Shown: positions 1-64,000 of the stretch, one piece after another
Numbering within the stretch: position 1 is the first letter of the stretch
Layout of the letters: each line of letters begins with the position of its first letter
Assembly: GCA_965213625.1 (NCBI GenBank)
Contig: CBDBZU010000004.1
Location: 2,407,356 to 2,471,355, forward strand
Length of the DNA stretch: 64,000 bases
Source of the DNA: a bacterium
GTDB taxonomy: Bacteria > UBA8248
Direction: 5' to 3'
Position numbers and translations under genes: made by a program
Notes under the pieces: model-generated
Databases searched by the model: none
The model's input: the letters and a program-made list of their open reading frames with translations, nothing else
What the model was told of the DNA's origin: nothing

Positions 1-11
1 GGCGCTTATTC

Positions 12-992
12 GTGGGTATGAGCTTTAGTTTGCATTTGGTGCCGGATGACATCCGGGTCGTGGCGGAGCGTTCGAAATACGCCGAGGACAACGGTTTCGA
101 GCAGGTGTGGATTGCGGAGAGCCACCTCACCTGCCGGGATCACAACATCGCGCTCGCTCTGGCGATCGAGAAAACCTCGCATGTGAAAATCGGCCCCGGC
201 GTGACGAACCCGGTTCTCCATGACGACAGCGTCGCGGCGAGCGCCATCGCCACACTCGATGAGCTATCGGGCGGCCGGGTGCTGTTCGGCATCGGCTCGG
301 GCGACACGCCCGTCTATACACTGGGCAAGAAGATGGCCCGGCTCGCCCGGATGCGTGAATCCATCGCGGCCATACGCGCGTTTACGCGCGGCGAGACGGT
401 GGAATACGCCGAGGGCGTGAACGTGAACATGTGGTGTGAGCGGGATATCCCCATCTATACATCCGCCGAGGGCCCCAGGACGCTCTCCATGTCGGCCGAA
501 GTCGCGGACGGCGTCATCGTGGGTTCGGGCGTCTACCAGGAGACGGTGGACTGGGTGATGAAGTACCTGAACGAGGGGATGGCGAATCGCGACGCCTCGC
601 TGGGCGAGATGGACATTATTTTCGGCGCGGTCGTCTCGGTGGATACCGACAGCGTGCGCGCGCGCGAGAAGGTGCGGGCGCGGGTTGCGAACCGGGCGCA
701 CCATAATTTCCGCATGACGCTCGACTCGGTGCCCGACCAATACAAGCCCGAAATCAAACACCTTCTGGACAATTTCGACGTGAGCAACTGGCGTGACCCA
801 AAGCACGTGCCCCTCATCACCGACTACATCCTGGACCGTTTCACCATCACGGGAACGCCCGAGGAGTGTGTCGACCGCATTCAGGAGATCGAGTCCTACG
901 GGGTCAAGAGCATCATGATCGACCCCCCGAACCAGGATTTCGACGAATCTCTCAAAATGTTCACCGAAGAGGTTTTGCCCAAGTGCGTCTAA
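12..992 (+). CDS. LLM-class (luciferase-like) flavin/F420-dependent oxidoreductase
   Basis: 326-aa ORF. Blocks 'GFEQVWIAESH' and 'GRVLFGIGSGD' and the overall layout are typical of the bacterial luciferase-like monooxygenase fold. GTG at 12 or ATG at 18 are possible starts. Confidence 0.8.
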   Translation: MGMSFSLHLVPDDIRVVAERSKYAEDNGFEQVWIAESHLTCRDHNIALALAIEKTSHVKIGPGVTNPVLHDDSVAASAIATLDELSGGRVLFGIGSGDTPVYTLGKKMARLARMRESIAAIRAFTRGETVEYAEGVNVNMWCERDIPIYTSAEGPRTLSMSAEVADGVIVGSGVYQETVDWVMKYLNEGMANRDASLGEMDIIFGAVVSVDTDSVRAREKVRARVANRAHHNFRMTLDSVPDQYKPEIKHLLDNFDVSNWRDPKHVPLITDYILDRFTITGTPEECVDRIQEIESYGVKSIMIDPPNQDFDESLKMFTEEVLPKCV

Positions 993-1040
993 TCGCATAG
1001 TGGACATAATCGACCGCCTTTTTCATAAGAGGAACCCAAA

Positions 1041-1439
1041 ATGGCGCTGATTCCCGATTCTCATGCCGGCATTCTCGACACAAAGGCCCTCCTGTATCTG
1101 GGCACCCAGAACAAGGACGGCTCCCCCCAGGTCTCTCCCGTATGGTTCGGCACCAACGGCGACATCATCGAGGTCAATTCGGCCAAAGGCCGCCTGAAGG
1201 ACCTGAATATGCGCGCGCGCCCCAAGGTGTCGATGGCCATCGTCGACCCCGAAAACGCCTACAGGTGGGTGGGGTTACAGGGCACGGTGGTGGAGATCAC
1301 CGAAAACGGGGCGGAAGAGCACATCGACGCCCTGGCGAACAAGTATCTGGGCGTGGACAGCTATCCGAACCGACAGGCGGGGCAGGTGCGCGTCATCTAC
1401 CGCATCCGGGCGGACAAGGTGTTCACGATGGGCGCATAA
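1041..1439 (+). CDS. PPOX-class (pyridoxamine 5'-phosphate oxidase-like) probable F420-dependent enzyme
   Basis: 132-aa ORF. 'LGTQNKDGSPQVSPVWF...IEVNSAKGRLKDLNMRARPKVSMAIVDP' matches the split-barrel PPOX family. It sits between two LLM genes. Confidence 0.75.
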   Translation: MALIPDSHAGILDTKALLYLGTQNKDGSPQVSPVWFGTNGDIIEVNSAKGRLKDLNMRARPKVSMAIVDPENAYRWVGLQGTVVEITENGAEEHIDALANKYLGVDSYPNRQAGQVRVIYRIRADKVFTMGA

Positions 1440-1484
1440 GCCGCCCTGCGCACACGATATTTGTAAGTGATGGAGACCGGAAAG

Positions 1485-2540
1485 ATGAAGTTTTCGCTAT
1501 TCTATATTCCTGCATGTCAGGAGGGGGAGAGCTACAAACACGAGTTCGATCAGTTGATCGAACAATGCGAGGTGGCCGACGAACTCGGCTATGAGGCCGT
1601 GTTCCTGGCCGAGCACCACTTCTCCCGCGTGGGCATGTGCCCCGACGCCCTGATGGTCGCGCTCGCCATCGCGCAGAGAACCAGGAAGATACGGATCGGC
1701 ACCGCCATCTGCATCATGCCGTTCCATAACCCGGTGCGCCTGGCCGAACAGGCCGCCCTGGTCGACGTGCTGAGCGGCGGGCGTCTGGAGCTGGGCGTCG
1801 GGCGGGGTTCCCAGCCCAAGGAGTTTCAGGGCTTCAACATCTCGCCCAGTGAGAGCAGGGAGAAGATGCAGGAGGGCCTCGAGGTGATGACCCGCCTGCT
1901 GGAGGGGGAATGCCTCACCTTCCACGGGAAGCACTACAGCTGCATCGACGCGGAGATTTTCCCGAAACCCATACAGAAGCCGCGCCCTCCCATCTGGCTG
2001 GCCGGCACGAGTCCCGAAACCTACGTCTTCGCCGGCAAGAGGGGGTACAACATCATGGCGTCGGGCACCTTTAAGGGACCCGAGGTGTTTCTGGAGAAGA
2101 TGGCGCTCTTCCAGGAAACCGTGCGCAACCGGGGCGGCGACCCGAGTGTTTATCCCTCCCTCATGGCGCACCACGTCCACGTGTGCGACGACCCCGAGCA
2201 CGCCTGGAAGCAAATCGAACCCTCGGAATCGTGGTATCTCTCCTACCGCAGCGCGGTGAATTCCATCGAGATGCCGCTTGAGGAGAAAGAGGCGCTCAAG
2301 CGCAACTGGAGCTACGACGTCGACATCCGCCAGGTTATCGAGGGGGGCGGCGTCATCGGCCCGCCGGATAAAGTGATCGCCGATCTCAAGCGGCTCCAGG
2401 CGGAGTTCCAGGTGAATCACATCATGATCTTCGTGCTGCGCGGCATCGCACAGGACGAGGCGATTCAGTCGATAGAGCGGTTTGCGAAAGAGGTGATGCC
2501 CGCGTTCGCCGAAGAGCGCGCGGCGAGTTCAAGCGAATAA
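1485..2540 (+). CDS. LLM-class flavin-dependent oxidoreductase
   Basis: ORF 1467..2540. The ATG at 1485 (MKFSLFYIP) is preceded by GGAGA at 8 nt. 'AVFLAEHHF' and 'GGRLELGVGRG' are luciferase-like motifs. Confidence 0.8.
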   Translation: MKFSLFYIPACQEGESYKHEFDQLIEQCEVADELGYEAVFLAEHHFSRVGMCPDALMVALAIAQRTRKIRIGTAICIMPFHNPVRLAEQAALVDVLSGGRLELGVGRGSQPKEFQGFNISPSESREKMQEGLEVMTRLLEGECLTFHGKHYSCIDAEIFPKPIQKPRPPIWLAGTSPETYVFAGKRGYNIMASGTFKGPEVFLEKMALFQETVRNRGGDPSVYPSLMAHHVHVCDDPEHAWKQIEPSESWYLSYRSAVNSIEMPLEEKEALKRNWSYDVDIRQVIEGGGVIGPPDKVIADLKRLQAEFQVNHIMIFVLRGIAQDEAIQSIERFAKEVMPAFAEERAASSSE

Positions 2541-2564
2541 CATCGGTATCGAGGAGAACGGAGA

Positions 2565-3164
2565 ATGTGGATATCCCCATTAAGGCTGAATGACGCGCAA
2601 GAACCCGCACGCGGCATACTCGAGGGCATCCGGGCGAAACGGGGCGCCGTGCCCAAGCTGCTGCTCACGATGGCGCGGCGCCCTAAGGTGCTGAACGGAC
2701 GCCAGACGATGAACATGGCCGTCCACGGCGGCAATTCGACGCTGGGCCAGAGGCGCGAGGAGTTGATATCCTACTATGTCGCCACCATCGGCGGTTGCTA
2801 TGGCTGAACGATGAACCATGGCCAGGCTTTCCGTGCTGAAAGCGGCGACGACGTAACGCTGGCCGACGTGGCCACCGTGGTGATGGACAGGGACAATTCC
2901 CCGGTTCTCGACGATGCGGACAAGGCGATGCTCGCCTTCGCCGAAAAACTCACGTTCGACCACTACGCCATGAGCGAGGCGGACCTGGACGAGCTGCGCG
3001 AGGTGGGCTTCAGTGATGAGAACGTGCTGGACATCATAGGCTCCGTCTCGTACCGGAACATGAGCAACCGGCTGAATCTCGCGCTCGGCCTCGATGCCGT
3101 CGAACCAGAAGGCCCAGACGAGTTGATGGAGGTAGTGCGCTTCTCCCGGACTGCGCGGGCGTAA
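2565..3164 (+). CDS. AhpD-like / carboxymuconolactone decarboxylase-family protein with in-frame TGA (probable selenocysteine) at 2805-2807
   Basis: Track ORFs 2565..2807 and 2811..3164 are in the same frame and separated only by TGA-ACG. The joined protein reads ...ATIGG-C-Y-G-[TGA]-T-M-N-H..., which is the CMD/AhpD C-x-x-C-x-x-x-H active-site spacing with TGA at the second Cys. A hairpin lies 13 nt downstream. RBS GGAGA precedes the ATG at 2565. Confidence 0.7.
2821..2846 (+). promoter_or_regulatory. candidate bacterial SECIS hairpin
   Basis: GCUUUC(2826-2831)/GAAAGC(2838-2843) form a 6-bp stem with a 6-nt loop CGUGCU that contains GU. A lower 3-bp stem GCC/GGC carries a 2-nt bulge. The apical loop starts 24 nt after the UGA. 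Confidence 0.5.
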
Positions 3165-3283
3165 AAACGTACATCCATTTGCCGGCCGAGCAAGTCCGGG
3201 CCGGTGATTATCAGGCAATTGATTGCCACCGTTGATTTGCGGCCCGAAGCGGCCGCGAAACAAAGCAGAAAGGAAGAGATTCC

Positions 3284-4054
3284 ATGTCAGAGCTCACCAT
3301 CCGTCCGCTGAACTGCGGCACCATTCACACGGATTACTCCAATATGGTGTATTGGACGAACTTCGGGACGAAACTCGAGATTCCCTCGTTCATCTACATG
3401 ATCGAGGGGGCGAAGGACCACGACGGCAAGGACGTGAAGGTCGTGGTCGACACCAGTTTCCTGGACCCCGAGCGCGGCGGCGCCCCGTGGCCCGCGAGCC
3501 GGGAACCCGGCCAGGGCGTTCGCGAGCAGTTAGAGGGCGCGGGCTGGAAGCCCGAGGATGTGGACATCCTCATCCTCACGCACCTCCATTGGGACCATTC
3601 CCAGAACTGCGACCTGTTCACCAACGCCATCAAATACGTGTGGGCGGAGGAGCTTCAATACTCCATGTGCCCGGTCGCGCTGCAGTCGAAACCATACGAC
3701 GCGCCGATCCACCCCAACACGCGCTGGCCGGTGATCGCGCAGCAGGGCATCATCTTCGAGCCGATCTGGAAGGATAATTTCGAGATCGTGCCGGGCGTCA
3801 CCTACTTCCACACGCCAGGCCACACGCCGGGGCATTGCTCGGTGGCCGTCGAGACGCGCGTGGGAACGTACGTCATCGCCGCCGACGTGATCCAGATTAA
3901 CGAAGGCCTCGAGCGCCGCGTTCCCGCCGGCCAGATGTCGAGCATGCGCGACGCGATGGACTCCATCCATAAGTGCATCGAACGGGCCACGAAGGAGGAG
4001 TACATTCTGCCCGGCCATGAGATTTCGGTGCTGGAGAAGGAAGTCTACCCGTAG
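3284..4054 (+). CDS. MBL-fold metallo-hydrolase (lactonase-like)
   Basis: 256-aa ORF with the 'THLHWDH' HxHxDH zinc motif and later 'HTPGHTPGH'. Confidence 0.8.
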   Translation: MSELTIRPLNCGTIHTDYSNMVYWTNFGTKLEIPSFIYMIEGAKDHDGKDVKVVVDTSFLDPERGGAPWPASREPGQGVREQLEGAGWKPEDVDILILTHLHWDHSQNCDLFTNAIKYVWAEELQYSMCPVALQSKPYDAPIHPNTRWPVIAQQGIIFEPIWKDNFEIVPGVTYFHTPGHTPGHCSVAVETRVGTYVIAADVIQINEGLERRVPAGQMSSMRDAMDSIHKCIERATKEEYILPGHEISVLEKEVYP

Positions 4055-4108
4055 GAAGGGAAAATCCGGGCGCGGCGGCTGCGCGCCTTTGTTCAGGGAG
4101 GATTCACG

Positions 4109-4486
4109 ATGGCGATGAGCGAGCGGGGCAGGGCCTTGTACGAGGAGATGAAGGCGGCGCGCGGGTTTATCTACCCGGCGTATGAACTCCTGTGCGAGGT
4201 GGACCCCGAGTTATTGGAGAACTACGAGAACCTCAAGAACCACATCATGAAGAAACAGGGCCCCTTTCATGAGAAATACAAGGAGCTCTTCATCGCGGTG
4301 GCGAGCGCCTCGCGCAACCCCTCCGATTTAGAGAGCATTAAGAACCACCTGAAAAAAGCGCTGCAACTCGGCGCGACCGTCGAGGAGGCGACGGAGGCCC
4401 TCGAGTGCATGCTGCCCCCCTGCGGCATGACGGCGCTCGTGGCGGGCTGCACGCAGCTCAAAGAGGTGATCGACGAGGGATATTAG
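4109..4486 (+). CDS. carboxymuconolactone decarboxylase (CMD/AhpD-like) family protein
   Basis: 125-aa all-helical ORF with a CMD-like layout ('KELFIAVASASRN', 'GATVEEATEALE'). There is no CxxC motif. Confidence 0.6.
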   Translation: MAMSERGRALYEEMKAARGFIYPAYELLCEVDPELLENYENLKNHIMKKQGPFHEKYKELFIAVASASRNPSDLESIKNHLKKALQLGATVEEATEALECMLPPCGMTALVAGCTQLKEVIDEGY

Positions 4487-4507
4487 GGCAGGACTGGAAG
4501 CATTCGA

Positions 4508-4540
4508 CCGGGGGAGCCTGAAAACTCCCCCGGGTTTTTT
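4508..4540 (+). terminator. rho-independent terminator
   Basis: CCGGGGGAG-cctgaaaa-CTCCCCCGG followed by GTTTTTT, 22 nt after the stop at 4486. Confidence 0.75.
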
Positions 4541-4600
4541 GTTGTGTGAGGGATGCCTTGCGAGCATGGAGTGACAGCTCCTCCTCGGGGTTGTCCCACA

Positions 4601-4683
4601 GACCTGCGTGTCCGCCCTACAGGATCATTTATCTCATCGCCCCGTGATATGGCGAAGACAAAAATCGGGCGGACACGCAGGTC
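4601..4683. repeat. 17-bp perfect inverted repeat (GACCTGCGTGTCCGCCC / GGGCGGACACGCAGGTC) with ~49-bp spacer
   Basis: Read directly: 4601-4617 is the reverse complement of 4667-4683. Confidence 0.7.
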
Positions 4684-4833
4684 CGCCCCTACACCATCAT
4701 TTAGGTTCAAGGGCCACAGGGACAGGTCGCGATCTTGGACAGGCACAGGGGCCTGTCCCTGCCGGCTCTCCCTTTTGGGGCTGTTGAAAAGGCCCGGTAA
4801 GCGAATTTGGGTTGCGCGCATGCCCTTGAAGTT

Positions 4834-5057
4834 CACTCCCCCCTTGAGGGGGAGTCAGCGCGGCAAGGACAATGTCCGCCGCCGCGCTGGTGGGGGGTAA
4901 AACGCGTTTATTGCCATTTCGAATTATACCCCCCACCGAATCGCTTTCGGGCTTACGCCCTCAGCTCTTCGTCGGCTTTCCCCTCGGGAAGCCGACCCTC
5001 AAGGGGGGAGTGAATTTCCTATCTCATTGGATTGTAATGACTCTCAAGGGGGGAGTG
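4834..5057. repeat. palindromic repeat family C, copy 1 (CACTCCCCCCTTGAGGGGGAGTC ... CTCAAGGGGGGAGTG)
   Basis: It aligns along its length with 12471-12675. The terminal arms are reverse complements of each other. The centre 4889-4937 is bounded by GGTGGGGGGTA/TACCCCCCACC. Confidence 0.8.
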
Positions 5058-5176
5058 ATAAAAGCCTGCGCCAGACAACATCACAACACTAACCTGTCTC
5101 TTGTATTTCCTCCGGGAGTTGCGTGGTTATCATAAAAGATGTATATTATATATATAATATATGGGAGAAACACTCG

Positions 5177-5617
5177 ATGAGGCTGACCGTTCAGACAGAC
5201 TACGCTCTCAGGATGCTGATGCACCTGGCCTGCCGCGCCGATGCGCTGGTGACGATCCACGAGATTGCCGAGCGGTACGCGATATCGAAAAACCATCTGA
5301 TGAAGGTCGCGCACGGGCTGGGCCGCGCGGGGTTCATCGAAACGGTACGCGGCCGCAGCGGCGGACTCAGGCTCGCACGGCCGGCGGAGGAGATTCCCGT
5401 CGGAGCCGTGGCGAGACGAACGGAGCGCGCCAGCGTCCTCGTCGAATGCTTTCCGGGCGGCAACGGGGGGTGCCTGATTACGCCGCACTGCCGGCTCAAG
5501 AGCGTTCTGGAAGAAGCGCAGGAAGCCTTTTTCCGTGTTCTCGACCGCTATTCCGTCCACGACTTGGTGAAACGCAATCCCGCGCTGCTCGACTTGCTCG
5601 TTGGAGACGCCGCATGA
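5177..5617 (+). CDS. Rrf2-family transcriptional regulator (NsrR-like, Fe-S cluster type)
   Basis: 'MRLTVQTDYALRMLMHLA' is the Rrf2 winged-helix N-terminus. Three Cys in 'CFPGGNGGCLITPHC' fit an Fe-S ligand set. RBS GGGAGA is present. The stop overlaps the next start (ATGA). Confidence 0.85.
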   Translation: MRLTVQTDYALRMLMHLACRADALVTIHEIAERYAISKNHLMKVAHGLGRAGFIETVRGRSGGLRLARPAEEIPVGAVARRTERASVLVECFPGGNGGCLITPHCRLKSVLEEAQEAFFRVLDRYSVHDLVKRNPALLDLLVGDAA

Positions 5618-6063
5618 ACACGAATCATCTCAAAATCGTGGGAGAACGACGGGCCGGAATCCAGGCGAAAGCCGCCGCGATGGGGATCGATGAGGCGTAC
5701 GTCTCCGAACTCGTGAATACCTTCTACAGCCGCATCCGGGAAGACCGGCTCCTCGGGCCGATTTTCGATGAGGCCATTGGCGACAGATGGGGGCTTCATC
5801 TCGAGAAGATGAAGGATTTCTGGGCGACGGTGGCCTTGGGCGCCGGGCGCTACTCGGGAGAACCGATACCGGCCCACAAGAAACTCGTGGAAGTCCGGCC
5901 CCGGCATTTCGACGACTGGCTCGAACTGTTCGAGGAAACCCTGAAGGACACGGCGCCGACGCCGGAGGCTGTCGCCTATTTCATGGGGCACGCCAGGCAG
6001 ATAGGGCGAGGGCTGCAGATCGCGATGTTCGGCGCATCAGGTCTCGGGAGGGCAGGCGCATGA
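5614..6063 (+). CDS. group III truncated haemoglobin
   Basis: The internal ATG of track ORF 5161..6063 is the start. 'FYSRIREDRLLGPIFDEAIG...W..H..KMKDFWATV..G...Y.G.P...H' closely resembles Ctb-type trHbIII. Confidence 0.8.
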   Translation: MNTNHLKIVGERRAGIQAKAAAMGIDEAYVSELVNTFYSRIREDRLLGPIFDEAIGDRWGLHLEKMKDFWATVALGAGRYSGEPIPAHKKLVEVRPRHFDDWLELFEETLKDTAPTPEAVAYFMGHARQIGRGLQIAMFGASGLGRAGA

Positions 6064-6353
6064 GCGAGAGCATTCCTGAAGGATTCGTCAAATACTACGA
6101 AAGCATAATCTTCACCGAGGCGACCGTACCCGAAAAACTTCTGACCCTGCACGATACGAAACCGGGCGTCTGGGCGCGAATCGTGGTTCTCGAGGGCAGC
6201 CTCGACTATGTCATCCCGGGTGCGCCCGAGCGGAACCGCCGCCTGGATACCGGAGATGTCGGTATTATCCGGCCCACTGAGGCGCACCGCGTGGAACTCC
6301 TCGGAATGGTGCGGTTCCAGGTGGAGTTTTACCGGCCCGAGGAAGAGGGCTAG
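6060..6353 (+). CDS. DUF1971 domain protein (TehB C-terminal-like)
   Basis: 97 aa beginning MSESIPEGFVKY. 'LHDTKPGVWARIVVLEGSL' is the typical DUF1971 block. It overlaps the trHb stop (ATGA). Confidence 0.7.
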   Translation: MSESIPEGFVKYYESIIFTEATVPEKLLTLHDTKPGVWARIVVLEGSLDYVIPGAPERNRRLDTGDVGIIRPTEAHRVELLGMVRFQVEFYRPEEEG

Positions 6354-6396
6354 CAGGGGCGGCGCGTGAACCGCCCTTACAGACCCAACCCTTCAC

Positions 6397-7602
6397 TCAC
6401 CCGTTGCAATGCGCCACTGTGGCGGTGGCGAACATGCCGGCGGCATCGACGAGGTTCTGAGCGGGCACGCGCTCGTTCGGCAGATGGGCCTCCGAGATGA
6501 ACTCGCCGGGGCCGAAGAAAACGCCCGGAACCCCGTTCTCGATGAAGAGCCTGAGCGCGCCCGGAGACTCGATACCGGGCAGGAATTCGTTCGGCGTCCC
6601 CCGCACGGCGGGGACGACTCGCTCCATGAGCTGCACGACGGGCTCATCCTCGGCGATTTCCGTGACTTCGCGCGCGCCGCTCGGCATGATCTCCACCGAC
6701 GCGTCGAATTCGGGGTCGTCCGCCGCGAGTTCTGCGAGAATACCCTCGAGCTTCTCCTTGACGCCCGCTGAGGTCTGTCCGGGCAGCATGCGCACGTCGA
6801 AGGTGGCGCTGCAGCGACCGCCCACGACGTTCACCGCGGAACCCCCGTTGATGGTGGAGAAAGCCAGCGTGCCCGGACCCAGGAAAGGATGCGGCGGAGG
6901 CGCGATGCGTTCTGCCTTGAAGGCGTCGATGATTTTCGCCATCTTCTCGATGGCGTTGACGCCCTTATCGGGCACGCTTACGTGGACGGAGCGGCCCTGC
7001 ACCTTGACCTCGAAGAACACCCGCCCCTTGAAGGAGCGGATGATGTTGTTGCCCGTCGATTCGGTGTAGAGCACCATGTCGCCGCCCAGTTCCCTGAAAA
7101 CGCCGTTGTTCACGAGTGATTGCGCGCCGTAGTAATCGCCCTTCTCGCCGTCCGATAGCAGGACCCAGGTGAGGGTGCCGTTTATGGTGATGTTCTCATC
7201 CTTGAGCGCTTTCAGCGCGCCGATGGTCGAGGCCAGCGCGCCCTTCATATCGGCGGCGCCGCGCCCCCAGATTTCGCCGTTTTTGAGTTCGCCGCTGAAG
7301 GGGGGAACCTCCCATGCGTCCACTTCTTCTGGGTGGACGGGCACGGTGTCCATGTGGCCGCCGATGACGAAGTGACCGCCCGGGCCGCCGTCTCCCGTGC
7401 GGATGATGAAGTTGGGCATCCCCGACTCGTATTCGTAGGTGGTGATATCACCTGCGCCGATGGCTTTGAGCTCCGCGAGGATGCGCTCGGCCATGTCGGA
7501 GCAGTCGCCGGGCGGGTTTTCCGCGGGTATGCGAATCAAATCCTGCGCGAGACTGACGACGTAGTCCCCATCCACGGGAACGGGGGTGATGGCGTTACTC
7601 AT
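6397..7602 (-). CDS. M20-family metallopeptidase (ArgE/DapE/ACY1-like)
   Basis: 'GGHMDTVP' and 'GRGAADMKG' motifs. The ATG at 7602 has AAGGAG 6 nt upstream. Confidence 0.85.
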   Translation of the reverse strand: MSNAITPVPVDGDYVVSLAQDLIRIPAENPPGDCSDMAERILAELKAIGAGDITTYEYESGMPNFIIRTGDGGPGGHFVIGGHMDTVPVHPEEVDAWEVPPFSGELKNGEIWGRGAADMKGALASTIGALKALKDENITINGTLTWVLLSDGEKGDYYGAQSLVNNGVFRELGGDMVLYTESTGNNIIRSFKGRVFFEVKVQGRSVHVSVPDKGVNAIEKMAKIIDAFKAERIAPPPHPFLGPGTLAFSTINGGSAVNVVGGRCSATFDVRMLPGQTSAGVKEKLEGILAELAADDPEFDASVEIMPSGAREVTEIAEDEPVVQLMERVVPAVRGTPNEFLPGIESPGALRLFIENGVPGVFFGPGEFISEAHLPNERVPAQNLVDAAGMFATATVAHCNG

Positions 7603-7677
7603 GAAAAACTCCTTTCCAATCGAAAAATTCATTCACACAAAGCTCCGAGGGACGAGAATGTCCGCCCGGGTCGCAAT

Positions 7678-8862
7678 CTACAAATTGAGCGCCAGGCGGC
7701 TCACGGTGATTTCGGTTTCCTCCAGAATTTCCGCCCGCGTCGTTTTTCCGCTCAGAACGGCCGTCAACTCCTCGTGCAGGAGGCCCACGGCTTGATCCTT
7801 GGATATCTCGCCGCGCATGACGCCGCTGATGTCGAGATCGGTGTTCTCCGCCATGCGCGCCGCCGTCCGGGGATTGGCCGTCACCTTGATGGTGGGGGAG
7901 ACGGGGTGCCCGATGGGGTTTCCATTGCCTGTGTTGAAGACGATGGCCTGCGACCCGCACGCGGCCAGCGCCGTGACGTTCTCGACCCCGGCGCTCGGCG
8001 CGTCGAGGAACACGCAGCCGCGCTCCTTCGTCAACTCGCCGGGAACGATGACGTCGGCGATATCGCGCGTACCCGCTTTTTTCACCGCGCCCAGGCTTTT
8101 TTCTTCAATCGAGGAGAGACCGCCCTGAATGTTGTCCTCGGTCGGGTTGCAGCCGATGATGTCCATGCCCATCTCATGCGCGTAGTCCATCGTGCGCGCA
8201 ACCGCTCCCAGGAGTTTTTTGCGCACCTTGGCGCTCGCCGCCCGCTTTGCGAGAAGGTGCTCCGCGCCGACGATCTCCATGGTCTCTGAAAATAGCACGA
8301 CGCCGCCCGCGTCCACGATCCTGTCCGCCAGGACGCCGGTGACCGGGTTCGCCACAAGGCCGCTCGTGGTGTCCGAGCCGCCGCATTCAGTGCCCAGGGT
8401 GACCTCGGACAGATTGCACCTTTGCCGCCTCGCCGCGCTCAGGTGGCCGTACAGCTTCTGGGCGATCTCCACCCCCCGGCTCGCCGTCTGGAGCGTGCCG
8501 CCCGTCTCGTGGATGGTCAAGGTCTCGATAGGCATCCACGGCGAGGCTTCCGCCGCCACGTCGGCCAGGTCCTGTGCGCTCTTGGGCTCCAGGCTCACGA
8601 CGATGGCCGCGCCCACGTTCGGGTGACCCGCCGTGCGGCCCATCACCCGGTAGTGCTGCCTCTCGTCCTCGCCGAACAGGTTTCTGCCAAAGGTGGTGTT
8701 CACGACGACCGCCTCGCGCACGAGTTTCCCGATACGCCGCGCGAGGGGGTTGGCGTTGTCCATCGCGCTCACGATGACGAGGTGGTTCCGCGCACCGGGC
8801 GGCCCGCTCGGACGCCTGAAGCCCATGAAGGTGTTGCTCGGCTTTTTTCTCGGCAATCTCAT
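7678..8862 (-). CDS. UxaA-family hydrolyase/dehydratase, large (C-terminal) domain protein
   Basis: 'FMGFRRPSGPPGARNHLVIV' and 'GTECGGSDTTSG' are characteristic of altronate/galactarate dehydratase-like proteins. No SAF-domain partner is adjacent. Confidence 0.8.
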   Translation of the reverse strand: MRLPRKKPSNTFMGFRRPSGPPGARNHLVIVSAMDNANPLARRIGKLVREAVVVNTTFGRNLFGEDERQHYRVMGRTAGHPNVGAAIVVSLEPKSAQDLADVAAEASPWMPIETLTIHETGGTLQTASRGVEIAQKLYGHLSAARRQRCNLSEVTLGTECGGSDTTSGLVANPVTGVLADRIVDAGGVVLFSETMEIVGAEHLLAKRAASAKVRKKLLGAVARTMDYAHEMGMDIIGCNPTEDNIQGGLSSIEEKSLGAVKKAGTRDIADVIVPGELTKERGCVFLDAPSAGVENVTALAACGSQAIVFNTGNGNPIGHPVSPTIKVTANPRTAARMAENTDLDISGVMRGEISKDQAVGLLHEELTAVLSGKTTRAEILEETEITVSRLALNL

Positions 8863-8900
8863 TCTCCCGTATTGGTGTAAAAGCCTTGGAGCCGTGCTCT

Positions 8901-9740
8901 TTAATCGTCAAACGGCGCTGGGCGGTGGTGTACGTTCACCTCGCGCGTCTTGATGTATTCGATGACGCCGATGAGACGTTCCACCACGGCCTCGTGGAAG
9001 GCGCGCCCTTTCTCCGGGGTGGCTTGGGTCGGGTCGCCGGATTGTCCCTGATCGCCGATCTCGGCCCGGTATTCGCTCACCGTCTTGGGGTAGAAAAAGC
9101 GCGGCGCGTCCACCGCCGGGTCCGAAATATGGTGCCCCGTCATCCACTCGGGGTTGGGGTTCGAGTTCTTAGGCTCAGCTTTTTCCATGTCGACCAGGTG
9201 GGGATACATGTGGAGCGCGTGCGAGGCTTCCAGCTCGCACGCGTGGCCCTGTCCGCCGGGGGGCGTGGTCCTGATATCCGCAATCCTGTCGAAGGCGATG
9301 ATGCCGACGTCCACGATGGCGAGCGCCGCTCCCGTTTTCTGCCGCATCTGGTTCACGGCGATCTCGAGCGGCGCCAGGTTGGCCCGCCTGTGTCCGTTCA
9401 CCAGGATCACGCGGTTGAAGCCGTGGTAGAGGAGGCTGCTCATGATATCGGTCACGACGGCTGTCAGGGTCTCGGGTCTCAGCGTAACCGTGCCCTTAAG
9501 CGCCATGTGGTTGTTGGTCCAGCCGTACCAGAGGGTGGGGTAGACCAGAACGCCCGCCCGCTGCCCTGCGTCCTGCGCGACGTGGTGGGCGGCGAGCGCG
9601 TCGTGGCCCATGGGCATGTGCGGGCCGTGCTGCTCTATGCTACCCACGGGCAGGATGACCAGATCGTTTCCCGAATCCAGGTAATCGCGCACCTCGCGCC
9701 AGCTTTTCTCATGCGCCCAGGGAGTTTCGGCGGTATCCAT
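8901..9740 (-). CDS. creatininase-family amidohydrolase
   Basis: 'VILPVGSIEQHGPHMP' and 'RVILVNGHRRAN' are signature blocks of the creatininase family. Confidence 0.85.
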   Translation of the reverse strand: MDTAETPWAHEKSWREVRDYLDSGNDLVILPVGSIEQHGPHMPMGHDALAAHHVAQDAGQRAGVLVYPTLWYGWTNNHMALKGTVTLRPETLTAVVTDIMSSLLYHGFNRVILVNGHRRANLAPLEIAVNQMRQKTGAALAIVDVGIIAFDRIADIRTTPPGGQGHACELEASHALHMYPHLVDMEKAEPKNSNPNPEWMTGHHISDPAVDAPRFFYPKTVSEYRAEIGDQGQSGDPTQATPEKGRAFHEAVVERLIGVIEYIKTREVNVHHRPAPFDD

Positions 9741-9760
9741 GGCTTTTCTCCTCTCGTGTG

Positions 9761-10053
9761 GGGGTTATTGAAAAACCCCTCGTCGGGTTTCCCTGCAATA
9801 CAGCCTTCCCGTCTCCCTCATCCTGAGTAGCGGCCCCTCGACTTCGCTCGGGACAAGCTCCGCCCCCACCTTCCTCATCCTGAGTAGCCGCCGAAGGTGG
9901 CGTATCGAAGGGTGCCTTCTCGCTTGTCACGAGGCGCCTCCCATCCTTCGATACGGCGCTTGCGCGCCTACTCAGGATGAGGCTTTGTTGCGGCGTGCGC
10001 CGCGTGCCCCGTCATATGTCCGATCTCGAAACCGGCTTTTTCAACAACCCCCT
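9761..10053. repeat. MITE-like element with GGGGTT(A/G)TTGAAAAA terminal inverted repeats, containing nested CTCATCCTGAGTAG...CTACTCAGGATGAG palindrome
   Basis: GGGGTTATTGAAAAACCCC (9761-9779) matches the reverse complement of GGCTTTTTCAACAACCCCC (10035-10053). The inner arms are 9877-9894 and 9968-9985. No credible ORF is present. Confidence 0.7.
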
Positions 10054-10062
10054 GGGGTTTCA

Positions 10063-10395
10063 CTAAAACAAAAGGCTCCGCAAGCCCGGAAACAGCATGA
10101 ATACGCAAACGCCCGCGCCGAGGCCCGCGAGCAGGTTTTTTCCCGCAGCATAGAAGACGCCCACGCAGACCGCCAGCCCCGCGAGGCGGTCGATGAGGTG
10201 TGATTCCGCGAGGGCGCCGCCGGGCAGCAGGATGATCTTCATCATCAGGCCGGTGGCGATGGCGTAGGCCACGCAGGTCACCCACTCGAAGATGGGGCTG
10301 TCGTCCTCAATCCGGCCCGCGATGAGGACGCCCATCCACCGCCACGAATAGGTGCAGACGATGGCGATTCCCAATAAAATCGCGGCGTCAGGCAT
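10063..10395 (-). CDS. azlD: AzlD-family branched-chain amino acid transport protein
   Basis: 110-aa hydrophobic protein overlapping the 3' end of the azlC-like gene. It has the typical AzlD size and layout. Confidence 0.75.
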   Translation of the reverse strand: MPDAAILLGIAIVCTYSWRWMGVLIAGRIEDDSPIFEWVTCVAYAIATGLMMKIILLPGGALAESHLIDRLAGLAVCVGVFYAAGKNLLAGLGAGVCVFMLFPGLRSLLF

Positions 10396-11113
10396 CCTTC
10401 TTCCTCATTCTCCCGAACCAGAAGGCGAGCGTTCCGGCCAGGACGCCGCCCGTGAGGAGCCCCCAGTCGGTGGAGACCGTATACCCCAGCGGCACGAGAA
10501 CGCAGCCGAGCACCACCGAGGTCAGAACTGAGCGCTGGCTGCTCCGGGCGGCCAGCAGCAGCATGAAGAGCGGCGTGATGAGCATGAGCGCCCGCGCGAT
10601 GAGGCCGGGCATCCTGGAGGCCATCGTGTATCCGAACGCGGTGCCCAGAAGCCCCATGGACATGCAGGCGGTCGTGAAGCCGAAGAAATAAGCCGTGCGC
10701 AGGCGCTTCTCCTGGACGTGGCGGCACATCTCGACGATCTGGACGAAGGAGGTGACCGAGTTGACGTGGGCCATCCAGAAATGCGCGGTCTCTACGCCCG
10801 GCCGTTTCCGCAGCAAGGGCATGGTTGCGATGGTGAGCGGGAACATCCGCACGTTGGCGATGGTGACCGAGGCGATGAGCGCGACACCCCCGACGCCTGT
10901 GGCGAAAAGCTCCACGAAGGCCACCTGGCCCGGCGTGCTCCACATGCCGCCCGTCATGCCCAGTGCGATCAGGAGCGAGACGCCGCTGTCCCTGGCGAGT
11001 GCGCCGAAGCCCGACATGGCGGCGAAAAGCCCGATGCCGGGCGCCTGGGTGCAATGTTTCGCCCCCTGGCGGAAATACGCCCCCCAGGTTTTTTCGGTGC
11101 GTCGAAAATCCAT
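10388..11113 (-). CDS. azlC: AzlC-family branched-chain amino acid permease
   Basis: The internal ATG (MDFRRTEKTW...) of track ORF 10388..11473 is the start. The upstream 120 codons overlap the thrC-like gene and are Arg/Gly junk. The protein is multi-TM and the start overlaps the preceding stop (ATGA). Confidence 0.75.
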   Translation of the reverse strand: MDFRRTEKTWGAYFRQGAKHCTQAPGIGLFAAMSGFGALARDSGVSLLIALGMTGGMWSTPGQVAFVELFATGVGGVALIASVTIANVRMFPLTIATMPLLRKRPGVETAHFWMAHVNSVTSFVQIVEMCRHVQEKRLRTAYFFGFTTACMSMGLLGTAFGYTMASRMPGLIARALMLITPLFMLLLAARSSQRSVLTSVVLGCVLVPLGYTVSTDWGLLTGGVLAGTLAFWFGRMRKKDA

Positions 11114-12246
11114 CAGGTGCTCATGATCTTTTCGAGCTTGTCGGCGGCCTTCAAGCCGTGGCCCGTCACGGGAACGACCACGATGTCCGACTGCTTGACC
11201 TTCCCTTGCTCCTTCAAAAGAGCGAGAGCGGCAAAAGCGACGGCGCTCGTCGGCTCCATCAGGATGCCGTTCGCGCCGAACTCCCGGAGGAGGGGAGGGA
11301 TGGTTTCGTCCCGGGTAGCGACGAAGCATCCCCCGCTTTCTTGGACGGCCTCGCGCATCTGCTTCCAGCGGACGGGCGTTGCGATGGAGATGCCCTCCGC
11401 GAGCGTGTCCTCCGGGATGATCTCCGGCACGGCGTCGAGGTTTTCCTCCCACATCCGCACCATCGGCGCGCAATTCGCCGCCTGGGCCGCGAAGATTTTA
11501 GGTAGCTCATCGATATAACCGGCGCGTAAGAGTTCCTTGAACCCCAGGTACGCGCCGAGCAGGGCCGAGCCGTGCCCGGCGGGGGAGACGACGGCGTCGG
11601 GCGCGCGGAAGCCCAGTTGCTCCCACACCTCGAACGCCCAGGTCTTCGTGCCGTGGTTGAACCAGGGGTTCCAGAAATGGGAGGCGTAGAAGCGCTCTTT
11701 GGCCGCCTCCATCGCGACGGCGGTGGATGCGGCCCGGGGACCGGGGATTTTCTTGAGGTTTGCGCCGTAGGCGGTGATTTGCGCGCACTTGGCCGCGGAG
11801 GTGGAGGCGGGCGCGTAGATGTCACATTCGATTCCGGCGCGCGCCGCGTAGGCTGCGACGGCGGCGGCGGCGTTGCCCGAAGAATCCATGAGCACCTGAT
11901 CGAGGCCCCACTCCTTCATCTTGCTCATGAGCACGGTGGCGCCGCGGTCCTTGAACGAGCCGGTGGGGAAGAGGAAATCGAGCTTGCAGAGGATTTCCAT
12001 TCCCGAGAAAACGAGGGGGACGAGCGGCGTCATACCCTCGTTCATGCTGACGATGTTCTCATCCTTCTCGACAGGAATCGCCTCTCTATAGCGCCACAAG
12101 GTGGCGGGGCGTTTTCCGAGGGACTCGCGGGTGAAGACGGCGTTCGGCACCACCTCCAGGGGCCCGCCGCAATCGCACCGCCAGCGGGGTTCACTCGGGG
12201 GGTACTTCTCCCCGCAGTCGATACAGGCGAATTCCACGTCACTCAT
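11113..12246 (-). CDS. threonine synthase-like PLP enzyme with N-terminal Cys4 zinc ribbon
   Basis: 'FPTGSFKDRG' is the PLP lysine motif. 'CIDCG...CDCGG' forms the ribbon. The start is ATG 12246 or 12264. Confidence 0.8.
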   Translation of the reverse strand: MSDVEFACIDCGEKYPPSEPRWRCDCGGPLEVVPNAVFTRESLGKRPATLWRYREAIPVEKDENIVSMNEGMTPLVPLVFSGMEILCKLDFLFPTGSFKDRGATVLMSKMKEWGLDQVLMDSSGNAAAAVAAYAARAGIECDIYAPASTSAAKCAQITAYGANLKKIPGPRAASTAVAMEAAKERFYASHFWNPWFNHGTKTWAFEVWEQLGFRAPDAVVSPAGHGSALLGAYLGFKELLRAGYIDELPKIFAAQAANCAPMVRMWEENLDAVPEIIPEDTLAEGISIATPVRWKQMREAVQESGGCFVATRDETIPPLLREFGANGILMEPTSAVAFAALALLKEQGKVKQSDIVVVPVTGHGLKAADKLEKIMST

Positions 12247-12470
12247 TTTCCGCCGCCGATTCATCCGTTATAGTGAGGGTAAATGACGTTCAAGGCTAAA
12301 TGATTCCGCGCGTCGGCGTCCAGTCGCGCGGGGGAGATTCGGGGGGGAGGGATGGAGGTACTCCTTTCTGGAGGGAGTTGTTGTCAAGGTCCTGATATTC
12401 TGATTCGAGGTATGGAACTGAGTGAGGTGGGGGAAATACAATATTTCCCCCATGCAGAATGCTAACCAAA

Positions 12471-12675
12471 CACTCCCCCCTTGAGGGGGAGTCGGCAAGG
12501 CGAGGACGGAGTCCGAAGCCGCGCCGGTGGGGGGTATAATTCGGAATGGCAATAAAACGCATTTTACCCCCCACCGAATCAGCCTTCACCTGTCGGTTCG
12601 GCTTCCTCGACTCCCCCTCAAGGGGGGAGTGAATTTCCCCTCTACTTGGGTAGTAGTGATCCTCAAGGGGGGAGT
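12471..12675. repeat. palindromic repeat family C, copy 2
   Basis: It aligns with 4834-5057 in the same orientation, except for the centre 12526-12575, which is the reverse complement of the copy-1 centre. Confidence 0.8.
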
Positions 12676-12772
12676 AGTTCTCTTCTCTCTCGTGGATTGG
12701 CGATGCTGTTCGAAGAAGTCGTCAACATAAACGTATAATCCACATTCGAATTGATAATTTCAGGAGATTTTC

Positions 12773-14074
12773 ATGGTAACGGACCCCAGGTTTTTCCCCA
12801 GAGACGGTCGCACGGGCGACGCGGCGGCTGCGTTTTCTACGGAGGAGCGCGACAGGCGGTGGAACGCGGTGCGCGCCGCCATGGACGAGCGCGGGCTCGA
12901 CTGCCTCATCGTCATCGGACGCGGCTCGAACGGCAACGGCGACACCCGCTGGCTCGACGGGGGCGATTACGGGGAGCGCAGCATGGTGTTTCCGAGAAAG
13001 GGCGCGCCCGTCACCTTCTGGCTCCTGCAGAACTGGGGCAAGTGGTACACCGAATCGTGCTTCGAGGGGGTTCGCTACCGGGGGCACGAAGGGAAGGTGA
13101 GCATCGTGGCGGCCGACGCCATCAAGGAGCTGGGGTATGAGAGCGGGCGAATCGGCATCGTCGGCCTGATCGGCGGGGGATACGGTTCCGAAGGCGCGAT
13201 TCCCTACATGACGTACCAGAACCTGAAAAGGCTTCTGCCGGACGCGGCGTTCGCGGACGCTTCGGACATCCTCACGCGCCTCCGCATGTTGAAGAGCGAT
13301 GAAGAGGTCGCGATGCTCGAGAAGGCGGCCGAGATGGTGAACATCGAGATAGACGCCGTGCTCGGCTGCTGCCGACCGGGCGTGCGGGAGAGCGAGGTGT
13401 ATGCGGCGCTGTTCGGCGCGAGCCTGCGCGCGGGGGCGGAGCCGGGGCGCGACAGCTGGCTCATTATGTGTTCGGGGAAGGGCTATCCGGTGAACAGAAG
13501 GCCCACGGACAGGATTCTGCGCACGGGCGACATGATGTGCATCGGCTATTATGCGCGCTACGGGGGCTACTGGAGCCATCCGCACACCTCGATGTCGCTG
13601 GGCCCGATGGATGAGGAATACAAACCGATTCGAGAAGCCGTGCGCGAAAGCCTGCACGCCGCGCTCGAAGCCTTGAAGCCGGGCACGCCGTGGAGCGAGG
13701 TGGACCGCGCATCGAACGAGGCGATCTTAAAAGCCGGGTACTACCACGAGATTCCCCAGGTGCACGGGGTGGGAATCGACGGCATCGAGCCGCCCATGAC
13801 GACGATATGCGCGGGCGAAATTCCGCGAAAATTCGCGTGGCGCGAGCCTTTCGTCGAGGGGAGCCTGGCCGAGAACCCCGAATGGCGCGAACTCGCGGGG
13901 GACCGCTACGGATTTCTGGCGGATTTCGAGGTCGAGGCGGGCATGTGCCTCGCCGTCGAAATCAAGGCCGCGCACGAGGACAGGATATTCATGGTCTTCG
14001 GTCCACAGGTGATCGTGGAGGAGAGCGGCCCGCGGATTCTCACGCCCGAGGCGATGGACGTGATCGAGTTGTAG
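12773..14074 (+). CDS. M24-family metallopeptidase (Xaa-Pro aminopeptidase / creatinase-like)
   Basis: 433-aa ORF with a creatinase-like N-domain ('ERGLDCLIVIG') and a pita-bread C-domain ('GDMMCIGY', 'HGVGIDGIEPP'). Confidence 0.8.
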   Translation: MVTDPRFFPRDGRTGDAAAAFSTEERDRRWNAVRAAMDERGLDCLIVIGRGSNGNGDTRWLDGGDYGERSMVFPRKGAPVTFWLLQNWGKWYTESCFEGVRYRGHEGKVSIVAADAIKELGYESGRIGIVGLIGGGYGSEGAIPYMTYQNLKRLLPDAAFADASDILTRLRMLKSDEEVAMLEKAAEMVNIEIDAVLGCCRPGVRESEVYAALFGASLRAGAEPGRDSWLIMCSGKGYPVNRRPTDRILRTGDMMCIGYYARYGGYWSHPHTSMSLGPMDEEYKPIREAVRESLHAALEALKPGTPWSEVDRASNEAILKAGYYHEIPQVHGVGIDGIEPPMTTICAGEIPRKFAWREPFVEGSLAENPEWRELAGDRYGFLADFEVEAGMCLAVEIKAAHEDRIFMVFGPQVIVEESGPRILTPEAMDVIEL

Positions 14075-14116
14075 TTCGAGCACGACCGATGCGGGAGGGT
14101 TCAACGCGACCAATGC

Positions 14117-14340
14117 GGGGTTGTTGAAAAAAGTCCCCTTTTCAGGGGATGGAGGGGACGTACTTATCGACTGGAAAACCAACCCCCCCTACCCCCCCTT
14201 GTCAGGGGGGTAAAAAAGGCGATGCACCCCAGCCGGGCAGAGGGGGTTTTGCTTTTTCTTGCCCCCCTGACAAGGGGGGGTAGGGGGGGTTGGTTTTATG
14301 GGGTTGCCGTTACCCACTCAAGGACTTTTTCAACAGTCCC
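14117..14340. repeat. second GGGGTTGTTGAAAAA-TIR element enclosing a perfect 36-bp inverted repeat (14175-14210 / 14262-14297)
   Basis: GGGGTTGTTGAAAAAAGTCCCC at 14117 pairs with GGACTTTTTCAACAGTCCC at 14322-14340. The inner arms AAAACCAACCCCCCCTACCCCCCCTTGTCAGGGGGG and its exact reverse complement are separated by 51 bp. Confidence 0.8.
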
Positions 14341-14553
14341 ATCAAGGAGGGAGTGAATCTTTACTCTGCTCGGTCCGGTTTAACCTCCGAGGGGAGAGTG
14401 ATTTCCCTGCCAACTCGGGAGTCATTGCACCCGTATTTGCCCGCATTTGCGGCAGGGGGGCAATGGAGAAAGATTCCGGGTATGTCGGCGCTGTGGTCCG
14501 GCCCCACTGGAGCTTATGGAATTTCCGAAATTTTCGATCGCGGCGTAAGCGCG

Positions 14554-15327
14554 TCAGCGCGACTTCGGTACCACCAGGGTCTCGGGGCGGCGTTCCTGGG
14601 CCGTCTTGAAGAGCGTGAAAGTCTGGTTCACGAAATTCACCACTCCGGAGATATGTTCGAGATAGGCGTCGAGCTCCGGCGTGCGCTCGGCCTCGACGAG
14701 TTGAACGGGCCGATCCTGAGGCGTCGTTTCGAACTGGCAATAGAAAAGCGGCTCGCCCCGGGTGAGGCGCAGCGCCTTGTCGACGTCATGCCACTCGAAC
14801 GCCCACATCAGGGGTCTCGGCCACACGTCGATGGGAAAGCGGCCGCCGAAAATCGTGCCTGGCCAGGGTTCCTTCTGGTAGTGCATGAAGGGCGCAATCT
14901 GGGATATATAGACCGGTTCGTCCGCGATGAACACGTAGGGAAGCGCCATCTGGATGGTGGGGCGGTCCGGATAACGCCATTCCGCTTCGGGCGTGATGTG
15001 AAGAAAGGAAGAGAGTTGCTTCGTGCGAACCGGTGACTTCTGGCCCAGGAGGTTCCGCAGAGCCGGCTTGCCGTTCTTGTTCCGGGTGAAACCGAGATGC
15101 AGGTCGAAGGGGCATTTCACTTCGAAGTAACGGCTCTCTAAGTTGAGTATCGCCGGGCAGCGGGAGGCCGATTTTGCGTGGCGCTTGCTCATCTCCGCAG
15201 AGCGCACGCGTGTGGGCGCGTCATAAATTGCGCCGCCGCGCTCTTCGGTCAGCAGCCAGCCGATTTTCACCGGGCCCGATCCCGGGCCTTCGCCCGGCAA
15301 CTCATGGGTGACGTGAATGTCCATCAT
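14554..15327 (-). CDS. hypothetical protein (257 aa), family not recognised
   Basis: Long ORF with AAGGAGAG directly upstream of a tandem ATG ATG. The amino-acid composition looks normal and it has no signal peptide or TM segment. It lies 120 bp downstream of the T1SS/HATPase operon on the same strand. Confidence 0.6.
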   Translation of the reverse strand: MMDIHVTHELPGEGPGSGPVKIGWLLTEERGGAIYDAPTRVRSAEMSKRHAKSASRCPAILNLESRYFEVKCPFDLHLGFTRNKNGKPALRNLLGQKSPVRTKQLSSFLHITPEAEWRYPDRPTIQMALPYVFIADEPVYISQIAPFMHYQKEPWPGTIFGGRFPIDVWPRPLMWAFEWHDVDKALRLTRGEPLFYCQFETTPQDRPVQLVEAERTPELDAYLEHISGVVNFVNQTFTLFKTAQERRPETLVVPKSR

Positions 15328-15446
15328 CTCTCCTTATTATATGAAAGCAGTGAACGCCGACGACTCATGAGGCATCGCGCCGGGTATCGTCCGCTACTAT
15401 TTCGAACCCGCAAGCGCGGCGCTGGAGAGTGAACGCGGTTTGGCAT

Positions 15447-15911
15447 TCAATAATCCGGGTCATGCTCGACGTCCGTCTCCGCCTCGAAGGCTTCGTGCGT
15501 TTCCTTCGACATGATCAGGATATTGCATTCATTTTTCCGTTGGTATTCGATGCTGTCCATCACCTGGTTCACAAGGAAAAGGCCGAGCCCGGCCAAGAGT
15601 TCTTCGCCTTCTTCCGGTGACCCATCACCATCGGCCGTTACCGACAAATCGAACGATGCGCTGTTGTCCACAATTTCGACGATGAGTTGGCTTTCCTCCA
15701 CACGCAGGATGATTTCGATTCGATGTTGTTCGTCATCATCGTATCCATTGCTGATCCTGTTGGTGAGAACTTCCTCTATCGATAGGTTGACCGCATAACC
15801 GATCTGCGGCGCGTAGTTCCGCTCCGCGCAGAATTCGTCGATCTGCGCGGCGACGCCGGCTATTTCCCTCAGGTCGTTAACGAGCGAGATTTCAAGGGTG
15901 TCTTCTTCCAT
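15447..15911 (-). CDS. RsbW-like HATPase_c anti-sigma-factor/Ser kinase-type protein
   Basis: N-box 'IEEVLTNRISNGY', G2-like 'GLGLFLVNQV', and a degenerate G1 'IVDNSASFD'. It has an acidic tail and lies 33 bp downstream of hlyD. Confidence 0.65.
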   Translation of the reverse strand: MEEDTLEISLVNDLREIAGVAAQIDEFCAERNYAPQIGYAVNLSIEEVLTNRISNGYDDDEQHRIEIILRVEESQLIVEIVDNSASFDLSVTADGDGSPEEGEELLAGLGLFLVNQVMDSIEYQRKNECNILIMSKETHEAFEAETDVEHDPDY

Positions 15912-15943
15912 GATATCTCCTCCCTTCGAAAAAGGCGCGTCGC

Positions 15944-17377
15944 CTATTCCTCTCTCATGGAGCGGCTGTAAAAATCCGTTATCGGCTTGGCGAGATAACT
16001 GATTAGCGAGCGTTGCCCGGTTTGTATGTGCACCTCCACAGGCATGCCGGGCGTGAGGGCCAGTCGACCGAGCAGCGCTTTCGATCCCAGCCGCTCATTT
16101 GTCGATTCAGCGGAAGAGTCGGCCTCTTCTGAAGAAGTTCCCGTCATCCAACGAATAAAATCAATGAATGAGTCTTTTGTATCGACGGCTTTTTTGGTTG
16201 CGCCATCCGCTCCGTTCGGGTTCTCGCCCATGGAGAGATCGATTTCGTACCACGAAAGGCCGCTTCTCGGGTCGGTCACCGCATCTACCGAAACGCGAAT
16301 CACGTGTCCGGGGAATTCCGGCGTCACTCGCGCAGGGAAGGAGGAAAACCGAAGCCGCGCCTCCTGCCCTGGGTACACCTGATCCACGTGAATCGGATTG
16401 AGCCTGGCCATCACCACCAGACCAGAGTCCTCCGGCACCACGTAGAGAATCGGCTCGCCCGAGCGCACGACCTCGCGCGGAGCGACAACCTTCATGCCGA
16501 ACACTCTGCCGGAGACCGGCGCGCGCACCTCCGTGCGGCTGAGACGCCCCCGCACCGATGCGAGTCGCTCGAAAATCTGGTTCTCCTGGGCTTTCGCCTG
16601 GCGGACCAACTGCTCCGCTTCTTCGATCCGGCGCGTATCGACCCGGAGTATCTGGATCTCCAACTCCGAGATGCGGCCCCTGGCGCTGGCGATGGAGGCG
16701 TCGTTCGTACCCGTCAGTCCATCGATGTTCTTCGCGGCGCGCTCGAGCGCAAGGAGCCTGTCGAGCGAGGTCAGCCCCTGGTCGAACAATTTGCGATACG
16801 CCTTGAGTTGGCGAAAGATGAGTTCTTTTTGTTCCTCCAGCGATAAGGCCCGCGCTTCGAGTCCCTGGATCTCCTTACGCGTCTGGTCGATGCGCTCACG
16901 AAGCTGCGACACCTCGCCGCTTCGCGACGCCGCCCGCGCGCGGAAGAGCCTCTCATGACCGTCGAGTATTTCCCGCACACGCACGTCGCTCGCAGCGAGT
17001 TCGGCGATATCCTTCTCCCAGGCGATCGCGTCCGCACCCTTAAGTTCCGCTTCCAGTCGGTTGCGCCGGGCCACGAGCTCGGCGTATTCCGATGCGAGGA
17101 TCGCCTCCTCGGAACGCAGAAGCGAGGCATCGAAGCGAAGCAGAATGTCGTTTTTCTTCACGGCATCGCCGTCTCGAACGTAAATCCGGCTCACCGTGCC
17201 GCCGTCGATATGTTCAACCACCTGGTTGTGGCTCTCGACTCCGAGGCGACCGGAAGCGATTACGGCGCCCGAGAGCGAGGCGAATACACTCCAGCCGACG
17301 AGCCCGCCTCCCATCAAAATCATCGTCATGAAACCCATGTAGAGCGCCTTGCGCGGCGAAAATCGCTTATTGCTCAT
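15944..17377 (-). CDS. HlyD-family type I secretion periplasmic adaptor
   Basis: Short N-terminus, a single TM, long coiled-coil and a C-terminal barrel. 'HNQVVEHIDGGTVSRIYVRDGDAVKKNDILLRFD' is the typical lipoyl-like motif. It overlaps the ABC stop (ATGA). Confidence 0.85.
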   Translation of the reverse strand: MSNKRFSPRKALYMGFMTMILMGGGLVGWSVFASLSGAVIASGRLGVESHNQVVEHIDGGTVSRIYVRDGDAVKKNDILLRFDASLLRSEEAILASEYAELVARRNRLEAELKGADAIAWEKDIAELAASDVRVREILDGHERLFRARAASRSGEVSQLRERIDQTRKEIQGLEARALSLEEQKELIFRQLKAYRKLFDQGLTSLDRLLALERAAKNIDGLTGTNDASIASARGRISELEIQILRVDTRRIEEAEQLVRQAKAQENQIFERLASVRGRLSRTEVRAPVSGRVFGMKVVAPREVVRSGEPILYVVPEDSGLVVMARLNPIHVDQVYPGQEARLRFSSFPARVTPEFPGHVIRVSVDAVTDPRSGLSWYEIDLSMGENPNGADGATKKAVDTKDSFIDFIRWMTGTSSEEADSSAESTNERLGSKALLGRLALTPGMPVEVHIQTGQRSLISYLAKPITDFYSRSMREE

Positions 17378-19629
17378 GACGCATTACCCTGATTCGCCGG
17401 ATTGCCGGAAACATCCCCGCTCGTCTGCGGCGCGGGGCTTGCATCCGTATCTCCACCAGTATTATCGTCCGGAGGTTCAGCCGAGCCGCTCACCCGCTCA
17501 ACGGCTTGAGCAATCAGTTCTTCACGCCCACGACCGGATCGAGAAACCTTGCCGGGGGGAGCAGGTCCGGGCGAGGGAGTTTGCTGTCCATCACGCGCAC
17601 CTGGACGCATATGCGCGCTCTGATCCCGCTCGATAGGCGCCCGCGGCGTTTCGCTTTCATCCGGGTTTTTGGGAGGAGTTGCTTCCCTCACCCGCGCGAT
17701 GGCGCCGGCGATTTGCTCTTCGCGCCCACGAACGATACGCACGGACGGAGGCTGGTTTTTTCCCCCTCCAGGCGCAGGACGCGCCGGAGCTCTTTTACCC
17801 GCCGGCGGAGCCTGGCGCGCAGGCCGTCCTTCTCTTTGTTGTGCGCTGCCTCTCGCGGGAGGCAGCGCCGGTTGCCGTCCGGGCGCGGCCTGCTGCGCGC
17901 CTTGGCCTTGACTCCGGGGTTTTTGCTGCTCGCCGCCCGCCTGCAGTTGGCGCACTGGCGCAGAGCGGCCCTTATCTCCTCCCGTCGCCGGGACGGGCCG
18001 CCCGTTCTCCATCACGTACACCGTGTCGCATTGAGCGAACGCGCCGTGGCGATGCGCCACGATGAGGGCCGTTCCGCCGCGTTTTTTCTGGTTTTCGACC
18101 GCGCGGGCGAGGGCCATGGTGCCGTCGGCGTCGAGGTTGGAGTCGGGCTCGTCCATCACCACCACGGCGGGGGAGCCGTAAAATGCCCGGGCCAGCGCGA
18201 TCCGCTGGCGTTGCCCGCCTGAGAGGGCGCCGCCGCCGGCGGACACCTGGAAATCGTACCCGCCCGGGAGTTCGAGTATCATCTCGTGCGCTCCGGTGCG
18301 CTTCGCCGCGTCGACGATGTCCTCGTCTTTCGCGCCGGGTAAGAAGCGGGAGATGTTCTCCGCCACGGTCCCGTCGAAGAGAACGACCTCCTGGGGGAGA
18401 TAGCCGACATAGTTGCCCAGATCTTCGCCGTACTGTTCGAGTTCCGCACCGTCGAGGCGCACCGAACCCGCAATGGGCCGCCAAACGCCTGCGAGCGCGC
18501 GCGCGAATGTGGATTTGCCAGCCGCGGAGCGGCCTGCGATTCCCGCCGCCTGTCCCGGTTCAAGGCGAAGCGCCGCGCCGCGCACAGCCGCCACTTTCGC
18601 ACCCGGCGCAGCGACCATAAGGCCCTCCGCTTCGAGTATTGCGCGAGGAGCGGGCAGCTTGGTGCGTTCGATATCGGGCGGCATGTCGGCCAGAAGGGCG
18701 GCGAGCGAACGCCATGCGGCAATTGCGCGCTGGAGCGTGGGCCAGTGGCCCACCGCCTGATCGATGGGCGCGAGCGCCCGGCCCAGCAGAATGGAGCCCG
18801 CAATCATCACGCCGGGCGTGAGTTCGCCATAAATCACGAGCATCGCGCCGAGCCCGAGCATCATCGACTGGAGGAACAGGCGCAGCGTCTTCGACAACAC
18901 GCTGAAAAAACCGTTTCTGTCCGAGGCCGCCAGCGTCCTGTCGAGAACGATGTCGCGCAACCCGGCCGAGCGCGACACGATGGCGCTCTGCATGCCGAGC
19001 CCCTGCACGGTTTCACCGCCCGCGCGCATCTGTTCGATGAAGGTGGCGGAGCGGGCGCTCGCCTCACCGACCTCGAGCTGGATGCCTGACGTTCCCGCCT
19101 GATTGAGGAGTGCGATTCCGCCGAGCAAAACGCCCGAGAAAACTGCCAGGAGTCCAAGCATCCAGTGGAACGAAAACAGCACGAAGAGGAACACCGGCGT
19201 CCATGGCGCATCGAAGAAGGCGAAGGGCCCCGAACCCGAGGCGAAGCGCTGAATCGCCTCGAGATCGCGAAGCCCCGTCGCTGGCCGCGAGCGTTCTGCG
19301 GGAGAGACCGAGCGGGAGAGAATGGCTCTTAGCACGCGCGAATCGAGACGCGCCTGCAGCCGCGCGCCCACCCGGGCGAGAACCCTGCCCCGCGCGTGGT
19401 CGAGCACGCCCATAATCAAGAAGAGGAACGCCACGATGACGACCAGCGCCACCAGCGTCGCCATGGAGCGCGAGCCGAGCACCCGGTCGTAGACCTGGAG
19501 CATGAACAGTGGGCCCGTGAGCATCAACAGGTTCACGATCACGCTGAAAAAGCCGCATGAGATCAGAAGCCAGCGGCTCTCGGTGAGCACGGCGCGGATC
19601 TCTTTTTCGCCGGTTTTGCCCTGCGCCAT
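17374..19629 (-). CDS. PrtD/HasD-type type I secretion ABC permease/ATPase with 205-aa low-complexity C-terminal extension
   Basis: TMD with 'LQVYDRVL', Walker A 'GRSAAGKST', signature 'LSGGQRQR' and Walker B 'VVVMDEPDSNLD'. It has no C39 domain. The ORF continues ~615 nt beyond the NBD. The start is ATG 19629 or GTG 19638. Confidence 0.85.
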   Translation of the reverse strand: MAQGKTGEKEIRAVLTESRWLLISCGFFSVIVNLLMLTGPLFMLQVYDRVLGSRSMATLVALVVIVAFLFLIMGVLDHARGRVLARVGARLQARLDSRVLRAILSRSVSPAERSRPATGLRDLEAIQRFASGSGPFAFFDAPWTPVFLFVLFSFHWMLGLLAVFSGVLLGGIALLNQAGTSGIQLEVGEASARSATFIEQMRAGGETVQGLGMQSAIVSRSAGLRDIVLDRTLAASDRNGFFSVLSKTLRLFLQSMMLGLGAMLVIYGELTPGVMIAGSILLGRALAPIDQAVGHWPTLQRAIAAWRSLAALLADMPPDIERTKLPAPRAILEAEGLMVAAPGAKVAAVRGAALRLEPGQAAGIAGRSAAGKSTFARALAGVWRPIAGSVRLDGAELEQYGEDLGNYVGYLPQEVVLFDGTVAENISRFLPGAKDEDIVDAAKRTGAHEMILELPGGYDFQVSAGGGALSGGQRQRIALARAFYGSPAVVVMDEPDSNLDADGTMALARAVENQKKRGGTALIVAHRHGAFAQCDTVYVMENGRPVPATGGDKGRSAPVRQLQAGGEQQKPRSQGQGAQQAAPGRQPALPPARGSAQQREGRPARQAPPAGKRAPARPAPGGGKNQPPSVRIVRGREEQIAGAIARVREATPPKNPDESETPRAPIERDQSAHMRPGARDGQQTPSPGPAPPGKVSRSGRGREELIAQAVERVSGSAEPPDDNTGGDTDASPAPQTSGDVSGNPANQGNAS

Positions 19630-20179
19630 TCCAGCCACCTGATAGTCACCTCACGTTATCGTCGACGGAATCGGCGCCTTTTCCCCACGCGAACCGCCGC
19701 CACCCCGGAAGTGTCAAAACCTCGAGCGCCCCGGTCGAGCCGCCCGGCTATTCGAGTTTCCTCCGGGTTCTCGCGGACCGAACCAATGGGATCAACCCGG
19801 TTCGTGATGTTTCGCGAACGCACCGCGATTCACTCGTGTCAATCTATCAAAGGAAGGTTTTCAGCTTCCCTATGCCTCGTGTGTGCCATCTTCGTCGCAA
19901 CTTTAGTAAAAGCTTAACAAGGATACTTAATAAATACCAGAAATCTTCGTGGAAGTTGACGGGTTTATTCCCGGTGAGGGTCGTTCATCTTCGCTTAGTG
20001 GATCGTAAATTGCGCAACCGGGAAGAAATCAGACGTCGGTCCGACCCGGTCGCCCGGGGGTGGCGGGAGTTTTCATGAATGTGCTTTCGGTGAGATTGAA
20101 GATTTTGGAATGCGGATTCCGGGAGGGAGCGGAGAAATAATCAGCCGGTGAATTTCCACTGCTCACGGGAGCGGATCGG

Positions 20180-20225
20180 TTCATTAAAATTTCGATAAAT
20201 ATCGCTAAAATTCGATAAATTCACG
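20180..20225. promoter_or_regulatory. AT-rich motif with two TTCGATAAAT boxes 20 bp apart, shared with 63776-63810
   Basis: TTCATTAAAATTTCGATAAATATCGCTAAAATTCGATAAATTCAC. About 27/30 nt are identical to 63782-63810. It lies ~550 bp upstream of the T1SS ABC start. Confidence 0.4.
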
Positions 20226-20374
20226 GGGTATTTCTGTAAATTAACGGGAGGAAAATCGGCGGGATCAGTTACCCGCGCGAGACGCACCATACCGCGTCCA
20301 GGTAGGCTCCCAGGCATCGCAATTGCGGGCAGATGCGCCCGAATAGAAGAAGAAAAAAGGTTAGGTATATAGAT

Positions 20375-20908
20375 TTATCGTACTGTATTCATATTAGTTA
20401 GGCGTTTCTTTAAGGCGGGAAGAAAACCGCCGAGCTCGACGATCTCTCGCAGCGCCTCCGGCAGCGGCTCCGAAGCGCAGGTTACGCCTCGGGTCAGGTT
20501 CTCGACCTCTCCTGTACCGAAGTCGACGCGGAGTTCATCCCCGTCCTCGACATACGCGCCTATATCATTGAAAAAAGGGAGGGTAGGCAACCCTGCCGCT
20601 ACGATCATCCGGTAGGTGAAATGGGGAACGCTCTCCGCGATGAGGCCGACTCCCAGGCCGGCCATGCCCAGAAGGCCGTATATGTGAGGGTTCCCCTGGC
20701 CGAACCGCTTTCCCGCCACCACGATGTCGCCCGGTTTCGCGCGCTCGGGGAAATCGGGGATAATGTTCGTAAATACATGTATTTTCAGGTATTCCGGGTC
20801 CGAAACGCGCACGCCCTCAACGAAGACCTTAGCGAATTCGAGGATGTCGTCGTCGAGAGAGAGGTTGTCCCCGAATTTCCAGCAGCGCCCCTGCATCGTC
20901 CAGTTCAA
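20375..20908 (-). CDS. aconitase-family small subunit (LeuD-like swivel domain)
   Basis: 'GRCWKFGDNLSLDDDI' and 'GDIVVAGKRFGQGNPH' are LeuD-like. The TTG start at 20908 has GAGGAG 6 nt upstream. Confidence 0.75.
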   Translation of the reverse strand: MNWTMQGRCWKFGDNLSLDDDILEFAKVFVEGVRVSDPEYLKIHVFTNIIPDFPERAKPGDIVVAGKRFGQGNPHIYGLLGMAGLGVGLIAESVPHFTYRMIVAAGLPTLPFFNDIGAYVEDGDELRVDFGTGEVENLTRGVTCASEPLPEALREIVELGGFLPALKKRLTNMNTVR

Positions 20909-20918
20909 GATGCGCTCC

Positions 20919-22178
20919 TCATGCGAGATAATCCCTGGGGTCCGCTATCTCGCCCCTCACGGCAGAGGCCGCCACAGTGGCCGCGCTGGCGAGGTAGATA
21001 CGGGCCTCACGACTACCCATCCTCCCCACGTCGTTTCGCGTCACCGTGGCGATGCAGGTTTCCCCGTCCGCCAGCGGTCCTCCCCTGCCGATGGCGCAGG
21101 GGCCGCATCCGGGCGGGCCCACCATGGCGCCCGCCTCACAGAAAACGTCCATCAAACCATCTTCTACGCAGCGGGCGAGCACCTCCTGGCTGCCGGGCGT
21201 CACGATCATCCTCACGCCAGGCGCGAGCTTTTTCCCGCGCAGAATCCGGGCGGCTTCGGCCATATCCTCATACTGGTCCGCCGCGCACGACCCCAGATAT
21301 GCGGCATGAATCGGCATCCCGAGTGCCTCTCCCAGCGGGGCCACGTTCTCGGGTCTCGGCGGAAGCGCTATGGTGGGCTCCATCCCGGAGAGGTTGAACG
21401 CGTAAGTTTCTGTAAATGCGGCGTCTGGGTCGCTTCTCGTGGCTTCAAAGCCGTCTATATTTCTCTCGCGCATCCATGCCGCGACGACGTCATCGGCGGG
21501 GATGATGGCGCTTTTCGCACCGATCTCTATCGGCAGGTTGCAGAGCTTGACGCGCGCGTCGACTCCCAGATGGGCGAGAGCCTCCCCGGTGTACTCGAAG
21601 ACGCGGTAATCGGCTGTATCCGGGCCGATTTCGTGAATGATGTGGGCGGCGGCATCGCGGATTCCCACACCCGGCGGGAGTTTTCCGCTCAGATCGATTC
21701 GAATCGTCTCGGGCGCCTTGAGCCAATGGCTACCGGTAGCGAGTACGGCAGGGAACTCGAAGACGAGCGCGAGGCCGAGACAACCCACCGCGCCATAGTT
21801 CGTGACGTGGATGTCATAGGCCAGTACACATTCACCGGGTTTGATAAGGCCGATTTCCATAGGAAAAACATGGCCTTGCCCGCGGCCCGGCCCGAAAAAA
21901 TACTTCACCCCCCAGCGTTTGACGATCCCTCTTATCTGCTTGGCGCGATTCGCGACGGCGACGGTTTGCGGGATCGTGTCGTGATCGAAGCATACGAACA
22001 CGCGCTCCGGGTCCCAGGGGCGTTCCACGCCGAGTTCGGTAAGTTGGCGGTCGGCTTCCACGACATAGAGGTCGTGAATCGTCGCCAAATCGGCCTCCGG
22101 GTAGACGATTTCCCCAGCGCGCAATTCGTCTCGGCCCGAGGCTTTGGCCATGATTTTTTCTGTCAGGGTCATGCCCAT
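20919..22178 (-). CDS. aconitase-family large subunit (LeuC/homoaconitase-like dehydratase)
   Basis: 'MGMTLTEKI', 'VCFDHDTIP' and cluster Cys residues in 'LGSCAA' and 'PGCGPCAIG'. The internal ATG 22178 is taken as the start. Confidence 0.8.
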   Translation of the reverse strand: MGMTLTEKIMAKASGRDELRAGEIVYPEADLATIHDLYVVEADRQLTELGVERPWDPERVFVCFDHDTIPQTVAVANRAKQIRGIVKRWGVKYFFGPGRGQGHVFPMEIGLIKPGECVLAYDIHVTNYGAVGCLGLALVFEFPAVLATGSHWLKAPETIRIDLSGKLPPGVGIRDAAAHIIHEIGPDTADYRVFEYTGEALAHLGVDARVKLCNLPIEIGAKSAIIPADDVVAAWMRERNIDGFEATRSDPDAAFTETYAFNLSGMEPTIALPPRPENVAPLGEALGMPIHAAYLGSCAADQYEDMAEAARILRGKKLAPGVRMIVTPGSQEVLARCVEDGLMDVFCEAGAMVGPPGCGPCAIGRGGPLADGETCIATVTRNDVGRMGSREARIYLASAATVAASAVRGEIADPRDYLA

Positions 22179-22364
22179 GGCGAATCCTGTCCCTAAATGG
22201 AGAGAAACGAGACTAGCACCGGCCTGGAACGCGGACAAGGATGAATCATCCTGCCCAGCCGCGCAATAAGAGGCGGAATTTGTTACAATGATTTTTTTTG
22301 CGATCAAAGCAAATTATGTGGATATGATTGATAAACGAAGAGTTTTCGGTTTGGAGGAAATGGC

Positions 22365-24260
22365 ATGGGTTACGCAGAAGTTCACGGTCGCTCCCTCTCG
22401 GATGCGCAGGCGTTCTGGGCGGAGGTCGCGGAGGATATCCATTGGTACAAGAAGTGGGACAAGGTGCTCGATGACTCGAACCCGCCCTTTTACCGCTGGT
22501 TCTCTGGAGGCGAGGTCAACACCTGCTACAACGCTGTCGATAGGCACGTCGAGGAGGGACGCGGGGATCAACTCGCCCTGATATACGACACACCCATCAC
22601 GGGTGAACCCACTCAGAAGATTACCTACGGGGAATTGCAGCACAAGGTGGCGCATTTCGCCGGCGCTCTCAAGGCCCAGGGGGTGGAAAAGGGTGATCGC
22701 GTCATCATCTACATGCCGATGGTGCCCGAAGCCGCCATCGCCATGCTGGCCTGCGCGCGCATCGGCGCGGTGCACTCGGTCGTTTTCGGCGGATTCGCGC
22801 CGAACGAACTGGCCACACGCATCGAAGACGCGAAACCCAAGCTCATGATATCCGCCTCGTGCGGGGTCGAACCATCGGGCGTCATCGCCTACAAGCCCCT
22901 GCTCGATGAAGCGATTAACTTATCCAGCACGAAGCCTGAAAAGTGCATCATCTTACAGCGCTCCCAGGTAGAGGCGGAACTCATCGAGGGACAAGACATC
23001 GAGTGGAGCGATTCGCTCGAAGGCGTAGAGCCTGCGGACTGCGTGCCCGTCGCCGCTACGGATCCGTTGTATATCCTCTACACCTCGGGCACGACGGGCG
23101 AGCCCAAGGGCGTGGTGCGGGACAACGGCGGCCACATGGTGGCGCTCAAGTGGTCGATGAGAAACGTGTACGACGTGTCGCCGGGTCAGGTGTTCTGGGC
23201 GGCGTCCGACGTCGGCTGGGTGGTTGGGCATTCCTATATCGTATACGCGCCGCTGGTGCATGGCTGCACCACTATCCTCTTCGAAGGCAAGCCCGTGGGC
23301 ACGCCCGACGCAGGCGTATTCTGGCGAATCATCTCCGAGCACGGTGTGGAAGTCTTCTTCACCGCGCCCACGGCGTTCCGTGCGATCAAGCGAGACGACC
23401 CCGACGCCGAACTCATGAGAAATTACGACCTCAGCCGTTTCCGCATTCTTTTCCTGGCCGGGGAGCGCTCGGACTCGGATACCATCCAGTGGGCGGAGGA
23501 GCATCTCCAGGTGCCGGTCATCGACCATTACTGGCAGACGGAGACCGGCTGGCCGATGCTGGCGAATCCCATGGGTATCGAGCACATGCCCGTCAAGTAC
23601 GGCTCTCCTTCGAAGGCGGTGCCCGGCTATGATTTCAAGGTGCTCGACAGCGAGTGCCGCGAGCTGGGCGCGGGAGAAATGGGCGCGCTGTGCGTCAGTC
23701 TTCCCCTGCCACCCGGGTGTCTGCCAACGCTGTGGAACGCGGACGACCGCTACATCGACTCCTATCTGAGCGAATACCCGGGCTTCTACAAGACGGGCGA
23801 TGCCGGATACATGGATGCGGAGGGCTACGTCTACGTGATGTCGAGGACGGACGACATCATCAACGTGGCGGGCCACAGGCTCTCCACGGGCGCGATGGAA
23901 GAGGTCCTCTCGACCCACCCCGCCGTGGCCGAGTGCGCAGTCATCGGCGTGAAGGACCAGCTCAAGGGCCAGCTCCCGCTTGGCTTCCTGGTGCTCAAGG
24001 CGGGTGTGGAGAAGGAAAACGAAGAAATCGTCACCGAGGTGGTGCAACTTGTTCGAAGTCAAATTGGCGCGGTGGCCTCCTTCCGCCAGGCGACGGTGGT
24101 GAAACGCCTGCCCAAGACGCGCTCGGGCAAGATTCTGCGGGGAACGATGTCGAACATCGCCGATGGCGAGGAATACAAGATGCCGGCCACAATCGACGAC
24201 CCGGCCATCCTGCCCGAGATAACAGAAGCCCTCGCCGGGCTGGGGTATCCCTTCGACTAG
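22365..24260 (+). CDS. prpE: propionate--CoA ligase-like acyl-CoA synthetase
   Basis: Collinear, near full-length similarity to PrpE as I remember it: 'NPPFYRWFSGGEVNTCYNAVDRH', 'LYTSGTTGEPKG', 'DVGWVVGHSYIVYAPL' and 'LPKTRSGKILR'. Confidence 0.75.
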   Translation: MGYAEVHGRSLSDAQAFWAEVAEDIHWYKKWDKVLDDSNPPFYRWFSGGEVNTCYNAVDRHVEEGRGDQLALIYDTPITGEPTQKITYGELQHKVAHFAGALKAQGVEKGDRVIIYMPMVPEAAIAMLACARIGAVHSVVFGGFAPNELATRIEDAKPKLMISASCGVEPSGVIAYKPLLDEAINLSSTKPEKCIILQRSQVEAELIEGQDIEWSDSLEGVEPADCVPVAATDPLYILYTSGTTGEPKGVVRDNGGHMVALKWSMRNVYDVSPGQVFWAASDVGWVVGHSYIVYAPLVHGCTTILFEGKPVGTPDAGVFWRIISEHGVEVFFTAPTAFRAIKRDDPDAELMRNYDLSRFRILFLAGERSDSDTIQWAEEHLQVPVIDHYWQTETGWPMLANPMGIEHMPVKYGSPSKAVPGYDFKVLDSECRELGAGEMGALCVSLPLPPGCLPTLWNADDRYIDSYLSEYPGFYKTGDAGYMDAEGYVYVMSRTDDIINVAGHRLSTGAMEEVLSTHPAVAECAVIGVKDQLKGQLPLGFLVLKAGVEKENEEIVTEVVQLVRSQIGAVASFRQATVVKRLPKTRSGKILRGTMSNIADGEEYKMPATIDDPAILPEITEALAGLGYPFD

Positions 24261-24295
24261 GCGGCGCCGAGGATTTATGAATGCACAGCCGTCAG

Positions 24296-24324
24296 GGTGA
24301 CGTTCCCCAGTCACCAGGTTTTTT
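24296..24324 (+). terminator. rho-independent terminator
   Basis: GGTGAC-gttcccca-GTCACC followed by AGGTTTTTT, 36 nt after the prpE stop. Confidence 0.7.
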
Positions 24325-24481
24325 CGCCGGATGCGTTTTCGTGCGCCTGCACCAGGATCGGCCGGAATCAATTCGCGGGTAATTCTCTGGATTTCGGGTT
24401 CAGCGCGAGGGGGAGAGTGGGTGTGATACTCGCCCCCGGCTGCCGTATCGCGCAGCGCCGCTCGCACCTTCCTTTTGTGGG

Positions 24482-25384
24482 GTGATTTTGCTCAAATCCT
24501 TAGACCCGAACCTCCTGTCTTTCATCGCGGCGTTTTTCGTCGCCATCTCTCAGGTATTCTATCGAAAAGCGTTGATCCACATCGGACCCGCGATTGCGGC
24601 CATCGCGATGAACGTTCTCTCCGCGATGTTGGCGAGCGTGCTCTACCTCGCTTGGGACGAAAGCGTTACATGGCACTTAAAGGGTGTCATGTGGTACATG
24701 CTCATCGGCCTGTTCGGGAGTTCGGTCGGGCGGTACATGATTTTCGGCTCGATGCGCCTGATCGGCCTGGCGCGAACGCAGATTATGGTGCAGTCGGTTC
24801 TGGTGTGGTCGGCGCTCATGGGGGTGTTCATTCTGGGCGAGCGGTTCTCGTCGGGCGTAGCCGTCGGTACGCTGGCGATCATGATCGGGGCAATTCTTCT
24901 CGTCTACAAAAGAGAGTACTCCAAAAGAGAATCGGGTGAGAATGATGTTTCACTCCTTTACTTTCTCGTTCCGGTAATCGCCTCCTTCCTGTTTTCCCTT
25001 ACGTTTGTTTTCAGAAAATACGCCCTCCTCCTCATACCTTCTGAATCTTTGGGAATTGCGATTTCCACCACCACTGCGTCTGTCCTGCTCCTTCTCGCCA
25101 TGCCGTTCACGAAGGAAGAAGGAGGGATGAAAGGCTGGAGCCTCAGAGGACTGGTGACGATAGCCTGCGGGGTTCTCGCGAATATAATCGCCGCCCTCTG
25201 CTTCTGGACGGCGTTCAGGGAGGGGGAGGTAGTGCAGGTGATACCCATCAACCGCCTCTCCGTCTTGTGGGTCATCGTCTTCTCCTGGTTTTTTCTGAAA
25301 AAACAGGAGAGCGTCACGCTGCGCATCGTGATAGGCGGCGTCCTGTCCGTGGTGGGCGCGTTTGCGATTGCGTGGGGGAAGTAA
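24482..25384 (+). CDS. DMT-superfamily (EamA-like) transporter
   Basis: 300-aa ORF with about 10 hydrophobic helices and two EamA-like halves. GTG start. Confidence 0.7.
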   Translation: MILLKSLDPNLLSFIAAFFVAISQVFYRKALIHIGPAIAAIAMNVLSAMLASVLYLAWDESVTWHLKGVMWYMLIGLFGSSVGRYMIFGSMRLIGLARTQIMVQSVLVWSALMGVFILGERFSSGVAVGTLAIMIGAILLVYKREYSKRESGENDVSLLYFLVPVIASFLFSLTFVFRKYALLLIPSESLGIAISTTTASVLLLLAMPFTKEEGGMKGWSLRGLVTIACGVLANIIAALCFWTAFREGEVVQVIPINRLSVLWVIVFSWFFLKKQESVTLRIVIGGVLSVVGAFAIAWGK

Positions 25385-25420
25385 AAGGGAGTTTCACCAC
25401 TTGATGTGTGAGCGTCCGGC

Positions 25421-26029
25421 CTATTCCTCCACCCATTTGGCGGAGAAAGGCACATCCCCGCCCAGGGTGATGCCTGCATCCGAATCCGCCCAGTCGGCGT
25501 AGAAAAGAAGCGCTGCTTCGTAGCTGTTCGAGCGCGTATTGCTCGTGCGCGTGTGGGTGATGACCAGATGCGCCAGTTCCAGGGCCTTTGGCAGGCCCTT
25601 GGCCCAGACTTTATGCACCCCGTAGACGCCGTGTTGGATTTTCTCGCCGAATTCGGTGATTTTCCCGGGCGGTACGCTCGTGCCCGTGGGAGGGCCGCCG
25701 GGGTTGGGCGCGGATTCCAAAGGTTTCGAGATGTCGTGCAGGATGCACGAGGCGATGAGCAGGTCGCGGTCGACCTTAATTCCGTGGAGTCTTTCGGCGA
25801 TATCGGCCAGAGCGAGCGCCATCTGGGTTACGCCCTGAACGTGGCCGATGAGCGTCATGTGTTTTTCTTCTTTCAGGTTTTTGGGAATATCCTCAAAACG
25901 CTCCCAGGCGGTTTCCCGGGCCAGGTCCAGCCAGATGTCGATTACCCCATCACGCAACTTGGGGTCTTCGATTTGCTCCACCTCGGGGAAGAGAGCTCGA
26001 ATCTCATCCGCGTTCGTCTGGATCGCCAT
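25421..26029 (-). CDS. HD-domain phosphohydrolase
   Basis: 'LIGHVQGV' and 'ASCILHDISKP' form the H...HD motif. The ATG at 26029 has GGAGAG upstream. Confidence 0.7.
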   Translation of the reverse strand: MAIQTNADEIRALFPEVEQIEDPKLRDGVIDIWLDLARETAWERFEDIPKNLKEEKHMTLIGHVQGVTQMALALADIAERLHGIKVDRDLLIASCILHDISKPLESAPNPGGPPTGTSVPPGKITEFGEKIQHGVYGVHKVWAKGLPKALELAHLVITHTRTSNTRSNSYEAALLFYADWADSDAGITLGGDVPFSAKWVEE

Positions 26030-26052
26030 TTCTTCTCTCCGCGCTGTCTTTC

Positions 26053-26367
26053 CTATGCGTCCGGGACTTCGAGGCCGACCAGGGGTCCGAACTGCTGGCC
26101 GCCGTAACAATCACCGTCTTCCAGGTCGCAGGAGAACACGGGACGGGGGATGGATATCTTAATCGCGCGCGCGGCGTCGTGCTGCACGAGCAGCACTTTC
26201 TCCTCCGCCAGATTGTAGAGGCGGCAGAACACCTCTTTCGAGAGGACTCCTGAATTCACCACTTGCCGGTAAGTTTCTTCTTCATCGAACATGACGTCGA
26301 ATGTGAGGTTGAACGGCCCTGCGTTTTTCGAGCGGATGAGTTTTGCGAGTTCCCCGAGCGTGGCCAT
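26053..26367 (-). CDS. DUF4387 domain protein (AtuA partner)
   Basis: 'LIRSKNAGPFNLTFDVMF' is the typical DUF4387 block. The start overlaps the AtuA stop (ATGA). Confidence 0.7.
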   Translation of the reverse strand: MATLGELAKLIRSKNAGPFNLTFDVMFDEEETYRQVVNSGVLSKEVFCRLYNLAEEKVLLVQHDAARAIKISIPRPVFSCDLEDGDCYGGQQFGPLVGLEVPDA

Positions 26368-27848
26368 CAGTTCGCCACCTCCATCATCTCGCTTTGGAAC
26401 ATCTCGTAGGGGTCGTCCGGGTAGACGATGTGATTCAGGTTGAAGCGGTAGACGGGGCCCTTTTCGATTTCCGCCGGCGTGAAGGGAAATGCCAGCGTCG
26501 AAATAAGACCGCCCCATTCGGGAATGGGGTAGTGGAGCGCGAAATGGGCCAGAGTGGCCGCCATGGTGTTGGCGGATACCTGGTCCTCCGCCGTCACCTC
26601 GAAGAGAACGCCCACCTCGTGGGGAATTCGTCCAGCCTCGGGTTCGAGCGTTCCCATCACGGCGTCGCGTCCGAATACACGGATGTGGAGTTGATAGGCG
26701 GGCGGCGTTTCGTGGTCAGGGAAAATTTCCTGAACGCGCGTCTCAAAGCCCTCCCGGATGCCGTCGAGCCAGGAGTCGAGTTGCTTGAGGATCATGGGGT
26801 CGCGCACCCCGCCGATGATCACCGACTGGTAGCCGACGAGTTCTGCCCCTTCGAGCTTTATGGAATACCGCTCAGCCGTATGAAACTCAGACCCTCCCAC
26901 GCGAACGGCACGTTCACTCTCCGCCGAGTAGGCCGAGTGGGTCGTGTCCAGGACTCCCGCGGGTTCGGTGATGCGGTAAGGGTCTGTGTTCTCATACAGG
27001 GTGTGCGAAGCCACGCTCTGCGGGGTGCAGTACATCTGGGGGTTGAGTGGTTCGACCACAAAATGATCGTCGCGAATCCAGGCGAAACACCCATCCGGTC
27101 GCGCACGGTGCACGGCGCAAGCCGCGCCGCATTCGAGAATCTTGGCCGCATGCCAGGAAAGTCCCCGGTCCGCACCCATTCGGACAGGATGGCAGGCGAA
27201 GACCGAGGTGTCGGAAGCCCTGCCGGTCAGCACGACATCCGCTCCCTCATCGAGCGCACGGGCGATGGGTTCATCGCCCATCATACCGACGATGTGCGCG
27301 CTCTTTTCGATTATCTCCTCATCGAGCGGAGGGGCCGGATCGAGCGCCTGTATGCGACCTTCCCTGTATCTTTTCTTGAGGTACGCCTTGTCCTGTTCAC
27401 CGTGGACCAGAGCGAGGTTGAAGCTCATTCCCTCTTCATTGGCGATTTCGAGACAAATATCGCGCGCCCACTCGAGGCCCGCATCACCGCCCCCCGTGCC
27501 GCATGAACCCACGATCATGGGGACGCCCAGGCGTTCGCGCCCTTGGAGCATGAGCTTTAAGTCTCGCTTGGTCGCCGAGCGGGAGAAGTTCGGTTTTCCC
27601 GCGCCGAGAAAGGCCGGTCCGTTGTCCGTCGAACCCCCGTCGCAGGCGATGACGTGGGGCTTCATGGACAATCCGCGCTCGAAGGAGCTTTGGGGAAAAC
27701 CGGAGCCGATTACGCCGCAAGGGGATAGTACACGCGCTTCCAAGATTGATTTCACTCCATACAGGTGAGACACATGCGCATCCTGCGCATGAAGCACGCC
27801 CCGAGGTTGCTTCGATGCTGGATGCTGCCAAGTCATTATAGCGAGCAA
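26367..27848 (-). CDS. AtuA-family (DUF1446) acyclic-terpene-utilisation-like protein
   Basis: 'IACDGGSTDNGPAFLG' and 'GSCGTGGGDAGLEWA' resemble the AtuA family. The true start is uncertain (27848 or downstream). Confidence 0.7.
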   Translation of the reverse strand: MLAIMTWQHPASKQPRGVLHAQDAHVSHLYGVKSILEARVLSPCGVIGSGFPQSSFERGLSMKPHVIACDGGSTDNGPAFLGAGKPNFSRSATKRDLKLMLQGRERLGVPMIVGSCGTGGGDAGLEWARDICLEIANEEGMSFNLALVHGEQDKAYLKKRYREGRIQALDPAPPLDEEIIEKSAHIVGMMGDEPIARALDEGADVVLTGRASDTSVFACHPVRMGADRGLSWHAAKILECGAACAVHRARPDGCFAWIRDDHFVVEPLNPQMYCTPQSVASHTLYENTDPYRITEPAGVLDTTHSAYSAESERAVRVGGSEFHTAERYSIKLEGAELVGYQSVIIGGVRDPMILKQLDSWLDGIREGFETRVQEIFPDHETPPAYQLHIRVFGRDAVMGTLEPEAGRIPHEVGVLFEVTAEDQVSANTMAATLAHFALHYPIPEWGGLISTLAFPFTPAEIEKGPVYRFNLNHIVYPDDPYEMFQSEMMEVAN

Positions 27849-27906
27849 GCATCCTACACCGGTTTTCTCGTGAGAGAAAGACAGAAGACGAATCAGGCGC
27901 GCGGCG

Positions 27907-28608
27907 CTATTCCCCGTTTAATTTTCGGCGAACCGCAAGGAGCGCGGCCAGGTTGCTCGTCATCACAGGGAGGTCGGGGTAGCGGGCATGAATCTCAGGT
28001 AAAGCGTCCACGGCGGGCAGGTTCGTGCAGGAGACGAAAAGACAATCCGCTTTTTTCAGGTTTTGGGTGGAGAGTTTCTCGTCAGCGAATTTGAGGAGCT
28101 TATCCGCCCGCGTGTTTCCGATCTCGATGTTGTCCGTTATCCCCATGCCGTCTATCGAGAGTACCTCCATGCCGTCTTCTTCGAGCGACGCGCGTATGGG
28201 CCTGTTTAACTCATCGACGTAAGGTGTAAGCACCACGAGTTTCTTCGCGTTCATATCGGCGAATTCACACGCGAGCGCCGAGAGTATGGTGGCCGTCTCG
28301 GCGCCGGTTTCTTCCTCGATTTGTGCTTTTATCTTCTGGTCATGCGCCTGTCCGAAGAGCGCGCCGCCCGACGTGCATCCAAATACGCAAAAATGCGGCT
28401 CCACCGTCTTGAGCATCCGGTTCGCCTCGGGCAGGGATTCCTCGAGCATTCGGATTTCGGCCTGTTTCGTCGTCTCGTCCAAAAACATGCGGGAGGTGGC
28501 GGTGAAGACTCCCTCCGGCAGATTCCTGTGAAAATCTCGCTCCATCGTTGCGTTCGAGGAGGGAACAAGAAGGCCGACCCGGAACTGGGCTCCATTTATC
28601 GCGTTCAT
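27907..28608 (-). CDS. Asp/Glu/hydantoin racemase-superfamily protein (maleate isomerase / arylmalonate decarboxylase-like)
   Basis: 'VGLLVPSSNATMERDF', 'FGCTSGG' and 'VSCTNLP' provide the paired catalytic Cys motifs. The internal ATG 28608 has GGAG upstream. The upstream part of the track ORF is junk. Confidence 0.75.
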   Translation of the reverse strand: MNAINGAQFRVGLLVPSSNATMERDFHRNLPEGVFTATSRMFLDETTKQAEIRMLEESLPEANRMLKTVEPHFCVFGCTSGGALFGQAHDQKIKAQIEEETGAETATILSALACEFADMNAKKLVVLTPYVDELNRPIRASLEEDGMEVLSIDGMGITDNIEIGNTRADKLLKFADEKLSTQNLKKADCLFVSCTNLPAVDALPEIHARYPDLPVMTSNLAALLAVRRKLNGE

Positions 28609-28824
28609 CACGAACTCCAGGGCAGGTGATGGAATCAGGAATTGTAGAGCAATTCGATGGGTGAGCAAACCGGGATTAGCTGGGACATTGCGTTCGCGGT
28701 GCGGAATTGTTTCGAGGGGATACCTGTGCCTCGCCTCGAAACAAAAGGTGTTGTAAAACTTGTGGTGCTGCGCCTTTTTCGTAATTTGCAATGGTATCAC
28801 TTTCATATATCGGAAGGGATTTTC

Positions 28825-29976
28825 GTGGATTTTGGGCTCGAAGAATCGGATCGCCTGCTCCAGCAGACGGCGCGAGAACTGGCGATAAGAGAATTCGCAG
28901 GAGATGCCTTCTCCTATGCGCGAACGGGCGAGTACCCCCGGCGCTCCATGAAGATGTTGGCCGAGCACGGCATGATGGGGATGACGGTGGCCGAACCGCA
29001 CGGTGGGGGCCAATCGATTTTCGAAGCCTGCCTGGTGATGGAGGCGGTCTCGCAGGTGTGTCCCCACAGCGGCGACGTGGTGCAGATGGGGAACATGGGG
29101 CCCATCCGCGTGATAGACGAGTTGGGCACAGCCGAGCAGAAGGAGCGCTTTCTGCCTCCGATATGCCGGGGGGAGAGAGTAATCTCCATCAGCATGACGG
29201 AGCCCGACGCCGGTTCGGCCGCTACGGAATTACAGACCACGGCGGAATATGACGGCGAGAGCGTTCTCGTGAATGGCCAAAAGTGCTTCAGTTCCAACGC
29301 CCCGCACGCGGACTTGTTCGTCGTATACGTGCGCTTTGGCCCCAGGACGCGTGATTGCGGGGCTGTCGTGGTGGAGACGGGAACGCCAGGCTTCACGAAG
29401 GGAAAGACCGAACACTACATGAGCGGGGAGGCGCACTGCGCGCTTCATTTCGAGAACGCCCGTATCCCCAGGCAGAACGTGCTGGTCGATGAGGAGGGTT
29501 TCCGGGTGCTCATGCCCGTGTTCAACGTTGAGCGGCTCGGAAACGCCACGCGCTGCCTTGCCCTGGCGCAGGCGGCATACGATATGACGGTCGCCCACAC
29601 CAGCGAGAGACGCCAGTTCGATCGCCCCTTGTGCGAGTTCCAGGGAGTGCAGTGGATGGTGGCGGATATGCGGGTGAAGCTCGAAGCGGCGCGCCTGCTC
29701 CTCTATCGCGCGCTATCGAACGCGCGCGCGGGCCTGCCATCGGCGGTGGAGACGACGAGCGCCAAGCTCTACTGCAACGAGATGGCGCGCCAGGTGGCGG
29801 ACGACGCGATCCAGCTTCACGGCGGCTATGGCTTTTCGACCGAGATGCCGCTCGAGTTCCTCTACCGCAAGATCCGCGGGTGGTCCATCGCGGGTGGCTC
29901 CACCGAGATGTTGAGAAACCGCCTGGCTTCCCTGATCTACGAGCGCCCCTTCAGCCAGCGTCCGCCCAGGGCGTAA
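28825..29976 (+). CDS. acyl-CoA dehydrogenase
   Basis: The GTG start at 28825 (VDFGLEESDRLL) has GGAAGGG upstream. 'ISMTEPDAGSA' and the C-terminal 'GGSTEMLRN' are ACAD motifs. Confidence 0.85.
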   Translation: MDFGLEESDRLLQQTARELAIREFAGDAFSYARTGEYPRRSMKMLAEHGMMGMTVAEPHGGGQSIFEACLVMEAVSQVCPHSGDVVQMGNMGPIRVIDELGTAEQKERFLPPICRGERVISISMTEPDAGSAATELQTTAEYDGESVLVNGQKCFSSNAPHADLFVVYVRFGPRTRDCGAVVVETGTPGFTKGKTEHYMSGEAHCALHFENARIPRQNVLVDEEGFRVLMPVFNVERLGNATRCLALAQAAYDMTVAHTSERRQFDRPLCEFQGVQWMVADMRVKLEAARLLLYRALSNARAGLPSAVETTSAKLYCNEMARQVADDAIQLHGGYGFSTEMPLEFLYRKIRGWSIAGGSTEMLRNRLASLIYERPFSQRPPRA

Positions 29977-30013
29977 CTTAATCCGCGATGAATTTTAGGG
30001 GATTCTCCTGATC

Positions 30014-32125
30014 ATGGAGCGCAGTACGAAAGAGAGCCTCGCGCGCTTGCTCTCGCCCAAATCTGTCGCCATCATCGGAGCGTCGGCAAACCTGGAGCAA
30101 TTCAACGGCCGCGTGGTGAAGAATCTGCTGCGTCACGGTTATGGTGGCAGGGTCTATCCCGTTAATCCCAATTACGAAGAAGTGGCCGGAGTGCGCTGTT
30201 GGCCCCGGCTCGATGCGCTTCCCGAAGCGCCGGATGTCGCCTTTATCACAGTGGGAATAGAGCGAGTCCCGGACGTGCTGAGTCAATGCGCCGAGGCGGA
30301 AGTAGGCGCGGCCATCATTTATACCGGCGGTTTTTCCGAGGCGGATGAAGCGGGCGCAAGCCTGGAAGCTGAAATTCAGCGCATCGCCCAGGATGGAGGA
30401 GTCCGCATCTGCGGGCCGAACACGGCGGGCGTGCACAACTTTCACCATAAATTTCACTTGGCGGGCCTGATAGCACTCGACGTGGAGGAGATGCTGCCCG
30501 GCAGCATCGGGGTGGTCTGCCAGAGCGGGAGCATCGGCGGCGCAATGCTCTCGCGCGCGACGCAGCGCGGCATCGGTTTCAGCCACCTCATCTCCTGCGG
30601 CAACGAGATGGACTTGGAGCTTTCGGATTATCTCGATTTTCTCATCGACGACCCCCAAACCCGTGCTATCGCGGTATATCTCGAAGGAGTTCGCGACGGC
30701 GAGAGATTCAAAAGAGTTTTGGAAAAGGCGCTGCGAGAAGAAAAACCCCTGGTCGTCCTGAAGGTGGGCGAAGCGCGCGAGGGAGAGCGCGCGGCCTTGA
30801 GCCATACAGGGGCCATGGTGGGTGAAGACAGGGTGTACGAGGCGCTGTTCCGAAAGTGGGGCGTTACGCGGGTAGATGACCTCGAAGCGCTTTTCGAAGT
30901 TGCCCACATGTTCTGTGTTTCCCCGATACCCGATGGAAACAGAATAGGGGTCGTAACGACGACGGGCGGGGCAGGCGCTTTAATGGCCGATAAATGCGGC
31001 GCCCTCGGCCTCGAAATCGCAGAGGTGGATGACGTCCTCAGTACCCGGATGAAGGAAAAACACCCCGCCTTCGGGCGGATAGAGAATCCGCTCGACACCA
31101 CCATCGCAGACATTCACCTGTATTCGGATTTTCTCAAAACATTTCTCAAGAGCGGCTGCTTCGACGCGGTGATTCCCATCGTGGGTTCAAGCGCGCAGTT
31201 CAAACCCGAGATGGGAGTAGAGCCCATTGTGCGGTTGAAGCGGACGAGTCCTGACGTTCCGATGCTGGCCTACTTCAACCCCCATGCCGAGGATGCGCAC
31301 AGGCTGTTGGCGAGGGAGGGAATCGCTTCTTTTCAGTCGATATCAGGCTGCGCCCGCGCGGCGGCGGCCTTGGTTCGGTATGCAAAAGTATTGAAAAGAG
31401 AGGAGAAAAGCGCATCGCGACCCGTATATGAAGCGCCGTCTTCTTTGGTAGCCGAAGCACTGTCCGCTGCCGGGCCGCTGAACGAGGCGCAATCTCTGGC
31501 GCTCACCCGTGAATTCGGTTTGCCCGTGGTGGCGCATCGTTTCTGCCGCTCGGAAGAAGAAGTGCGCCTGGCGGCGCGTGATTTGCGTTTTCCGCTCGTT
31601 TTAAAGGGCGTGTCCTCGAAAATTCACCACAAAATGGAGTGGAGGCTGGTGAAAACGGGCCTCGGCGATGAGGCTGCGCTCGAAGCCGCGCTCGCGGATA
31701 TCACGAGCCTTTGGGAGAAGTGCGCTTTGGAAGGTTATCTGCTTCAGGAGCAAGTCGAGGATGGCGTCGAATTCATGCTCGGCGTGAAGCGAGACTCTCA
31801 GTTCGGCCCGGTCGTGACGGTTGGACTCGGAGGGGTGAATGTGGAATTGCTCGATGACGTAAGCGCGTGCATTGCGCCGTTTACACTCGATGACGCATAC
31901 GAGATGATGGATGAACTAAAGTGCAGGAAAATTTTCGAGAGCCACAGGGGACGCGGGCCGTTGGATGTGGAAGCCTTTTCCGAGATCATTTTACGGTTGG
32001 GGGATGCCGCTTTCGCACACCGTGAAAAAATTGAAGAAATGGATTTGAATCCCGTATTTTTGCGTGAGAAGGGTGGAGGATGCCTGGTGGCGGATGCGCT
32101 CATCATCACGGGAAACTCTGCATAA
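30014..32125 (+). CDS. ADP-forming acyl-CoA synthetase (fused CoA-binding/ligase-CoA/ATP-grasp)
   Basis: 'PKSVAIIGAS...GRVYPVNP' is the CoA-binding motif, followed by a succinyl-CoA-synthetase-like flavodoxin domain and a C-terminal ATP-grasp. Confidence 0.8.
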   Translation: MERSTKESLARLLSPKSVAIIGASANLEQFNGRVVKNLLRHGYGGRVYPVNPNYEEVAGVRCWPRLDALPEAPDVAFITVGIERVPDVLSQCAEAEVGAAIIYTGGFSEADEAGASLEAEIQRIAQDGGVRICGPNTAGVHNFHHKFHLAGLIALDVEEMLPGSIGVVCQSGSIGGAMLSRATQRGIGFSHLISCGNEMDLELSDYLDFLIDDPQTRAIAVYLEGVRDGERFKRVLEKALREEKPLVVLKVGEAREGERAALSHTGAMVGEDRVYEALFRKWGVTRVDDLEALFEVAHMFCVSPIPDGNRIGVVTTTGGAGALMADKCGALGLEIAEVDDVLSTRMKEKHPAFGRIENPLDTTIADIHLYSDFLKTFLKSGCFDAVIPIVGSSAQFKPEMGVEPIVRLKRTSPDVPMLAYFNPHAEDAHRLLAREGIASFQSISGCARAAAALVRYAKVLKREEKSASRPVYEAPSSLVAEALSAAGPLNEAQSLALTREFGLPVVAHRFCRSEEEVRLAARDLRFPLVLKGVSSKIHHKMEWRLVKTGLGDEAALEAALADITSLWEKCALEGYLLQEQVEDGVEFMLGVKRDSQFGPVVTVGLGGVNVELLDDVSACIAPFTLDDAYEMMDELKCRKIFESHRGRGPLDVEAFSEIILRLGDAAFAHREKIEEMDLNPVFLREKGGGCLVADALIITGNSA

Positions 32126-32297
32126 AATTGCGCTTTTCTTCTGTTTGATGCCATGAAAAAGGCGCACCCCATGCGCCGAAAATCGCCGATTGACTTTGCG
32201 GTAAACAACGATTAGTGTTTTCCATACCTTGGATTCGCAAAGAGCCAATAACATTTTTTGATTTTGTTTCTTCCTGGTTGAGCAAGGTTGAGGATAG

Positions 32298-33287
32298 ATG
32301 AGTGCGCTTCTTGAAATCGAAGACTTGAGAACGCATTTTTTCACCTCCTCAGGTGTCGTGAAGGCTGTCAACGGCATCTCCTACGATGTTCAGGAAGGCG
32401 AGACGGTAGCGATCGTCGGAGAGTCGGGCTGCGGGAAGTCCGTCAGCGCGCTTTCCGTTCTCGGCCTCATACCGAATCCGCCCGGCCGCATCGTCGGGGG
32501 TGCGATACGCTTTCTGGGTGACGATCTGATCAAGCTCGAAGACCTGGAAATCAGAAACATCCGGGGCCGCCAGATCGGCATGATCTTCCAGGAGCCCATG
32601 ACGTCCCTGAACCCCGTGTTGACCATAGGGCTGCAGCTCACCGAGACAATGGAACACCACCTCGGCATGGACAGGGCCGACGCGGAGAAAAAAGCGGTCG
32701 AATATCTCCGCCTCGTGGGTATCTCAGAGCCCGAGCGGCGACTCCGGCAATACCCGCACCACCTGAGCGGCGGGATGCGGCAAAGGGTGATGATCGCGAT
32801 GGCACTTTGCTGCGAGCCGAAGCTCATCATCGCGGATGAGCCGACGACGGCGCTCGACGTCACTATCCAGGCCCAGATACTGGAGTTGATGAAAAACCTC
32901 ACCAAGCGAATGGGTGTTGCGCTCATCATCATCACGCACAACCTCGGCGTGGTGGCCCGGTATGCGGACCGCGTGAACGTCATGTACGCGGGAAAGATAA
33001 TCGAGCGCGGCCTGGCGGCGGACATCTACCGCGAACCGAAGCATCCATACACCCTGGGGCTGCTGAGTTCCGTGCCGAGGCTCGATCAACCGAGGCAAAA
33101 GCGACTGGACCCCATCGACGGACAACCGCCTGATCTCACACGCCTGGGCGCGGGTTGTTCTTTTCTGCCCCGGTGCAAATTCGCCGTGGATAAGTGCGCG
33201 AGCGAGATTCCGCCACTAGAGACAATCGGGAACGGCCATCTATCTGCTTGCTGGGAAAAAGAAAACCTGGAAACGGTGAAAGGTTGA
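32298..33287 (+). CDS. Dpp/Opp-type peptide ABC transporter ATP-binding protein (D-type)
   Basis: Walker A 'GESGCGKS', 'LSGGMRQR' and the C-terminal oligopeptide-type Cys motif 'GCSFLPRC...C'. Confidence 0.85.
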
Positions 33288-33291
33288 GCGA

Positions 33292-34326
33292 ATGACTCCT
33301 GACGCATCCACCCTCGAACGTGACGCTCAATACTCCCGAAACAGTGAGCTTGGCGACGTGCTCGTGGACGTCAAGGGCCTTAAGATGCACTTCCCGATCA
33401 CCGAGGGCATCATTTTCAATAAGCTGGTCGGGCTCGTGAAGGCGGTGGATGGGGTAGATTTCCACATCAGGCGTGGCGAGACGCTCGGCCTCGTGGGTGA
33501 GAGCGGTTGCGGCAAGACGACGACGGGCAGGTGCATCCTCCAACTCGAACGCCCCACGGAAGGAGAGATATTTTTCGAGGGTGCGGATCTGACGAAACTC
33601 GATCAGGTGGCGCTGCGCGAGTACCGGCAGAAAATCCAGGTCATCTTCCAGGACCCTTACAGTTCGCTGAATCCGCGCATGAAGATCGGCGAGATGATAG
33701 ACGAGCCCATGTACGTCCACGGTATCGAACCAGATGCCCGCAAGAGAAAGCAGAGAATCAGCGAACTTCTCAGCGTCTGCGGACTCAACCCCAAGATGGC
33801 CGACAGATATCCCCACGAGATGAGCGGCGGACAGCGCCAGCGCGTGGGAATCGCCCGCGCCTTGAGCCTCAAGCCCGAATTCATCATTTGCGATGAACCC
33901 GTCTCGGCGCTCGACGTGTCCATTCAGGCGCAAATTATCAATTTGCTCGAAGATTTGAGAGAGGAATATAATCTCACCTATCTTTTCATTGCGCACGATC
34001 TGAGCGTGGTGCGCCACCTTTGCCACCGCGTGGCGGTGATGTATCTGGGCCGGATTGTAGAGTTGGCGGATTGCGATGAGTTGTACGACAATCCCATGCA
34101 CCCTTATACGAGGGCGTTGCTGTCTGCCGTTCCCGTGCCGGACCCGGAAGTAGAGCAGGGACGCGACGTCAGTTTTGTCGCGGGAGAAGTGCCCAGTCCC
34201 ATAAATCCGCCGCCGGGCTGTGTGTTCCATCCCCGGTGTCCCATCGCCGTGGAGAATTGCTCGAAAGAAGTACCCTTGTTGCGTGAATTGAAACCGGGCC
34301 ATTGGGTGGCCTGTACGGAAGTTTAA
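33292..34326 (+). CDS. Dpp/Opp-type peptide ABC transporter ATP-binding protein (F-type)
   Basis: 'GESGCGKTT', 'MSGGQRQR' and 'GCVFHPRCP'. Confidence 0.85.
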
Positions 34327-34411
34327 TTTTTCCGCATTTGTTGTTTTACTCGTGACTTGCCTGATTTGTGATGTATCGATTTTACCCTGGGAACATGAAA
34401 GGAGATTCCTT

Positions 34412-36031
34412 ATGAGAAACACTCGAATGAAAACCCTAATGATTGCGGCGGCGGTGCTCGCCCTGGGGCTGTGGAGTTTTGCTCCTGTCGAGGCGGCGCC
34501 CAAGAAGGGCGGCGTTCTCAAGTTCGTCGTCGGCAGCAAGATTCCCTCCTACGACGGTCACATCGAATCCACCTTCGGGATGATTCACCCGTTGCGTCCC
34601 TTTTACAGCCTGTTGATTCGCGTGAATCCGGAAAACCCCGCCTCGCCAACCGATTTCGTCTGCGACGTGTGTGAGGGCGGGATTCCGAAGCCGACCGAAG
34701 GGCACACGAAGTACGCCTTCAAAATCCGCGACGACATCACGTTCCACAACGGCCAGAAGCTCACCTCGGCGGACGTGAAGGCGACGTATGACAAGATTAT
34801 CAGCCCACCCAAGGGCATCGAGAGCAATCGCAAGGCGTTTTTCAGCATGGTGAAATCCGTCTCCGCACCGGACCCGAAAACGCTGGTGTTCAAGCTGAAA
34901 TATCCCACGGGCGCCTTTGTGCCTGCGCTTGCGCTGCCCTACAACTTCATCTACTCGAAGGCCGATCTCGACAAGCATGGCTACAAGTGGCACCAGAAAA
35001 ACGTGAACGGCACGGGCGCATTCCGCTTCGTGCAGCACCAGCCGGGCGCTTTCGTCGAGGGCAAGCGGTATGAGAAATACCACCACAAGGGCAAACCCTA
35101 TCTCGACGGCTACCGGGCGATCTCTGCTCCGAAAATGGCGATTCGTCTCCAGGCCATTCGCGGCGACCGCGCGGCCATTGAATTCCGCGGATTCCCGCCC
35201 AAGGCGCGCGACGACTTGAAGAAGGCGCTGGGTGATAAGCTCACCGTCCAGGAGAGCGACTGGAACTGCAACCTCATGGTGACGCCCAACCACAAACGCA
35301 AGCCCTTCGATGACGCGCGCGTGCGCCGGGCGCTGACGCTGGCGATCGACCGCTGGGGCGGCTCCAAATACCTCTCGCGCATCGCCATCGTGAAGACCGT
35401 GGGCGGCGTGGTTTTCCCGAAACACCCCCTGGCGGCCACGAAAGAGGAGTTGACGAAAATAGCGGGCTACTGGCCGGACATCAACAAATCCCGCGCCGAA
35501 GCCAAGAGGCTGCTCAAGGAAGCCGGCTATCCGAACGGCTTCGAGTTCACACTGCACAACCGGGGCGTGGACCAGCCCTACAAGGTTGTTGGCACCTGGG
35601 TTATCGACCAGTGGCGGAAGATCGGACTTAAGGTCAAGCAGTGGGTGCAGCCTTCCGGGCCGTTCTACGCCACGCTGCGCAAGAAGAAGAACTTCGACGT
35701 ATCCATCGACTTCAATTGCCAGTCGGTCATCAACCCGCTGGTGGACGTCTCGAAATTCATCTCCGACGACAGGGCGGGCAACCAGTACGCGGAGTATCAG
35801 GACCGCCAGCTCGACAAGTGGTTCGACGAGATGAACCGCGAGCCCGACGTGAAGAAGCAGCGCGCCATCATGCGCAAGTATGAAAAGCGCGCGCTCGATG
35901 AGATGGCGCACCAGTTCGTGACGCTATGGTGGTACAAGATCAACCCCCACCGCAGTTACGTGAAAGGGTGGAAGATAGCGCCGAGCCACTATCTGAACCA
36001 GCATCTGGACAACGTCTGGATCGACAAATAG
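34412..36031 (+). CDS. family-5 ABC substrate-binding protein
   Basis: Signal peptide 'MKTLMIAAAVLALGLWSFAPVEA' and an SBP_bac_5-like body. AAAGGAGA precedes the ATG at 34412. Confidence 0.8.
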   Translation: MRNTRMKTLMIAAAVLALGLWSFAPVEAAPKKGGVLKFVVGSKIPSYDGHIESTFGMIHPLRPFYSLLIRVNPENPASPTDFVCDVCEGGIPKPTEGHTKYAFKIRDDITFHNGQKLTSADVKATYDKIISPPKGIESNRKAFFSMVKSVSAPDPKTLVFKLKYPTGAFVPALALPYNFIYSKADLDKHGYKWHQKNVNGTGAFRFVQHQPGAFVEGKRYEKYHHKGKPYLDGYRAISAPKMAIRLQAIRGDRAAIEFRGFPPKARDDLKKALGDKLTVQESDWNCNLMVTPNHKRKPFDDARVRRALTLAIDRWGGSKYLSRIAIVKTVGGVVFPKHPLAATKEELTKIAGYWPDINKSRAEAKRLLKEAGYPNGFEFTLHNRGVDQPYKVVGTWVIDQWRKIGLKVKQWVQPSGPFYATLRKKKNFDVSIDFNCQSVINPLVDVSKFISDDRAGNQYAEYQDRQLDKWFDEMNREPDVKKQRAIMRKYEKRALDEMAHQFVTLWWYKINPHRSYVKGWKIAPSHYLNQHLDNVWIDK

Positions 36032-36123
36032 CTCGTATCGTCCCCCTTCGCCGCCCGGATCGCCGGGTGGCGGGGGAGGGCGGTCTGGAGCCTCGTCTGG
36101 CGTAAAACGCAAGGGCGCACGAA

Positions 36124-37095
36124 GTGTATAGATACACGATCAAGAGAATCCTGCTGATGTTCCCGACGCTGCTGGGTGCAGCGGTGCTGGTGTTCTTCAT
36201 GCTTCGCCTCATACCGGGTGACGTGTGCGAACTCCGCATGGCCGGCACGGGTATGTTTGTTGACAAGGAAGCGATAGCGACGTGCCAGCAGAACCTGGGC
36301 ATCGATGCGCCCATCTACGTGCAGTTCATCGACTTCATCACAGGGTTCTTCACCTTCGATCTGGGGGAATCCATGTGGACGGGCAAGCCAATCCTGCATG
36401 AAATCGGCCTGCGCTTCGAACTCTCTCTGCAAGTAGCCATCATGGCGACGCTCACGGCCATTCTCATCGCCATTCCACTCGGCACAATCTCGGCCATCAA
36501 GCAGGATACTTGGATCGACTACGTCGTGCGCACGTTCAGCATCGCAGGCATCGCCATGCCTTCCTTCTGGCTGGGCATCCTGATTATTCTCGGCCTCTTG
36601 ATCATGACGCAAAAATTTTTCGGCGACCCCTGGATGCCGCCGATTCATTACACCCCGATATGGGAAGACCCGGTGGCGAACATATCTCAGTTGATATGGC
36701 CGGCCGTCGCGACGGGCTATCGGTATTCGGCCGTCGCCACGCGCATGACGCGCTCGGCCCTTTTAGAGGTTTTGCGCGAGGATTACGTGCGTACCGCCCG
36801 AGCGAAAGGGCTGCTCGAGAAACTCATCATCAACCGCCACGCGCTCAAGAATTCACTTCTGCCCGTGGCGACCGTCATCGGCCTGGAGTTCGCCTTCCTG
36901 ATGGGTGGGCTTGTGGTGACGGAGCAGGTCTTCAACCTGAACGGTTTGGGGAAACTCTTTGTCGAGTCGGTGACGAACCACGACTACACCATGACGCAGT
37001 CGCTCGTCATGCTCGTGGCCGTCGTCTTCATTTTTACGAACCTGTTCATCGATATCCTCTATGCGTGGCTCGACCCGCGCATACGCTACAGCTAG
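36124..37095 (+). CDS. Dpp/Opp-type ABC permease (B-type)
   Basis: 'YTIKRILLMFPTLLG' N-terminus and the EAA-loop region 'VLREDYVRTARAKG'. GTG start. Confidence 0.85.
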   Translation: MYRYTIKRILLMFPTLLGAAVLVFFMLRLIPGDVCELRMAGTGMFVDKEAIATCQQNLGIDAPIYVQFIDFITGFFTFDLGESMWTGKPILHEIGLRFELSLQVAIMATLTAILIAIPLGTISAIKQDTWIDYVVRTFSIAGIAMPSFWLGILIILGLLIMTQKFFGDPWMPPIHYTPIWEDPVANISQLIWPAVATGYRYSAVATRMTRSALLEVLREDYVRTARAKGLLEKLIINRHALKNSLLPVATVIGLEFAFLMGGLVVTEQVFNLNGLGKLFVESVTNHDYTMTQSLVMLVAVVFIFTNLFIDILYAWLDPRIRYS

Positions 37096-37105
37096 GAGTT
37101 GCGCC

Positions 37106-38008
37106 ATGGCGTCACCGAGTGATCTCGCCGTATCCGAGATGGATTTCGATGTCGTTCCCGAACGATCATGGGTCGACAAAATAAAGGATACGGCGCGGAA
37201 AAAGCCCCTCGGCGCGGTGAGCGCATGCGCCGTCCTCGTAATGATCCTCCTGGCCGCTTTCGCGAACGTGATCACCTTCTACGACCCGGTGCAGAACGCC
37301 TTCGACAGCATGCACGTCGCCCCGAGCGTCACGCACTGGTTCGGGACGGATCAGTTCGGACGCGATATTTTTACGCGCATCGTTTTCGGCGCCAGAACGG
37401 CGCTGTTCGTCGGGTTTTCGGCCTCGATTCTCGGCTCCACAGCAGGCCTCATCCTCGGCGTTGGGAGTGCTTATTTCGGTGGACGCTTCGACCTCATATT
37501 CCAGCGCTTCATGGACATCTTCATCTCATTCCCGCTCATCATCATGGCGCTCTCGGTGGTCTCGATCTTCGGAACGGGGACGCAGAACGTGATTTTCGCC
37601 ATCACGATTCCCTTAATACCCAGATGCGCCCGCGTGGTGCGCTCGAGCGCGCTCTCGATACGGGAAATTCCCTATGTGGATGCCGCGCGAGCGCTCGGCT
37701 TCGCACACGTTCGCATCATCTCCCGGCACATGATTCCCAACGTCATGGCGCCTTATCTCATTATGCTCACTTCTTTCCTGGGGCAGGCGATCCTGCTCGA
37801 AGCCTCGCTCTCCTACCTGGGACTCGGCGTACAGGAACCCACCGCCGCCTGGGGACTGATGCTTCAGGGAGGTGCTGAGGAATACGCAGAGAGCGCGCCG
37901 TGGATTCCCGTATTCCCGGGATTGGCCATCACCGCCGCCGTCTTCGCCTTCAACCTATTCGGCGACGCCGTACGCGACACGCTCGACCCCAGACTCCGCT
38001 CCGAATAA
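37106..38008 (+). CDS. Dpp/Opp-type ABC permease (C-type)
   Basis: 'HWFGTDQFGRDIFTRI' and 'REIPYVDAARALG'. AGGAG lies upstream of the ATG at 37106. Confidence 0.85.
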   Translation: MASPSDLAVSEMDFDVVPERSWVDKIKDTARKKPLGAVSACAVLVMILLAAFANVITFYDPVQNAFDSMHVAPSVTHWFGTDQFGRDIFTRIVFGARTALFVGFSASILGSTAGLILGVGSAYFGGRFDLIFQRFMDIFISFPLIIMALSVVSIFGTGTQNVIFAITIPLIPRCARVVRSSALSIREIPYVDAARALGFAHVRIISRHMIPNVMAPYLIMLTSFLGQAILLEASLSYLGLGVQEPTAAWGLMLQGGAEEYAESAPWIPVFPGLAITAAVFAFNLFGDAVRDTLDPRLRSE

Positions 38009-38132
38009 TTTCATACTGGCCGCATCTTGTTCTTTACGACAGGAGGCGTACGCCTTTTATGATTTCGTGAAACGGCTCTTACGGAACGGGTGATGGACTA
38101 GAGGTGAAGCGCGCCGCGCGTGGGAGTACTCC

Positions 38133-38648
38133 TCAAAGGTTCTTGAGTTGCCGGTTGCGCCTGCGCTCTTTCTTGGAGGCGCGCCTGGGGTTTCCCTTCT
38201 TCTTCGTGTCGCGCTTAGGCGTCCTGGTCGGCTCATCCTCCGGCGCGTCACCTTCCATGAAGGCCGCCTGGTAGAGGAGATCGCGAAACTCGCCCGTGCG
38301 CATGATCGCAGAGGCGAAGGGCGCGGCCGCCTCGCCGAGGGCCCTGTCCGAGGTGACGAGAACGGCGCCCTTGTAGTGGTCTTTCAAGAGGCGCAGGATG
38401 AGCGCGTCTGCGATTTCGTGCCTTGAGAAGAGCACTTCAATTCCGCCCGCGTTTTTTCCACCTCCATGATCATGATGGGATTTACCGTCGAATACGACGG
38501 TGATTCGTGGATTGACGACGGAATTTCTGCGGTAGCTCCGGAGCATTTCGAGCAAGCCCTCGCGCCCAGCTTCCAAATCCTGATGGAGAACGCGCCTGAG
38601 TTCGGGGATGGCGGGAATGAGATTGTATCCGTCGATGACGATGCGCAT
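38133..38648 (-). CDS. NYN-domain (YacP/Rae1-like) predicted RNase with basic C-terminal tail
   Basis: 'MRIVIDGYNLI...VVFDG...VLFSRHEIADALI...VLVTSD' is the YacP-like PIN/NYN pattern. The tail is 'KKKGNPRRASKKERRRNRQLKNL'. Confidence 0.65.
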   Translation of the reverse strand: MRIVIDGYNLIPAIPELRRVLHQDLEAGREGLLEMLRSYRRNSVVNPRITVVFDGKSHHDHGGGKNAGGIEVLFSRHEIADALILRLLKDHYKGAVLVTSDRALGEAAAPFASAIMRTGEFRDLLYQAAFMEGDAPEDEPTRTPKRDTKKKGNPRRASKKERRRNRQLKNL

Positions 38649-38666
38649 GTCTACCCGGCAACTCCC

Positions 38667-39491
38667 TTAAAAGGGCTGGAAGAGGACGTCCATGAGCGCA
38701 GCCGCTTTTTGCGCGTCACCCTCGATACGAAGGGATCCATCCGCGATTTTCCGCGCGCGATCCGAACGCCCCGCGCACAGGAGCACCATGTCGCTTCCAG
38801 ATGCGGAAAGGACGGCGTCGGGGGAGTCGGAGGGACTCTCAAGGACTGATGCTTCGCCACCGGCTATCGACATTTCCCACGCCGCAACCGGCTCGCTCGT
38901 CTCGAAGCGGAACACGCCCGCAGGCCCGGTTGCGCCCGAGCGGTTGAAGTACAGGGGAAGTCTCGTTTCGAGAATCTCGACGAGCGCGCCCAGCGATTCG
39001 GTCTCGATCGGCGCATCCGGGTCGTTTTCTAAATCCCAGCCGTGGAGCGCAACTTCATACAGCCGTTGAGCGGGGAAGGTGCGCACTTTCGTGTGGCCCT
39101 TCCGGTGCCAAAGGTCGCGGTCCAGGTCGCCGGTTTCCAGGCGTTCGATTTCGGCCTGGAGGTCGTCCTGGCTTTTCTGTATCCAATCGATGCGTTCCAG
39201 CGGGGCCATGGCGATGGATTTGCGGGTGATTTCTTCTCGCGCGGCCTGAAATTTCGCAGGCGTCTCGGCTCCAAGTGAGAGGATGACCTCGCCCCGGCGC
39301 GCCGCCCGGATGCGCTCGGCATAGGAGATGGCTCCTCCCGTCATATGGCCGACGAGTTGGGCCGCGTTCCATCCGGGGCAGAAAGTGGGGCTCGCCCATT
39401 CGGCGTCAGAGAGAGCGCGAAGCTGCACGATGAAGCGCGCGTTCTCGTGCGCCAGCCAGGGTATCGGGGGGAGAAGGGGAGCGTTGTTCAA
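38667..39491 (-). CDS. DinB/maleylpyruvate-isomerase-N-terminal-family (mycothiol-dependent-type) protein
   Basis: 'SPTFCPGWNAAQLVGHMTGG' is typical of the TIGR03083-like metal-binding N-domain, followed by an SCP2-like C-terminus. Confidence 0.65.
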   Translation of the reverse strand: MNNAPLLPPIPWLAHENARFIVQLRALSDAEWASPTFCPGWNAAQLVGHMTGGAISYAERIRAARRGEVILSLGAETPAKFQAAREEITRKSIAMAPLERIDWIQKSQDDLQAEIERLETGDLDRDLWHRKGHTKVRTFPAQRLYEVALHGWDLENDPDAPIETESLGALVEILETRLPLYFNRSGATGPAGVFRFETSEPVAAWEMSIAGGEASVLESPSDSPDAVLSASGSDMVLLCAGRSDRARKIADGSLRIEGDAQKAAALMDVLFQPF

Positions 39492-39590
39492 TTCGAACTC
39501 GCCAGGAGCAAGAAAATCGCCCCCAGAAACCGGGGGCGATGAAGAGATAACATGCTAGCTTGAGGAATGCGCACGCCCGTAGCGTACGCG

Positions 39591-40472
39591 CTATTTGCCC
39601 GAAGCGCGAATCCAGGCCTTGCCGATGGCGCGCGCGGTGTATACGCCCGCCAGATGACGTCTGAAGTCCGCTCCGGCGTAAAAATCATCGAGTGCGTCTA
39701 CGCCTTCACCGGCCCCCGCAGCCGCTTTTCGGATCGATTCCGCACTCGGCGCGCTGCCCATGAGGGCGTTTTCGACACTCGTGGCTCGATACGCTGCTGC
39801 GGCTACGCCCGTCACGCCGACGCGGATGGAGGCGACCACCCCGTTTCCGTCCAGCGCGAGTCGGGCCGCCACGCCGCACACCGCAAAGCCGCTGGCTTGC
39901 TGCGCCGCCTTGAGATACGCGCTTGAGCCCCGTACGGCCGAAGCTCGTATGCGGACGGAGGTGATAATCTCGCCCGCGCGTAGGGCCGTCTCGTATGCTC
40001 CGGTGAAGAAGTCATCGGCGCCGATGACGCGCTCGCCGTCCGCGCCCACGGCGGTGATTTCCGCTCCCGCCGCCAGCACGACCGCCGGGTAGTCCGCGGC
40101 GGGGTCGGCATGGGCGAGGGAGCCGCCCAGCGTCCCGCGGTTTCTCACCTGTACGTCGCCGATGGCGCCGGCCGCTTCGACGAGGGAGTGGCATTTCCCC
40201 CGAACCAGGGGTGACGCCTCGATTTCGGCGTGGGTCGTCATCGCGCCGATGCGAACTCCGCCCTCTGCTCCCTCTGATTCGGAGATGCCCGAGAGGTCCT
40301 CAAGGCCCGCGACGTCGATAAGGACGCCCGGATCGGCGAGCCTCGCCTTCATCACGGGCAGAAGGCTATGGCCTCCGGCGAGGACCCGTGCGTCTTCTCC
40401 ATGCTCCCTGAGTTGCGCGAGAGCGTCTTCTAGCGATTGTGGTCGAACGTAGTCGAAAGAAGCTGGAATCAT
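39591..40472 (-). CDS. molybdo-flavoenzyme FAD-binding medium subunit (CoxM/CutM-like)
   Basis: 'FDYVRPQSLEDAL' and 'LAGGHSLLPVMK'. The start ATG 40472 lies 2 nt after the large-subunit stop. Confidence 0.85.
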   Translation of the reverse strand: MIPASFDYVRPQSLEDALAQLREHGEDARVLAGGHSLLPVMKARLADPGVLIDVAGLEDLSGISESEGAEGGVRIGAMTTHAEIEASPLVRGKCHSLVEAAGAIGDVQVRNRGTLGGSLAHADPAADYPAVVLAAGAEITAVGADGERVIGADDFFTGAYETALRAGEIITSVRIRASAVRGSSAYLKAAQQASGFAVCGVAARLALDGNGVVASIRVGVTGVAAAAYRATSVENALMGSAPSAESIRKAAAGAGEGVDALDDFYAGADFRRHLAGVYTARAIGKAWIRASGK

Positions 40473-40474
40473 AC

Positions 40475-42802
40475 TTAAGCCCTCTTCTCGGCGATGGCGC
40501 GCCACAGTTTTTCGGGGCGCAGCGGCATGTCGATGTGCGTGATACCGAATGGCGAAAGCGCGTCGAGCACGGCGTTCACCACGGCGGGTGTGGAGCCGAT
40601 GGTGCCGGCCTCACCCACGCCCTTCGCGCCCAGCGGGTTCACGTCCGTCGGCGTGGTGGTGTGCAGAAGCTCGAAGCGTGGCAGCCTGTTCGCCTTAGGC
40701 AAAGCGTAGTGCATGAACGATGCGTTCAGCGGCTGCCCGCCCTCGCCGTAAATCATCTCTTCTTCCAGCGCCTGTCCCAACCCCTGGGCGATGCCGCCGT
40801 GGATCTGCCCGTGCACGAGCAGCGGGTTGATCATGTTGCCCACGTCATCCACCGCCACGTAGCGGAGAATTTCCACATCGCCCGTTTCCGGGTCGACCTC
40901 GGCCAGTACGATATGCGTCCCGAAGGGGAAGGTGAAGTTGCTCGGCTCAAAGAAGTGGGTTTCCTCGAGGCCCGGATCGGTGTCTTCGGGAAGCGCGATG
41001 GCACTGTAGGCCATCATCGCGATCTCGGCGAAGCCGGCCGATTTCTCGGGTGCGCTCCTGACGAATACTTTGCCGTCCTCGAATTCGATGTCGTTCTCGT
41101 CCGCCTCGAATTCCATCGCCGCGAACTTGGCCATCTTGGCTCGCACCTTGTCGCGCGCGTAGACGACCGCCGAGCCGCCGACCACGGTACCCCGGCTGCC
41201 GAAAGTGCCCACGCCGTAGGGCACGACGTCGGTGTCTCCATGGATGACGGTCACGTCGTTCGTGTCGATGCCGAGACCGTCCGCCACGATCTGGGCGAAT
41301 GACGTCTGTTGGCCCTGCCCGTGGGGCGATGCGCCCGAAAAAACGGTGGCCTTGCCGGTGGGCTCCACGCGTACCCGCGCGCTCTCCCAGCCCTGGCCGC
41401 CCAGTGCGGCGGAGGGTCCCATGCCGCAAATCTCGACGTAGGTCGAAAAGCCGATTCCCAGATATCTGCCGTCTTTTCTGGCTTCTTCCTGCTGCGTGCG
41501 CATGGCGGAGTAATCCGCCGCTTCGAGCGCGAGGTCGAGCGCCTGATGGTAATCCCCGCTGTCGTAGCTGAGGCCGGCGGACGTGCTGAAGGGGAACTCG
41601 GATTTGTCCGGGAAATTTTTGCGCCTGATTTCCACGGGGTCCATGCCCAGCTCTATCGCCGCGATGTCCATCATGCGTTCCAGGATATATGTCGCCTCGG
41701 GACGGCCAGCGCCCCGGTAGGCGTCGGTCGCCACCTTGTTGGTGAACACGCCGGTGGCGTTCATCTCGATGTTCTCGATTTTGTAGGGGCCGGGCAGCAT
41801 CAAACCCGTCAGCGTAAAGATGGCCACGGTGAGCAACTGGTAGTAGGCCCCGCAATCGGCGAGCACGTTGTAGCGGAACGCGGTGATGGTGCCGTCGTTC
41901 TTGAGGCCCATTTCGACATCGCCCACCTGGCCGCGCCCGTGGATGGTGGTCATGAAGTTCTCGGAACGGCTTTCCACCCACTTGATCGGCACGCCGAGTT
42001 CGCGCGAGACGAAGGCGGCCAGCGCCTCTTCGCGGTAGATGTTGAGCTTGCTGCCGAAGCCGCCGCCTACTTCTGGGGCGATGACGCGCATGCGGTTTTC
42101 CGGCATCCCGATCTGGAGCGCCACCAGCGTGCGCACCTTGTGCGGCACCTGGGTGGAGGTCCAGATCGTCAACTTGTCCTCACCGGGGAGGTAGTGGGCC
42201 AGAACGCCTCTGGGCTCGAGTGCCAGCGGGGCGACTCTGGCGTTGGTGATTTTCTCCTTGACGATGACGTCGGCCTCACTCATGCCGGCTTCCACGTCGC
42301 CGCCTGCGATTCCCCACTTGAACGCCTCGTTGCTCTCATAGGCGTCGTGCACCTTGGGAGAGCCGGACTCGATAGCAGCTTCCAGGTCCACCACGGCGTC
42401 GAGCGGTTCGTAGTCGATATCAACCAAGTCCGCCGCGTCGCGCGCGCCGTAGCGCGTCTCGGCAATCACCGCGACGACTGGCTCGCCCGCGAACAGCGTC
42501 TGTTTATCGGCCAGTATCGGCTGCTCGGGAACCTTGGCGTCGGGTACGAGGCCGCCCACGGGAACGGGGCCGATGCCCTTTGTTTCCTCGTGCGTGTAGA
42601 CGGCGACGACGCCTTCCGCCGCGGCCGCCTTGGAGACGTCGACCGAGCGTATATTGGCTTTGCCGTACGGGCTTCTCACCACCGCCATGTGCAGGGTGCC
42701 GGTTGGGTTGAAATCGTCCACGTAGTGGGCGAGGCCTTGAATGAGACGCGGATCGTCTCGTCTTTTGATTGGTGCGCCGATGAATTTGGGTGCCTGGGCC
42801 AT
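40475..42802 (-). CDS. xanthine-dehydrogenase-family molybdopterin large subunit, form-II CoxL-like
   Basis: 775 aa. The active-site loop reads 'DAYRGAGRPEA', which is the AYRGAGR signature of form II rather than the form I AYxCSFR. Confidence 0.85.
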   Translation of the reverse strand: MAQAPKFIGAPIKRRDDPRLIQGLAHYVDDFNPTGTLHMAVVRSPYGKANIRSVDVSKAAAAEGVVAVYTHEETKGIGPVPVGGLVPDAKVPEQPILADKQTLFAGEPVVAVIAETRYGARDAADLVDIDYEPLDAVVDLEAAIESGSPKVHDAYESNEAFKWGIAGGDVEAGMSEADVIVKEKITNARVAPLALEPRGVLAHYLPGEDKLTIWTSTQVPHKVRTLVALQIGMPENRMRVIAPEVGGGFGSKLNIYREEALAAFVSRELGVPIKWVESRSENFMTTIHGRGQVGDVEMGLKNDGTITAFRYNVLADCGAYYQLLTVAIFTLTGLMLPGPYKIENIEMNATGVFTNKVATDAYRGAGRPEATYILERMMDIAAIELGMDPVEIRRKNFPDKSEFPFSTSAGLSYDSGDYHQALDLALEAADYSAMRTQQEEARKDGRYLGIGFSTYVEICGMGPSAALGGQGWESARVRVEPTGKATVFSGASPHGQGQQTSFAQIVADGLGIDTNDVTVIHGDTDVVPYGVGTFGSRGTVVGGSAVVYARDKVRAKMAKFAAMEFEADENDIEFEDGKVFVRSAPEKSAGFAEIAMMAYSAIALPEDTDPGLEETHFFEPSNFTFPFGTHIVLAEVDPETGDVEILRYVAVDDVGNMINPLLVHGQIHGGIAQGLGQALEEEMIYGEGGQPLNASFMHYALPKANRLPRFELLHTTTPTDVNPLGAKGVGEAGTIGSTPAVVNAVLDALSPFGITHIDMPLRPEKLWRAIAEKRA

Positions 42803-42805
42803 CTC

Positions 42806-43288
42806 TTATTCCCTCATCTGAGCCGCCGCCGCGGATATGGCGTCGACGATGTTTTGATAACCCGTGCAGCGGCATATGTTGCCTTCGATGCCGTGCCTGA
42901 TTTCCTCGTCCGTCGGATCGGAGTTGGTCGCAATGAGCTGGTTCGCCGTCAGGATCATGCCCGGTGTGCAGAAGCCGCATTGCAATCCGTGTTTTTCCCA
43001 GAACTGCTCTTGAAGCGGATGGAGCTGATCCCCATTGGCGAGTCCCTCGATGGTCGTGACCGCGCAGCCATCCGCCTGCGCGGCCAGGACAGTGCAGCTT
43101 TTCACCGCCTTGCCGTCCATCAGGACGGTGCATGCTCCGCAAATCGAGGTTTCACACGCGATGTGCGTGCCTGTCAGGCCGGCGTCATCGCGCAACAGGT
43201 GAACAAGAAGGGTTCTGGGTTCCACGTCGAACGTCCGGCTCTCGCCGTTGATGCTGATATTGATTTCCAAGGTCTTCGGGCCCCCCAC
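42806..43288 (-). CDS. (2Fe-2S)-binding small subunit (CoxS-like)
   Basis: 'CETSICGACTV' and 'QCGFCTPGM...CRCTGY' are the two [2Fe-2S] motifs. Confidence 0.9.
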   Translation of the reverse strand: MGGPKTLEINISINGESRTFDVEPRTLLVHLLRDDAGLTGTHIACETSICGACTVLMDGKAVKSCTVLAAQADGCAVTTIEGLANGDQLHPLQEQFWEKHGLQCGFCTPGMILTANQLIATNSDPTDEEIRHGIEGNICRCTGYQNIVDAISAAAAQMRE

Positions 43289-43512
43289 GCATGAAAAAAA
43301 GTTCGAAGCGAATCCCCGATATGGGAGTCTATCGCCTCACCGAAGAATTGCGTTCCTCCACGATATGATCGAGTGAAAACATTATTGATGATAGGGCGAG
43401 GCCGTGTCAAGACGAAACTTTTTGAGGGCGGGAGCCGGGGTGTTTCGAGCCTCTCATCGTCTTTCGGGGAAAATGCGTGTAGGATACCTCTATCTCGCCG
43501 CCTGAACAGGAT

Positions 43513-44640
43513 ATGACAATGGCCCACGCAGGTTTCGCCACGACAGAGGGCACGAAAAGCTACGCAGAGGCCCATTCACCGGTCTGTCATCCCGATCATT
43601 ACAGGCAGCTGAACGGCCTTTGGCTCTCCTCCATCGGGGTCGGCACCTATCTCGGAGAAGCGGACGAGGCGACCGACGCCGCTTATCGAGAATCCGTGGC
43701 CGCCGTCGTCCGCGGCGGTTTCAACGTCATCGACACGGCGGTGAACTACCGCTTCCAGCGCAGCGAGAGGAACATCCGCGCAGCGCTGGACGATCTGTTT
43801 GCGGCAGGCGAGGTGAGCAGGGATGCGCTGGTCATATCCACCAAGGGAGGGTTTATCCCCTTCGACACTCATCCACCCACCGGGCAGGCGGATTTTACCG
43901 AGTACATGAGGAAAACCTATTTCGAGCCCGGGGTTTGCACGCCCGAGGATATCGTTGCGAACTGCCACTGCATGACGCCTGCGTATATCAGACACGAACT
44001 CGACGCGAGTCTCGCCAATTTAGGGTTGGATACCATCGACATCTACTACGTCCACAATCCCGAAACGCAGCTTCAGGAAGTCTCGCGCGAGGTTTTCCTG
44101 AGCAGGCTCAAGGAAGCCTTCGAGGCGCTCGAGGGCGCCGTGGCCGAGGGGAAGATCAGAAGCTACGGCACGGCCACCTGGAACGGGTATCGCATGGAGC
44201 CGGGTAAGGGGGAGTATCTCTCGCTGGCTGAGGTGCTCGGAGCGGCGCAAGCCGCGGGCGGTGAGAATCATCACTTCAGGGTCGTTCAGCTGCCGCTGAA
44301 TCTGGGCATGCCCGAGGCTTTCTCCAAGCCAAACCAGAGCCTAAACGGCGAGACGACGTGCTTTCTCGCCGCCGCCGCCCAAAGAGGCGTCACCGTCATG
44401 ACGAGCGGCTCGATACTCCAGGGACGCGCCGCCGAGGGGCTTCCTCCCATAATAGGGGAGGTGTTCCCGGGGTTTTCCACCGACGGGCAGCGCGCCATAC
44501 AGTTTACCCGCAGCGCGCCCGGCGTGGCCGTCGCTCTTGTAGGTATGCGGCAGATGGACCATGTCGTCCAGAACATGGAAGTGGCCCAGTCCCCGCCCGC
44601 TCCCTTTGAGGATTTCATCCGCCTGTTCCGCGAAGAATAG
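43513..44640 (+). CDS. aldo/keto reductase
   Basis: 'GFNVIDTAVNY' and 'IDIYYVHNP' AKR motifs in a 375-aa protein. Confidence 0.75.
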   Translation: MTMAHAGFATTEGTKSYAEAHSPVCHPDHYRQLNGLWLSSIGVGTYLGEADEATDAAYRESVAAVVRGGFNVIDTAVNYRFQRSERNIRAALDDLFAAGEVSRDALVISTKGGFIPFDTHPPTGQADFTEYMRKTYFEPGVCTPEDIVANCHCMTPAYIRHELDASLANLGLDTIDIYYVHNPETQLQEVSREVFLSRLKEAFEALEGAVAEGKIRSYGTATWNGYRMEPGKGEYLSLAEVLGAAQAAGGENHHFRVVQLPLNLGMPEAFSKPNQSLNGETTCFLAAAAQRGVTVMTSGSILQGRAAEGLPPIIGEVFPGFSTDGQRAIQFTRSAPGVAVALVGMRQMDHVVQNMEVAQSPPAPFEDFIRLFREE

Positions 44641-44755
44641 TTTCAGAAAAAAATCTCCCGCCGGCCCTTTTCCAGGCCCATGCTCTTCCCATAGAATGCG
44701 CGGCGAATCTCGACACTACGCTTCTCGACAGCATTCATTCCTAGATGGAGGAAAC

Positions 44756-46030
44756 ATGCGCAGACCCTCATATCACCCAAACCCCATACGCGGCGGCGGC
44801 AACGACGCCTACACCGGAGTGGACCACGTACTCACCGAACCCTGGGAAGAAGAGGCGCACAACGTCCGCCTCGTCGCCCATTCTGACTTGAACGGCTGGG
44901 GCGACGCCTTCCAGATTCAGGTGAGCGGCGGCATCTGTTACGTCGCGGCCTCGGGCGTGAACGGCCACGACGGCATGACGATTCTGGACGTCAAGGACCC
45001 GGCGAATCCCAAGATCATCAACCAGCTCGTCGACAGCCCCGCTGCGCGCACGCACAAGGTGCTCCGTATCAACGACGAGGTGCTGCTCACGAACTCCGAA
45101 CTCAGGCCCGCCCTGCGTGAGCAGTACCCCGACGCCATCGGCGGCCTGCGCATTTTCGACAACTGCGACCCGTTCCACCCAAAATTCGTGAACTACGTGG
45201 AAACGGATGGGTTCGGCATTCACAGGCCGATCTATGACCGAAAGCGCCAGCTTCTCTACAGTTCTGGCTTCAAGGACGGCTATGCGGGCAAGGTGCTCCT
45301 CGTTCATGACATGAAGGACCCCTGGGCGCCCGAGTTCATCGGCATGGGCCACGTCCCCGGCCAGAAAGACGGCGAAGAACCCTCCTGGGACCCCGAGATC
45401 GTGGGCGACGGCGGGTGGATTCACGAGGGTAACCCCTGGGGTAACTACGTGACGGCGGGCTATTGGGACGCCGGCATCGCGCTCTTCGATCTGACCGACC
45501 CGACGAAGCCCGAACTCATGTGGCGCCACAACCCGCATGAGACGCATGGCTGGGCGGGCTGCTACCATAGTTTCATTGTGCCGGAGGGGTCGGAATTCGG
45601 CATCGTGACGCAGGAGACCACCACGGTGAACTGCGACGACCCGCCCGCGTTCGTGACTTTCTACGATTTGAGGAACATCCACGAGCCGCTGCCGGTGAGC
45701 ACGTTCATGCCCTATGAGATCGACCCGATCGAGATGCGCCCCCTCGATGATAAATGGAACAAGACGGGCTCGCGCCACGGCGCGCACAACATCTGGCTCG
45801 ACATGACGAAGGACGACCTCATGTATATCACCTGGTTCAACGCGGGCCTCCGCGTGGTGGACTGGTCGAATCCGTTCCGTCCCAAGGAGGTGGGCTACTA
45901 CATCCCCGCCGGCACGAAGGAGCGCTGCTGCCCGCAGAGCAACGACGTGCAGGTGGACAAGGACACGGGCCTCATCTACATGGCCGACCGCTGGGGGCTG
46001 GGTCTCCACATCATGGAGTACACGGGCTAA
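44756..46030 (+). CDS. LVIVD-repeat beta-propeller-like protein
   Basis: The ATG at 44756 has GGAGGA upstream. Recurrent hydrophobic-x-D strands are present (MTILDV, LLVHDM, IALFDL, VTFYDL, LRVVDW, LIYMADR). Confidence 0.55.
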   Translation: MRRPSYHPNPIRGGGNDAYTGVDHVLTEPWEEEAHNVRLVAHSDLNGWGDAFQIQVSGGICYVAASGVNGHDGMTILDVKDPANPKIINQLVDSPAARTHKVLRINDEVLLTNSELRPALREQYPDAIGGLRIFDNCDPFHPKFVNYVETDGFGIHRPIYDRKRQLLYSSGFKDGYAGKVLLVHDMKDPWAPEFIGMGHVPGQKDGEEPSWDPEIVGDGGWIHEGNPWGNYVTAGYWDAGIALFDLTDPTKPELMWRHNPHETHGWAGCYHSFIVPEGSEFGIVTQETTTVNCDDPPAFVTFYDLRNIHEPLPVSTFMPYEIDPIEMRPLDDKWNKTGSRHGAHNIWLDMTKDDLMYITWFNAGLRVVDWSNPFRPKEVGYYIPAGTKERCCPQSNDVQVDKDTGLIYMADRWGLGLHIMEYTG

Positions 46031-46125
46031 GTTTCATCATTGCCTGCCCGGCGGTGACACGGATGTGCGGCATCGTTTTCACCTGATTGAGGACGCGGGC
46101 AGTTACTGAATTTTCGTTGGAAGAA

Positions 46126-46171
46126 GGGCCGCGGAGCGAGAGATTCGATTCTCACGCCCGCGGCCCTTTTT
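46126..46171 (+). terminator. rho-independent terminator
   Basis: GGGCCGCGG ... CCGCGGCCC followed by TTTTT. Confidence 0.7.
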
Positions 46172-46282
46172 CTCTTGAAGAAGATGGGCGCGGGCTCTAC
46201 TCGCACCTTTTTCAAATTCACGCCTCACTCGAAGTATGAATGTGGCGGAAAAGCCGCCTGGTGGGGTATTCTCCCCACACCT

Positions 46283-46368
46283 GCCCGGGTGGTGGAATGG
46301 TAGACACTAGGGACTTAAAATCCCTTGGCCGAGAGGCCGTGCCGGTTCGAGTCCGGCCCCGGGTACCA
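46283..46368 (+). tRNA. tRNA-Leu (anticodon UAA), CCA encoded
   Basis: Manual fold. Acceptor GCCCGGG/CCCGGGU (G1-U72), D-arm GTG/CAC, anticodon stem AGGGA/TCCCT with loop CT-TAA-AA, long variable arm GGCC-GAGA-GGCC, T-arm GCCGG-TTCGAGT-CCGGC, discriminator A and CCA. Confidence 0.9.
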
Positions 46369-46426
46369 TGTATACTCTCTAAGTATTTGAAAGCACTTCT
46401 GTTGCTATAGTCGGCCTTTGAAAAAG

Positions 46427-46481
46427 CCTGTGCGATGAGGTTTTCCGTCATCCATCGCGCCGGTTCCATCCGTTGAGGGAA
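46427..46481 (+). repeat. 55-bp direct repeat, copy A (left boundary of ~2-kb insertion)
   Basis: 49/55 nt are identical to 48426-48480. All 6 mismatches fall in or at the edge of the loop of the internal hairpin GCGATG(A)...(T)CATCGC. Confidence 0.8.
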
Positions 46482-46978
46482 GGCGCGAAAACCTGAAGCA
46501 GGCGAACAAGCCCTCCCGAACAGGCGTGGCCGGGCCAGGACCGGACCGTTCGAGTAGAGTGCGGGATGCCACCGGCACGCGCTCTTCGGGATGCGCGCGG
46601 CGCGCCGTCGTCTTCCCGTCCTCCGAAGTTCTGCCCGCAATGTCTTATTCACCGTTATGCTCCGGCGCCACGCAACGTCCTCTCGATAACCACCGGTCGA
46701 AGCTCCATGACCCGGCCCGAATCGCGGCATCCAGGTTTCGGTGCTTGAGTGGAAAGCGAGGCAGCAATGAAATAAGCGTGAGAGACGAAGATACGGATTC
46801 GATACGAATTTTACTGTTAAAAAAGGAAATTATGGCGATGGTTCCATACCGGCCCCGGGGCGCCATGCCGCCGTTTCCCGCGTTTCCGTGAATGCCCGAA
46901 TATCCATCCAAAACGCTTAAAAACATGAAATTAGCCAAGTCTTGATTTTCGGTTTTACCCGCTAGTGACATAAAAAAC

Positions 46979-47007
46979 TTGACGAAAAACAATATATGTA
47001 CTATGTT
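46979..47007 (+). promoter_or_regulatory. candidate sigma70 promoter (TTGACG-17 nt-TATGTT) for the XRE operon
   Basis: Read in an AT-rich stretch. The predicted TSS falls at about the ATG at 47014, which suggests a leaderless or very short-leader mRNA. Confidence 0.4.
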
Positions 47008-47013
47008 CTATAT

Positions 47014-47367
47014 ATGACACATTTTGGAAGCACTATCCGAACCCAACGTGAAAGTCTGAGACAGGAGGACCGGCGCTTTTCGCTGAGGCAGGTGGCGCAG
47101 CGGATAGGAGTCGAACCGGCCTATTTGAGCAAGATCGAGCGCGGCGACGTGGCGCCGCCTTCTGAGGCCACGACTCTGAAGCTGGCGCGGGAACTGGGCG
47201 AGGACCCGGATGTGTTGCTGGCCCTGGCGGGGAAGGTCTCGAGCGACCTGCAGGAGATTATCCGCAAAAGGCCAAAACTGTTCGCGGAGCTGATCCGCCA
47301 GATGAGAGAGGCGCCCGATGACGCCATCCTCCGGGTGGTGCGCGAGGTGCGGGACGGAGACTGGTAA
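47014..47367 (+). CDS. XRE-family helix-turn-helix transcriptional regulator
   Basis: 'FSLRQVAQRIGVEPAYLSKIERGDVAPPS' is a canonical HTH_3 motif. It has a helical C-terminal extension. An alternative ATG is at 46996. Confidence 0.8.
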   Translation: MTHFGSTIRTQRESLRQEDRRFSLRQVAQRIGVEPAYLSKIERGDVAPPSEATTLKLARELGEDPDVLLALAGKVSSDLQEIIRKRPKLFAELIRQMREAPDDAILRVVREVRDGDW

Positions 47368-47376
47368 AGGAGGATA

Positions 47377-48393
47377 ATGATGATCATTCTTAAAAACGAT
47401 TGCCTGGATATCCGGTGCCCCGAGGTTCACGACCACGCCCGGTGCCAGATCGAGTTCCAGCGCACCCTTCGTATCCCGGACGACGGGGAAGATTACTTCC
47501 TGCCCCCGGGTCTGGGTTGTTTCCCGCTGCGGCACCTGGACGACTACGCAGAGCGCCTGCCAGGGGAGTGGCTCGGCCGAGGCGGCGTGATTATGCCGAT
47601 GTTCCAGGCCGAGGCCCTGTGGATCAACTTCGATTCGGGATTCAGTGGTTCTCTTCCCTATCCATTCGCGGTGAAGATCGCGACCGGAAAAATCTGCGCG
47701 CTCACCGGCGATAACTGGGTGGACCACCTGAACACCTACCCGCAGGATTACCTCGTTTTGCCCGAGCAGCCCTGGCTCGACGGCTACTGCGTCGAAAAAG
47801 GGAGAGTCCGCCAGTTCGTGGCCATGCCCCTGGGGGAGGGTTACACCGCCGAGGAGCAGTTGCAGGGCGCCGCGCGTCTTGGCGGCCTGCAGATCGTGGC
47901 CTATCCCATGAAGCGTGAGCGCTATGAAGAGATGTGCAGAAACGTGACGGGACAGGGTTTTGTTCTGGAGAGTCCCTCGGAGATGGGCATGGGACTGGCG
48001 CCCGGCGGCCGGATGCAGCAGGAAATCTATGAGGACCCCTATGGCCTGGATGCCTGGGACCAGCGGCATCCCAGCCGGTGTTTCGTCACCATCGCCAATT
48101 CCGTCCAGTGGATGGCGATCTCGGGCGAGCGGCCGCCGGTTGAGCCGCCCACGGCCAGGGACTACACTGAGGCCGGTCTGCCCTGGTTCGATTACTACAA
48201 CGCAGACGCGGAGGCCGTTTCGGGGAGTAATGTTCTAAAGTCCCTGAAGAGTGTAGGGCAGACTGGTAAGGCGAAAAGGGAGACGCCGCTGCCGGAGAAC
48301 GAATCGATCGGCGCGTGCCGCGTCGTCAGTCTGCGGGATGTCAGAGGGCGCAAGGTACGGGAGTATCCCACCGGAGAAGTCGTTGATTCGTGA
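47377..48393 (+). CDS. hypothetical protein (338 aa), no family recognised
   Basis: A strong RBS AAGGAGG sits 9 nt after the XRE stop. The composition is non-repetitive and globular-looking, with no TM or signal peptide. The conserved-looking block 'FQRTLRIPDDGEDYFLPPGLGCFPL' is not assignable by me. Confidence 0.7.
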   Translation: MMIILKNDCLDIRCPEVHDHARCQIEFQRTLRIPDDGEDYFLPPGLGCFPLRHLDDYAERLPGEWLGRGGVIMPMFQAEALWINFDSGFSGSLPYPFAVKIATGKICALTGDNWVDHLNTYPQDYLVLPEQPWLDGYCVEKGRVRQFVAMPLGEGYTAEEQLQGAARLGGLQIVAYPMKRERYEEMCRNVTGQGFVLESPSEMGMGLAPGGRMQQEIYEDPYGLDAWDQRHPSRCFVTIANSVQWMAISGERPPVEPPTARDYTEAGLPWFDYYNADAEAVSGSNVLKSLKSVGQTGKAKRETPLPENESIGACRVVSLRDVRGRKVREYPTGEVVDS

Positions 48394-48425
48394 AGCGAAC
48401 TTTTAGAATTCGATTCATGCCGCAA

Positions 48426-48480
48426 CCTGTGCGATGAGATGTTCCGCTCTTCATCGCGCCGGTTCCATCCGTTGAGGGAA
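48426..48480 (+). repeat. 55-bp direct repeat, copy B (right boundary; contains the RBS of the CoA-transferase gene)
   Basis: It ends 2 nt before the ATG at 48483. GAGGGAA within the repeat serves as the SD. Confidence 0.8.
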
Positions 48481-48482
48481 AG

Positions 48483-49688
48483 ATGTCCGAATCGCAAGCC
48501 GCAGCGCCTTTGAGTGGGTTCCGGGTGCTGGATTTCACCCAGGTCGTCGCGGGTCCTTTCTGCGCCGCCATGCTGGCCGACATGGGGGCCGAGGTGGTGA
48601 AGGTTGAGCGCCCAGGCCACGGGGACGATACGCGCCGCATCACCCGCTACAAGGACCGCGAGGAGCACGAAGATTATTTCTATGCTAACAACCGGTCAAA
48701 AAAGAGCGTTGCCATCAACATGAAGACCGAGGCGGGCAAGGACGCCGTGCGGGCCCTGGCGGGTGAGGCCGATGCGCTCATCGAGAATATGGCGCCCGGC
48801 AAGCTGGCCGAACTCGGCCTGGGCTGGGAGGATGCCCGCGCGGCGAATCCCAGAATCGTCTACTGCTCGCTCTCGGGCTTCGGGCAGAGTGGCCCTTACC
48901 GCGACCGCGTAGGGCTCGACCCGATATTGCAGGCCGTCTCGGGCGTCATGAGCGTAACGGGCATGGAGGACCCCACCCAGATCGGCGCGCCGCTCGCCGA
49001 CGTGCTGGCGGGTATGTTCTCCGCCTACGCCATCGTGAGCGCGCTCCATGCGGTCGCCCGCGAGGGCGAGGGCCGCTATATCGACGTGAGCATGCAGGAC
49101 GCCATGGTGGCCGCTCTCGGGCCGCGCATGGGCGAGACGCTCCAGGCGGGCGTGTCGCCTGGGCGGCACGGCAACGAGAACCCCATGCGGGTGCCTGCGA
49201 ACACCTACCGTACGAGCGACGGGGAGTACGTGACCGTCATCGTGCAGCACGACGGTTTCTGGCCGGGTTTTTGCCGCGCGCTGGAAGTGGAGGACTGGCT
49301 GGAGGACCCGCGTTTTCAGACCGCGCGGGCGCGCGTGGCGAACCGTAGCGCCATCAATGAGCGCGTGTCCAAAATTTTCGCATCGCGCACGATGGCCGAG
49401 TGGGAGCAGCGCCTGGAAGCCGAACGCGTGGGTTTCTCGCCGGTGAACGACTACGAGCGCGCACTCTCGGACCCGCAAGTCGCGCACCGAGGCCTCATAA
49501 GACGAGTCGCGCACCCCGTCTCGGGGGAGATTCGCGTGGTGGGCGCGCCGTGGATCATGAGCGGGGCGCAAGCCGAAGTGAAGCCGCCGCCCCTTCTCGG
49601 CCAGCATACAGCCGAAGTGCTCAGTGAATGGCTTAAATGGCCGGAGGAGGAAGTTGCGCGCTTCATGGCGGGGGAGGGGGTAAGGTAG
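48483..49688 (+). CDS. CaiB/BaiF family III CoA-transferase
   Basis: 'FRVLDFTQVVAGPFCAAMLADMGAEVVKVERP' is the signature N-terminus. Confidence 0.9.
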   Translation: MSESQAAAPLSGFRVLDFTQVVAGPFCAAMLADMGAEVVKVERPGHGDDTRRITRYKDREEHEDYFYANNRSKKSVAINMKTEAGKDAVRALAGEADALIENMAPGKLAELGLGWEDARAANPRIVYCSLSGFGQSGPYRDRVGLDPILQAVSGVMSVTGMEDPTQIGAPLADVLAGMFSAYAIVSALHAVAREGEGRYIDVSMQDAMVAALGPRMGETLQAGVSPGRHGNENPMRVPANTYRTSDGEYVTVIVQHDGFWPGFCRALEVEDWLEDPRFQTARARVANRSAINERVSKIFASRTMAEWEQRLEAERVGFSPVNDYERALSDPQVAHRGLIRRVAHPVSGEIRVVGAPWIMSGAQAEVKPPPLLGQHTAEVLSEWLKWPEEEVARFMAGEGVR

Positions 49689-49785
49689 GTGAGAGAAAAA
49701 CAGCCCCTTGATAATGATAGCATAATTTGCTAGCATTTGCTTGGTAGATGTAACATCTGCATGTAGAAGAGCAGGAGGCTATGCG

Positions 49786-50043
49786 ATGAGCGCCACGATT
49801 ACAGTCCGGAATATGGATGATGGGGACAAGGCTTGGGTCAGGCGTGAGGCGCGGCGTCTCGGGGTCTCGATGGAGGAGTTCGTTCGCCGTCTCATACACG
49901 AGAGACGGGAGAAGGATGAAAACCGCGCCAAGCCCTCCGAGATATTCAAGCGATATTTTGGCCCTGAATACGGCGTTGAACTGCTGCCGCGTGTCCGCTA
50001 CGGCTATCGCCCGCTCGACCTGAGCGATGGAGAGGAGGCGTGA
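49786..50043 (+). CDS. FitA/VapB-like ribbon-helix-helix antitoxin
   Basis: 'MSATITVRNMDDGDKAWVRREARRLGVSMEEFVRRLI' is Arc/RHH-type. AGGAGG lies upstream and it overlaps the PIN gene. Confidence 0.75.
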   Translation: MSATITVRNMDDGDKAWVRREARRLGVSMEEFVRRLIHERREKDENRAKPSEIFKRYFGPEYGVELLPRVRYGYRPLDLSDGEEA

Positions 50044-50489
50044 GCGGGCCTTTTGCCTATTTGCTTGACACCAACGTCGTTTCGGAAATGATGCGCCCGA
50101 ACCCGGAGCCTCGCGTTACGACGTGTATCGACGCAATTGCCGAAGAGGGAATAGCTCTCGCTTCCATCACCGTGTGGGAAATACTCGACGGCATCGGTCG
50201 TCTCCCTCCGGGCCGACGCCGCGAGGAGCTTGCCGAGCGTTTTCAAGGGGTTCTCGAAGACCTCTTCGAGGATAGCGTGCTCGATTGGGCTTTCAGCGAC
50301 GCAAAGGTCTGCGCCCGAGTGATGGAGGAAAAACGCAGGCGGGGCGAATCGCTGGACGACCACTTGCCGGATGCCATGCTCGCCGGAATGGCCCTTTCCC
50401 GAGGGCTTTCACTCATCACGCGAAACGAGAGAGATTTCCGCAATACCGGTGTTACCTTAATTGATCCATGGAAACGCGCGCGGTCTTGA
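50040..50489 (+). CDS. vapC: VapC/FitB-type PIN-domain toxin
   Basis: 'YLLDTNVVSE' provides the first acidic residue and 'ITRNERDF' is the C-terminal motif. The GTG start overlaps the antitoxin stop. Confidence 0.8.
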   Translation: MSGPFAYLLDTNVVSEMMRPNPEPRVTTCIDAIAEEGIALASITVWEILDGIGRLPPGRRREELAERFQGVLEDLFEDSVLDWAFSDAKVCARVMEEKRRRGESLDDHLPDAMLAGMALSRGLSLITRNERDFRNTGVTLIDPWKRARS

Positions 50490-50531
50490 GTCGAACGGCT
50501 TAAAATTCTGCTCAACCCGAAGGAGGGAGCC

Positions 50532-50906
50532 ATGATCTTTCAGAAGTGGGACGACATCCCTAGGATGCGCATCATCCACGAGAACATACCGGCGGAGAGC
50601 GTCATCGAACTCCAGATGATCGTGGGCGAGAAGCAGACGCTCGCGCTCTGGACGTTTTCGGAGGGTTCGGAAGTCGCCTCTCACAAACACCCCCACGAGC
50701 AGATGTCCTTCATCCAGCGGGGGCGCTTTTTGTTCCGCGTCGAGGGCGAGGAGGAGCGCGAGGTCGGCGCGGGCGAGGTGGTTGTCTGTAAATCGAACGT
50801 CGAGCACTGGCTGAAAGCGCTCGAGGACGGCTCGCAGGACCTCCAGATATTCAGCCCCCGGCGGGATGACCTGCTGGAGTTCCGCGGGGCGTATATTCCG
50901 GTGTGA
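50532..50906 (+). CDS. cupin-domain protein
   Basis: 124 aa with the 'SHKHPHEQMSFIQRG' metal motif and a second His in 'NVEHW'. Confidence 0.7.
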   Translation: MIFQKWDDIPRMRIIHENIPAESVIELQMIVGEKQTLALWTFSEGSEVASHKHPHEQMSFIQRGRFLFRVEGEEEREVGAGEVVVCKSNVEHWLKALEDGSQDLQIFSPRRDDLLEFRGAYIPV

Positions 50907-51021
50907 GGGGAGGGGGGCGTTCGACGAAAGAAAGTGGTGGACCTGAAGCATGTATGAGCCTCTTGCTTGCTTCCTCAGGGGACGCGATTCGGTCGGCCGC
51001 GAGAATTGAAAGCAATGCCCG

Positions 51022-51939
51022 TCAGGTCGATACGGCGTGCGCCACTCGCTTGGGTAGGCGTCCATCGATGAACAACAGTCCCAGTCCAATTGTCGCGGCG
51101 CCGATGAGCTCGTGCATAAAAATAGGCTCGCCCAGGAACAGGTTCCCGAGAAGCAGCGCCGTCACCGGAATCAGCAGTGTCACCAGCATTACGTTGCTTG
51201 CGCCTGCGCGCGATAGAATCTCAAAGAACACGATGTAGGCGATAGCCGTACCGAAGAGGGCGAGACCACCGAGCGCCAGCCAGACCTTTGCGCCGGGCAG
51301 CGGCAGCGTCCAGGGGCGATCGACGACCGCGACCACTACAACCATGATCAGGGTCGAAGAGAGAAGCTGGCAAGTCGCCGACTTGAGCGGCGGCATGTTT
51401 CTCAGATGTCGACGCCCCCAGAGCGCGGCGAACGCGTAGCTCAATGCCCCGGCGAGGCATAGTCCAATCCCCAGGAGATGGGTGTCGGCAGCTGCGTCGC
51501 CCGACCAGCTGATGATCGCCACTCCCGCTACGCCCAGGAGCACACCGATTACGCTGTTCCACGTCAAACGCTCCTCGCGGAACGACGCCATCACAATTGC
51601 CGTGAATAGCGGAGTCATGCCAGTCATGATCGACGTAAGACCGGAACTGATCATGGTCTGTCCGGTGTTCAACAGACTGAACGGCAGAACGTTGATGAGC
51701 AGGCCCATCACGATAAACGGCGTCCAGTCGCGCAGGCCGCGCGGCAGAGAATAACCCAGAAAACGGAATGGAATGAGGAGAATCAATCCCGCCATACCGA
51801 CACGGGCCAGAACGATGGTCAATGGCGGCAGTTCGGTCACCGCGACGCCTACGAAGAAGAATGCGCCGCCCCAAAGAATCGACAGAAGCACCAGCAGGCT
51901 CCATTCCGCGCTGTTCATCGCCTTGGGTTCTGACGCCAT
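51022..51939 (-). CDS. DMT-superfamily (EamA-like) transporter
   Basis: About ten hydrophobic helices and duplicated EamA halves. The start is uncertain (51939, 51954 or 52002). Confidence 0.7.
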   Translation of the reverse strand: MASEPKAMNSAEWSLLVLLSILWGGAFFFVGVAVTELPPLTIVLARVGMAGLILLIPFRFLGYSLPRGLRDWTPFIVMGLLINVLPFSLLNTGQTMISSGLTSIMTGMTPLFTAIVMASFREERLTWNSVIGVLLGVAGVAIISWSGDAAADTHLLGIGLCLAGALSYAFAALWGRRHLRNMPPLKSATCQLLSSTLIMVVVVAVVDRPWTLPLPGAKVWLALGGLALFGTAIAYIVFFEILSRAGASNVMLVTLLIPVTALLLGNLFLGEPIFMHELIGAATIGLGLLFIDGRLPKRVAHAVST

Positions 51940-52313
51940 CTGTCTCGCTCCCATCTCCTTGCGTCCGTCATCGAGCAGCACGGACGGGTACGGCGTACTC
52001 ATCGAGCCGTTTGCTATGCAGGCGACTACGCGGAGTCCGCAAGCACGACGACATATTCGCGGCTACAGATATCAGGGCCGTCGGACATTATCACATCGAG
52101 GCCGCGGGTATATATTCCGCCGCCGCCTACAATCCTGACGAAACCATTCGCCATGCAGCATGGCTTCATTTTTCATCGACCCTATAAGTGCGTGGCCTTG
52201 CGTACTCGCATCGTTGTCGGGTGATAAGCATAACGAAGCGCCGGTAAAACGAATCGTGTAGAATAACTTTCACTACTCAACTCAGACGGATATGAAAAAA
52301 GGGGAGATAACAG

Positions 52314-53078
52314 ATGCTCCGCCGATTGACGTTTATGGCTCTTGCGATCTGCCTGTGCGCTTCCCCGGCGCTTGCCGCTCCGCTTCACGATGCGGCGCTG
52401 AAGGGCGATGCGGCGCAGATCAAAGCCCTGCTCGCCGGCGGCGCGGATGCGAATGAGAAAAACCGCCTGGGCATGACGCCGATATTCTATGCGGCCATCA
52501 AGGGGAGCGCTTCAGGGATAGAAACCCTGGCCGGGGGCGGGGCGGACGTGAACGCGCGGGACAAGATCGGCAAGGCTCCGCTCGACTGGGCGGCGTTCCG
52601 GGGGCACGGGGCGGCGGTTGCGGCGCTGCTTCGCGCAGGCGCCAGGCCCAATGCCAAGGACAAGGCGGGCCTGACCGCGCTTCACGGCGCCGCGCTCAAA
52701 GGACTCACGGCGGGCATCGAGGCCCTGCTCGCAGGCGGGGCGGACGTGAACGCGAAAGCGCCGGACGGATTGACGCCGCTTCACGTGGCGGCGGGAAACG
52801 GGCGCGCGGATGCGGTGAAGGCTCTCCTCCTGGGCGGCGCCATGATTGAGGCGAAAGAAATGAAACACGGGAAGACCCCGCTGCACTGGGCGGTATTCGG
52901 CGGAGGGGCTGCGGCCGCCCGGGTCCTGCTCGATGCCGGGGCGGATGTGAACGCGGAAGACTGCCGCGGGCAGACGCCACTGGCGGCGGCGCGGCTTCGG
53001 CTCAAAGCGCCGGGCGGGAACAAGGAGCCGTTCCAGGAGGTGATCGAGGCGCTCAAGGCCCGTGGGGCGAGGGAGTGA
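52314..53078 (+). CDS. secreted ankyrin-repeat protein
   Basis: Signal peptide 'MLRRLTFMALAICLCASPALA', then about 6 repeats of 'G.TPLH.AA..G....V..LL..GAD.NA'. Confidence 0.85.
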   Translation: MLRRLTFMALAICLCASPALAAPLHDAALKGDAAQIKALLAGGADANEKNRLGMTPIFYAAIKGSASGIETLAGGGADVNARDKIGKAPLDWAAFRGHGAAVAALLRAGARPNAKDKAGLTALHGAALKGLTAGIEALLAGGADVNAKAPDGLTPLHVAAGNGRADAVKALLLGGAMIEAKEMKHGKTPLHWAVFGGGAAAARVLLDAGADVNAEDCRGQTPLAAARLRLKAPGGNKEPFQEVIEALKARGARE

Positions 53079-53118
53079 GGGTGAATTCCTCCTTCCTCAG
53101 TCGGATTTCGCCACCTCC

Positions 53119-53255
53119 GTCATTCCGGCGAAAGCCGGAATCCATTCTATTGCAGAATGACAATACGCCGGCTTTTCAACTCCTCGTCATTGGCGGGAAC
53201 CAATCAGAAAAAAATAAAGGCAAAACAAATGGATTCCGGCTTTCGCCGGAATGAC
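53119..53255. repeat. inverted pair of GTCATTCCGGCGAAAGCCGGAATCCAT elements
   Basis: 53119-53145 is the reverse complement of 53229-53255. Each unit is itself a hairpin (CCGGC-gaaa-GCCGG). Confidence 0.8.
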
Positions 53256-53439
53256 GATCAAAACCACAATCTCTCGCCCGGGCTGATTTGATTTTGAAGA
53301 AGACGCGATGCGCGTTTTTCATTACCCCGGAATCTCTTTGCGGTATAATGTTGGGAATTTGTTCTTATCACTTCCGGGCTTCGCGCCCTTCACGTATTGC
53401 TTGCAGGCTCTCCGGACGGGAGCCGGAAAGGAGTCCGAA

Positions 53440-53871
53440 ATGAGCAGAAGAGGCGTTTTCGGGTTGTTCGCATTGGGATTCGCGGCGTTTCTGGCGTTTG
53501 CGGGGTATGCGCAAGGGGCCGATAAGAAGGAGATGAAAGACGGCGTCTGGTTCATCGAGCCCAAAGACGGCGCGCAGGTGAAAAGCCCCGTGAAAGTTGT
53601 GATGGGCATGAAGGGCATGACCATCAAGGTCTCGGGCAAGGTGGTGAAGGGGACGGGACATCATCACATAATCATCAACGGAGGTCCCATGCGCAAAGGC
53701 AAGGTGATACCCACCGACGCCATGCACCCGCACTACGGCAAGGGACAGACGGAAGCGTCTCTCAAGCTGGCGCCCGGGGACTACAAGCTCACGATGCAGT
53801 TTGCAGACGGCCTCCACCGCTCCTTCGGGAAGAGGTGGGCTGCGACCATCTCCATTAAGGTTTTGCCCTAA
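53440..53871 (+). CDS. DUF4399-domain periplasmic protein
   Basis: Signal peptide, then 'VWFIEPKDGAQV' and 'GTGHHHIIING'. AAAGGAG lies upstream of the ATG at 53440. Confidence 0.65.
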   Translation: MSRRGVFGLFALGFAAFLAFAGYAQGADKKEMKDGVWFIEPKDGAQVKSPVKVVMGMKGMTIKVSGKVVKGTGHHHIIINGGPMRKGKVIPTDAMHPHYGKGQTEASLKLAPGDYKLTMQFADGLHRSFGKRWAATISIKVLP

Positions 53872-54060
53872 AGTATTGTCCGGCTGGCAGACTCGGCTTC
53901 GGGGGAAATGGTCGAATTTGACACCACTGCGCGCTCTTGGTGTAATCCAAGAAATCCTCTCTTTTCCGACGCCGGCCATAGGAGCGCAATTATCGAATCC
54001 GGCAATGCCCCAAGAAACCTGGAAGATTTCTGTCCATATCCATAGATTGGGAGATGTCAG

Positions 54061-55351
54061 ATGACGAGACCAAGTTCGAGACGTGATTTCCTGAAGCTCG
54101 CTGCAGCAGGCGCCGTGACGGCAAGCACGGGGCCGTTTATCCTCAGGGAGGCGTGGGCCGCCGCCCCCATCAAGATTGGTCACGTCAACACGTTCAGCGG
54201 GCCGCTCGCCGCACTCGGGGAGCAGGGGCGCTGGGGACTCAATGTGGCCGTCAACCGGATCAACAATGCGGGCGGAATCAACGGCCGCAAGATTCAGGTC
54301 ATCGAGCGCGACGACGCCTTCAAGCCCGCGCAGGCCGTGCGCGAGGTGGAAAAGCTGATCCTCAAGGAGAAAATCGACGCGCTCACGGGAACTTCGAGCA
54401 GCGGCATCTGCGTCCAGCTCTCGCCGGTAGTGAAGCGCTACAAGACGCTCTACGTCCTGGGTACGGGGTGTGGAGACGACCAACCTGACCGGCGGCAAGG
54501 TGGCCGCCTGCCCGAAACATGTGTTCCGGCCCTATAACACGACGAAAAGCCAGGCGATCGCCATGGCGCCGTGGGCGATCAATAACGGGGTCAAGACCGC
54601 GACGGGTCTTTATATGGACTTCGCCTGGGGCCAGTCGGTCGCATTCGATTTCCGCGACGAGTTCAAGCGGCTGGGCGGCAAGTGGATCGATCCTGTGCCG
54701 GTTCCCCTTAAAACGGCGGATTACATCGCGTATGTGAACCGGCTCTCGCGCGATGCCGATGCGATCGTGATGGGGATGTCGGGCGGCGCCGCGATTAAAT
54801 CGATGATCGCCCTGGGCGATGCGGGCCTCACGAAAAAGGCCAAAGTCGTCGGGCCGGCGTCGGTGTGCGACGTGAATACCATCACCCAGCAGGGCAAGAG
54901 CGCCGTCGGCGGGTTCTATCTACACCGCTATTCGCCCGTCAACGACCTCAAGGGCTCGCCGTTCGACAACGCCCCGAACCACTCGTTCCGCGGCGAGTTC
55001 ATGAAACTGAGCAAGGGCGTATTGCCGAGCGGATTCGCCCAGGCGCAGTTCACCGGCATGAACGTCATCAAGTCGGCGATGCAGGCCGTCAAGTACAAGA
55101 ACAAGAAGGAAGACACGTCCAGGATGATTACCTGGCTCGAAGGTGGCAAGACGCCGATGGGACCGGGCCGGATATTCTCCCAGGGCAATGACTTCCCGCA
55201 GGGCGACATCTACCTGCGCAGCACCGATCACCAGGGCTTCGTCGATTTCTATATGACGACCGTGGACGATAACCTTCATTTCAAGATCATCGGCGACAAG
55301 GTGCCGATGAAGACGACGCTCTACGACGCCAAATTCAGCAGTTGCGGCTAA
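54061..55351 (+). pseudogene. Liv-type (Leu/Ile/Val-family) ABC substrate-binding protein with Tat signal, interrupted by a +1 frameshift near 54464-54470
   Basis: Track ORFs 54061..54537 (frame 1) and 54470..55351 (frame 2) together make one ~430-aa SBP. '...YKTLYVLGTG' continues as 'VETTNLTGGKV...' if one G of the GGGG run at 54465-54468 is removed. Confidence 0.7.
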
Positions 55352-55418
55352 TCTGGCTGCGTGAAGAAAATCGCCTCCCTTTCTCCCGCTACCGGGTCGG
55401 GAGGGGGGCGATTTTCGC

Positions 55419-56195
55419 ATGCAGCATGGAAGGTTCCGAGTGTCCGATCTCATTCTTGAAACGAAGGCGCTGACCAAGGCGTTCGGCGCGCTGGTCGCGG
55501 TCGACCACGTCGACTTCCAGCTCCCGAAGGACCAGTTGCGGGCCATCATCGGTCCGAACGGCGCGGGCAAGAGCACGTTTTTCAGCATGCTGATGGGCGT
55601 GCAGCGGCCATCGGGCGGCGAGATTCGGGTAAACGGGGTCGAGACGTCGCGCATGCCGCCCCACAAAATCAGCCGGCTCGGTGTCAGCCTCGCCTTTCAG
55701 ATCACCAACATATTTCCCGACCTCACGGTGGCGGAAAACCTGCGCCTCGCCGCGCAGAATCGCGCCATGAGCTTTCATCCGTTCCGCAACGCCGCCGGGT
55801 ATCCGGGCGTCGAGGAGAAGATTGACGAAGTGCTCGAGGAGATCGGGTTGGCCGCAAAGCGGGCGGAACCGGCATCGAACCTGGCGCACGGAGAGCAGAA
55901 GTATCTGGAAATCGGCCTTGCCCTCGCGCTGTCGCCCGAGTTGCTGCTTCTCGACGAGCCGACCGCAGGCATGAGCGCAGTCGAAACACAGGAGACGGCC
56001 GGCCTGATCAAGCGCCTCTCCGAGAAGCTGAGCATCGTCCTCGTGGAACACGACATGGACGTCGTGATGTCGATCGCCGAGACGATCAGCGTGTTCCACC
56101 AGGGGCGCATCATCGCGGAGGGCAATCCCGAGGAGATCAAGAACGACGATGAAGTGCAGCGCGTATACCTGAGAAGCTCCGATGCTGCGGCTTGA
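55419..56195 (+). CDS. branched-chain amino acid ABC transporter ATP-binding protein (LivG-like)
   Basis: 'GPNGAGKST' and 'LAHGEQKYLEIGLAL' are LivG-type signatures. Confidence 0.85.
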   Translation: MQHGRFRVSDLILETKALTKAFGALVAVDHVDFQLPKDQLRAIIGPNGAGKSTFFSMLMGVQRPSGGEIRVNGVETSRMPPHKISRLGVSLAFQITNIFPDLTVAENLRLAAQNRAMSFHPFRNAAGYPGVEEKIDEVLEEIGLAAKRAEPASNLAHGEQKYLEIGLALALSPELLLLDEPTAGMSAVETQETAGLIKRLSEKLSIVLVEHDMDVVMSIAETISVFHQGRIIAEGNPEEIKNDDEVQRVYLRSSDAAA

Positions 56196-56895
56196 AGCCG
56201 TCCACTCCTACTACGAGAAGAGCCACATCCTTCAAGGGGTGAGCCTCGAAATCGGCGAAGGCGAGACCGTCTCGCTGCTCGGGCGGAACGGCGTGGGCAA
56301 ATCGACCACCATGCGGACCATCATGGGCCTCAACCCGCCGCGCCGCGGGCGTATTTTCTTTGAAGAACACGACGTCACAGGCATTCCGCCCTACAAAATG
56401 GCGACGCTGGGCATCGGCTACGTACCCGAAGACAGGCAGGTGTTTCCCCGACTCTCCGTGATGCAGAACCTGCGAATCGGCCTCGACCTGCTGCCGCTCA
56501 CCGAGGGCGAGAAGCAAAAAAGCCTGGACGCCGTATACGAGTCGTTTCCCCGCCTGAAGGAGCGGGCCGACCAGGTCGGATCGACACTTTCGGGCGGCGA
56601 GCAACAGATGCTGGCGCTGGCGCGGGCGATCGTCACCAAGCCGAAACTCATATTGCTCGATGAACCCACCGAGGGCCTGATGCCCGCGATGGTCCACGAG
56701 ATCGAACAGATTATCCGGTGGATGGCGGAGGAACTCGGAATCGCCATTCTCCTCGTCGAGCAGGATTACCGGCTGGCCCTGCGGGCAAGCGCGCGGGGCT
56801 ACATCATGGCCAAGGGCCACATCGTCCATAGCGGCGAGTCGGGCGACATCCTGGACGATGCGGAAACCCTGCACGAACACCTGGGAGTCTCCTGA
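56182..56895 (+). CDS. branched-chain amino acid ABC transporter ATP-binding protein (LivF-like)
   Basis: 'GRNGVGKST' and 'LSGGEQQMLALARA'. Confidence 0.85.
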   Translation: MLRLEAVHSYYEKSHILQGVSLEIGEGETVSLLGRNGVGKSTTMRTIMGLNPPRRGRIFFEEHDVTGIPPYKMATLGIGYVPEDRQVFPRLSVMQNLRIGLDLLPLTEGEKQKSLDAVYESFPRLKERADQVGSTLSGGEQQMLALARAIVTKPKLILLDEPTEGLMPAMVHEIEQIIRWMAEELGIAILLVEQDYRLALRASARGYIMAKGHIVHSGESGDILDDAETLHEHLGVS

Positions 56896-57779
56896 TGGAG
56901 CAATTCTTCGAGCGCCTGGTGATCGAATCCGTCATGGGACTCCAGAACGGTCTCGTGTTGGCCCTCGTCGCCGCAGGCTTCACCCTCATCCTGGGCGTCA
57001 TGAACATCGTTAATTTCGCCCACGGGGAATTCTACATGGCCGGCGCATTCGCCGGCTGGCTCACACTCAAGTTCGGCTCCGCCGTCTTCGGTTTCTGGGG
57101 CGCGGTGGTGATCGCGGGCGTCGTCGTCGCCGCCTTCGGGTTCGCCATCGAGCGGAGCCTGTTCCGGACGACGCACGGGGGCAATCCGTTCATTCCCCTG
57201 CTGGTTTCCTTTGGGCTGGCGCTCGTGCTCCAGCAGGCGGCCCTGACCATTTTCGGCACAATCGGCAAGTTCATGGCCCCGCCGATCAAGACGTCGGTTC
57301 CATTTTTCGACCTCGAATTCCCATTGTACCGGATCGTCATCATGGGGGTGGCCGCGCTCATCATGCTCCTGCTCTGGCTGTTCGTCACGCGAACGAAATG
57401 GGGGGTGTGGATTCAGGCGACCATCCAGAACCGCGAGATGGCCGCCTGCATGGGCGTACCCGTGCCCCGGGTGTACCAGATGGTCTTTTCGGTCGGGTGC
57501 GGGCTTGCCGCGATGAGCGGCGTCCTCGTCGCTCCGATATTCAGCGTGGACTATTCGATGGGGTCTGACATCATCGTCGCCGCCTTCATCGTGGTCGTCG
57601 TCGGCGGTCTGGGCAGTCTGCCGGGGACGATGCTCGCAGCGCTCTTGATAGGCGAGCTGGAGGCCATCGGCTCGATTTTCCTGGAGGGTTCCCAGCCTCA
57701 GATACTGAGCCTTCTCGTCCTGCTGGTCTTCCTGGTCTTCCGGCCCAACGGATTGATGGGTGAGCGGGGTCTCGAATGA
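56895..57779 (+). CDS. branched-chain amino acid ABC permease (LivH-like)
   Basis: 'NIVNFAHGEFYM' motif in a multi-TM protein. Confidence 0.85.
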   Translation: MEQFFERLVIESVMGLQNGLVLALVAAGFTLILGVMNIVNFAHGEFYMAGAFAGWLTLKFGSAVFGFWGAVVIAGVVVAAFGFAIERSLFRTTHGGNPFIPLLVSFGLALVLQQAALTIFGTIGKFMAPPIKTSVPFFDLEFPLYRIVIMGVAALIMLLLWLFVTRTKWGVWIQATIQNREMAACMGVPVPRVYQMVFSVGCGLAAMSGVLVAPIFSVDYSMGSDIIVAAFIVVVVGGLGSLPGTMLAALLIGELEAIGSIFLEGSQPQILSLLVLLVFLVFRPNGLMGERGLE

Positions 57780-58909
57780 TGGACCTCTCGCTTCGCATCG
57801 GCGTTCCTGTGGTCGCACTGATCGGGGTGACGTTCTGGCTTTTGCCGGTACTCGCGGCGGTGGAATTGCTCGCCATACTCGCCTTGCTGCCGTTCATCGT
57901 ATGGGTTTTGTCCAGGCTTCCGGACCGTGTGAAGCTCGGCCTCCAGCCGTTTTTCGGCGTCAGGTACGCCGCCCCCGTTATTTTCGCGGTGGGCTTGAGC
58001 CTGCCGTTTTGGGCCGGCGATTTCGAGCTCAGGTTCTACAGCGAGATGCTCATCCTGGGCCTGCTGGCGATGAGCCTCGACGTGATGATGGGTTTCGTCG
58101 GGCTTGCCAGCTTCGCGCATGCAGCGCTTGCGGGCGTCGGGGCCTACGGCGCCGCGATCATGCTGACCAAGTTCGGGTGGAGCCCCTGGGCGGCGATAGG
58201 GTTCGCCGTCGCCTTGGGAACGACGCTCACCACCTGCATGGGCGCGTTTTCCGTGCGCGTGCGCGACATATATTTCGGCATCATCACGCTGGTGTTCGGC
58301 AGCGTGGCGTTCATCGTGGCGAACTCGTGGGTCTCGGTGACCAACGGCGAAGACGGCATGACGATAGATTTGCCCACGCTCGGGTTTTTCGGGCTGTTCG
58401 GGGTCGAGACCGGGGAGTTTTCGCACTTCTGGTACCTGACGTTCGGCGTGGTGTTCTTATCCTATCTTTCCCTGCGGGCCTTTCTCCGCTCGCCCGTCGG
58501 TCTCGTGTTCATGGGCATTCGCGAGAACGAGCGGCGCGCCGCCTATCTCGGCTACAACGTGAACGCCTACAAGATTTTCAACACGGCGGTTTCGGGTTTC
58601 TTCACCTCGGTGGCGGGGGTGCTGGTGCTACTCAAAAACGGCATCATCGGCACGGAGCAGATGGACGTCATCCATTCGGGGGAAATCGTCATCTGGTCGG
58701 TCGTGGGCGGGCTCGGAACGCTCATCGGGCCCTTCGTGGGTGCGAGTTTCGTCCATTACCTGAACGATTTTCTGGGGGAGTACACCGAACGGGCGATTCT
58801 GGTCATCGGCCTGTTCTTCATCATCACGATTCTGCTGGCCCCCAGGGGAATCGTCGGCTCGATCATCGAGGTGTGGCGGGTGCAGCCACAGGCGGAGAAC
58901 GAGGAGTGA
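57776..58909 (+). CDS. branched-chain amino acid ABC permease (LivM-like)
   Basis: 'GLASFAHAALAGVGAY' and 'MGIRENERRAAYLGYN'. Confidence 0.85.
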   Translation: MMDLSLRIGVPVVALIGVTFWLLPVLAAVELLAILALLPFIVWVLSRLPDRVKLGLQPFFGVRYAAPVIFAVGLSLPFWAGDFELRFYSEMLILGLLAMSLDVMMGFVGLASFAHAALAGVGAYGAAIMLTKFGWSPWAAIGFAVALGTTLTTCMGAFSVRVRDIYFGIITLVFGSVAFIVANSWVSVTNGEDGMTIDLPTLGFFGLFGVETGEFSHFWYLTFGVVFLSYLSLRAFLRSPVGLVFMGIRENERRAAYLGYNVNAYKIFNTAVSGFFTSVAGVLVLLKNGIIGTEQMDVIHSGEIVIWSVVGGLGTLIGPFVGASFVHYLNDFLGEYTERAILVIGLFFIITILLAPRGIVGSIIEVWRVQPQAENEE

Positions 58910-58978
58910 AACCCTTCCAGAGCGGGATTGTTGAAAAAGATCTGGATGCACGATTCGGCGTATGAAGCCGACCGGGGA

Positions 58979-59200
58979 GGGGTTGTTGAAAAACCCGGCA
59001 TTTGAACAAACGCATTCTCCTCGCCTTGCATGCCTACGTATCTGCCTCACCCTGAGTAGCCGCCGGAGGCGGCGTATCGAAGGGCGCTCTCCCTCGATAC
59101 GGCGCGCAAGCGCGCCTACTCGGGATGAGGATGGTTTTATGGATAAGGGCGACGAATGCGCTACACGCAATTTCCCTTTAACGAGGACTTTTTCAAAAAC
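58979..59200. repeat. third GGGGTTGTTGAAAAA-TIR element with nested CTGAGTAGCC...CGTATCGAAGG palindrome
   Basis: GGGGTTGTTGAAAAACCC (58979-58996) pairs with GGACTTTTTCAAAAACCC (59183-59200). The inner part 59045-59125 is homologous to 9877-9985. A solo GGGATTGTTGAAAAAG lies at 58924. Confidence 0.7.
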
Positions 59201-59340
59201 CCGTATTTGACCGGGTTCACACGCTCAACTCCATGACAATGCGCCTGCTCCGGCTATCTGGGCGGCGGGAAAAGTTGTATATTCAGTTATCCGAAAATTG
59301 AGTGATATGGAATCGGCTATTTTCTCAAAAGGAGATTGAT

Positions 59341-60462
59341 ATGAAATGGAACCTGAAAGCATGTTCTTTCTGCTTCCCTCTCGCAATTGTCCTGGCTGCG
59401 GCTTTCGTTGCGCCCGCCTTCGGCGCGACCCCGATTTCGCCTCAGGAGAAAAAGCTGATTCCGCTCGCGAAGAAGGAAGGAGCTGTCACCTTTCTCCAAA
59501 CTTCTTTCAATAACCCGACAATCCGGCGCATGCGCGCAGCCTTCACCAAGCATTATGGCTTGGGAAGCGGCTTCAAGCTGAACTCCATCCAGAAAGGTAC
59601 GGGGCCCACTGTGTCCCAGGCACGTCAGGAGATACGGGCGAACAAGTTCAGTTTCGACGCGGTCGCCGTCGCCTCTGCGGGCTTCTTCATCGGCGCCGCT
59701 AGGGCGGGGGCTTTCCTGCCCCTGGACAGCGGCCAGTTGAAGAACCACGAGGAAAACGCAAAAGCGCGCGGGGTGTTCTATGATTACCCCCATTTCATCG
59801 CGCCTTTCTCCTACACCTTCCAGCCCGTCTGGAACTCGGGGTGCCCCGGCGTAGAGAATTTGAAGGTCAACTCCTACAGTGACATCCTGGACAACCCCAA
59901 GCTGAAAGGGAAAGTCATCGCCAGCGACGTCACCAAGAGCACCTCCTACTCCCTCACGACCATCGGCCTGATGGAGAACGGATTCGACGTGCACGGGATG
60001 TGGAAGAAGCTCAAGGCTCTCGACCCGCTCGTGGGTTTCCGCACCTCGGCGAAGCTGCAGTTGATGGCGAACTGCGAAGGCGCCGTAGACATGTGGAACC
60101 TCACCGGCCGGATGATCCAGATAATCCGCAAGAAGCCGGACCTCGCCAAGGTCCTGCGGTGGGGCACCTACAAGGAAGGCCAGGTTCTCTTCGGCATGCA
60201 GGCGGGCGTCGTCAAGGGCGCGTCGAATCCCAACGCGGCCAAGTTGTTGATGGATTTCCTCCTGACCAAAGAGGCGGTGGACATCGTCGCCGAGGAGGAA
60301 ATCAGCTTCTACTCCATGCTCAAAGGCTACAAGCCGCCCGAGTCCGTCAAGAAGTACATGATGGATTTCGACAAAGTAAAAACCCTCCCCATCAAGGATC
60401 AAACTGCTGCGGCGAAGAAGTTCAAGAAAATGCGCAGAGAGTGGCAGCAGGTATTCCGTTAA
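59341..60462 (+). CDS. ABC substrate-binding protein (Fe3+/polyamine/thiamine-type PBP2)
   Basis: Signal peptide 'CFPLAIVLAAAFVAPAFG', ~370 aa, AAGGAGA upstream. Confidence 0.65.
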   Translation: MKWNLKACSFCFPLAIVLAAAFVAPAFGATPISPQEKKLIPLAKKEGAVTFLQTSFNNPTIRRMRAAFTKHYGLGSGFKLNSIQKGTGPTVSQARQEIRANKFSFDAVAVASAGFFIGAARAGAFLPLDSGQLKNHEENAKARGVFYDYPHFIAPFSYTFQPVWNSGCPGVENLKVNSYSDILDNPKLKGKVIASDVTKSTSYSLTTIGLMENGFDVHGMWKKLKALDPLVGFRTSAKLQLMANCEGAVDMWNLTGRMIQIIRKKPDLAKVLRWGTYKEGQVLFGMQAGVVKGASNPNAAKLLMDFLLTKEAVDIVAEEEISFYSMLKGYKPPESVKKYMMDFDKVKTLPIKDQTAAAKKFKKMRREWQQVFR

Positions 60463-60546
60463 TCGCTAGCGGCATGCCCCGGCTCCGGGGCCGGGAGACG
60501 AGGCAGTCGTCTCCCGGCCTCTGAACCACTTGATCGAGGGGAGAAC

Positions 60547-62295
60547 ATGGCTGGCATATCCGGTTCGGAGGCTGTTCCCAGGAACTACCTGAGCCACCTT
60601 CGGAACTTGTTTCAGGCTGAAAATCTGACCACCGCCATCGTCAGCATAATCGTCACGGTCTTGGTGGTGACCCCCCTGATCGCCCTGGTGGTGGGAAGCT
60701 TCCTCGTACTGGACGATCTGGGCTTCGGCGCGGAGTGGGGCCTCGAGAACTACCGGGAGATGTTCCAGGATCCCGTCATCCGCAGAGCCTTCTTCAACAC
60801 CCTCTTCGTGAGTACGGGCGCCACTCTGCTGGCCACCTTCATGGGCGTATCTCTCGCTTGGATCAACGCCCGGACGAATTGCCCCCTGCGGGACAGGCTC
60901 GAGCCGATGAACCTGATCCCTTTCTTTCTCAGCCCTTTCGTCGGGGCGATCGCCTGGCACAATCTCGCCTCGCCCAAGGTCGGGATGCTGAACAATCTGG
61001 CGCGCGACCTGTTCGGGATAGAGGGCGCCCTCCTGAACGTGAACAATCTGTTCGGGATCATCTGGGTGACGGGGATATTCTTTACGCCTCTCATCTATCT
61101 CTTCGTCGTGGGTTCGCTCAGGCGCATGGACCCCTCCCTCGAAGACAGCGCGCGCGTGACCGGGGCGGGTCTGCTGCGCACCACCCTGACAGTTAGCTTA
61201 CCGCTCGTAGCGCCCGGCATCCTTTCGGGCGCCATCATCGTCTTCGTCACGAGCGCAGGGGAATTCGGCGTGCCCTTCAAGCTGGGCGCGCCCTACGGCT
61301 GGGAAACCCTGACCACCCAGATATTCACCAAGGCCGTGGGTGATCAGGCGAACACCTATATGGGCTCGGCCATGAGCATGGTCCTCGGCGTTATCACGGC
61401 CATCTTCATCTGGGTGCAGCGGCGCATCATCGCACCCCGGGAGTTCACCACCGTGACCGGCAAAGGCTTCCGGCCCAACCTCATCGACCTGGGCCGGTGG
61501 AAGTGGGCAGCCTTCGGCTACAACGTCTTCTACATTTTCGTCACCGTCGTCCTGCCCATCTTCAGCATCCTCGTGGTGAGCCTCCACAACGTATGGGTGG
61601 GCAAGATCATACCGGCGGATTTCACCACCCTGAACTACGAGCGCATCCTTTTCTTCTGGACCCCCACGGTCATACAGCCGGCGACGAACGGCATTTTGAA
61701 CAGCTTCATCCTCGCCATATCGGGTTCTACGATCGCGATGATCCTGGCCATCATTCTTTCCTTCCAGATTCATCGCCGCAAGGGCCGGTTCGTCGGACTG
61801 CTGGATTTCCTGTGCGCCGTGCCCGTGGGCTTTCCGGGCATCGTGCTCGGGATGGGGATACTCATCGTCTACATCAAGACGCCCATCTACGGCACCCTCT
61901 GGATACTCCTCCTCGGCTACGTCACCCGGTTCTTCCCTTACGGGCAGCGTAACGTGGCCTCCGTCATGCTCGCCGTCTCGGAAGAACTCGAGCAGAGCTC
62001 CCGGCTCGTCGGCGCCTCCTGGGCGACGACGCTCAGGCGCATCACCATCCCGCTTCTCAAGCCGGGCATTTTCGCCGGCTGGCTCCTCATGTTCCTGATC
62101 TTCATCCGAGAACTCTCCATCTCCATCATCCTGTTCACAGCGGGTACGGAGACCCTCTCCACCGGCATCTACTACCTCCAGGAGTACGAGACGGAATCGC
62201 TCACCTGCACCCTCTCCGTCATTCAGACTTTCGTTCTCCTTGCCTGCGTTCTCCTGTTCCGTAAGATAGTGGGCAGAGAGGCGCTCGTAGCCTGA
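60547..62295 (+). CDS. fused two-domain ABC permease (FbpB/ThiP-like)
   Basis: 582 aa with two BPD_transp_1-like halves, each with an EAA-like loop ('LEDSARVTGAG', 'LEQSSRLVGAS'). Confidence 0.8.
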   Translation: MAGISGSEAVPRNYLSHLRNLFQAENLTTAIVSIIVTVLVVTPLIALVVGSFLVLDDLGFGAEWGLENYREMFQDPVIRRAFFNTLFVSTGATLLATFMGVSLAWINARTNCPLRDRLEPMNLIPFFLSPFVGAIAWHNLASPKVGMLNNLARDLFGIEGALLNVNNLFGIIWVTGIFFTPLIYLFVVGSLRRMDPSLEDSARVTGAGLLRTTLTVSLPLVAPGILSGAIIVFVTSAGEFGVPFKLGAPYGWETLTTQIFTKAVGDQANTYMGSAMSMVLGVITAIFIWVQRRIIAPREFTTVTGKGFRPNLIDLGRWKWAAFGYNVFYIFVTVVLPIFSILVVSLHNVWVGKIIPADFTTLNYERILFFWTPTVIQPATNGILNSFILAISGSTIAMILAIILSFQIHRRKGRFVGLLDFLCAVPVGFPGIVLGMGILIVYIKTPIYGTLWILLLGYVTRFFPYGQRNVASVMLAVSEELEQSSRLVGASWATTLRRITIPLLKPGIFAGWLLMFLIFIRELSISIILFTAGTETLSTGIYYLQEYETESLTCTLSVIQTFVLLACVLLFRKIVGREALVA

Positions 62296-62383
62296 TCCGT
62301 CGCTGTACGGCCCGATATCGTTTTTTCGACATGTCCAGTTTCGGCGCTTTTTGCGTTGATGGAGCATATGAAGGAGGTTCGTC

Positions 62384-63274
62384 ATGACCGCGCAGACCAT
62401 CGCAATCATCAGTCCAGGAGAATTGGGGAGCGCTGTAGGCGGTGTTTTAAAAGAAAATGGACTCGACACCGTCGCCTGTCTCTCGGGACGAAGCGCGCTC
62501 ACGCGAGAGAGGGCTCTGGCGGCGGGATTCCGGGATGTTCCGACACTGGAAGCGCTTCTGAAAGAAGCGGACCTCGTGCTCTCCATCATGCCGCCTGCCT
62601 GTGCGGTGGAGGTGGCCCGAGAGGTCGCTGCGGCGATGAAAGCCACCGGTCATCGTCCTCCTTACGTCGATTGCAACGCCATATCGCCCGATTCCACCCG
62701 CCATGCCGGGAAATTCATCACCGATGCGGGAGGGGCGTACATCGACGGCGGGATTATCGTCGGTCCACCTCCCTGGGAAGGGAAAGTTCCGGTTTTCTAC
62801 GTGAGCGGTGAATGCACCGACCCGATGACCCGACTGGACGGAAAAGGCATCTCCGTGCGTGTCGTCGGGAGTGAGATCGGCCGCGCATCGGGCCTCAAGA
62901 TGTGCTCCGCAGCACTTCGAAAGGGGACGCTCGCGCTGCAGACCGCCGTTCTCATCGCCGCAGAGGCGATGGGGCTGACCGAGGAGTTCGAAAAGGAGAT
63001 GCTCGGCAGCCGCGAGGCCCTCTACCGACAGATGGAATCGGGAACGCGGCGGCTCCCCTCCGTGGCGGCGAGGTACATCGGCGAGATGGAGGAGATTGCC
63101 GCGGCCTTCTCGTCCGTCGGCGTCACGCCGAAGTTTCATCAAGGAGCACATGACGTCTATCGGCTCCTCGCCGAGACGCCTTACGCATCCGAGACTCCGG
63201 ACACGATTGACGGCGGCCGCACCCTGAAAAAAGCGGCGCAGACCTATGTCAATCACCTGCCGATGGGAGATTAG
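62384..63274 (+). CDS. NAD(P)-binding dehydrogenase-like protein with DUF1932-type C-terminal domain
   Basis: 'IAIISPGELGSAVG' Rossmann motif and a C-terminal 'ASGLKMCSAALRKG' block. AAGGAGG lies upstream. Confidence 0.65.
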   Translation: MTAQTIAIISPGELGSAVGGVLKENGLDTVACLSGRSALTRERALAAGFRDVPTLEALLKEADLVLSIMPPACAVEVAREVAAAMKATGHRPPYVDCNAISPDSTRHAGKFITDAGGAYIDGGIIVGPPPWEGKVPVFYVSGECTDPMTRLDGKGISVRVVGSEIGRASGLKMCSAALRKGTLALQTAVLIAAEAMGLTEEFEKEMLGSREALYRQMESGTRRLPSVAARYIGEMEEIAAAFSSVGVTPKFHQGAHDVYRLLAETPYASETPDTIDGGRTLKKAAQTYVNHLPMGD

Positions 63275-63429
63275 TGTTTCGTCCGGTGCAAAAGGGCAAT
63301 TTTTACCAACGCTAACTGTCTCGCATTCACAGCAACTGTTCATTGTCCGCTTAAAACCATTCTCCGCCGGATTTGCCCTCGCATTTCCCCGCATTTGGCG
63401 TCTCGGCGGTCTCTTCGGAATGCGCGAGA

Positions 63430-63661
63430 ATTTCATATGGGCAGGCTTAGCGAGGAATCAAAATTCCCGTAGCCCATTCATTGGGACATGCCCGGCGGAC
63501 AATTCAAATTCACCGCAGCCATTTTATATGGGCATATCCGGTGGATGAATTGATTCTTCGCAGCCGTTTCATAGGGGCAGGCTGGACGGGAGGAATCTGG
63601 TTTCCTCACAGCCGCATTCATAGGGATGGACAGGGCGGTGAAATCAATACTTCGACTGTGG
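63430..63661. repeat. five tandem degenerate ~45-48-nt units (ATTTCATAKGGGCA...GAAT-N-ATTC...GCAGCC)
   Basis: Units are at 63430, 63475, 63521, 63566 and 63614. Each has a conserved 5' block followed by a short inverted repeat (GGAAT-caaa-ATTCC, AATT-caa-ATT, GAAT-tg-ATTC, GAGGAA-tctggt-TTCCTC). The unit lengths are not all multiples of 3. Confidence 0.7.
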
Positions 63662-63775
63662 ATTGATAAAGGTGAAGCGATGATTCGGCGAATCCATGGC
63701 AGGCGTTGCGAGATGGACGAAGGCGCAAAGGCGGTGAAATCTCGCCCGTACGCCGTACGCGCGCCGGGTTTCGAA

Positions 63776-63921
63776 TTCATGAAAATATCGATAAAATTGG
63801 ATAAATTTCCGAAAAGGTTTGTAGTTGAAACTATCATGGCACTATACATCAGTTCAAAATCTTATCAAATATATTTAAAGTAATACTTTATGTAATTATC
63901 GAAATTTATCGAATTAAAATT
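63776..63921. promoter_or_regulatory. AT-rich segment bounded by inverted copies of the TCGATAAAT-box motif
   Basis: 63776-63810 (TTCATGAAAATATCGATAAAATTGGATAAATTTCC) and 63894-63921 (AATTATCGAAATTTATCGAATTAAAATT, opposite orientation). The first is homologous to 20180-20225. Confidence 0.4.
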
Positions 63922-64000
63922 TTTTTGGGAACCACGCATTTGTCCGCATTTCCCCGCGCAGGGACATCATTTGAGCAGCCACACGCCGTCCTCGCCGTCC

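Follow-up and report, generated by a model that had tools for sequence, protein, structure and literature searches.

Positions 2565 to 3164 of the window, by which we mean the whole 64,000-nt stretch of DNA analyzed here, very probably (at roughly 92% by our own estimate) constitute one gene for an AhpD-like redox protein in which an in-frame UGA would specify an active-site selenocysteine (Sec). The unity of the gene, the position and conservation of the UGA, the presence of the Sec machinery, and the constraint on a hairpin downstream of the UGA are all observed here, and from these observations we infer Sec insertion itself. An earlier note on this DNA had described two open reading frames (ORFs) that share a frame and are split by TGA-ACG, and both the sequence and its read-through translation bear this out. 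The N-terminal ORF (2565-2807; 80 amino acids) ends in IGGCYG followed by TGA, while the C-terminal ORF (2811-3164; 117 amino acids) starts with MNHGQAF in the same frame, and the TGA together with an ACG codon is the sole separator between them. With the TGA read as U, the two ORFs become a 199-amino-acid protein with the sequence G-G-C78-Y-G-U81-T-M-N-H85. By inspection of the sequence, we identified a Shine-Dalgarno-like element upstream of the ATG at 2565 and none upstream of the ATG at 2811. The features discussed below are listed in Table 1.

Table 1. Coordinates of the AhpD-like gene, its RNA elements, its neighbors, and related genes of the same genome (window positions unless a genome locus is given)
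Feature	Position	Strand	Description
Luciferase-like monooxygenase (LLM)	1467..2540	+	Pfam PF00296, 214 bits; 24 nt upstream of the selenoprotein gene; synteny down to 60% identity
Shine-Dalgarno-like GAGGAG	2551..2556	+	8 nt 5' of ATG 2565; read from the sequence
AhpD-like selenoprotein CDS (predicted)	2565..3164	+	199 codons: ATG 2565, Sec codon 81, stop TAA 3162-3164
Glu66 codon	2760..2762	+	12 residues before Cys78; conserved acid of the AhpD proton relay; invariant column
Cys78 codon (TGC)	2796..2798	+	First position of CxxU; invariant column
In-frame UGA, predicted Sec81	2805..2807	+	Second CxxC position; kept in all orthologs; aligned with Cys in PDB and Cys-type homologs
His85 codon	2817..2819	+	CxxUxxxH motif; invariant column
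Family-type hairpin remnant	2817..2835	+	CAUGG...CCGUG, 5 bp, about -3 kcal/mol; broken in 4-5 of 16 ortholog sequences
Hairpin as first drawn	2821..2846	+	GCC-AG-GCUUUC[CGUGCU]GAAAGC-GGC: core, outer GCC/GGC helix, and AG bulge
Probable SECIS core	2826..2843	+	GCUUUC[CGUGCU]GAAAGC, 6-bp stem, 6-nt loop with G-U
Metallo-beta-lactamase-fold (MBL) protein	3284..4054	+	Downstream neighbor; Pfam PF00753; synteny kept
Small CMD-family protein	4109..4486	+	125 amino acids, without CxxC; Pfam PF02627, 36.8 bits; synteny kept
Terminator-like hairpin and T-run	4508..4533	+	Closes the same-strand cluster
UxxU sister paralog	G000:C4:604733-605299 (locus L173 195-794; also L050-L053, L258-L275)		H-G-G-U-Y-G-U-A-M-N-H
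Third AhpD-like Sec gene	G000:C4:2711678-2712121 (L164)		Motif C-F-Y-U-T; about 35 further loci, L134-L168

The joined protein scored 111.3 bits against the NCBIfam model TIGR01926 ("peroxidase-related enzyme"; cutoff, 81.8) over residues 2 to 177. Against the Pfam CMD model PF02627 (carboxymuconolactone decarboxylase family), it scored 21.5 bits, which is under the gathering threshold of 23, and it is related to this family at the superfamily level only. The best sequence matches among solved structures were 6k40 (DR1765; E = 5e-18) and 3c1l (Mlr4105; E = 1e-17), both of which align end to end. An AlphaFold (AF2) model built from a 13-sequence input is a single compact all-helical AhpD-like domain (pLDDT 91.6; pTM 0.85) that superimposes on 3c1l, 2prr, and 6k40 with TM scores of 0.70 to 0.83 over 184 to 189 columns. 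The earlier note had placed the UGA at the second Cys of the AhpD/CMD CxxCxxxH motif. The alignments agree with this placement: position 81 falls in the column of the second Cys of CxxC in the pairwise alignments with 6k40 and 3c1l as well as in the 13-sequence alignment with Cys-type homologs, and in the latter E66, C78, position 81, H85, and G86 are invariant. By the alignment, the AF2 model, and the structure matches, the protein has the AhpD fold and the Glu...CxxCxxxH relay, in which the predicted Sec replaces the second Cys. The active site shown by the alignment, E66...C78-Y-G-U81-x-x-x-H85, lies where a helix of the all-helical AhpD fold begins. DR1765 and Mlr4105 resemble the protein in length and in the E...CxxCxxxH site in addition to being the best sequence and fold matches (TM score, 0.71 to 0.83 for the two); they differ from it in having Cys at the second position, in sequence (27 to 33% identity), and in genomic context. 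Mycobacterium tuberculosis AhpD (1knc/1gu9), the relay of which consists of Glu118, Cys130, the attacking Cys133, and His137, shares the Glu-12-Cys-x-x-Cys-x-x-x-His arrangement and the all-helical fold but is a distant structural match (TM score, 0.42 to 0.48), and no ahpC gene adjoins the gene studied here.

As the earlier note had pointed out, AhpD-like selenoproteins are a known family and not new biology, and the TIGR01926 score and the literature agree on this point. AhpD-like CxxU selenoproteins were described in 2005 from the Sargasso Sea (27 sequences, assigned to COG2128; PMC1088965), "AhpD-like 1" was among the most abundant selenoprotein families in the GOS data with 299 sequences (PMC2398784), and AhpD-like proteins are listed as a documented Sec family (PMC13188914). 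The 2565-3164 gene belongs to this CxxU family, which has been part of selenoproteome surveys since 2005. It shares with "AhpD-like 1" (COG2128/YciW, TIGR01926) the family model, the CxxU motif with Sec in the second position, and the marine and metagenomic distribution. It differs in that its ortholog clade reads C-Y-G-U where C-x-Y-U is common and in that the conserved hairpin of this clade is about 7 nt more distant from the UGA than that of most relatives sampled; otherwise, nothing essential sets it apart. Two related AhpD-fold Sec families, NF041238 (AhpD_rel_CFYUT; 25.6 bits versus a cutoff of 175) and NF053654 (YciW-related; 44.8 bits versus a cutoff of 310), do not include the joined protein, which scores far under both cutoffs.

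If the UGA terminated translation, the locus would be a split gene or pseudogene, yielding an 80-residue fragment alone or together with a separate 117-residue fragment initiated at ATG 2811. That is how the gene is annotated: standard gene callers give exactly 80 and 116-117 amino acids, and public protein collections hold 117-amino-acid clusters without a Pfam call as well as adjacent called genes of 80 and 116 amino acids, as anticipated when it was first suggested that the gene would be mis-annotated as two fragments. The ATG one codon after the TGA would also suit two separate products. Against this, the TGA was kept in every ortholog examined (about 40 loci, with identity down to 60%). 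Among 60 related genomes searched, all 23 of the genus (counting the one studied here) have the gene, as do members of three other genera in the same family; identities range from 99% to 60%, and every copy has a single in-frame TGA, at codon 81. Metagenome and Logan contigs, some of them from sponges, added a further ortholog subgroup in which the TGA is likewise kept, and in about 75 other distinct CxxU relatives, which give 78 distinct sequences over a 60-nt segment, this column also reads UGA. In comparisons with three within-genus orthologs, dN/dS was 0.10 to 0.16 for codons 1 to 80 and equally low for codons 82 to 199; in comparison with a 75%-identical genus, synonymous sites are saturated and the TGA is still there. 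The codon at 2811 is ATG here and ATA, CTT, CTA, or CTC in some orthologs, so that a separate C-terminal product would lack a conserved start codon in addition to lacking a Shine-Dalgarno-like sequence. Moreover, termination would place the catalytic C78 and H85 on separate peptides, while the solved homologs are single chains of about 185 amino acids. Based on these data, we consider termination at the UGA extremely improbable and treat 2565-3164 as one gene.

The note had also implied that the organism has Sec machinery, and a search of the same genome found it. We identified a tRNA-Sec (Rfam, 75.9 bits versus a threshold of 47; called SeC with anticodon tca by ARAGORN) as well as selA, selB, and selD, which score 564, 388, and 333 bits, respectively, each over its curated cutoff. 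The selD gene (G000:C4:1518852-1519814) itself has an in-frame UGA (...KAGGUGSKLG...), which is followed by the hairpin GGGUCC-GGA-GGACCU with its loop at positions 21 to 23 (here and below, loop positions are numbered with the U of the UGA as 1). The conservation of an in-frame UGA is by itself silent on the residue inserted, and the UGA could thus in principle be read through without Sec, with Trp or Cys inserted by a near-cognate tRNA or as part of a general reassignment of UGA. However, TGA is the commonest stop in the window, where it ends 25 of the 64 coding-like ORFs of at least 200 amino acids, and 13 of 30 orthologs end with it; TGA is not generally reassigned in this lineage. In addition, the Sec pathway in the genome is complete, the position is that of a redox Cys in homologs, a conserved hairpin lies directly 3' of the UGA, and Sec is documented for the family (PMC1088965, PMC13188914). 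Read-through without Sec is therefore exceedingly unlikely in our judgment, and decoding of the UGA as Sec is the reading that we follow below. The other TGA read-through candidates of the window were rejected, since the coding-like ones were adjacent same-frame genes or lacked a domain; the candidate at 50040-50906, for instance, consists of a PIN-domain gene and a cupin gene that are adjacent and in the same frame with a TGA between them. The only tRNA gene of the window is a tRNA-Leu (anticodon taa; 46283-46368), which gives a subthreshold match to the tRNA-Sec model.

The hairpin first proposed as a selenocysteine insertion element (SECIS) starts 13 nt after the UGA and has a GU-containing 6-nt loop that begins 24 nt after it. 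Comparative data uphold this hairpin, with the refinement that its position differs from that in most of the family. The 6-bp core at 2826-2843 is intact in all 16 distinct ortholog sequences, with 95.8% of cells paired compared with about 40 to 55% in slid controls, and includes one compensatory change from G-C to A-U, which is a single inherited double change. The outer GCC/GGC helix is present in the genus and is not kept in a subgroup with H-S-Q. The synonymous stem sites 2828, 2831, and 2840 (columns 24, 27, and 36 from the UGA) and the loop U at 2834 (column 30) are invariant across orthologs, while columns 6, 9, 12, 15, 18, and 21 are all variable and the synonymous loop site 2837 (column 33) has all four bases. 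Column 24 is frozen although the codon at columns 22 to 24 encodes Ala, Asn, or Leu, and no stretch downstream of the UGA other than 2826-2843 has frozen synonymous sites. Consistently, the Arg codon in the hairpin is CGT in 29 of 29 sequences compared with 22 of the 476 Arg codons elsewhere in these genes. By single-sequence folding, the fold energy of 2800-2870 is unremarkable (z = -0.09), and support for the hairpin thus comes from the comparison between genomes and not from thermodynamics. A scan of 2600-3000 against Rfam at E <= 10 returned a chance miRNA match only and no bacterial SECIS model.

In other CxxU relatives, found in metagenomes and in the same class, a strong hairpin overlies the H-G-x-x-L-R codons (e.g., ACGGAGA-GUU-UCUCCGU, CCGGCGC-GGUCU-GCGCCGG, and CGGGC-AGGU-GCUCG). 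Among the 78 other CxxU sequences, 71 can form a stem of 6 bp or more whose loop contains G and starts at positions 19 to 25; by the same criterion, this is the case for only 23 of 95 Cys-type homologs although these are more GC rich. We used this positional count because the mean raw minimum free energies of Sec and Cys forms are alike (about -10 kcal/mol) in a comparison confounded by the higher GC content of the Cys homologs (74% versus 59%), and we note that fixed-register pair counts across paralogs are blurred by register shifts between subfamilies. In the 2826-2843 hairpin, the loop does not start until position 28. Compared with most CxxU relatives, it is displaced by about 7 nt away from the UGA, and its spacing is thus atypical relative to 71 of 78 relatives and selD. 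Accordingly, one may ask whether the gene is a selenoprotein gene in which the working SECIS is instead the family-type hairpin at 2817-2835, with the conserved TTCCGTG as its 3' arm. The CAUGG/CCGUG pairs of this hairpin are present in the genus, and its loop would lie where that of the relatives, the UxxU sister clade described below, and selD lies. However, it is only 5 bp long and weak in this sequence, its 5' arm is free to vary at synonymous sites, and the frozen block at 2826-2843 extends past its 3' end. Furthermore, in the H-S-Q subgroup the Gly codon GGC is replaced by a Ser codon (TCN or AGC), such that two of its five pairs (G16 and G17) are lost while the UGA is retained. We therefore regard the family-type hairpin as unlikely to be the working element and conclude from the sequence comparisons that the 6-bp core at 2826-2843 is the element under RNA-level selection in this ortholog group, which would place the SECIS of the clade about 7 nt further from the UGA than is the norm in the family. 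Most likely, this hairpin is the one used by SelB. It resembles the SECIS of E. coli fdhF in being located within the ORF right after the UGA and in having G-U in the apical loop, and it differs in having no sequence similarity and in the loop start at 28 compared with about 22 to 25 in fdhF.

In CxxC proteins of the AhpD type, nucleophilic attack is made by the residue at the second position, and Sec81 would therefore take that role. In the mechanism that we propose, the hairpin just downstream of codon 81 in the coding sequence, most likely that at 2826-2843, would recruit SelB with Sec-tRNA(Sec) to this codon, and the UGA would then be decoded as Sec and not as a stop. By analogy, the target of the Sec81 selenolate would be a peroxide or an oxidized partner, Cys78 would resolve the adduct as a selenenylsulfide, and a dithiol partner would re-reduce the Cys78/Sec81 pair. 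By the same analogy, the protein likely functions in the reduction of peroxides or of an oxidized partner protein.

The gene order LLM-AhpD(Sec)-MBL-CMD (window positions 1467-4540) is kept in orthologs down to 60% identity, and AhpD(Sec) may serve this conserved cluster. Based on Pfam, the immediate neighbors are the LLM, MBL-fold, and CMD genes, with no gene for an AhpC/Prx partner in the immediate cluster. A 97%-identical copy with full synteny is present on LXNJ01000466.1, from a metagenome of the sponge Petrosia ficiformis (PMC5099237), and the other contig matches are from marine metagenomes. We note that one ortholog, on the metagenome contig Ga0315336_1001008, reads G-G-F-Y-G-U, with Phe in place of the first Cys, and has an apparent frameshift near the C terminus; this copy may be a decaying gene or an assembly error.

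This genomic context, with its conserved cluster, its lack of an adjoining peroxiredoxin gene, and the syntenic copy from a sponge, would also be compatible with a protein that has the same fold and Sec site but performs other chemistry, in which the selenol acts on a small molecule, e.g., in reductive dehalogenation as in the AhpD-fold debrominase Bmp8. Indeed, the structure of this enzyme (6ohj/6ohi) clearly matches the model (E = 5.5e-7; TM score, 0.71). However, it has only 17 to 18% identity to the protein and ranks below sixteen AhpD-like chains, and the protein retains the complete E...CxxCxxxH relay found in AhpD-type reductases. In addition, the nearest characterized relative, Deinococcus radiodurans DR1765, acts in H2O2 tolerance, in that a mutant is H2O2 sensitive and complementation requires the CxxC motif (PMC8945050, citing Zhao et al. 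2020). Small-molecule chemistry is thus very unlikely compared with AhpD-type reduction. By extension, the LLM-AhpD(Sec)-MBL-CMD module of this sponge-associated lineage could be imagined as a unit for small-molecule detoxification or catabolism, in which Sec81 would make the nucleophilic attack in a reductive dehalogenation or a related reaction, comparable to those of Bmp8 and of Sec-dependent deiodinases; this idea is highly speculative.

In addition to 2565-3164, the genome contains two more AhpD-like Sec genes. The first is a sister paralog with about 46% identity to the 2565-3164 protein, in which two UGAs 9 nt apart occupy both CxxC positions (UxxU). All 24 loci read, which come from 23 genomes in three genera, retain both UGAs, while the flanking codons vary synonymously, and the second UGA is followed by the conserved hairpin CACGGRC-AGUU-G-UUCCGUG. 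This single hairpin has to serve two UGA codons, and the U-Y-G-U pair could form a diselenide. The UxxU form of the AhpD-like family does not appear in the selenoproteome review tables examined here, and this two-Sec paralog is more unusual than the 2565-3164 gene. Considering the two clades together, we give about even odds to a scenario in which the clade of 2565-3164 shifted its SECIS about 7 nt downstream, the U-Y-G-U sister clade decodes two UGAs with one hairpin, and SelB works at two spacings. With loop starts at 19 to 25 in selD and the paralogs and at 28 in the 2565-3164 gene, all in one genome, these genes offer a clean natural setting in which to study the distance that a bacterial SECIS tolerates between itself and the UGA.

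The main value of these findings lies in annotation. The 2565-3164 gene and dozens of paralogs in the lineage are stored in public databases as fragments of 80 and 116-117 amino acids that lack a domain call, and the selenoproteome and redox capacity of sponge-associated and marine bacteria are thus undercounted. Besides the UxxU paralog, the genome encodes a third AhpD-like Sec protein of the C-F-Y-U-T type, and across the whole class there are many C-x-Y-U paralogs, with up to four matches per genome. The lineage appears to be rich in AhpD-fold selenoproteins.

What the first reader, a model, noticed from the sequence alone, without database searches (positions are those of the whole stretch)
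46283..48482. tRNA-Leu-adjacent ~2-kb insertion bracketed by 55-bp direct repeats and carrying only an XRE regulator and a 338-aa protein of unknown family
Copy A of the repeat (46427-46481) lies 58 nt after tRNA-Leu(UAA) and is followed by no gene. Copy B (48426-48480) ends 2 nt before the CaiB-type CoA-transferase start and supplies its SD. The pre-insertion arrangement therefore looks like tRNA, leader, then caiB-like gene. The copies are 49/55 identical, and every mismatch lies in or at the edge of the loop of an internal GCGATGA/TCATCGC hairpin. The ~1.94 kb between them contains three parts. First, ~500 bp with no credible ORF. Second, an AT-rich promoter-like TTGACG-17-TATGTT that would give a near-leaderless XRE mRNA. 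Third, an XRE HTH gene followed 9 nt later (AAGGAGG) by a 338-aa soluble protein I cannot match to any family (N-terminal 'RTLRIPDDGEDYFLPPGLGCFPL'). No integrase or transposase is present. A regulator-first two-gene cassette in a small island next to a tRNA is the typical layout of toxin-antitoxin or anti-phage modules. This is my best candidate for an undescribed system.
Basis: partly seen in the sequence, partly recalled or inferred. Interest (0 to 1): 0.7.

Follow-up and report, generated by a model that had tools for sequence, protein, structure and literature searches.

The report
Mobile XRE-gated gene pair, unknown effector
Next to a tRNA-Leu gene sits a self-contained, horizontally spreading two-gene cassette: a self-repressing XRE regulator and a roughly 337-aa protein of a large family that no database describes. 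It is found in many bacterial phyla and looks like a conflict (defence or addiction) module, but the 55-bp repeats around it are not its ends.

Summary
The sequence features are all real at the stated coordinates. These are tRNA-Leu(UAA), two 55-nt copies (49/55 identical), a TTGACG-17-TATGTT promoter, an XRE gene, and a 338-aa ORF with no hit in Pfam, NCBIfam, PADLOC, PHROGs or PDB.

The XRE/338-aa pair is a genuine, undescribed cassette.
- In 85 of 85 related loci from more than 10 phyla the XRE gene lies directly upstream, and no third gene is conserved.
- The promoter is conserved across phyla. It has TTGACA about 35 nt before the XRE ATG (a leaderless mRNA) and a dyad over the -10 box.
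- The second gene has a Shine-Dalgarno sequence in 75 of 77 loci.
- The protein superfamily has 3,610 clusters at 50% identity. A confident AF2 model (pLDDT 87) matches no PDB fold, only uncharacterised giant-virus proteins.
- Distant relatives are fused to ubiquitin, UBA, RING or trypsin domains. Some sit in EAD1/nSTAND1, caspase/trypsin and AbiE contexts, and some on prophages and plasmids.

The "2-kb insertion bracketed by 55-bp repeats" reading fails. Relatives carry the cassette with one repeat copy, or with 11.3 kb (an ABC-transporter operon) between the copies. The window is a deletion derivative. The local recombination scars are tRNA-Leu 3'-end remnants.

Best reading: an XRE-gated conflict cassette with a new effector family, whose biochemical activity is unknown.

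The parts
46283..46368 (+). tRNA-Leu(UAA). Its 3' end is the recombination core of the locus.
   Evidence: ARAGORN and Rfam tRNA at 56 bits. It is directly followed by the cassette in L006-L008.
46369..46426 (+). 58-nt spacer that natively follows tRNA-Leu (attB-like junction tRNA|spacer).
   Evidence: The same spacer follows a tRNA 3' remnant in L008, just upstream of the leader and the CoA-transferase gene.
46427..46481 (+). 55-nt repeat copy A. It is a duplicate of the CoA-transferase 5' leader and contains a hairpin.
   Evidence: It is absent from L006 and L007 and present in L086 and L087.
46482..46814 (+). Orphan non-coding stretch. In relatives it is followed by a 9.28-kb ABC-transporter operon.
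   Evidence: L086 and L087 are homologous up to window position 46809-46814 and then continue into the SBP, permease, ATPase and YtkA genes.
46815..46829 (.). Deletion junction or filler where the ABC-transporter operon is missing from the window.
   Evidence: Junction alignment of the window against L086, L087 and L001.
46840..46865 (+). Degenerate copy of the tRNA-Leu 3' end (GGTTCCATACCGGCCCCGGGGCGCCA). It forms an attP-like junction remnant|cassette.
   Evidence: Repeat family D4. It aligns with the true tRNA 3' end of L006-L008 and with the L008 remnant. About 170 bp to the left of the remnant is homologous between L008 and L001/L086.
46866..47013 (+). AT-rich promoter region of the cassette. 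It has -35 TTGACG at 46979-46984, -10 TATGTT at 47002-47007, and dyad elements at 46992-47022 that overlap the -10 box, the +1 site and the start codon.
   Evidence: Promoter scan. GC is 0.39 here against 0.60 for the window. The promoter is conserved across phyla. Dyads were found.
47014..47367 (+). XRE-family repressor of 117 aa, translated from a leaderless mRNA. It has an HTH domain plus a conserved C-terminal helix region that ends in ...VREVRDGDW.
   Evidence: Pfam HTH_31 and HTH_3. PADLOC capH at 8e-8. It lies upstream of the partner gene in 85 of 85 loci. Alignment A5.
47367..47373 (+). Shine-Dalgarno sequence AAGGAGG for the second gene.
   Evidence: Sequence. An SD-like motif is present in 75 of 77 loci, and the most common gap is 12 nt.
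47380..48393 (+). Effector candidate 'P338', 337 aa from ATG 47380 (the ORF opens at 47377). It belongs to a new protein family with no PDB fold match.
   Evidence: No hit in four HMM libraries or in PDB sequences. More than 7,700 homologues. 3,610 clusters at 50% identity. AF2 pLDDT 87 and pTM 0.85. Foldseek against PDB gives nothing. BFVD gives giant-virus matches.
48426..48480 (+). 55-nt repeat copy B. It is the native 5' leader and SD of the CoA-transferase gene.
   Evidence: It is present upstream of the CoA-transferase gene in all relatives examined, L001-L008 and L086.
48483..49688 (+). Family III CoA-transferase, a backbone gene that is not part of the cassette.
   Evidence: Pfam CoA_transf_3 at 4e-126. 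It adjoins the cassette only in the window's own lineage, L001-L008. In L045 and L067 a CoA-transferase gene lies about 1 kb downstream on the opposite strand.

Best explanation
The core feature is an autonomous, horizontally transferred two-gene cassette.

How it is built and expressed:
- A sigma-70-type promoter (TTGACA-17-TAnnnT) fires at or next to the A of the XRE start codon, so the XRE mRNA is leaderless.
- The 117-aa XRE protein belongs to the ImmR/CapH-like branch of the family. It most likely binds the dyad that overlaps the -10 box and the +1 site, and so represses its own bicistronic operon.
- The second gene follows 12 nt after the XRE stop and has a strong Shine-Dalgarno sequence. 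It encodes a ~337-aa soluble protein of a new family, the cargo or effector.

What I infer it does:
- The cassette works as a biological-conflict module, for phage or mobile-element defence or for addiction. The effector is kept low by XRE repression and is released when the repressor is inactivated.
- The effector's biochemical activity is unknown.

How it sits in this genome:
- The cassette lies in a recombination-active tRNA-Leu locus.
- The 55-nt repeats are a duplicated CoA-transferase leader produced by local rearrangement. They are not the ends of the cassette.
- The window has additionally lost a 9.3-kb ABC-transporter operon that relatives carry between copy A and the cassette.

Shown: gene pairing, promoter, leaderless and SD architecture, cross-phylum spread, novelty of the protein, and the locus permutations.
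Inferred: autorepression, the conflict function, and the direction of the rearrangements.
For: Pairing:
- The XRE gene is directly upstream of the partner gene in 85 of 85 loci, and no third gene family is conserved.
- The pairing persists at 35-47% identity in cultured Euzebya and Bosea plasmids and in L090.
- The gene order is reversed in Miltoncostaea and in L169.

Regulatory architecture:
- TTGAC lies 30-42 nt (mode 35) before the ATG in 70 of 99 distinct upstream sequences. The consensus is CTTGACa-N8-a-TgTgTacTAt.ta..AcAcATGAc.
- Dyads lie over the -10 box.
- An SD is present before the second gene in 75 of 77 loci.

Horizontal spread:
- Amino-acid identity is about 59-69% across Chloroflexota, Alpha- and Gammaproteobacteria, Acidobacteriota, Gemmatimonadota, Binatia, Latescibacterota and Spirochaetia. 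At least 581 loci were found among species-representative genomes.
- Flanking genes are heterogeneous.

Links to conflict systems and mobile elements:
- L031 carries the cassette twice, interleaved with AbiEi/AbiEii, plus a same-family XRE next to an ARPP-1 gene. ARPP is a predicted conflict-system component (PMC9503650).
- L090 places the cassette among NmeDI_C, SNF2/NOV_C and Prim-Pol/DUF3987 genes.
- L098 has it beside a serine integrase at a viral-contig end. L105 has it beside a primase, LPD37 and a DarB-like gene.
- A relative fused to Trypsin_2 sits between EAD1/nSTAND1 genes (system type described in PMC7159879).
- A Bradyrhizobium conjugative plasmid has a relative next to M12 peptidase, caspase and trypsin-like genes.
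- The XRE matches PADLOC capH at 8e-8. Its more distant relatives pair with Peptidase_M78, as ImmR/ImmA do.

Locus history.
Against: - Nothing shows what the 337-aa protein does. Its conserved polar residues (R29, R32, E79, Y125, D135, Q146, E159, Q161) match no known catalytic signature, so it may be a binding protein rather than an enzyme.
- The immediate neighbours of the cassette are mostly metabolic genes. By my reading of the two family lists, roughly 10 of 133 flanking proteins are defence or toxin-antitoxin related. Defence-island enrichment is therefore weak.
- About 65% identity across phyla is unusually conservative for defence effectors, which usually diversify quickly.
- The XRE/ARPP-1 adjacency in L031 may be an accident of a local duplication. 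That XRE is nearly identical (3 differences in 117 aa) to the neighbouring cassette's XRE.
- In the window's own clade the right half of the canonical dyad has diverged.
- Autorepression is untested.
Confidence: 0.5

Rival explanations
1. Classical type II toxin-antitoxin pair. The 337-aa protein is a constitutively toxic enzyme. The XRE protein neutralises it by direct binding and also represses the operon, as HipB/HipA or Xre/RES do.
For: - The genes are in antitoxin-first order with a 12-nt gap, and a dyad lies over the promoter.
- The gene order is occasionally reversed.
- The cassette occurs in several copies in tandem (L031, L081).
- It occurs on plasmids and prophages.
- The XRE has a conserved C-terminal extension that could hold a partner.
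- A FitA/PIN toxin-antitoxin pair lies 1.3 kb downstream in the window.
Against: - The partner matches no toxin family.
- It has a strong SD while the XRE is leaderless. This does not obviously give the antitoxin excess that type II systems need.
- The partner is well conserved, and no disrupted full-length copies were seen in the loci examined.
- No interaction or toxicity data exist.
Confidence: 0.2
2. Regulatory switch of a mobile element, analogous to ImmR/ImmA or CapH/CapP. The 337-aa protein is a sensor or anti-repressor that inactivates the XRE repressor, rather than an effector.
For: - The XRE matches capH.
- More distant relatives of this XRE are followed by Peptidase_M78 (ImmA-like) genes.
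- At the tRNA-Leu locus the cassette lies right beside the att-like remnant, where integrative elements keep their immunity and integration genes.
- In L098 it lies next to an integrase.
Against: - There is no HExxH motif and no M78 hit.
- No conserved downstream genes exist that such a switch would control.
- In most of the 85 loci the pair stands alone among metabolic genes.
Confidence: 0.13
3. Host-interaction (symbiosis) factor. It would be a eukaryote-like protein that symbionts of sponges and other hosts use on the host ubiquitin system, with XRE only as its regulator.
For: - The closest relatives come from MAGs whose names indicate sponge symbionts, such as Ca. Palauibacter rhopaloidicola and the RHO, COS and APA bins. 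Sponges are among the habitats of that group (PMC10469786).
- A eukaryotic homologue, and a presumably eukaryotic second one, are fused to ubiquitin plus RING and to UBA.
- The fold matches giant-virus proteins, including one with a ubiquitin-like domain.
- Sel1 and TPR fusions occur.
Against: - The protein has no signal peptide, and no secretion genes are linked to it.
- More distant members occur in what appear from MAG names to be soil, sediment and cold-seep MAGs, and in free-living cultured bacteria.
- Bacterial relatives sit in STAND/EAD1, caspase and trypsin, and AbiE contexts typical of intracellular conflict systems.
Confidence: 0.1
4. Everything between the two 55-nt copies is one inserted element that entered an empty tRNA, leader, CoA-transferase site by a crossover in the 55-nt sequence. 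That span is 1.94 kb here and 11.3 kb in L086.
For: - L008 keeps remnant, spacer, leader, CoA-transferase. The window and L086 keep tRNA, spacer, leader.
- All four junction types expected of attB, attP, attL and attR at the tRNA 3' core are seen: tRNA|spacer, remnant|cassette, tRNA|cassette and remnant|spacer.
- A circular intermediate carrying a leader copy would give exactly the L086 order after a single crossover in the leader. This is inference.
Against: - No empty site was recovered. The one metagenome scan found only three stretches, all at this locus.
- No recombinase lies nearby.
- L006 and L007 hold the cassette with a single leader.
- The same data fit a second insertion at the tRNA into an L006-like ancestor.
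- In either case the repeats are a property of this lineage only, not of the cassette.
Confidence: 0.3

Closest known systems
Type II toxin-antitoxin operons with an XRE/HTH antitoxin (HipB/HipA, HigA-type, Xre/RES)
   Same: - Two tightly coupled genes, usually with the HTH gene first.
- A dyad operator over the promoter.
- Patchy, horizontally transferred distribution.
- Occurrence on plasmids and prophages.
- Occasional reversed gene order and multiple copies.
   Different: - The partner protein belongs to no known toxin family and has no PDB fold match.
- Toxicity and neutralisation are untested.
- The combination of a leaderless regulator with an SD-driven partner suggests control mainly at the level of transcription.
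ImmR/ImmA and CapH/CapP repressor-protease pairs that gate mobile elements and CBASS
   Same: - The XRE is of the same branch. It matches PADLOC capH at 8e-8, and its more distant relatives are followed by Peptidase_M78 genes.
- The repressor gene is first and the partner follows immediately.
- At the tRNA-Leu locus the pair sits beside an att-like site.
   Different: - The partner is not a metallopeptidase. It has no M78 hit and no HExxH motif.
- There is no conserved downstream operon to regulate. The pair is the whole unit.
NTP-dependent conflict systems with EAD/STAND components and peptidase effectors (Kaur et al. 2020, PMC7159879), and TF + ARPP two-gene systems (Iyer et al. 2022, PMC9503650)
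   Same: - Distant members of the 337-aa family are fused to trypsin next to EAD1/nSTAND1 genes, or lie next to caspase, trypsin and M12 peptidase genes.
- A same-family XRE lies next to an ARPP-1 gene in L031.
- The layout is one transcription factor plus a single unknown effector.
   Different: - The window's cassette has no NTPase, EAD or peptidase.
- The 337-aa family is not one of the domains defined in those papers, judged by Pfam models.
- hhalign against an ARPP-1 sequence is negative.
tRNA-associated genomic islands
   Same: - The cassette lies next to a tRNA gene.
- Degenerate direct repeats of the tRNA 3' end are present.
- Content between the att-like sites varies among close relatives.
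   Different: - No integrase was found in the locus.
- The cassette is present in all relatives examined, whereas the ABC-transporter operon is the variable part.

Membership tests
Type II toxin-antitoxin system (XRE-antitoxin type) | Two adjacent co-oriented genes with a short gap or overlap | tested here: met
   The most common gap is 12 nt across 77 loci, and the pairing holds in 85 of 85 loci.
Type II toxin-antitoxin system (XRE-antitoxin type) | An antitoxin with a DNA-binding domain that autorepresses at a palindromic operator in the promoter | tested here: inconclusive
   The HTH domain is present. A conserved dyad lies over the -10 box. Binding was not tested, and the dyad is degenerate in the window's clade.
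Type II toxin-antitoxin system (XRE-antitoxin type) | The partner belongs to a recognised toxin family, or is shown to be toxic and to be neutralised by the antitoxin | tested here: not met
   There is no hit in Pfam, NCBIfam, PADLOC, PHROGs or PDB. Toxicity cannot be tested with these tools.
ImmR/ImmA or CapH/CapP regulatory pair | The partner is an M78/ImmA-type zinc metallopeptidase | tested here: not met
   None of 66 family members hits Peptidase_M78, even at E up to 5. The sequence has no HExxH motif.
ImmR/ImmA or CapH/CapP regulatory pair | An XRE repressor of the CapH/ImmR type | tested here: met
   PADLOC capH at 8e-8, covering residues 13-108. Relatives at 39-48% identity are followed by M78 genes.
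ImmR/ImmA or CapH/CapP regulatory pair | The pair controls an adjacent conserved operon (CBASS, ICE or phage genes) | tested here: not met
   No third conserved gene family is found in 85 loci.
tRNA-integrated genomic island | A tRNA gene at one end and a direct repeat of its 3' end at the other | tested here: met
   46344-46368 against 46840-46865. L008 has a remnant at about 7586-7601.
tRNA-integrated genomic island | A cognate integrase within the island | tested here: not met
   Called genes with Pfam tags in L001-L005, and the ORFs of L008, L086 and L087, include no recombinase. The rest of the window was not scanned with HMMs.
tRNA-integrated genomic island | An empty site in related genomes | tested here: inconclusive
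   No empty site was recovered. L008 keeps an attR-like remnant + spacer + leader + CoA-transferase.
Dispersed REP/MITE-type repeat (for the 55-nt element) | Many copies at unrelated loci | tested here: not met
   There are two copies in the window. An exact 24-nt core search of metagenome contigs found three stretches, all at this locus.
Known RNA family (for the 55-nt element and the 46369-47013 region) | A match to an Rfam covariance model | tested here: not met
   Only the tRNA scores above chance in 45500-49500 at E up to 1.
Catalogued anti-phage defence systems (PADLOC-DB v2) | The effector matches a PADLOC model | tested here: not met
   The 338-aa protein has 0 families at E up to 1.

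The most novel reading that the evidence does not exclude
The 337-aa protein defines a new domain that spans kingdoms and has a new fold. In bacteria it would be the single effector or sensor of a portable, XRE-gated and promoter-complete immunity cassette that crosses phylum boundaries, helped by leaderless translation. The same domain would have been recruited by giant viruses and by protists into ubiquitin-linked proteins (Ub, UBA and RING fusions, and a Ub-like insert ending in LRLRGG just before the conserved G-x-A-x-GG-R motif). On this reading it is a prokaryotic antecedent of a component of eukaryotic ubiquitin-dependent immunity or cell death.
Probability: 0.25. Interest if true: 0.85.

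Novelty: new variant of a known kind. Interest (0 to 1): 0.66.

Why it matters
This work identifies a very large protein family. It has 3,610 clusters at 50% identity and at least 581 loci among species-representative genomes. It has no Pfam model, no solved structure and no annotation.

The family comes in a minimal, strictly conserved genetic package of promoter, operator, leaderless XRE gene and SD-driven effector gene. That makes it directly testable:
- The whole unit is about 1.5 kb.
- It should express in many hosts.
- It exists in cultured bacteria: Euzebya pacifica DY32-46 (WP_114594674.1/WP_114594673.1) and Bosea sp. RAC05 (WP_069052717.1/WP_069052716.1).

If it is a defence or addiction module, it adds a new effector class. 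It would also give an example of how a cassette can be built to work across phyla.

The ubiquitin, UBA and RING fusions in eukaryotes, and the giant-virus homologues, make it a candidate link between bacterial conflict systems and the eukaryotic ubiquitin machinery.

The work also corrects the local picture. The repeats mark rearrangements at a tRNA-Leu hotspot and are not the borders of the cassette.

Tried and rejected
- **HMM libraries for the 338-aa protein.** Pfam, NCBIfam, PADLOC and PHROGs gave nothing. Scanning 66 family members one by one at E up to 5 also gave nothing.
- **PDB sequence profiles.** A1 and A2 gave only a chance hit to an enoyl-CoA hydratase at E 0.64, or nothing.
- **First AF2 run.** With 26 close homologues the model was poor, pLDDT 54. 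The second run with 66 diverse sequences was good.
- **Foldseek against PDB.** The best hits were LPMO, P19 and p53 beta-sandwiches at E of at least 0.06 and TM below 0.2. I rejected these as chance.
- **ARPP-1 homology.** hhalign gave a probability of 0.1%.
- **Metallopeptidase idea.** There is no M78 hit and no HExxH motif.
- **The 55-nt element as a REP or dispersed repeat, or as a known RNA.** Rejected.
- **The 55-nt element as a stable regulatory hairpin.** It is predicted in every copy, and G-U-compatible changes occur in L007 and L008. Its stability is not above that of shuffles, so this remains open.
- **Terminal repeats or target duplications around the cassette in other genomes.** None were found within 220 nt in 57 loci.
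- **Defence-island enrichment among flanking genes.** It is weak.
- **Recombinase idea for the 337-aa protein.** The idea came from its position next to att-like sites. I considered it unlikely for four reasons: there is no RNase H or recombinase fold match, it lacks the His/Ser signature residues (Tyr125 and Tyr263 are conserved, so a catalytic Tyr is not excluded), eukaryotic versions are fused to Ub and RING, and bacterial versions are fused to trypsin.
- **Literature searches.** I found no description of the family.
- **L087 and L088.** I could not establish whether they are contiguous, so I made no claim about that contig's cassette.

Full report
**1. Observation**

- tRNA-Leu(taa) lies at 46283-46368.
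- The 55-nt direct repeat lies at 46427-46481 and 48426-48480 and is 49/55 identical.
- Its invariant half occurs exactly twice in the window, with none expected by chance.
- Copy A begins 58 nt after the tRNA. Copy B ends 2 nt before the ATG of a family III CoA-transferase gene (Pfam 4e-126).
- All six mismatches lie between the arms of the internal GCGATGA/TCATCGC hairpin. The hairpin is predicted in every copy, but it is not more stable than shuffled controls.
- TTGACG-17-TATGTT lies at 46979-47007.
- The XRE ORF carries HTH_31 and HTH_3 domains.
- The 338-aa ORF has no match in Pfam, PADLOC, NCBIfam or PHROGs.
- Rfam finds only the tRNA between 45500 and 49500.

Two refinements follow from the comparative data.
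- The XRE start is ATG 47014, not 46996.
- The partner most likely starts at the second ATG, 47380. That lies 6 nt after AAGGAGG and matches the homologues.

**2. The gene pair is a conserved, self-contained cassette**

*Family size and spread*
- The 338-aa protein has more than 7,700 homologues in the 90%-clustered collection. All are unnamed or labelled 'hypothetical', and none has a Pfam domain.
- Identity is 97% in a Nitrospinae MAG.
- Identity is still 59-69% in Chloroflexota, Alpha- and Gammaproteobacteria, Acidobacteriota, Gemmatimonadota, Binatia, Latescibacterota and Spirochaetia.
- A scan of one genome per GTDB species found at least 581 loci.

*Pairing*
- In all 85 loci fetched, a close homologue of the window's XRE gene lies immediately upstream on the same strand (phmmer E from 1e-41 to 1e-72). 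The one exception is a degenerate copy in L081, which carries a second, intact cassette.
- All-against-all clustering of the ORFs in these loci found no third conserved gene family.
- The stop-to-start gap is most often 12 nt. 75 of 77 partner genes have an SD-like motif.

*Promoter*
- The promoter travels with the genes across phyla.
- TTGAC lies 30-42 nt before the XRE ATG in 70 of 99 distinct upstream sequences, and exactly 35 nt in 45 of them.
- The consensus is CTTGACa-N8-a-TgTgTacTAt.ta..AcAcATGAc.
- A -35 hexamer that starts 35 nt before the A of the ATG places the transcription start at the start codon, so the XRE mRNA is leaderless.
- A dyad of the type TGTGTAC-TATATA-...ACACA is centred on the -10 box.
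- In the window's clade the left half-site is kept (TATGTAC) and the right half has changed. A second dyad, ATGTTCTATATAT/ATATATGACACAT at 47003-47022, spans the -10 box to +9.
- I infer autorepression from this layout. It is not shown.

**3. What the 337-aa protein is**

*Family extent and structure*
- An exhaustive HMMER search found 3,610 clusters at 50% identity with E up to 1e-3.
- A first AF2 model made from close homologues was poor. With 66 diverse sequences the model reached pLDDT 87 and pTM 0.85. It is a beta-rich globular body of about residues 1-270 with a variable loop at 190-205, followed by a helical, less conserved tail.
- Foldseek against the PDB gave no significant match. The best E was 0.064 and TM was below 0.2.
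- PDB sequence profiles also gave nothing.
- Against predicted viral structures the model matched uncharacterised Harvfovirus proteins (E 1e-21; TM normalised to the query 0.72 and 0.67).
- It also matched a Hyperionvirus 'ubiquitin-like domain-containing protein' (E 3e-9) and other giant-virus proteins.

*Domain fusions in distant members*
- Ubiquitin at the N-terminus and RING at the C-terminus in the protist Entosiphon.
- That protein also has a ubiquitin-like insert ending in LRLRGGG, placed in the variable loop just before the conserved G-x-A-x-GG-R motif.
- UBA.
- Sel1, TPR, VWA, DUF932 and Trypsin_2.

*Conserved residues*
- The near-invariant polar residues are R29, T30, R32, E79, Y125, Q131, D135, Q146, E159, Q161, Q172, Q215 and Y263.
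- They match no catalytic signature that I recognise.
- The biochemical activity remains unknown.

**4. Contexts that bear on function**

- **Immediate neighbours.** The flanking genes in 80 genomes are heterogeneous and mostly metabolic. Defence or toxin-antitoxin genes are a minority: AbiEii three times, PIN twice, Uma2 twice, and one each of a type I methyltransferase, DpdF, SoFic and PsyrT.
- **L031.** It carries two 95%-identical cassettes separated by AbiEi/AbiEii. It also has a third, nearly identical XRE followed by an ARPP-1 gene (PF20208, 1e-99). ARPP is a predicted conflict-system component that also forms two-gene units with transcription factors (PMC9503650).
- **L090.** A 424-aa relative with its XRE lies among NmeDI_C, SNF2/NOV_C and Prim-Pol/DUF3987 genes.
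- **IMG/VR.** 34 viral contigs encode relatives, 15 of them with the XRE.
  - In L098 the cassette is at the contig end beside a serine integrase.
  - In L105 it lies beside primase, LPD37 and DarB-like genes.
- **Trypsin fusion.** A relative fused to Trypsin_2 lies between EAD1/nSTAND1 and EAD1/trypsin genes. That is the system type described in PMC7159879.
- **Bradyrhizobium.** On a conjugative plasmid a relative precedes M12 peptidase, caspase and trypsin-like genes.
- **Cultured carriers.** Euzebya pacifica and Bosea sp. RAC05 plasmids carry XRE + partner. Miltoncostaea and L169 have the reverse gene order.
- **The XRE itself.** It matches PADLOC capH at 8e-8. Its relatives at 39-48% identity are followed by Peptidase_M78 (ImmA-like) genes.

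Together these contexts place the pair among biological-conflict or mobile-element modules, with an ImmR/CapH-type repressor. The evidence is by association only.

**5. The tRNA-Leu locus and the 55-nt repeats**

*Arrangements in relatives*
- L006 and L007 share about 88-90% DNA identity with the window and the same LVIVD gene. They have tRNA-Leu, about 20 nt, the cassette, one leader, then the CoA-transferase gene. There is no spacer and no copy A.
- L086 shares about 93-95% identity. It has tRNA-Leu, spacer, copy A, the 350-bp stretch, a 9.28-kb ABC-transporter operon (SBP, four permeases, four ATPases, YtkA), a degenerate copy of the tRNA 3' end, the cassette, copy B, then the CoA-transferase gene.
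- L001-L005 show the right part of the L086 arrangement.
- The window equals L086 minus the operon, with a junction at 46814/46830. This explains why copy A is followed by no gene.
- The window's remnant of the tRNA 3' end, at 46840-46865, aligns with the real tRNA 3' end of L006-L008.
- L008 has tRNA-Leu, the cassette and a 610-bp segment that includes a 69-aa ORF. A remnant of the same kind then follows, and after it the 58-nt spacer, the leader and the CoA-transferase gene.
- About 170 bp to the left of the remnant is homologous between L008 and L001/L086.

*Interpretation*
- All four junction combinations exist: tRNA|spacer, tRNA|cassette, remnant|cassette and remnant|spacer. These are what reciprocal recombination at the tRNA 3' core would give, namely attB-, attL-, attP- and attR-like sites.
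- The blocks have therefore been permuted by recombination at this core. A crossover in the 55-nt leader is possibly also involved. The order of events is not resolved.
- No recombinase is present in the loci examined.
- The 55-nt sequence is the native leader of the CoA-transferase gene and is present upstream of it in all relatives examined.
- It is not dispersed. An exact-core scan of metagenome contigs found three stretches, all at this locus.
- It does not flank the cassette elsewhere. No direct or inverted repeats above shuffle level were found in 57 loci.

**6. Mechanism proposed**

*Shown*
- A promoter-complete bicistronic unit, with a leaderless XRE gene followed by an SD-driven partner gene.
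- Strict pairing of the two genes.
- Spread across phyla.
- A new protein family with no solved relative.

*Inferred*
- XRE represses the operon at the dyad.
- The partner is the cargo. Its release, after loss or inactivation of XRE, harms an invader or the cell.
- A leaderless first cistron and a consensus promoter make the unit portable between phyla.

*Rivals*
- A classical toxin-antitoxin pair with direct neutralisation.
- An ImmR/ImmA-like switch in which the partner is an anti-repressor.
- A host-directed, eukaryote-like factor.

Each rival is given with its evidence in the rival-explanations section.

**7. Novelty and verdict**

- The kind of system is known: an XRE-gated two-gene mobile cassette.
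- The effector family, its fold, its reach across kingdoms and the conserved leaderless design are not described in any library or paper I could search.
- The repeat-bracketed-island reading is not supported.
- The candidate 'undescribed system' reading is supported by association, but the function is unproven.

Noticed in passing
window 49741-50489: A FitA-like RHH antitoxin gene (49741-50043) and a PIN-domain toxin gene (50040-50489) overlap by 4 nt. They lie 1.3 kb downstream of the cassette. The pair is present in L001-L005, but FitA alone is partly kept in L007.
   Followed up: partly
window 50489/50511; L001 9185-10783: The closest relatives carry an extra 532-aa gene on the minus strand between the PIN and cupin genes. 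It has only a weak Porin_O_P hit. The window lacks it, which marks a second presence/absence polymorphism within 4 kb of the cassette.
   Followed up: partly
window 4834-5056, 12471-12675, 14175-14399; also 9870-9915 and 59042-59087: Dispersed G/C-tract repeats of the CCCTCAAGGGGGGAGTG type, including a 43-nt, 95% palindrome at 14175-14297. Copies of these lie between the LVIVD gene and tRNA-Leu in L006-L008, but not at that place in the window.
   Followed up: partly
window 46120-46172: A 15-bp inverted repeat, 93% complementary (GAAGAAGGGCCGCGG/CCGCGGCCCTTTTTC), lies after the LVIVD-repeat gene. It is probably that gene's terminator. It produced only chance-level Rfam miRNA and HCV hits.
   Followed up: no
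L031 2294-10259: An island carrying two 95%-identical XRE/337-aa cassettes, an AbiEi(DUF6088)/AbiEii pair between them, a DUF2335 gene, and a third near-identical XRE followed 129 nt later by an ARPP-1 gene. Either the regulator has been re-used with another cargo, or the adjacency is an accident of duplication.
   Followed up: partly
P0234 (Entosiphon sulcatum transcript) and P0256: A eukaryotic homologue has ubiquitin at the N-terminus and RING at the C-terminus. It also has a ubiquitin-like insert ending in LRLRGGG immediately before the family's conserved G-x-A-x-GG-R motif. Another homologue starts with a UBA domain.
   Followed up: partly
window 47335-47364 and 48352-48366; alignments A1 and A5: The XRE ends in an invariant ...VREVRDGDW. 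The tail of the 337-aa protein carries a nearly invariant V-R-E (residues 327-329). This may be a shared short motif, for example for mutual or competitive binding.
   Followed up: no
L165 (Miltoncostaea oceani plasmid) 4959-6382; L169 842-2204: In some distant members the gene order is reversed, with the 337-aa-type gene first and the HTH gene second. In Miltoncostaea oceani the two genes overlap by 1 nt.
   Followed up: partly
L008 7066-7275: A 69-aa ORF (MSMTFEEFQEMIEIGKQWEE...) with no Pfam hit lies in the 610-bp segment between the cassette and the tRNA 3' remnant. The segment is absent from the window, L006 and L007.
   Followed up: partly
L009, L010, L036 and others: Independent lineages have the cassette within 50-150 nt of other tRNA genes: tRNA-Arg(tct) in L009 and L010, and tRNA-Thr(tgt) in L036. 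A tRNA lies within 1.5 kb in 11 of 80 loci. I roughly estimate about 4 by chance, and the loci are not independent.
   Followed up: partly
L128 3373-4517; L129 3351-4613: In some relatives on large IMG/VR contigs the match to the 337-aa protein is split into two pieces around the variable loop (residues ~180-205). This is consistent with large insertions at that loop, as also seen in the 420-480-aa bacterial members.
   Followed up: no
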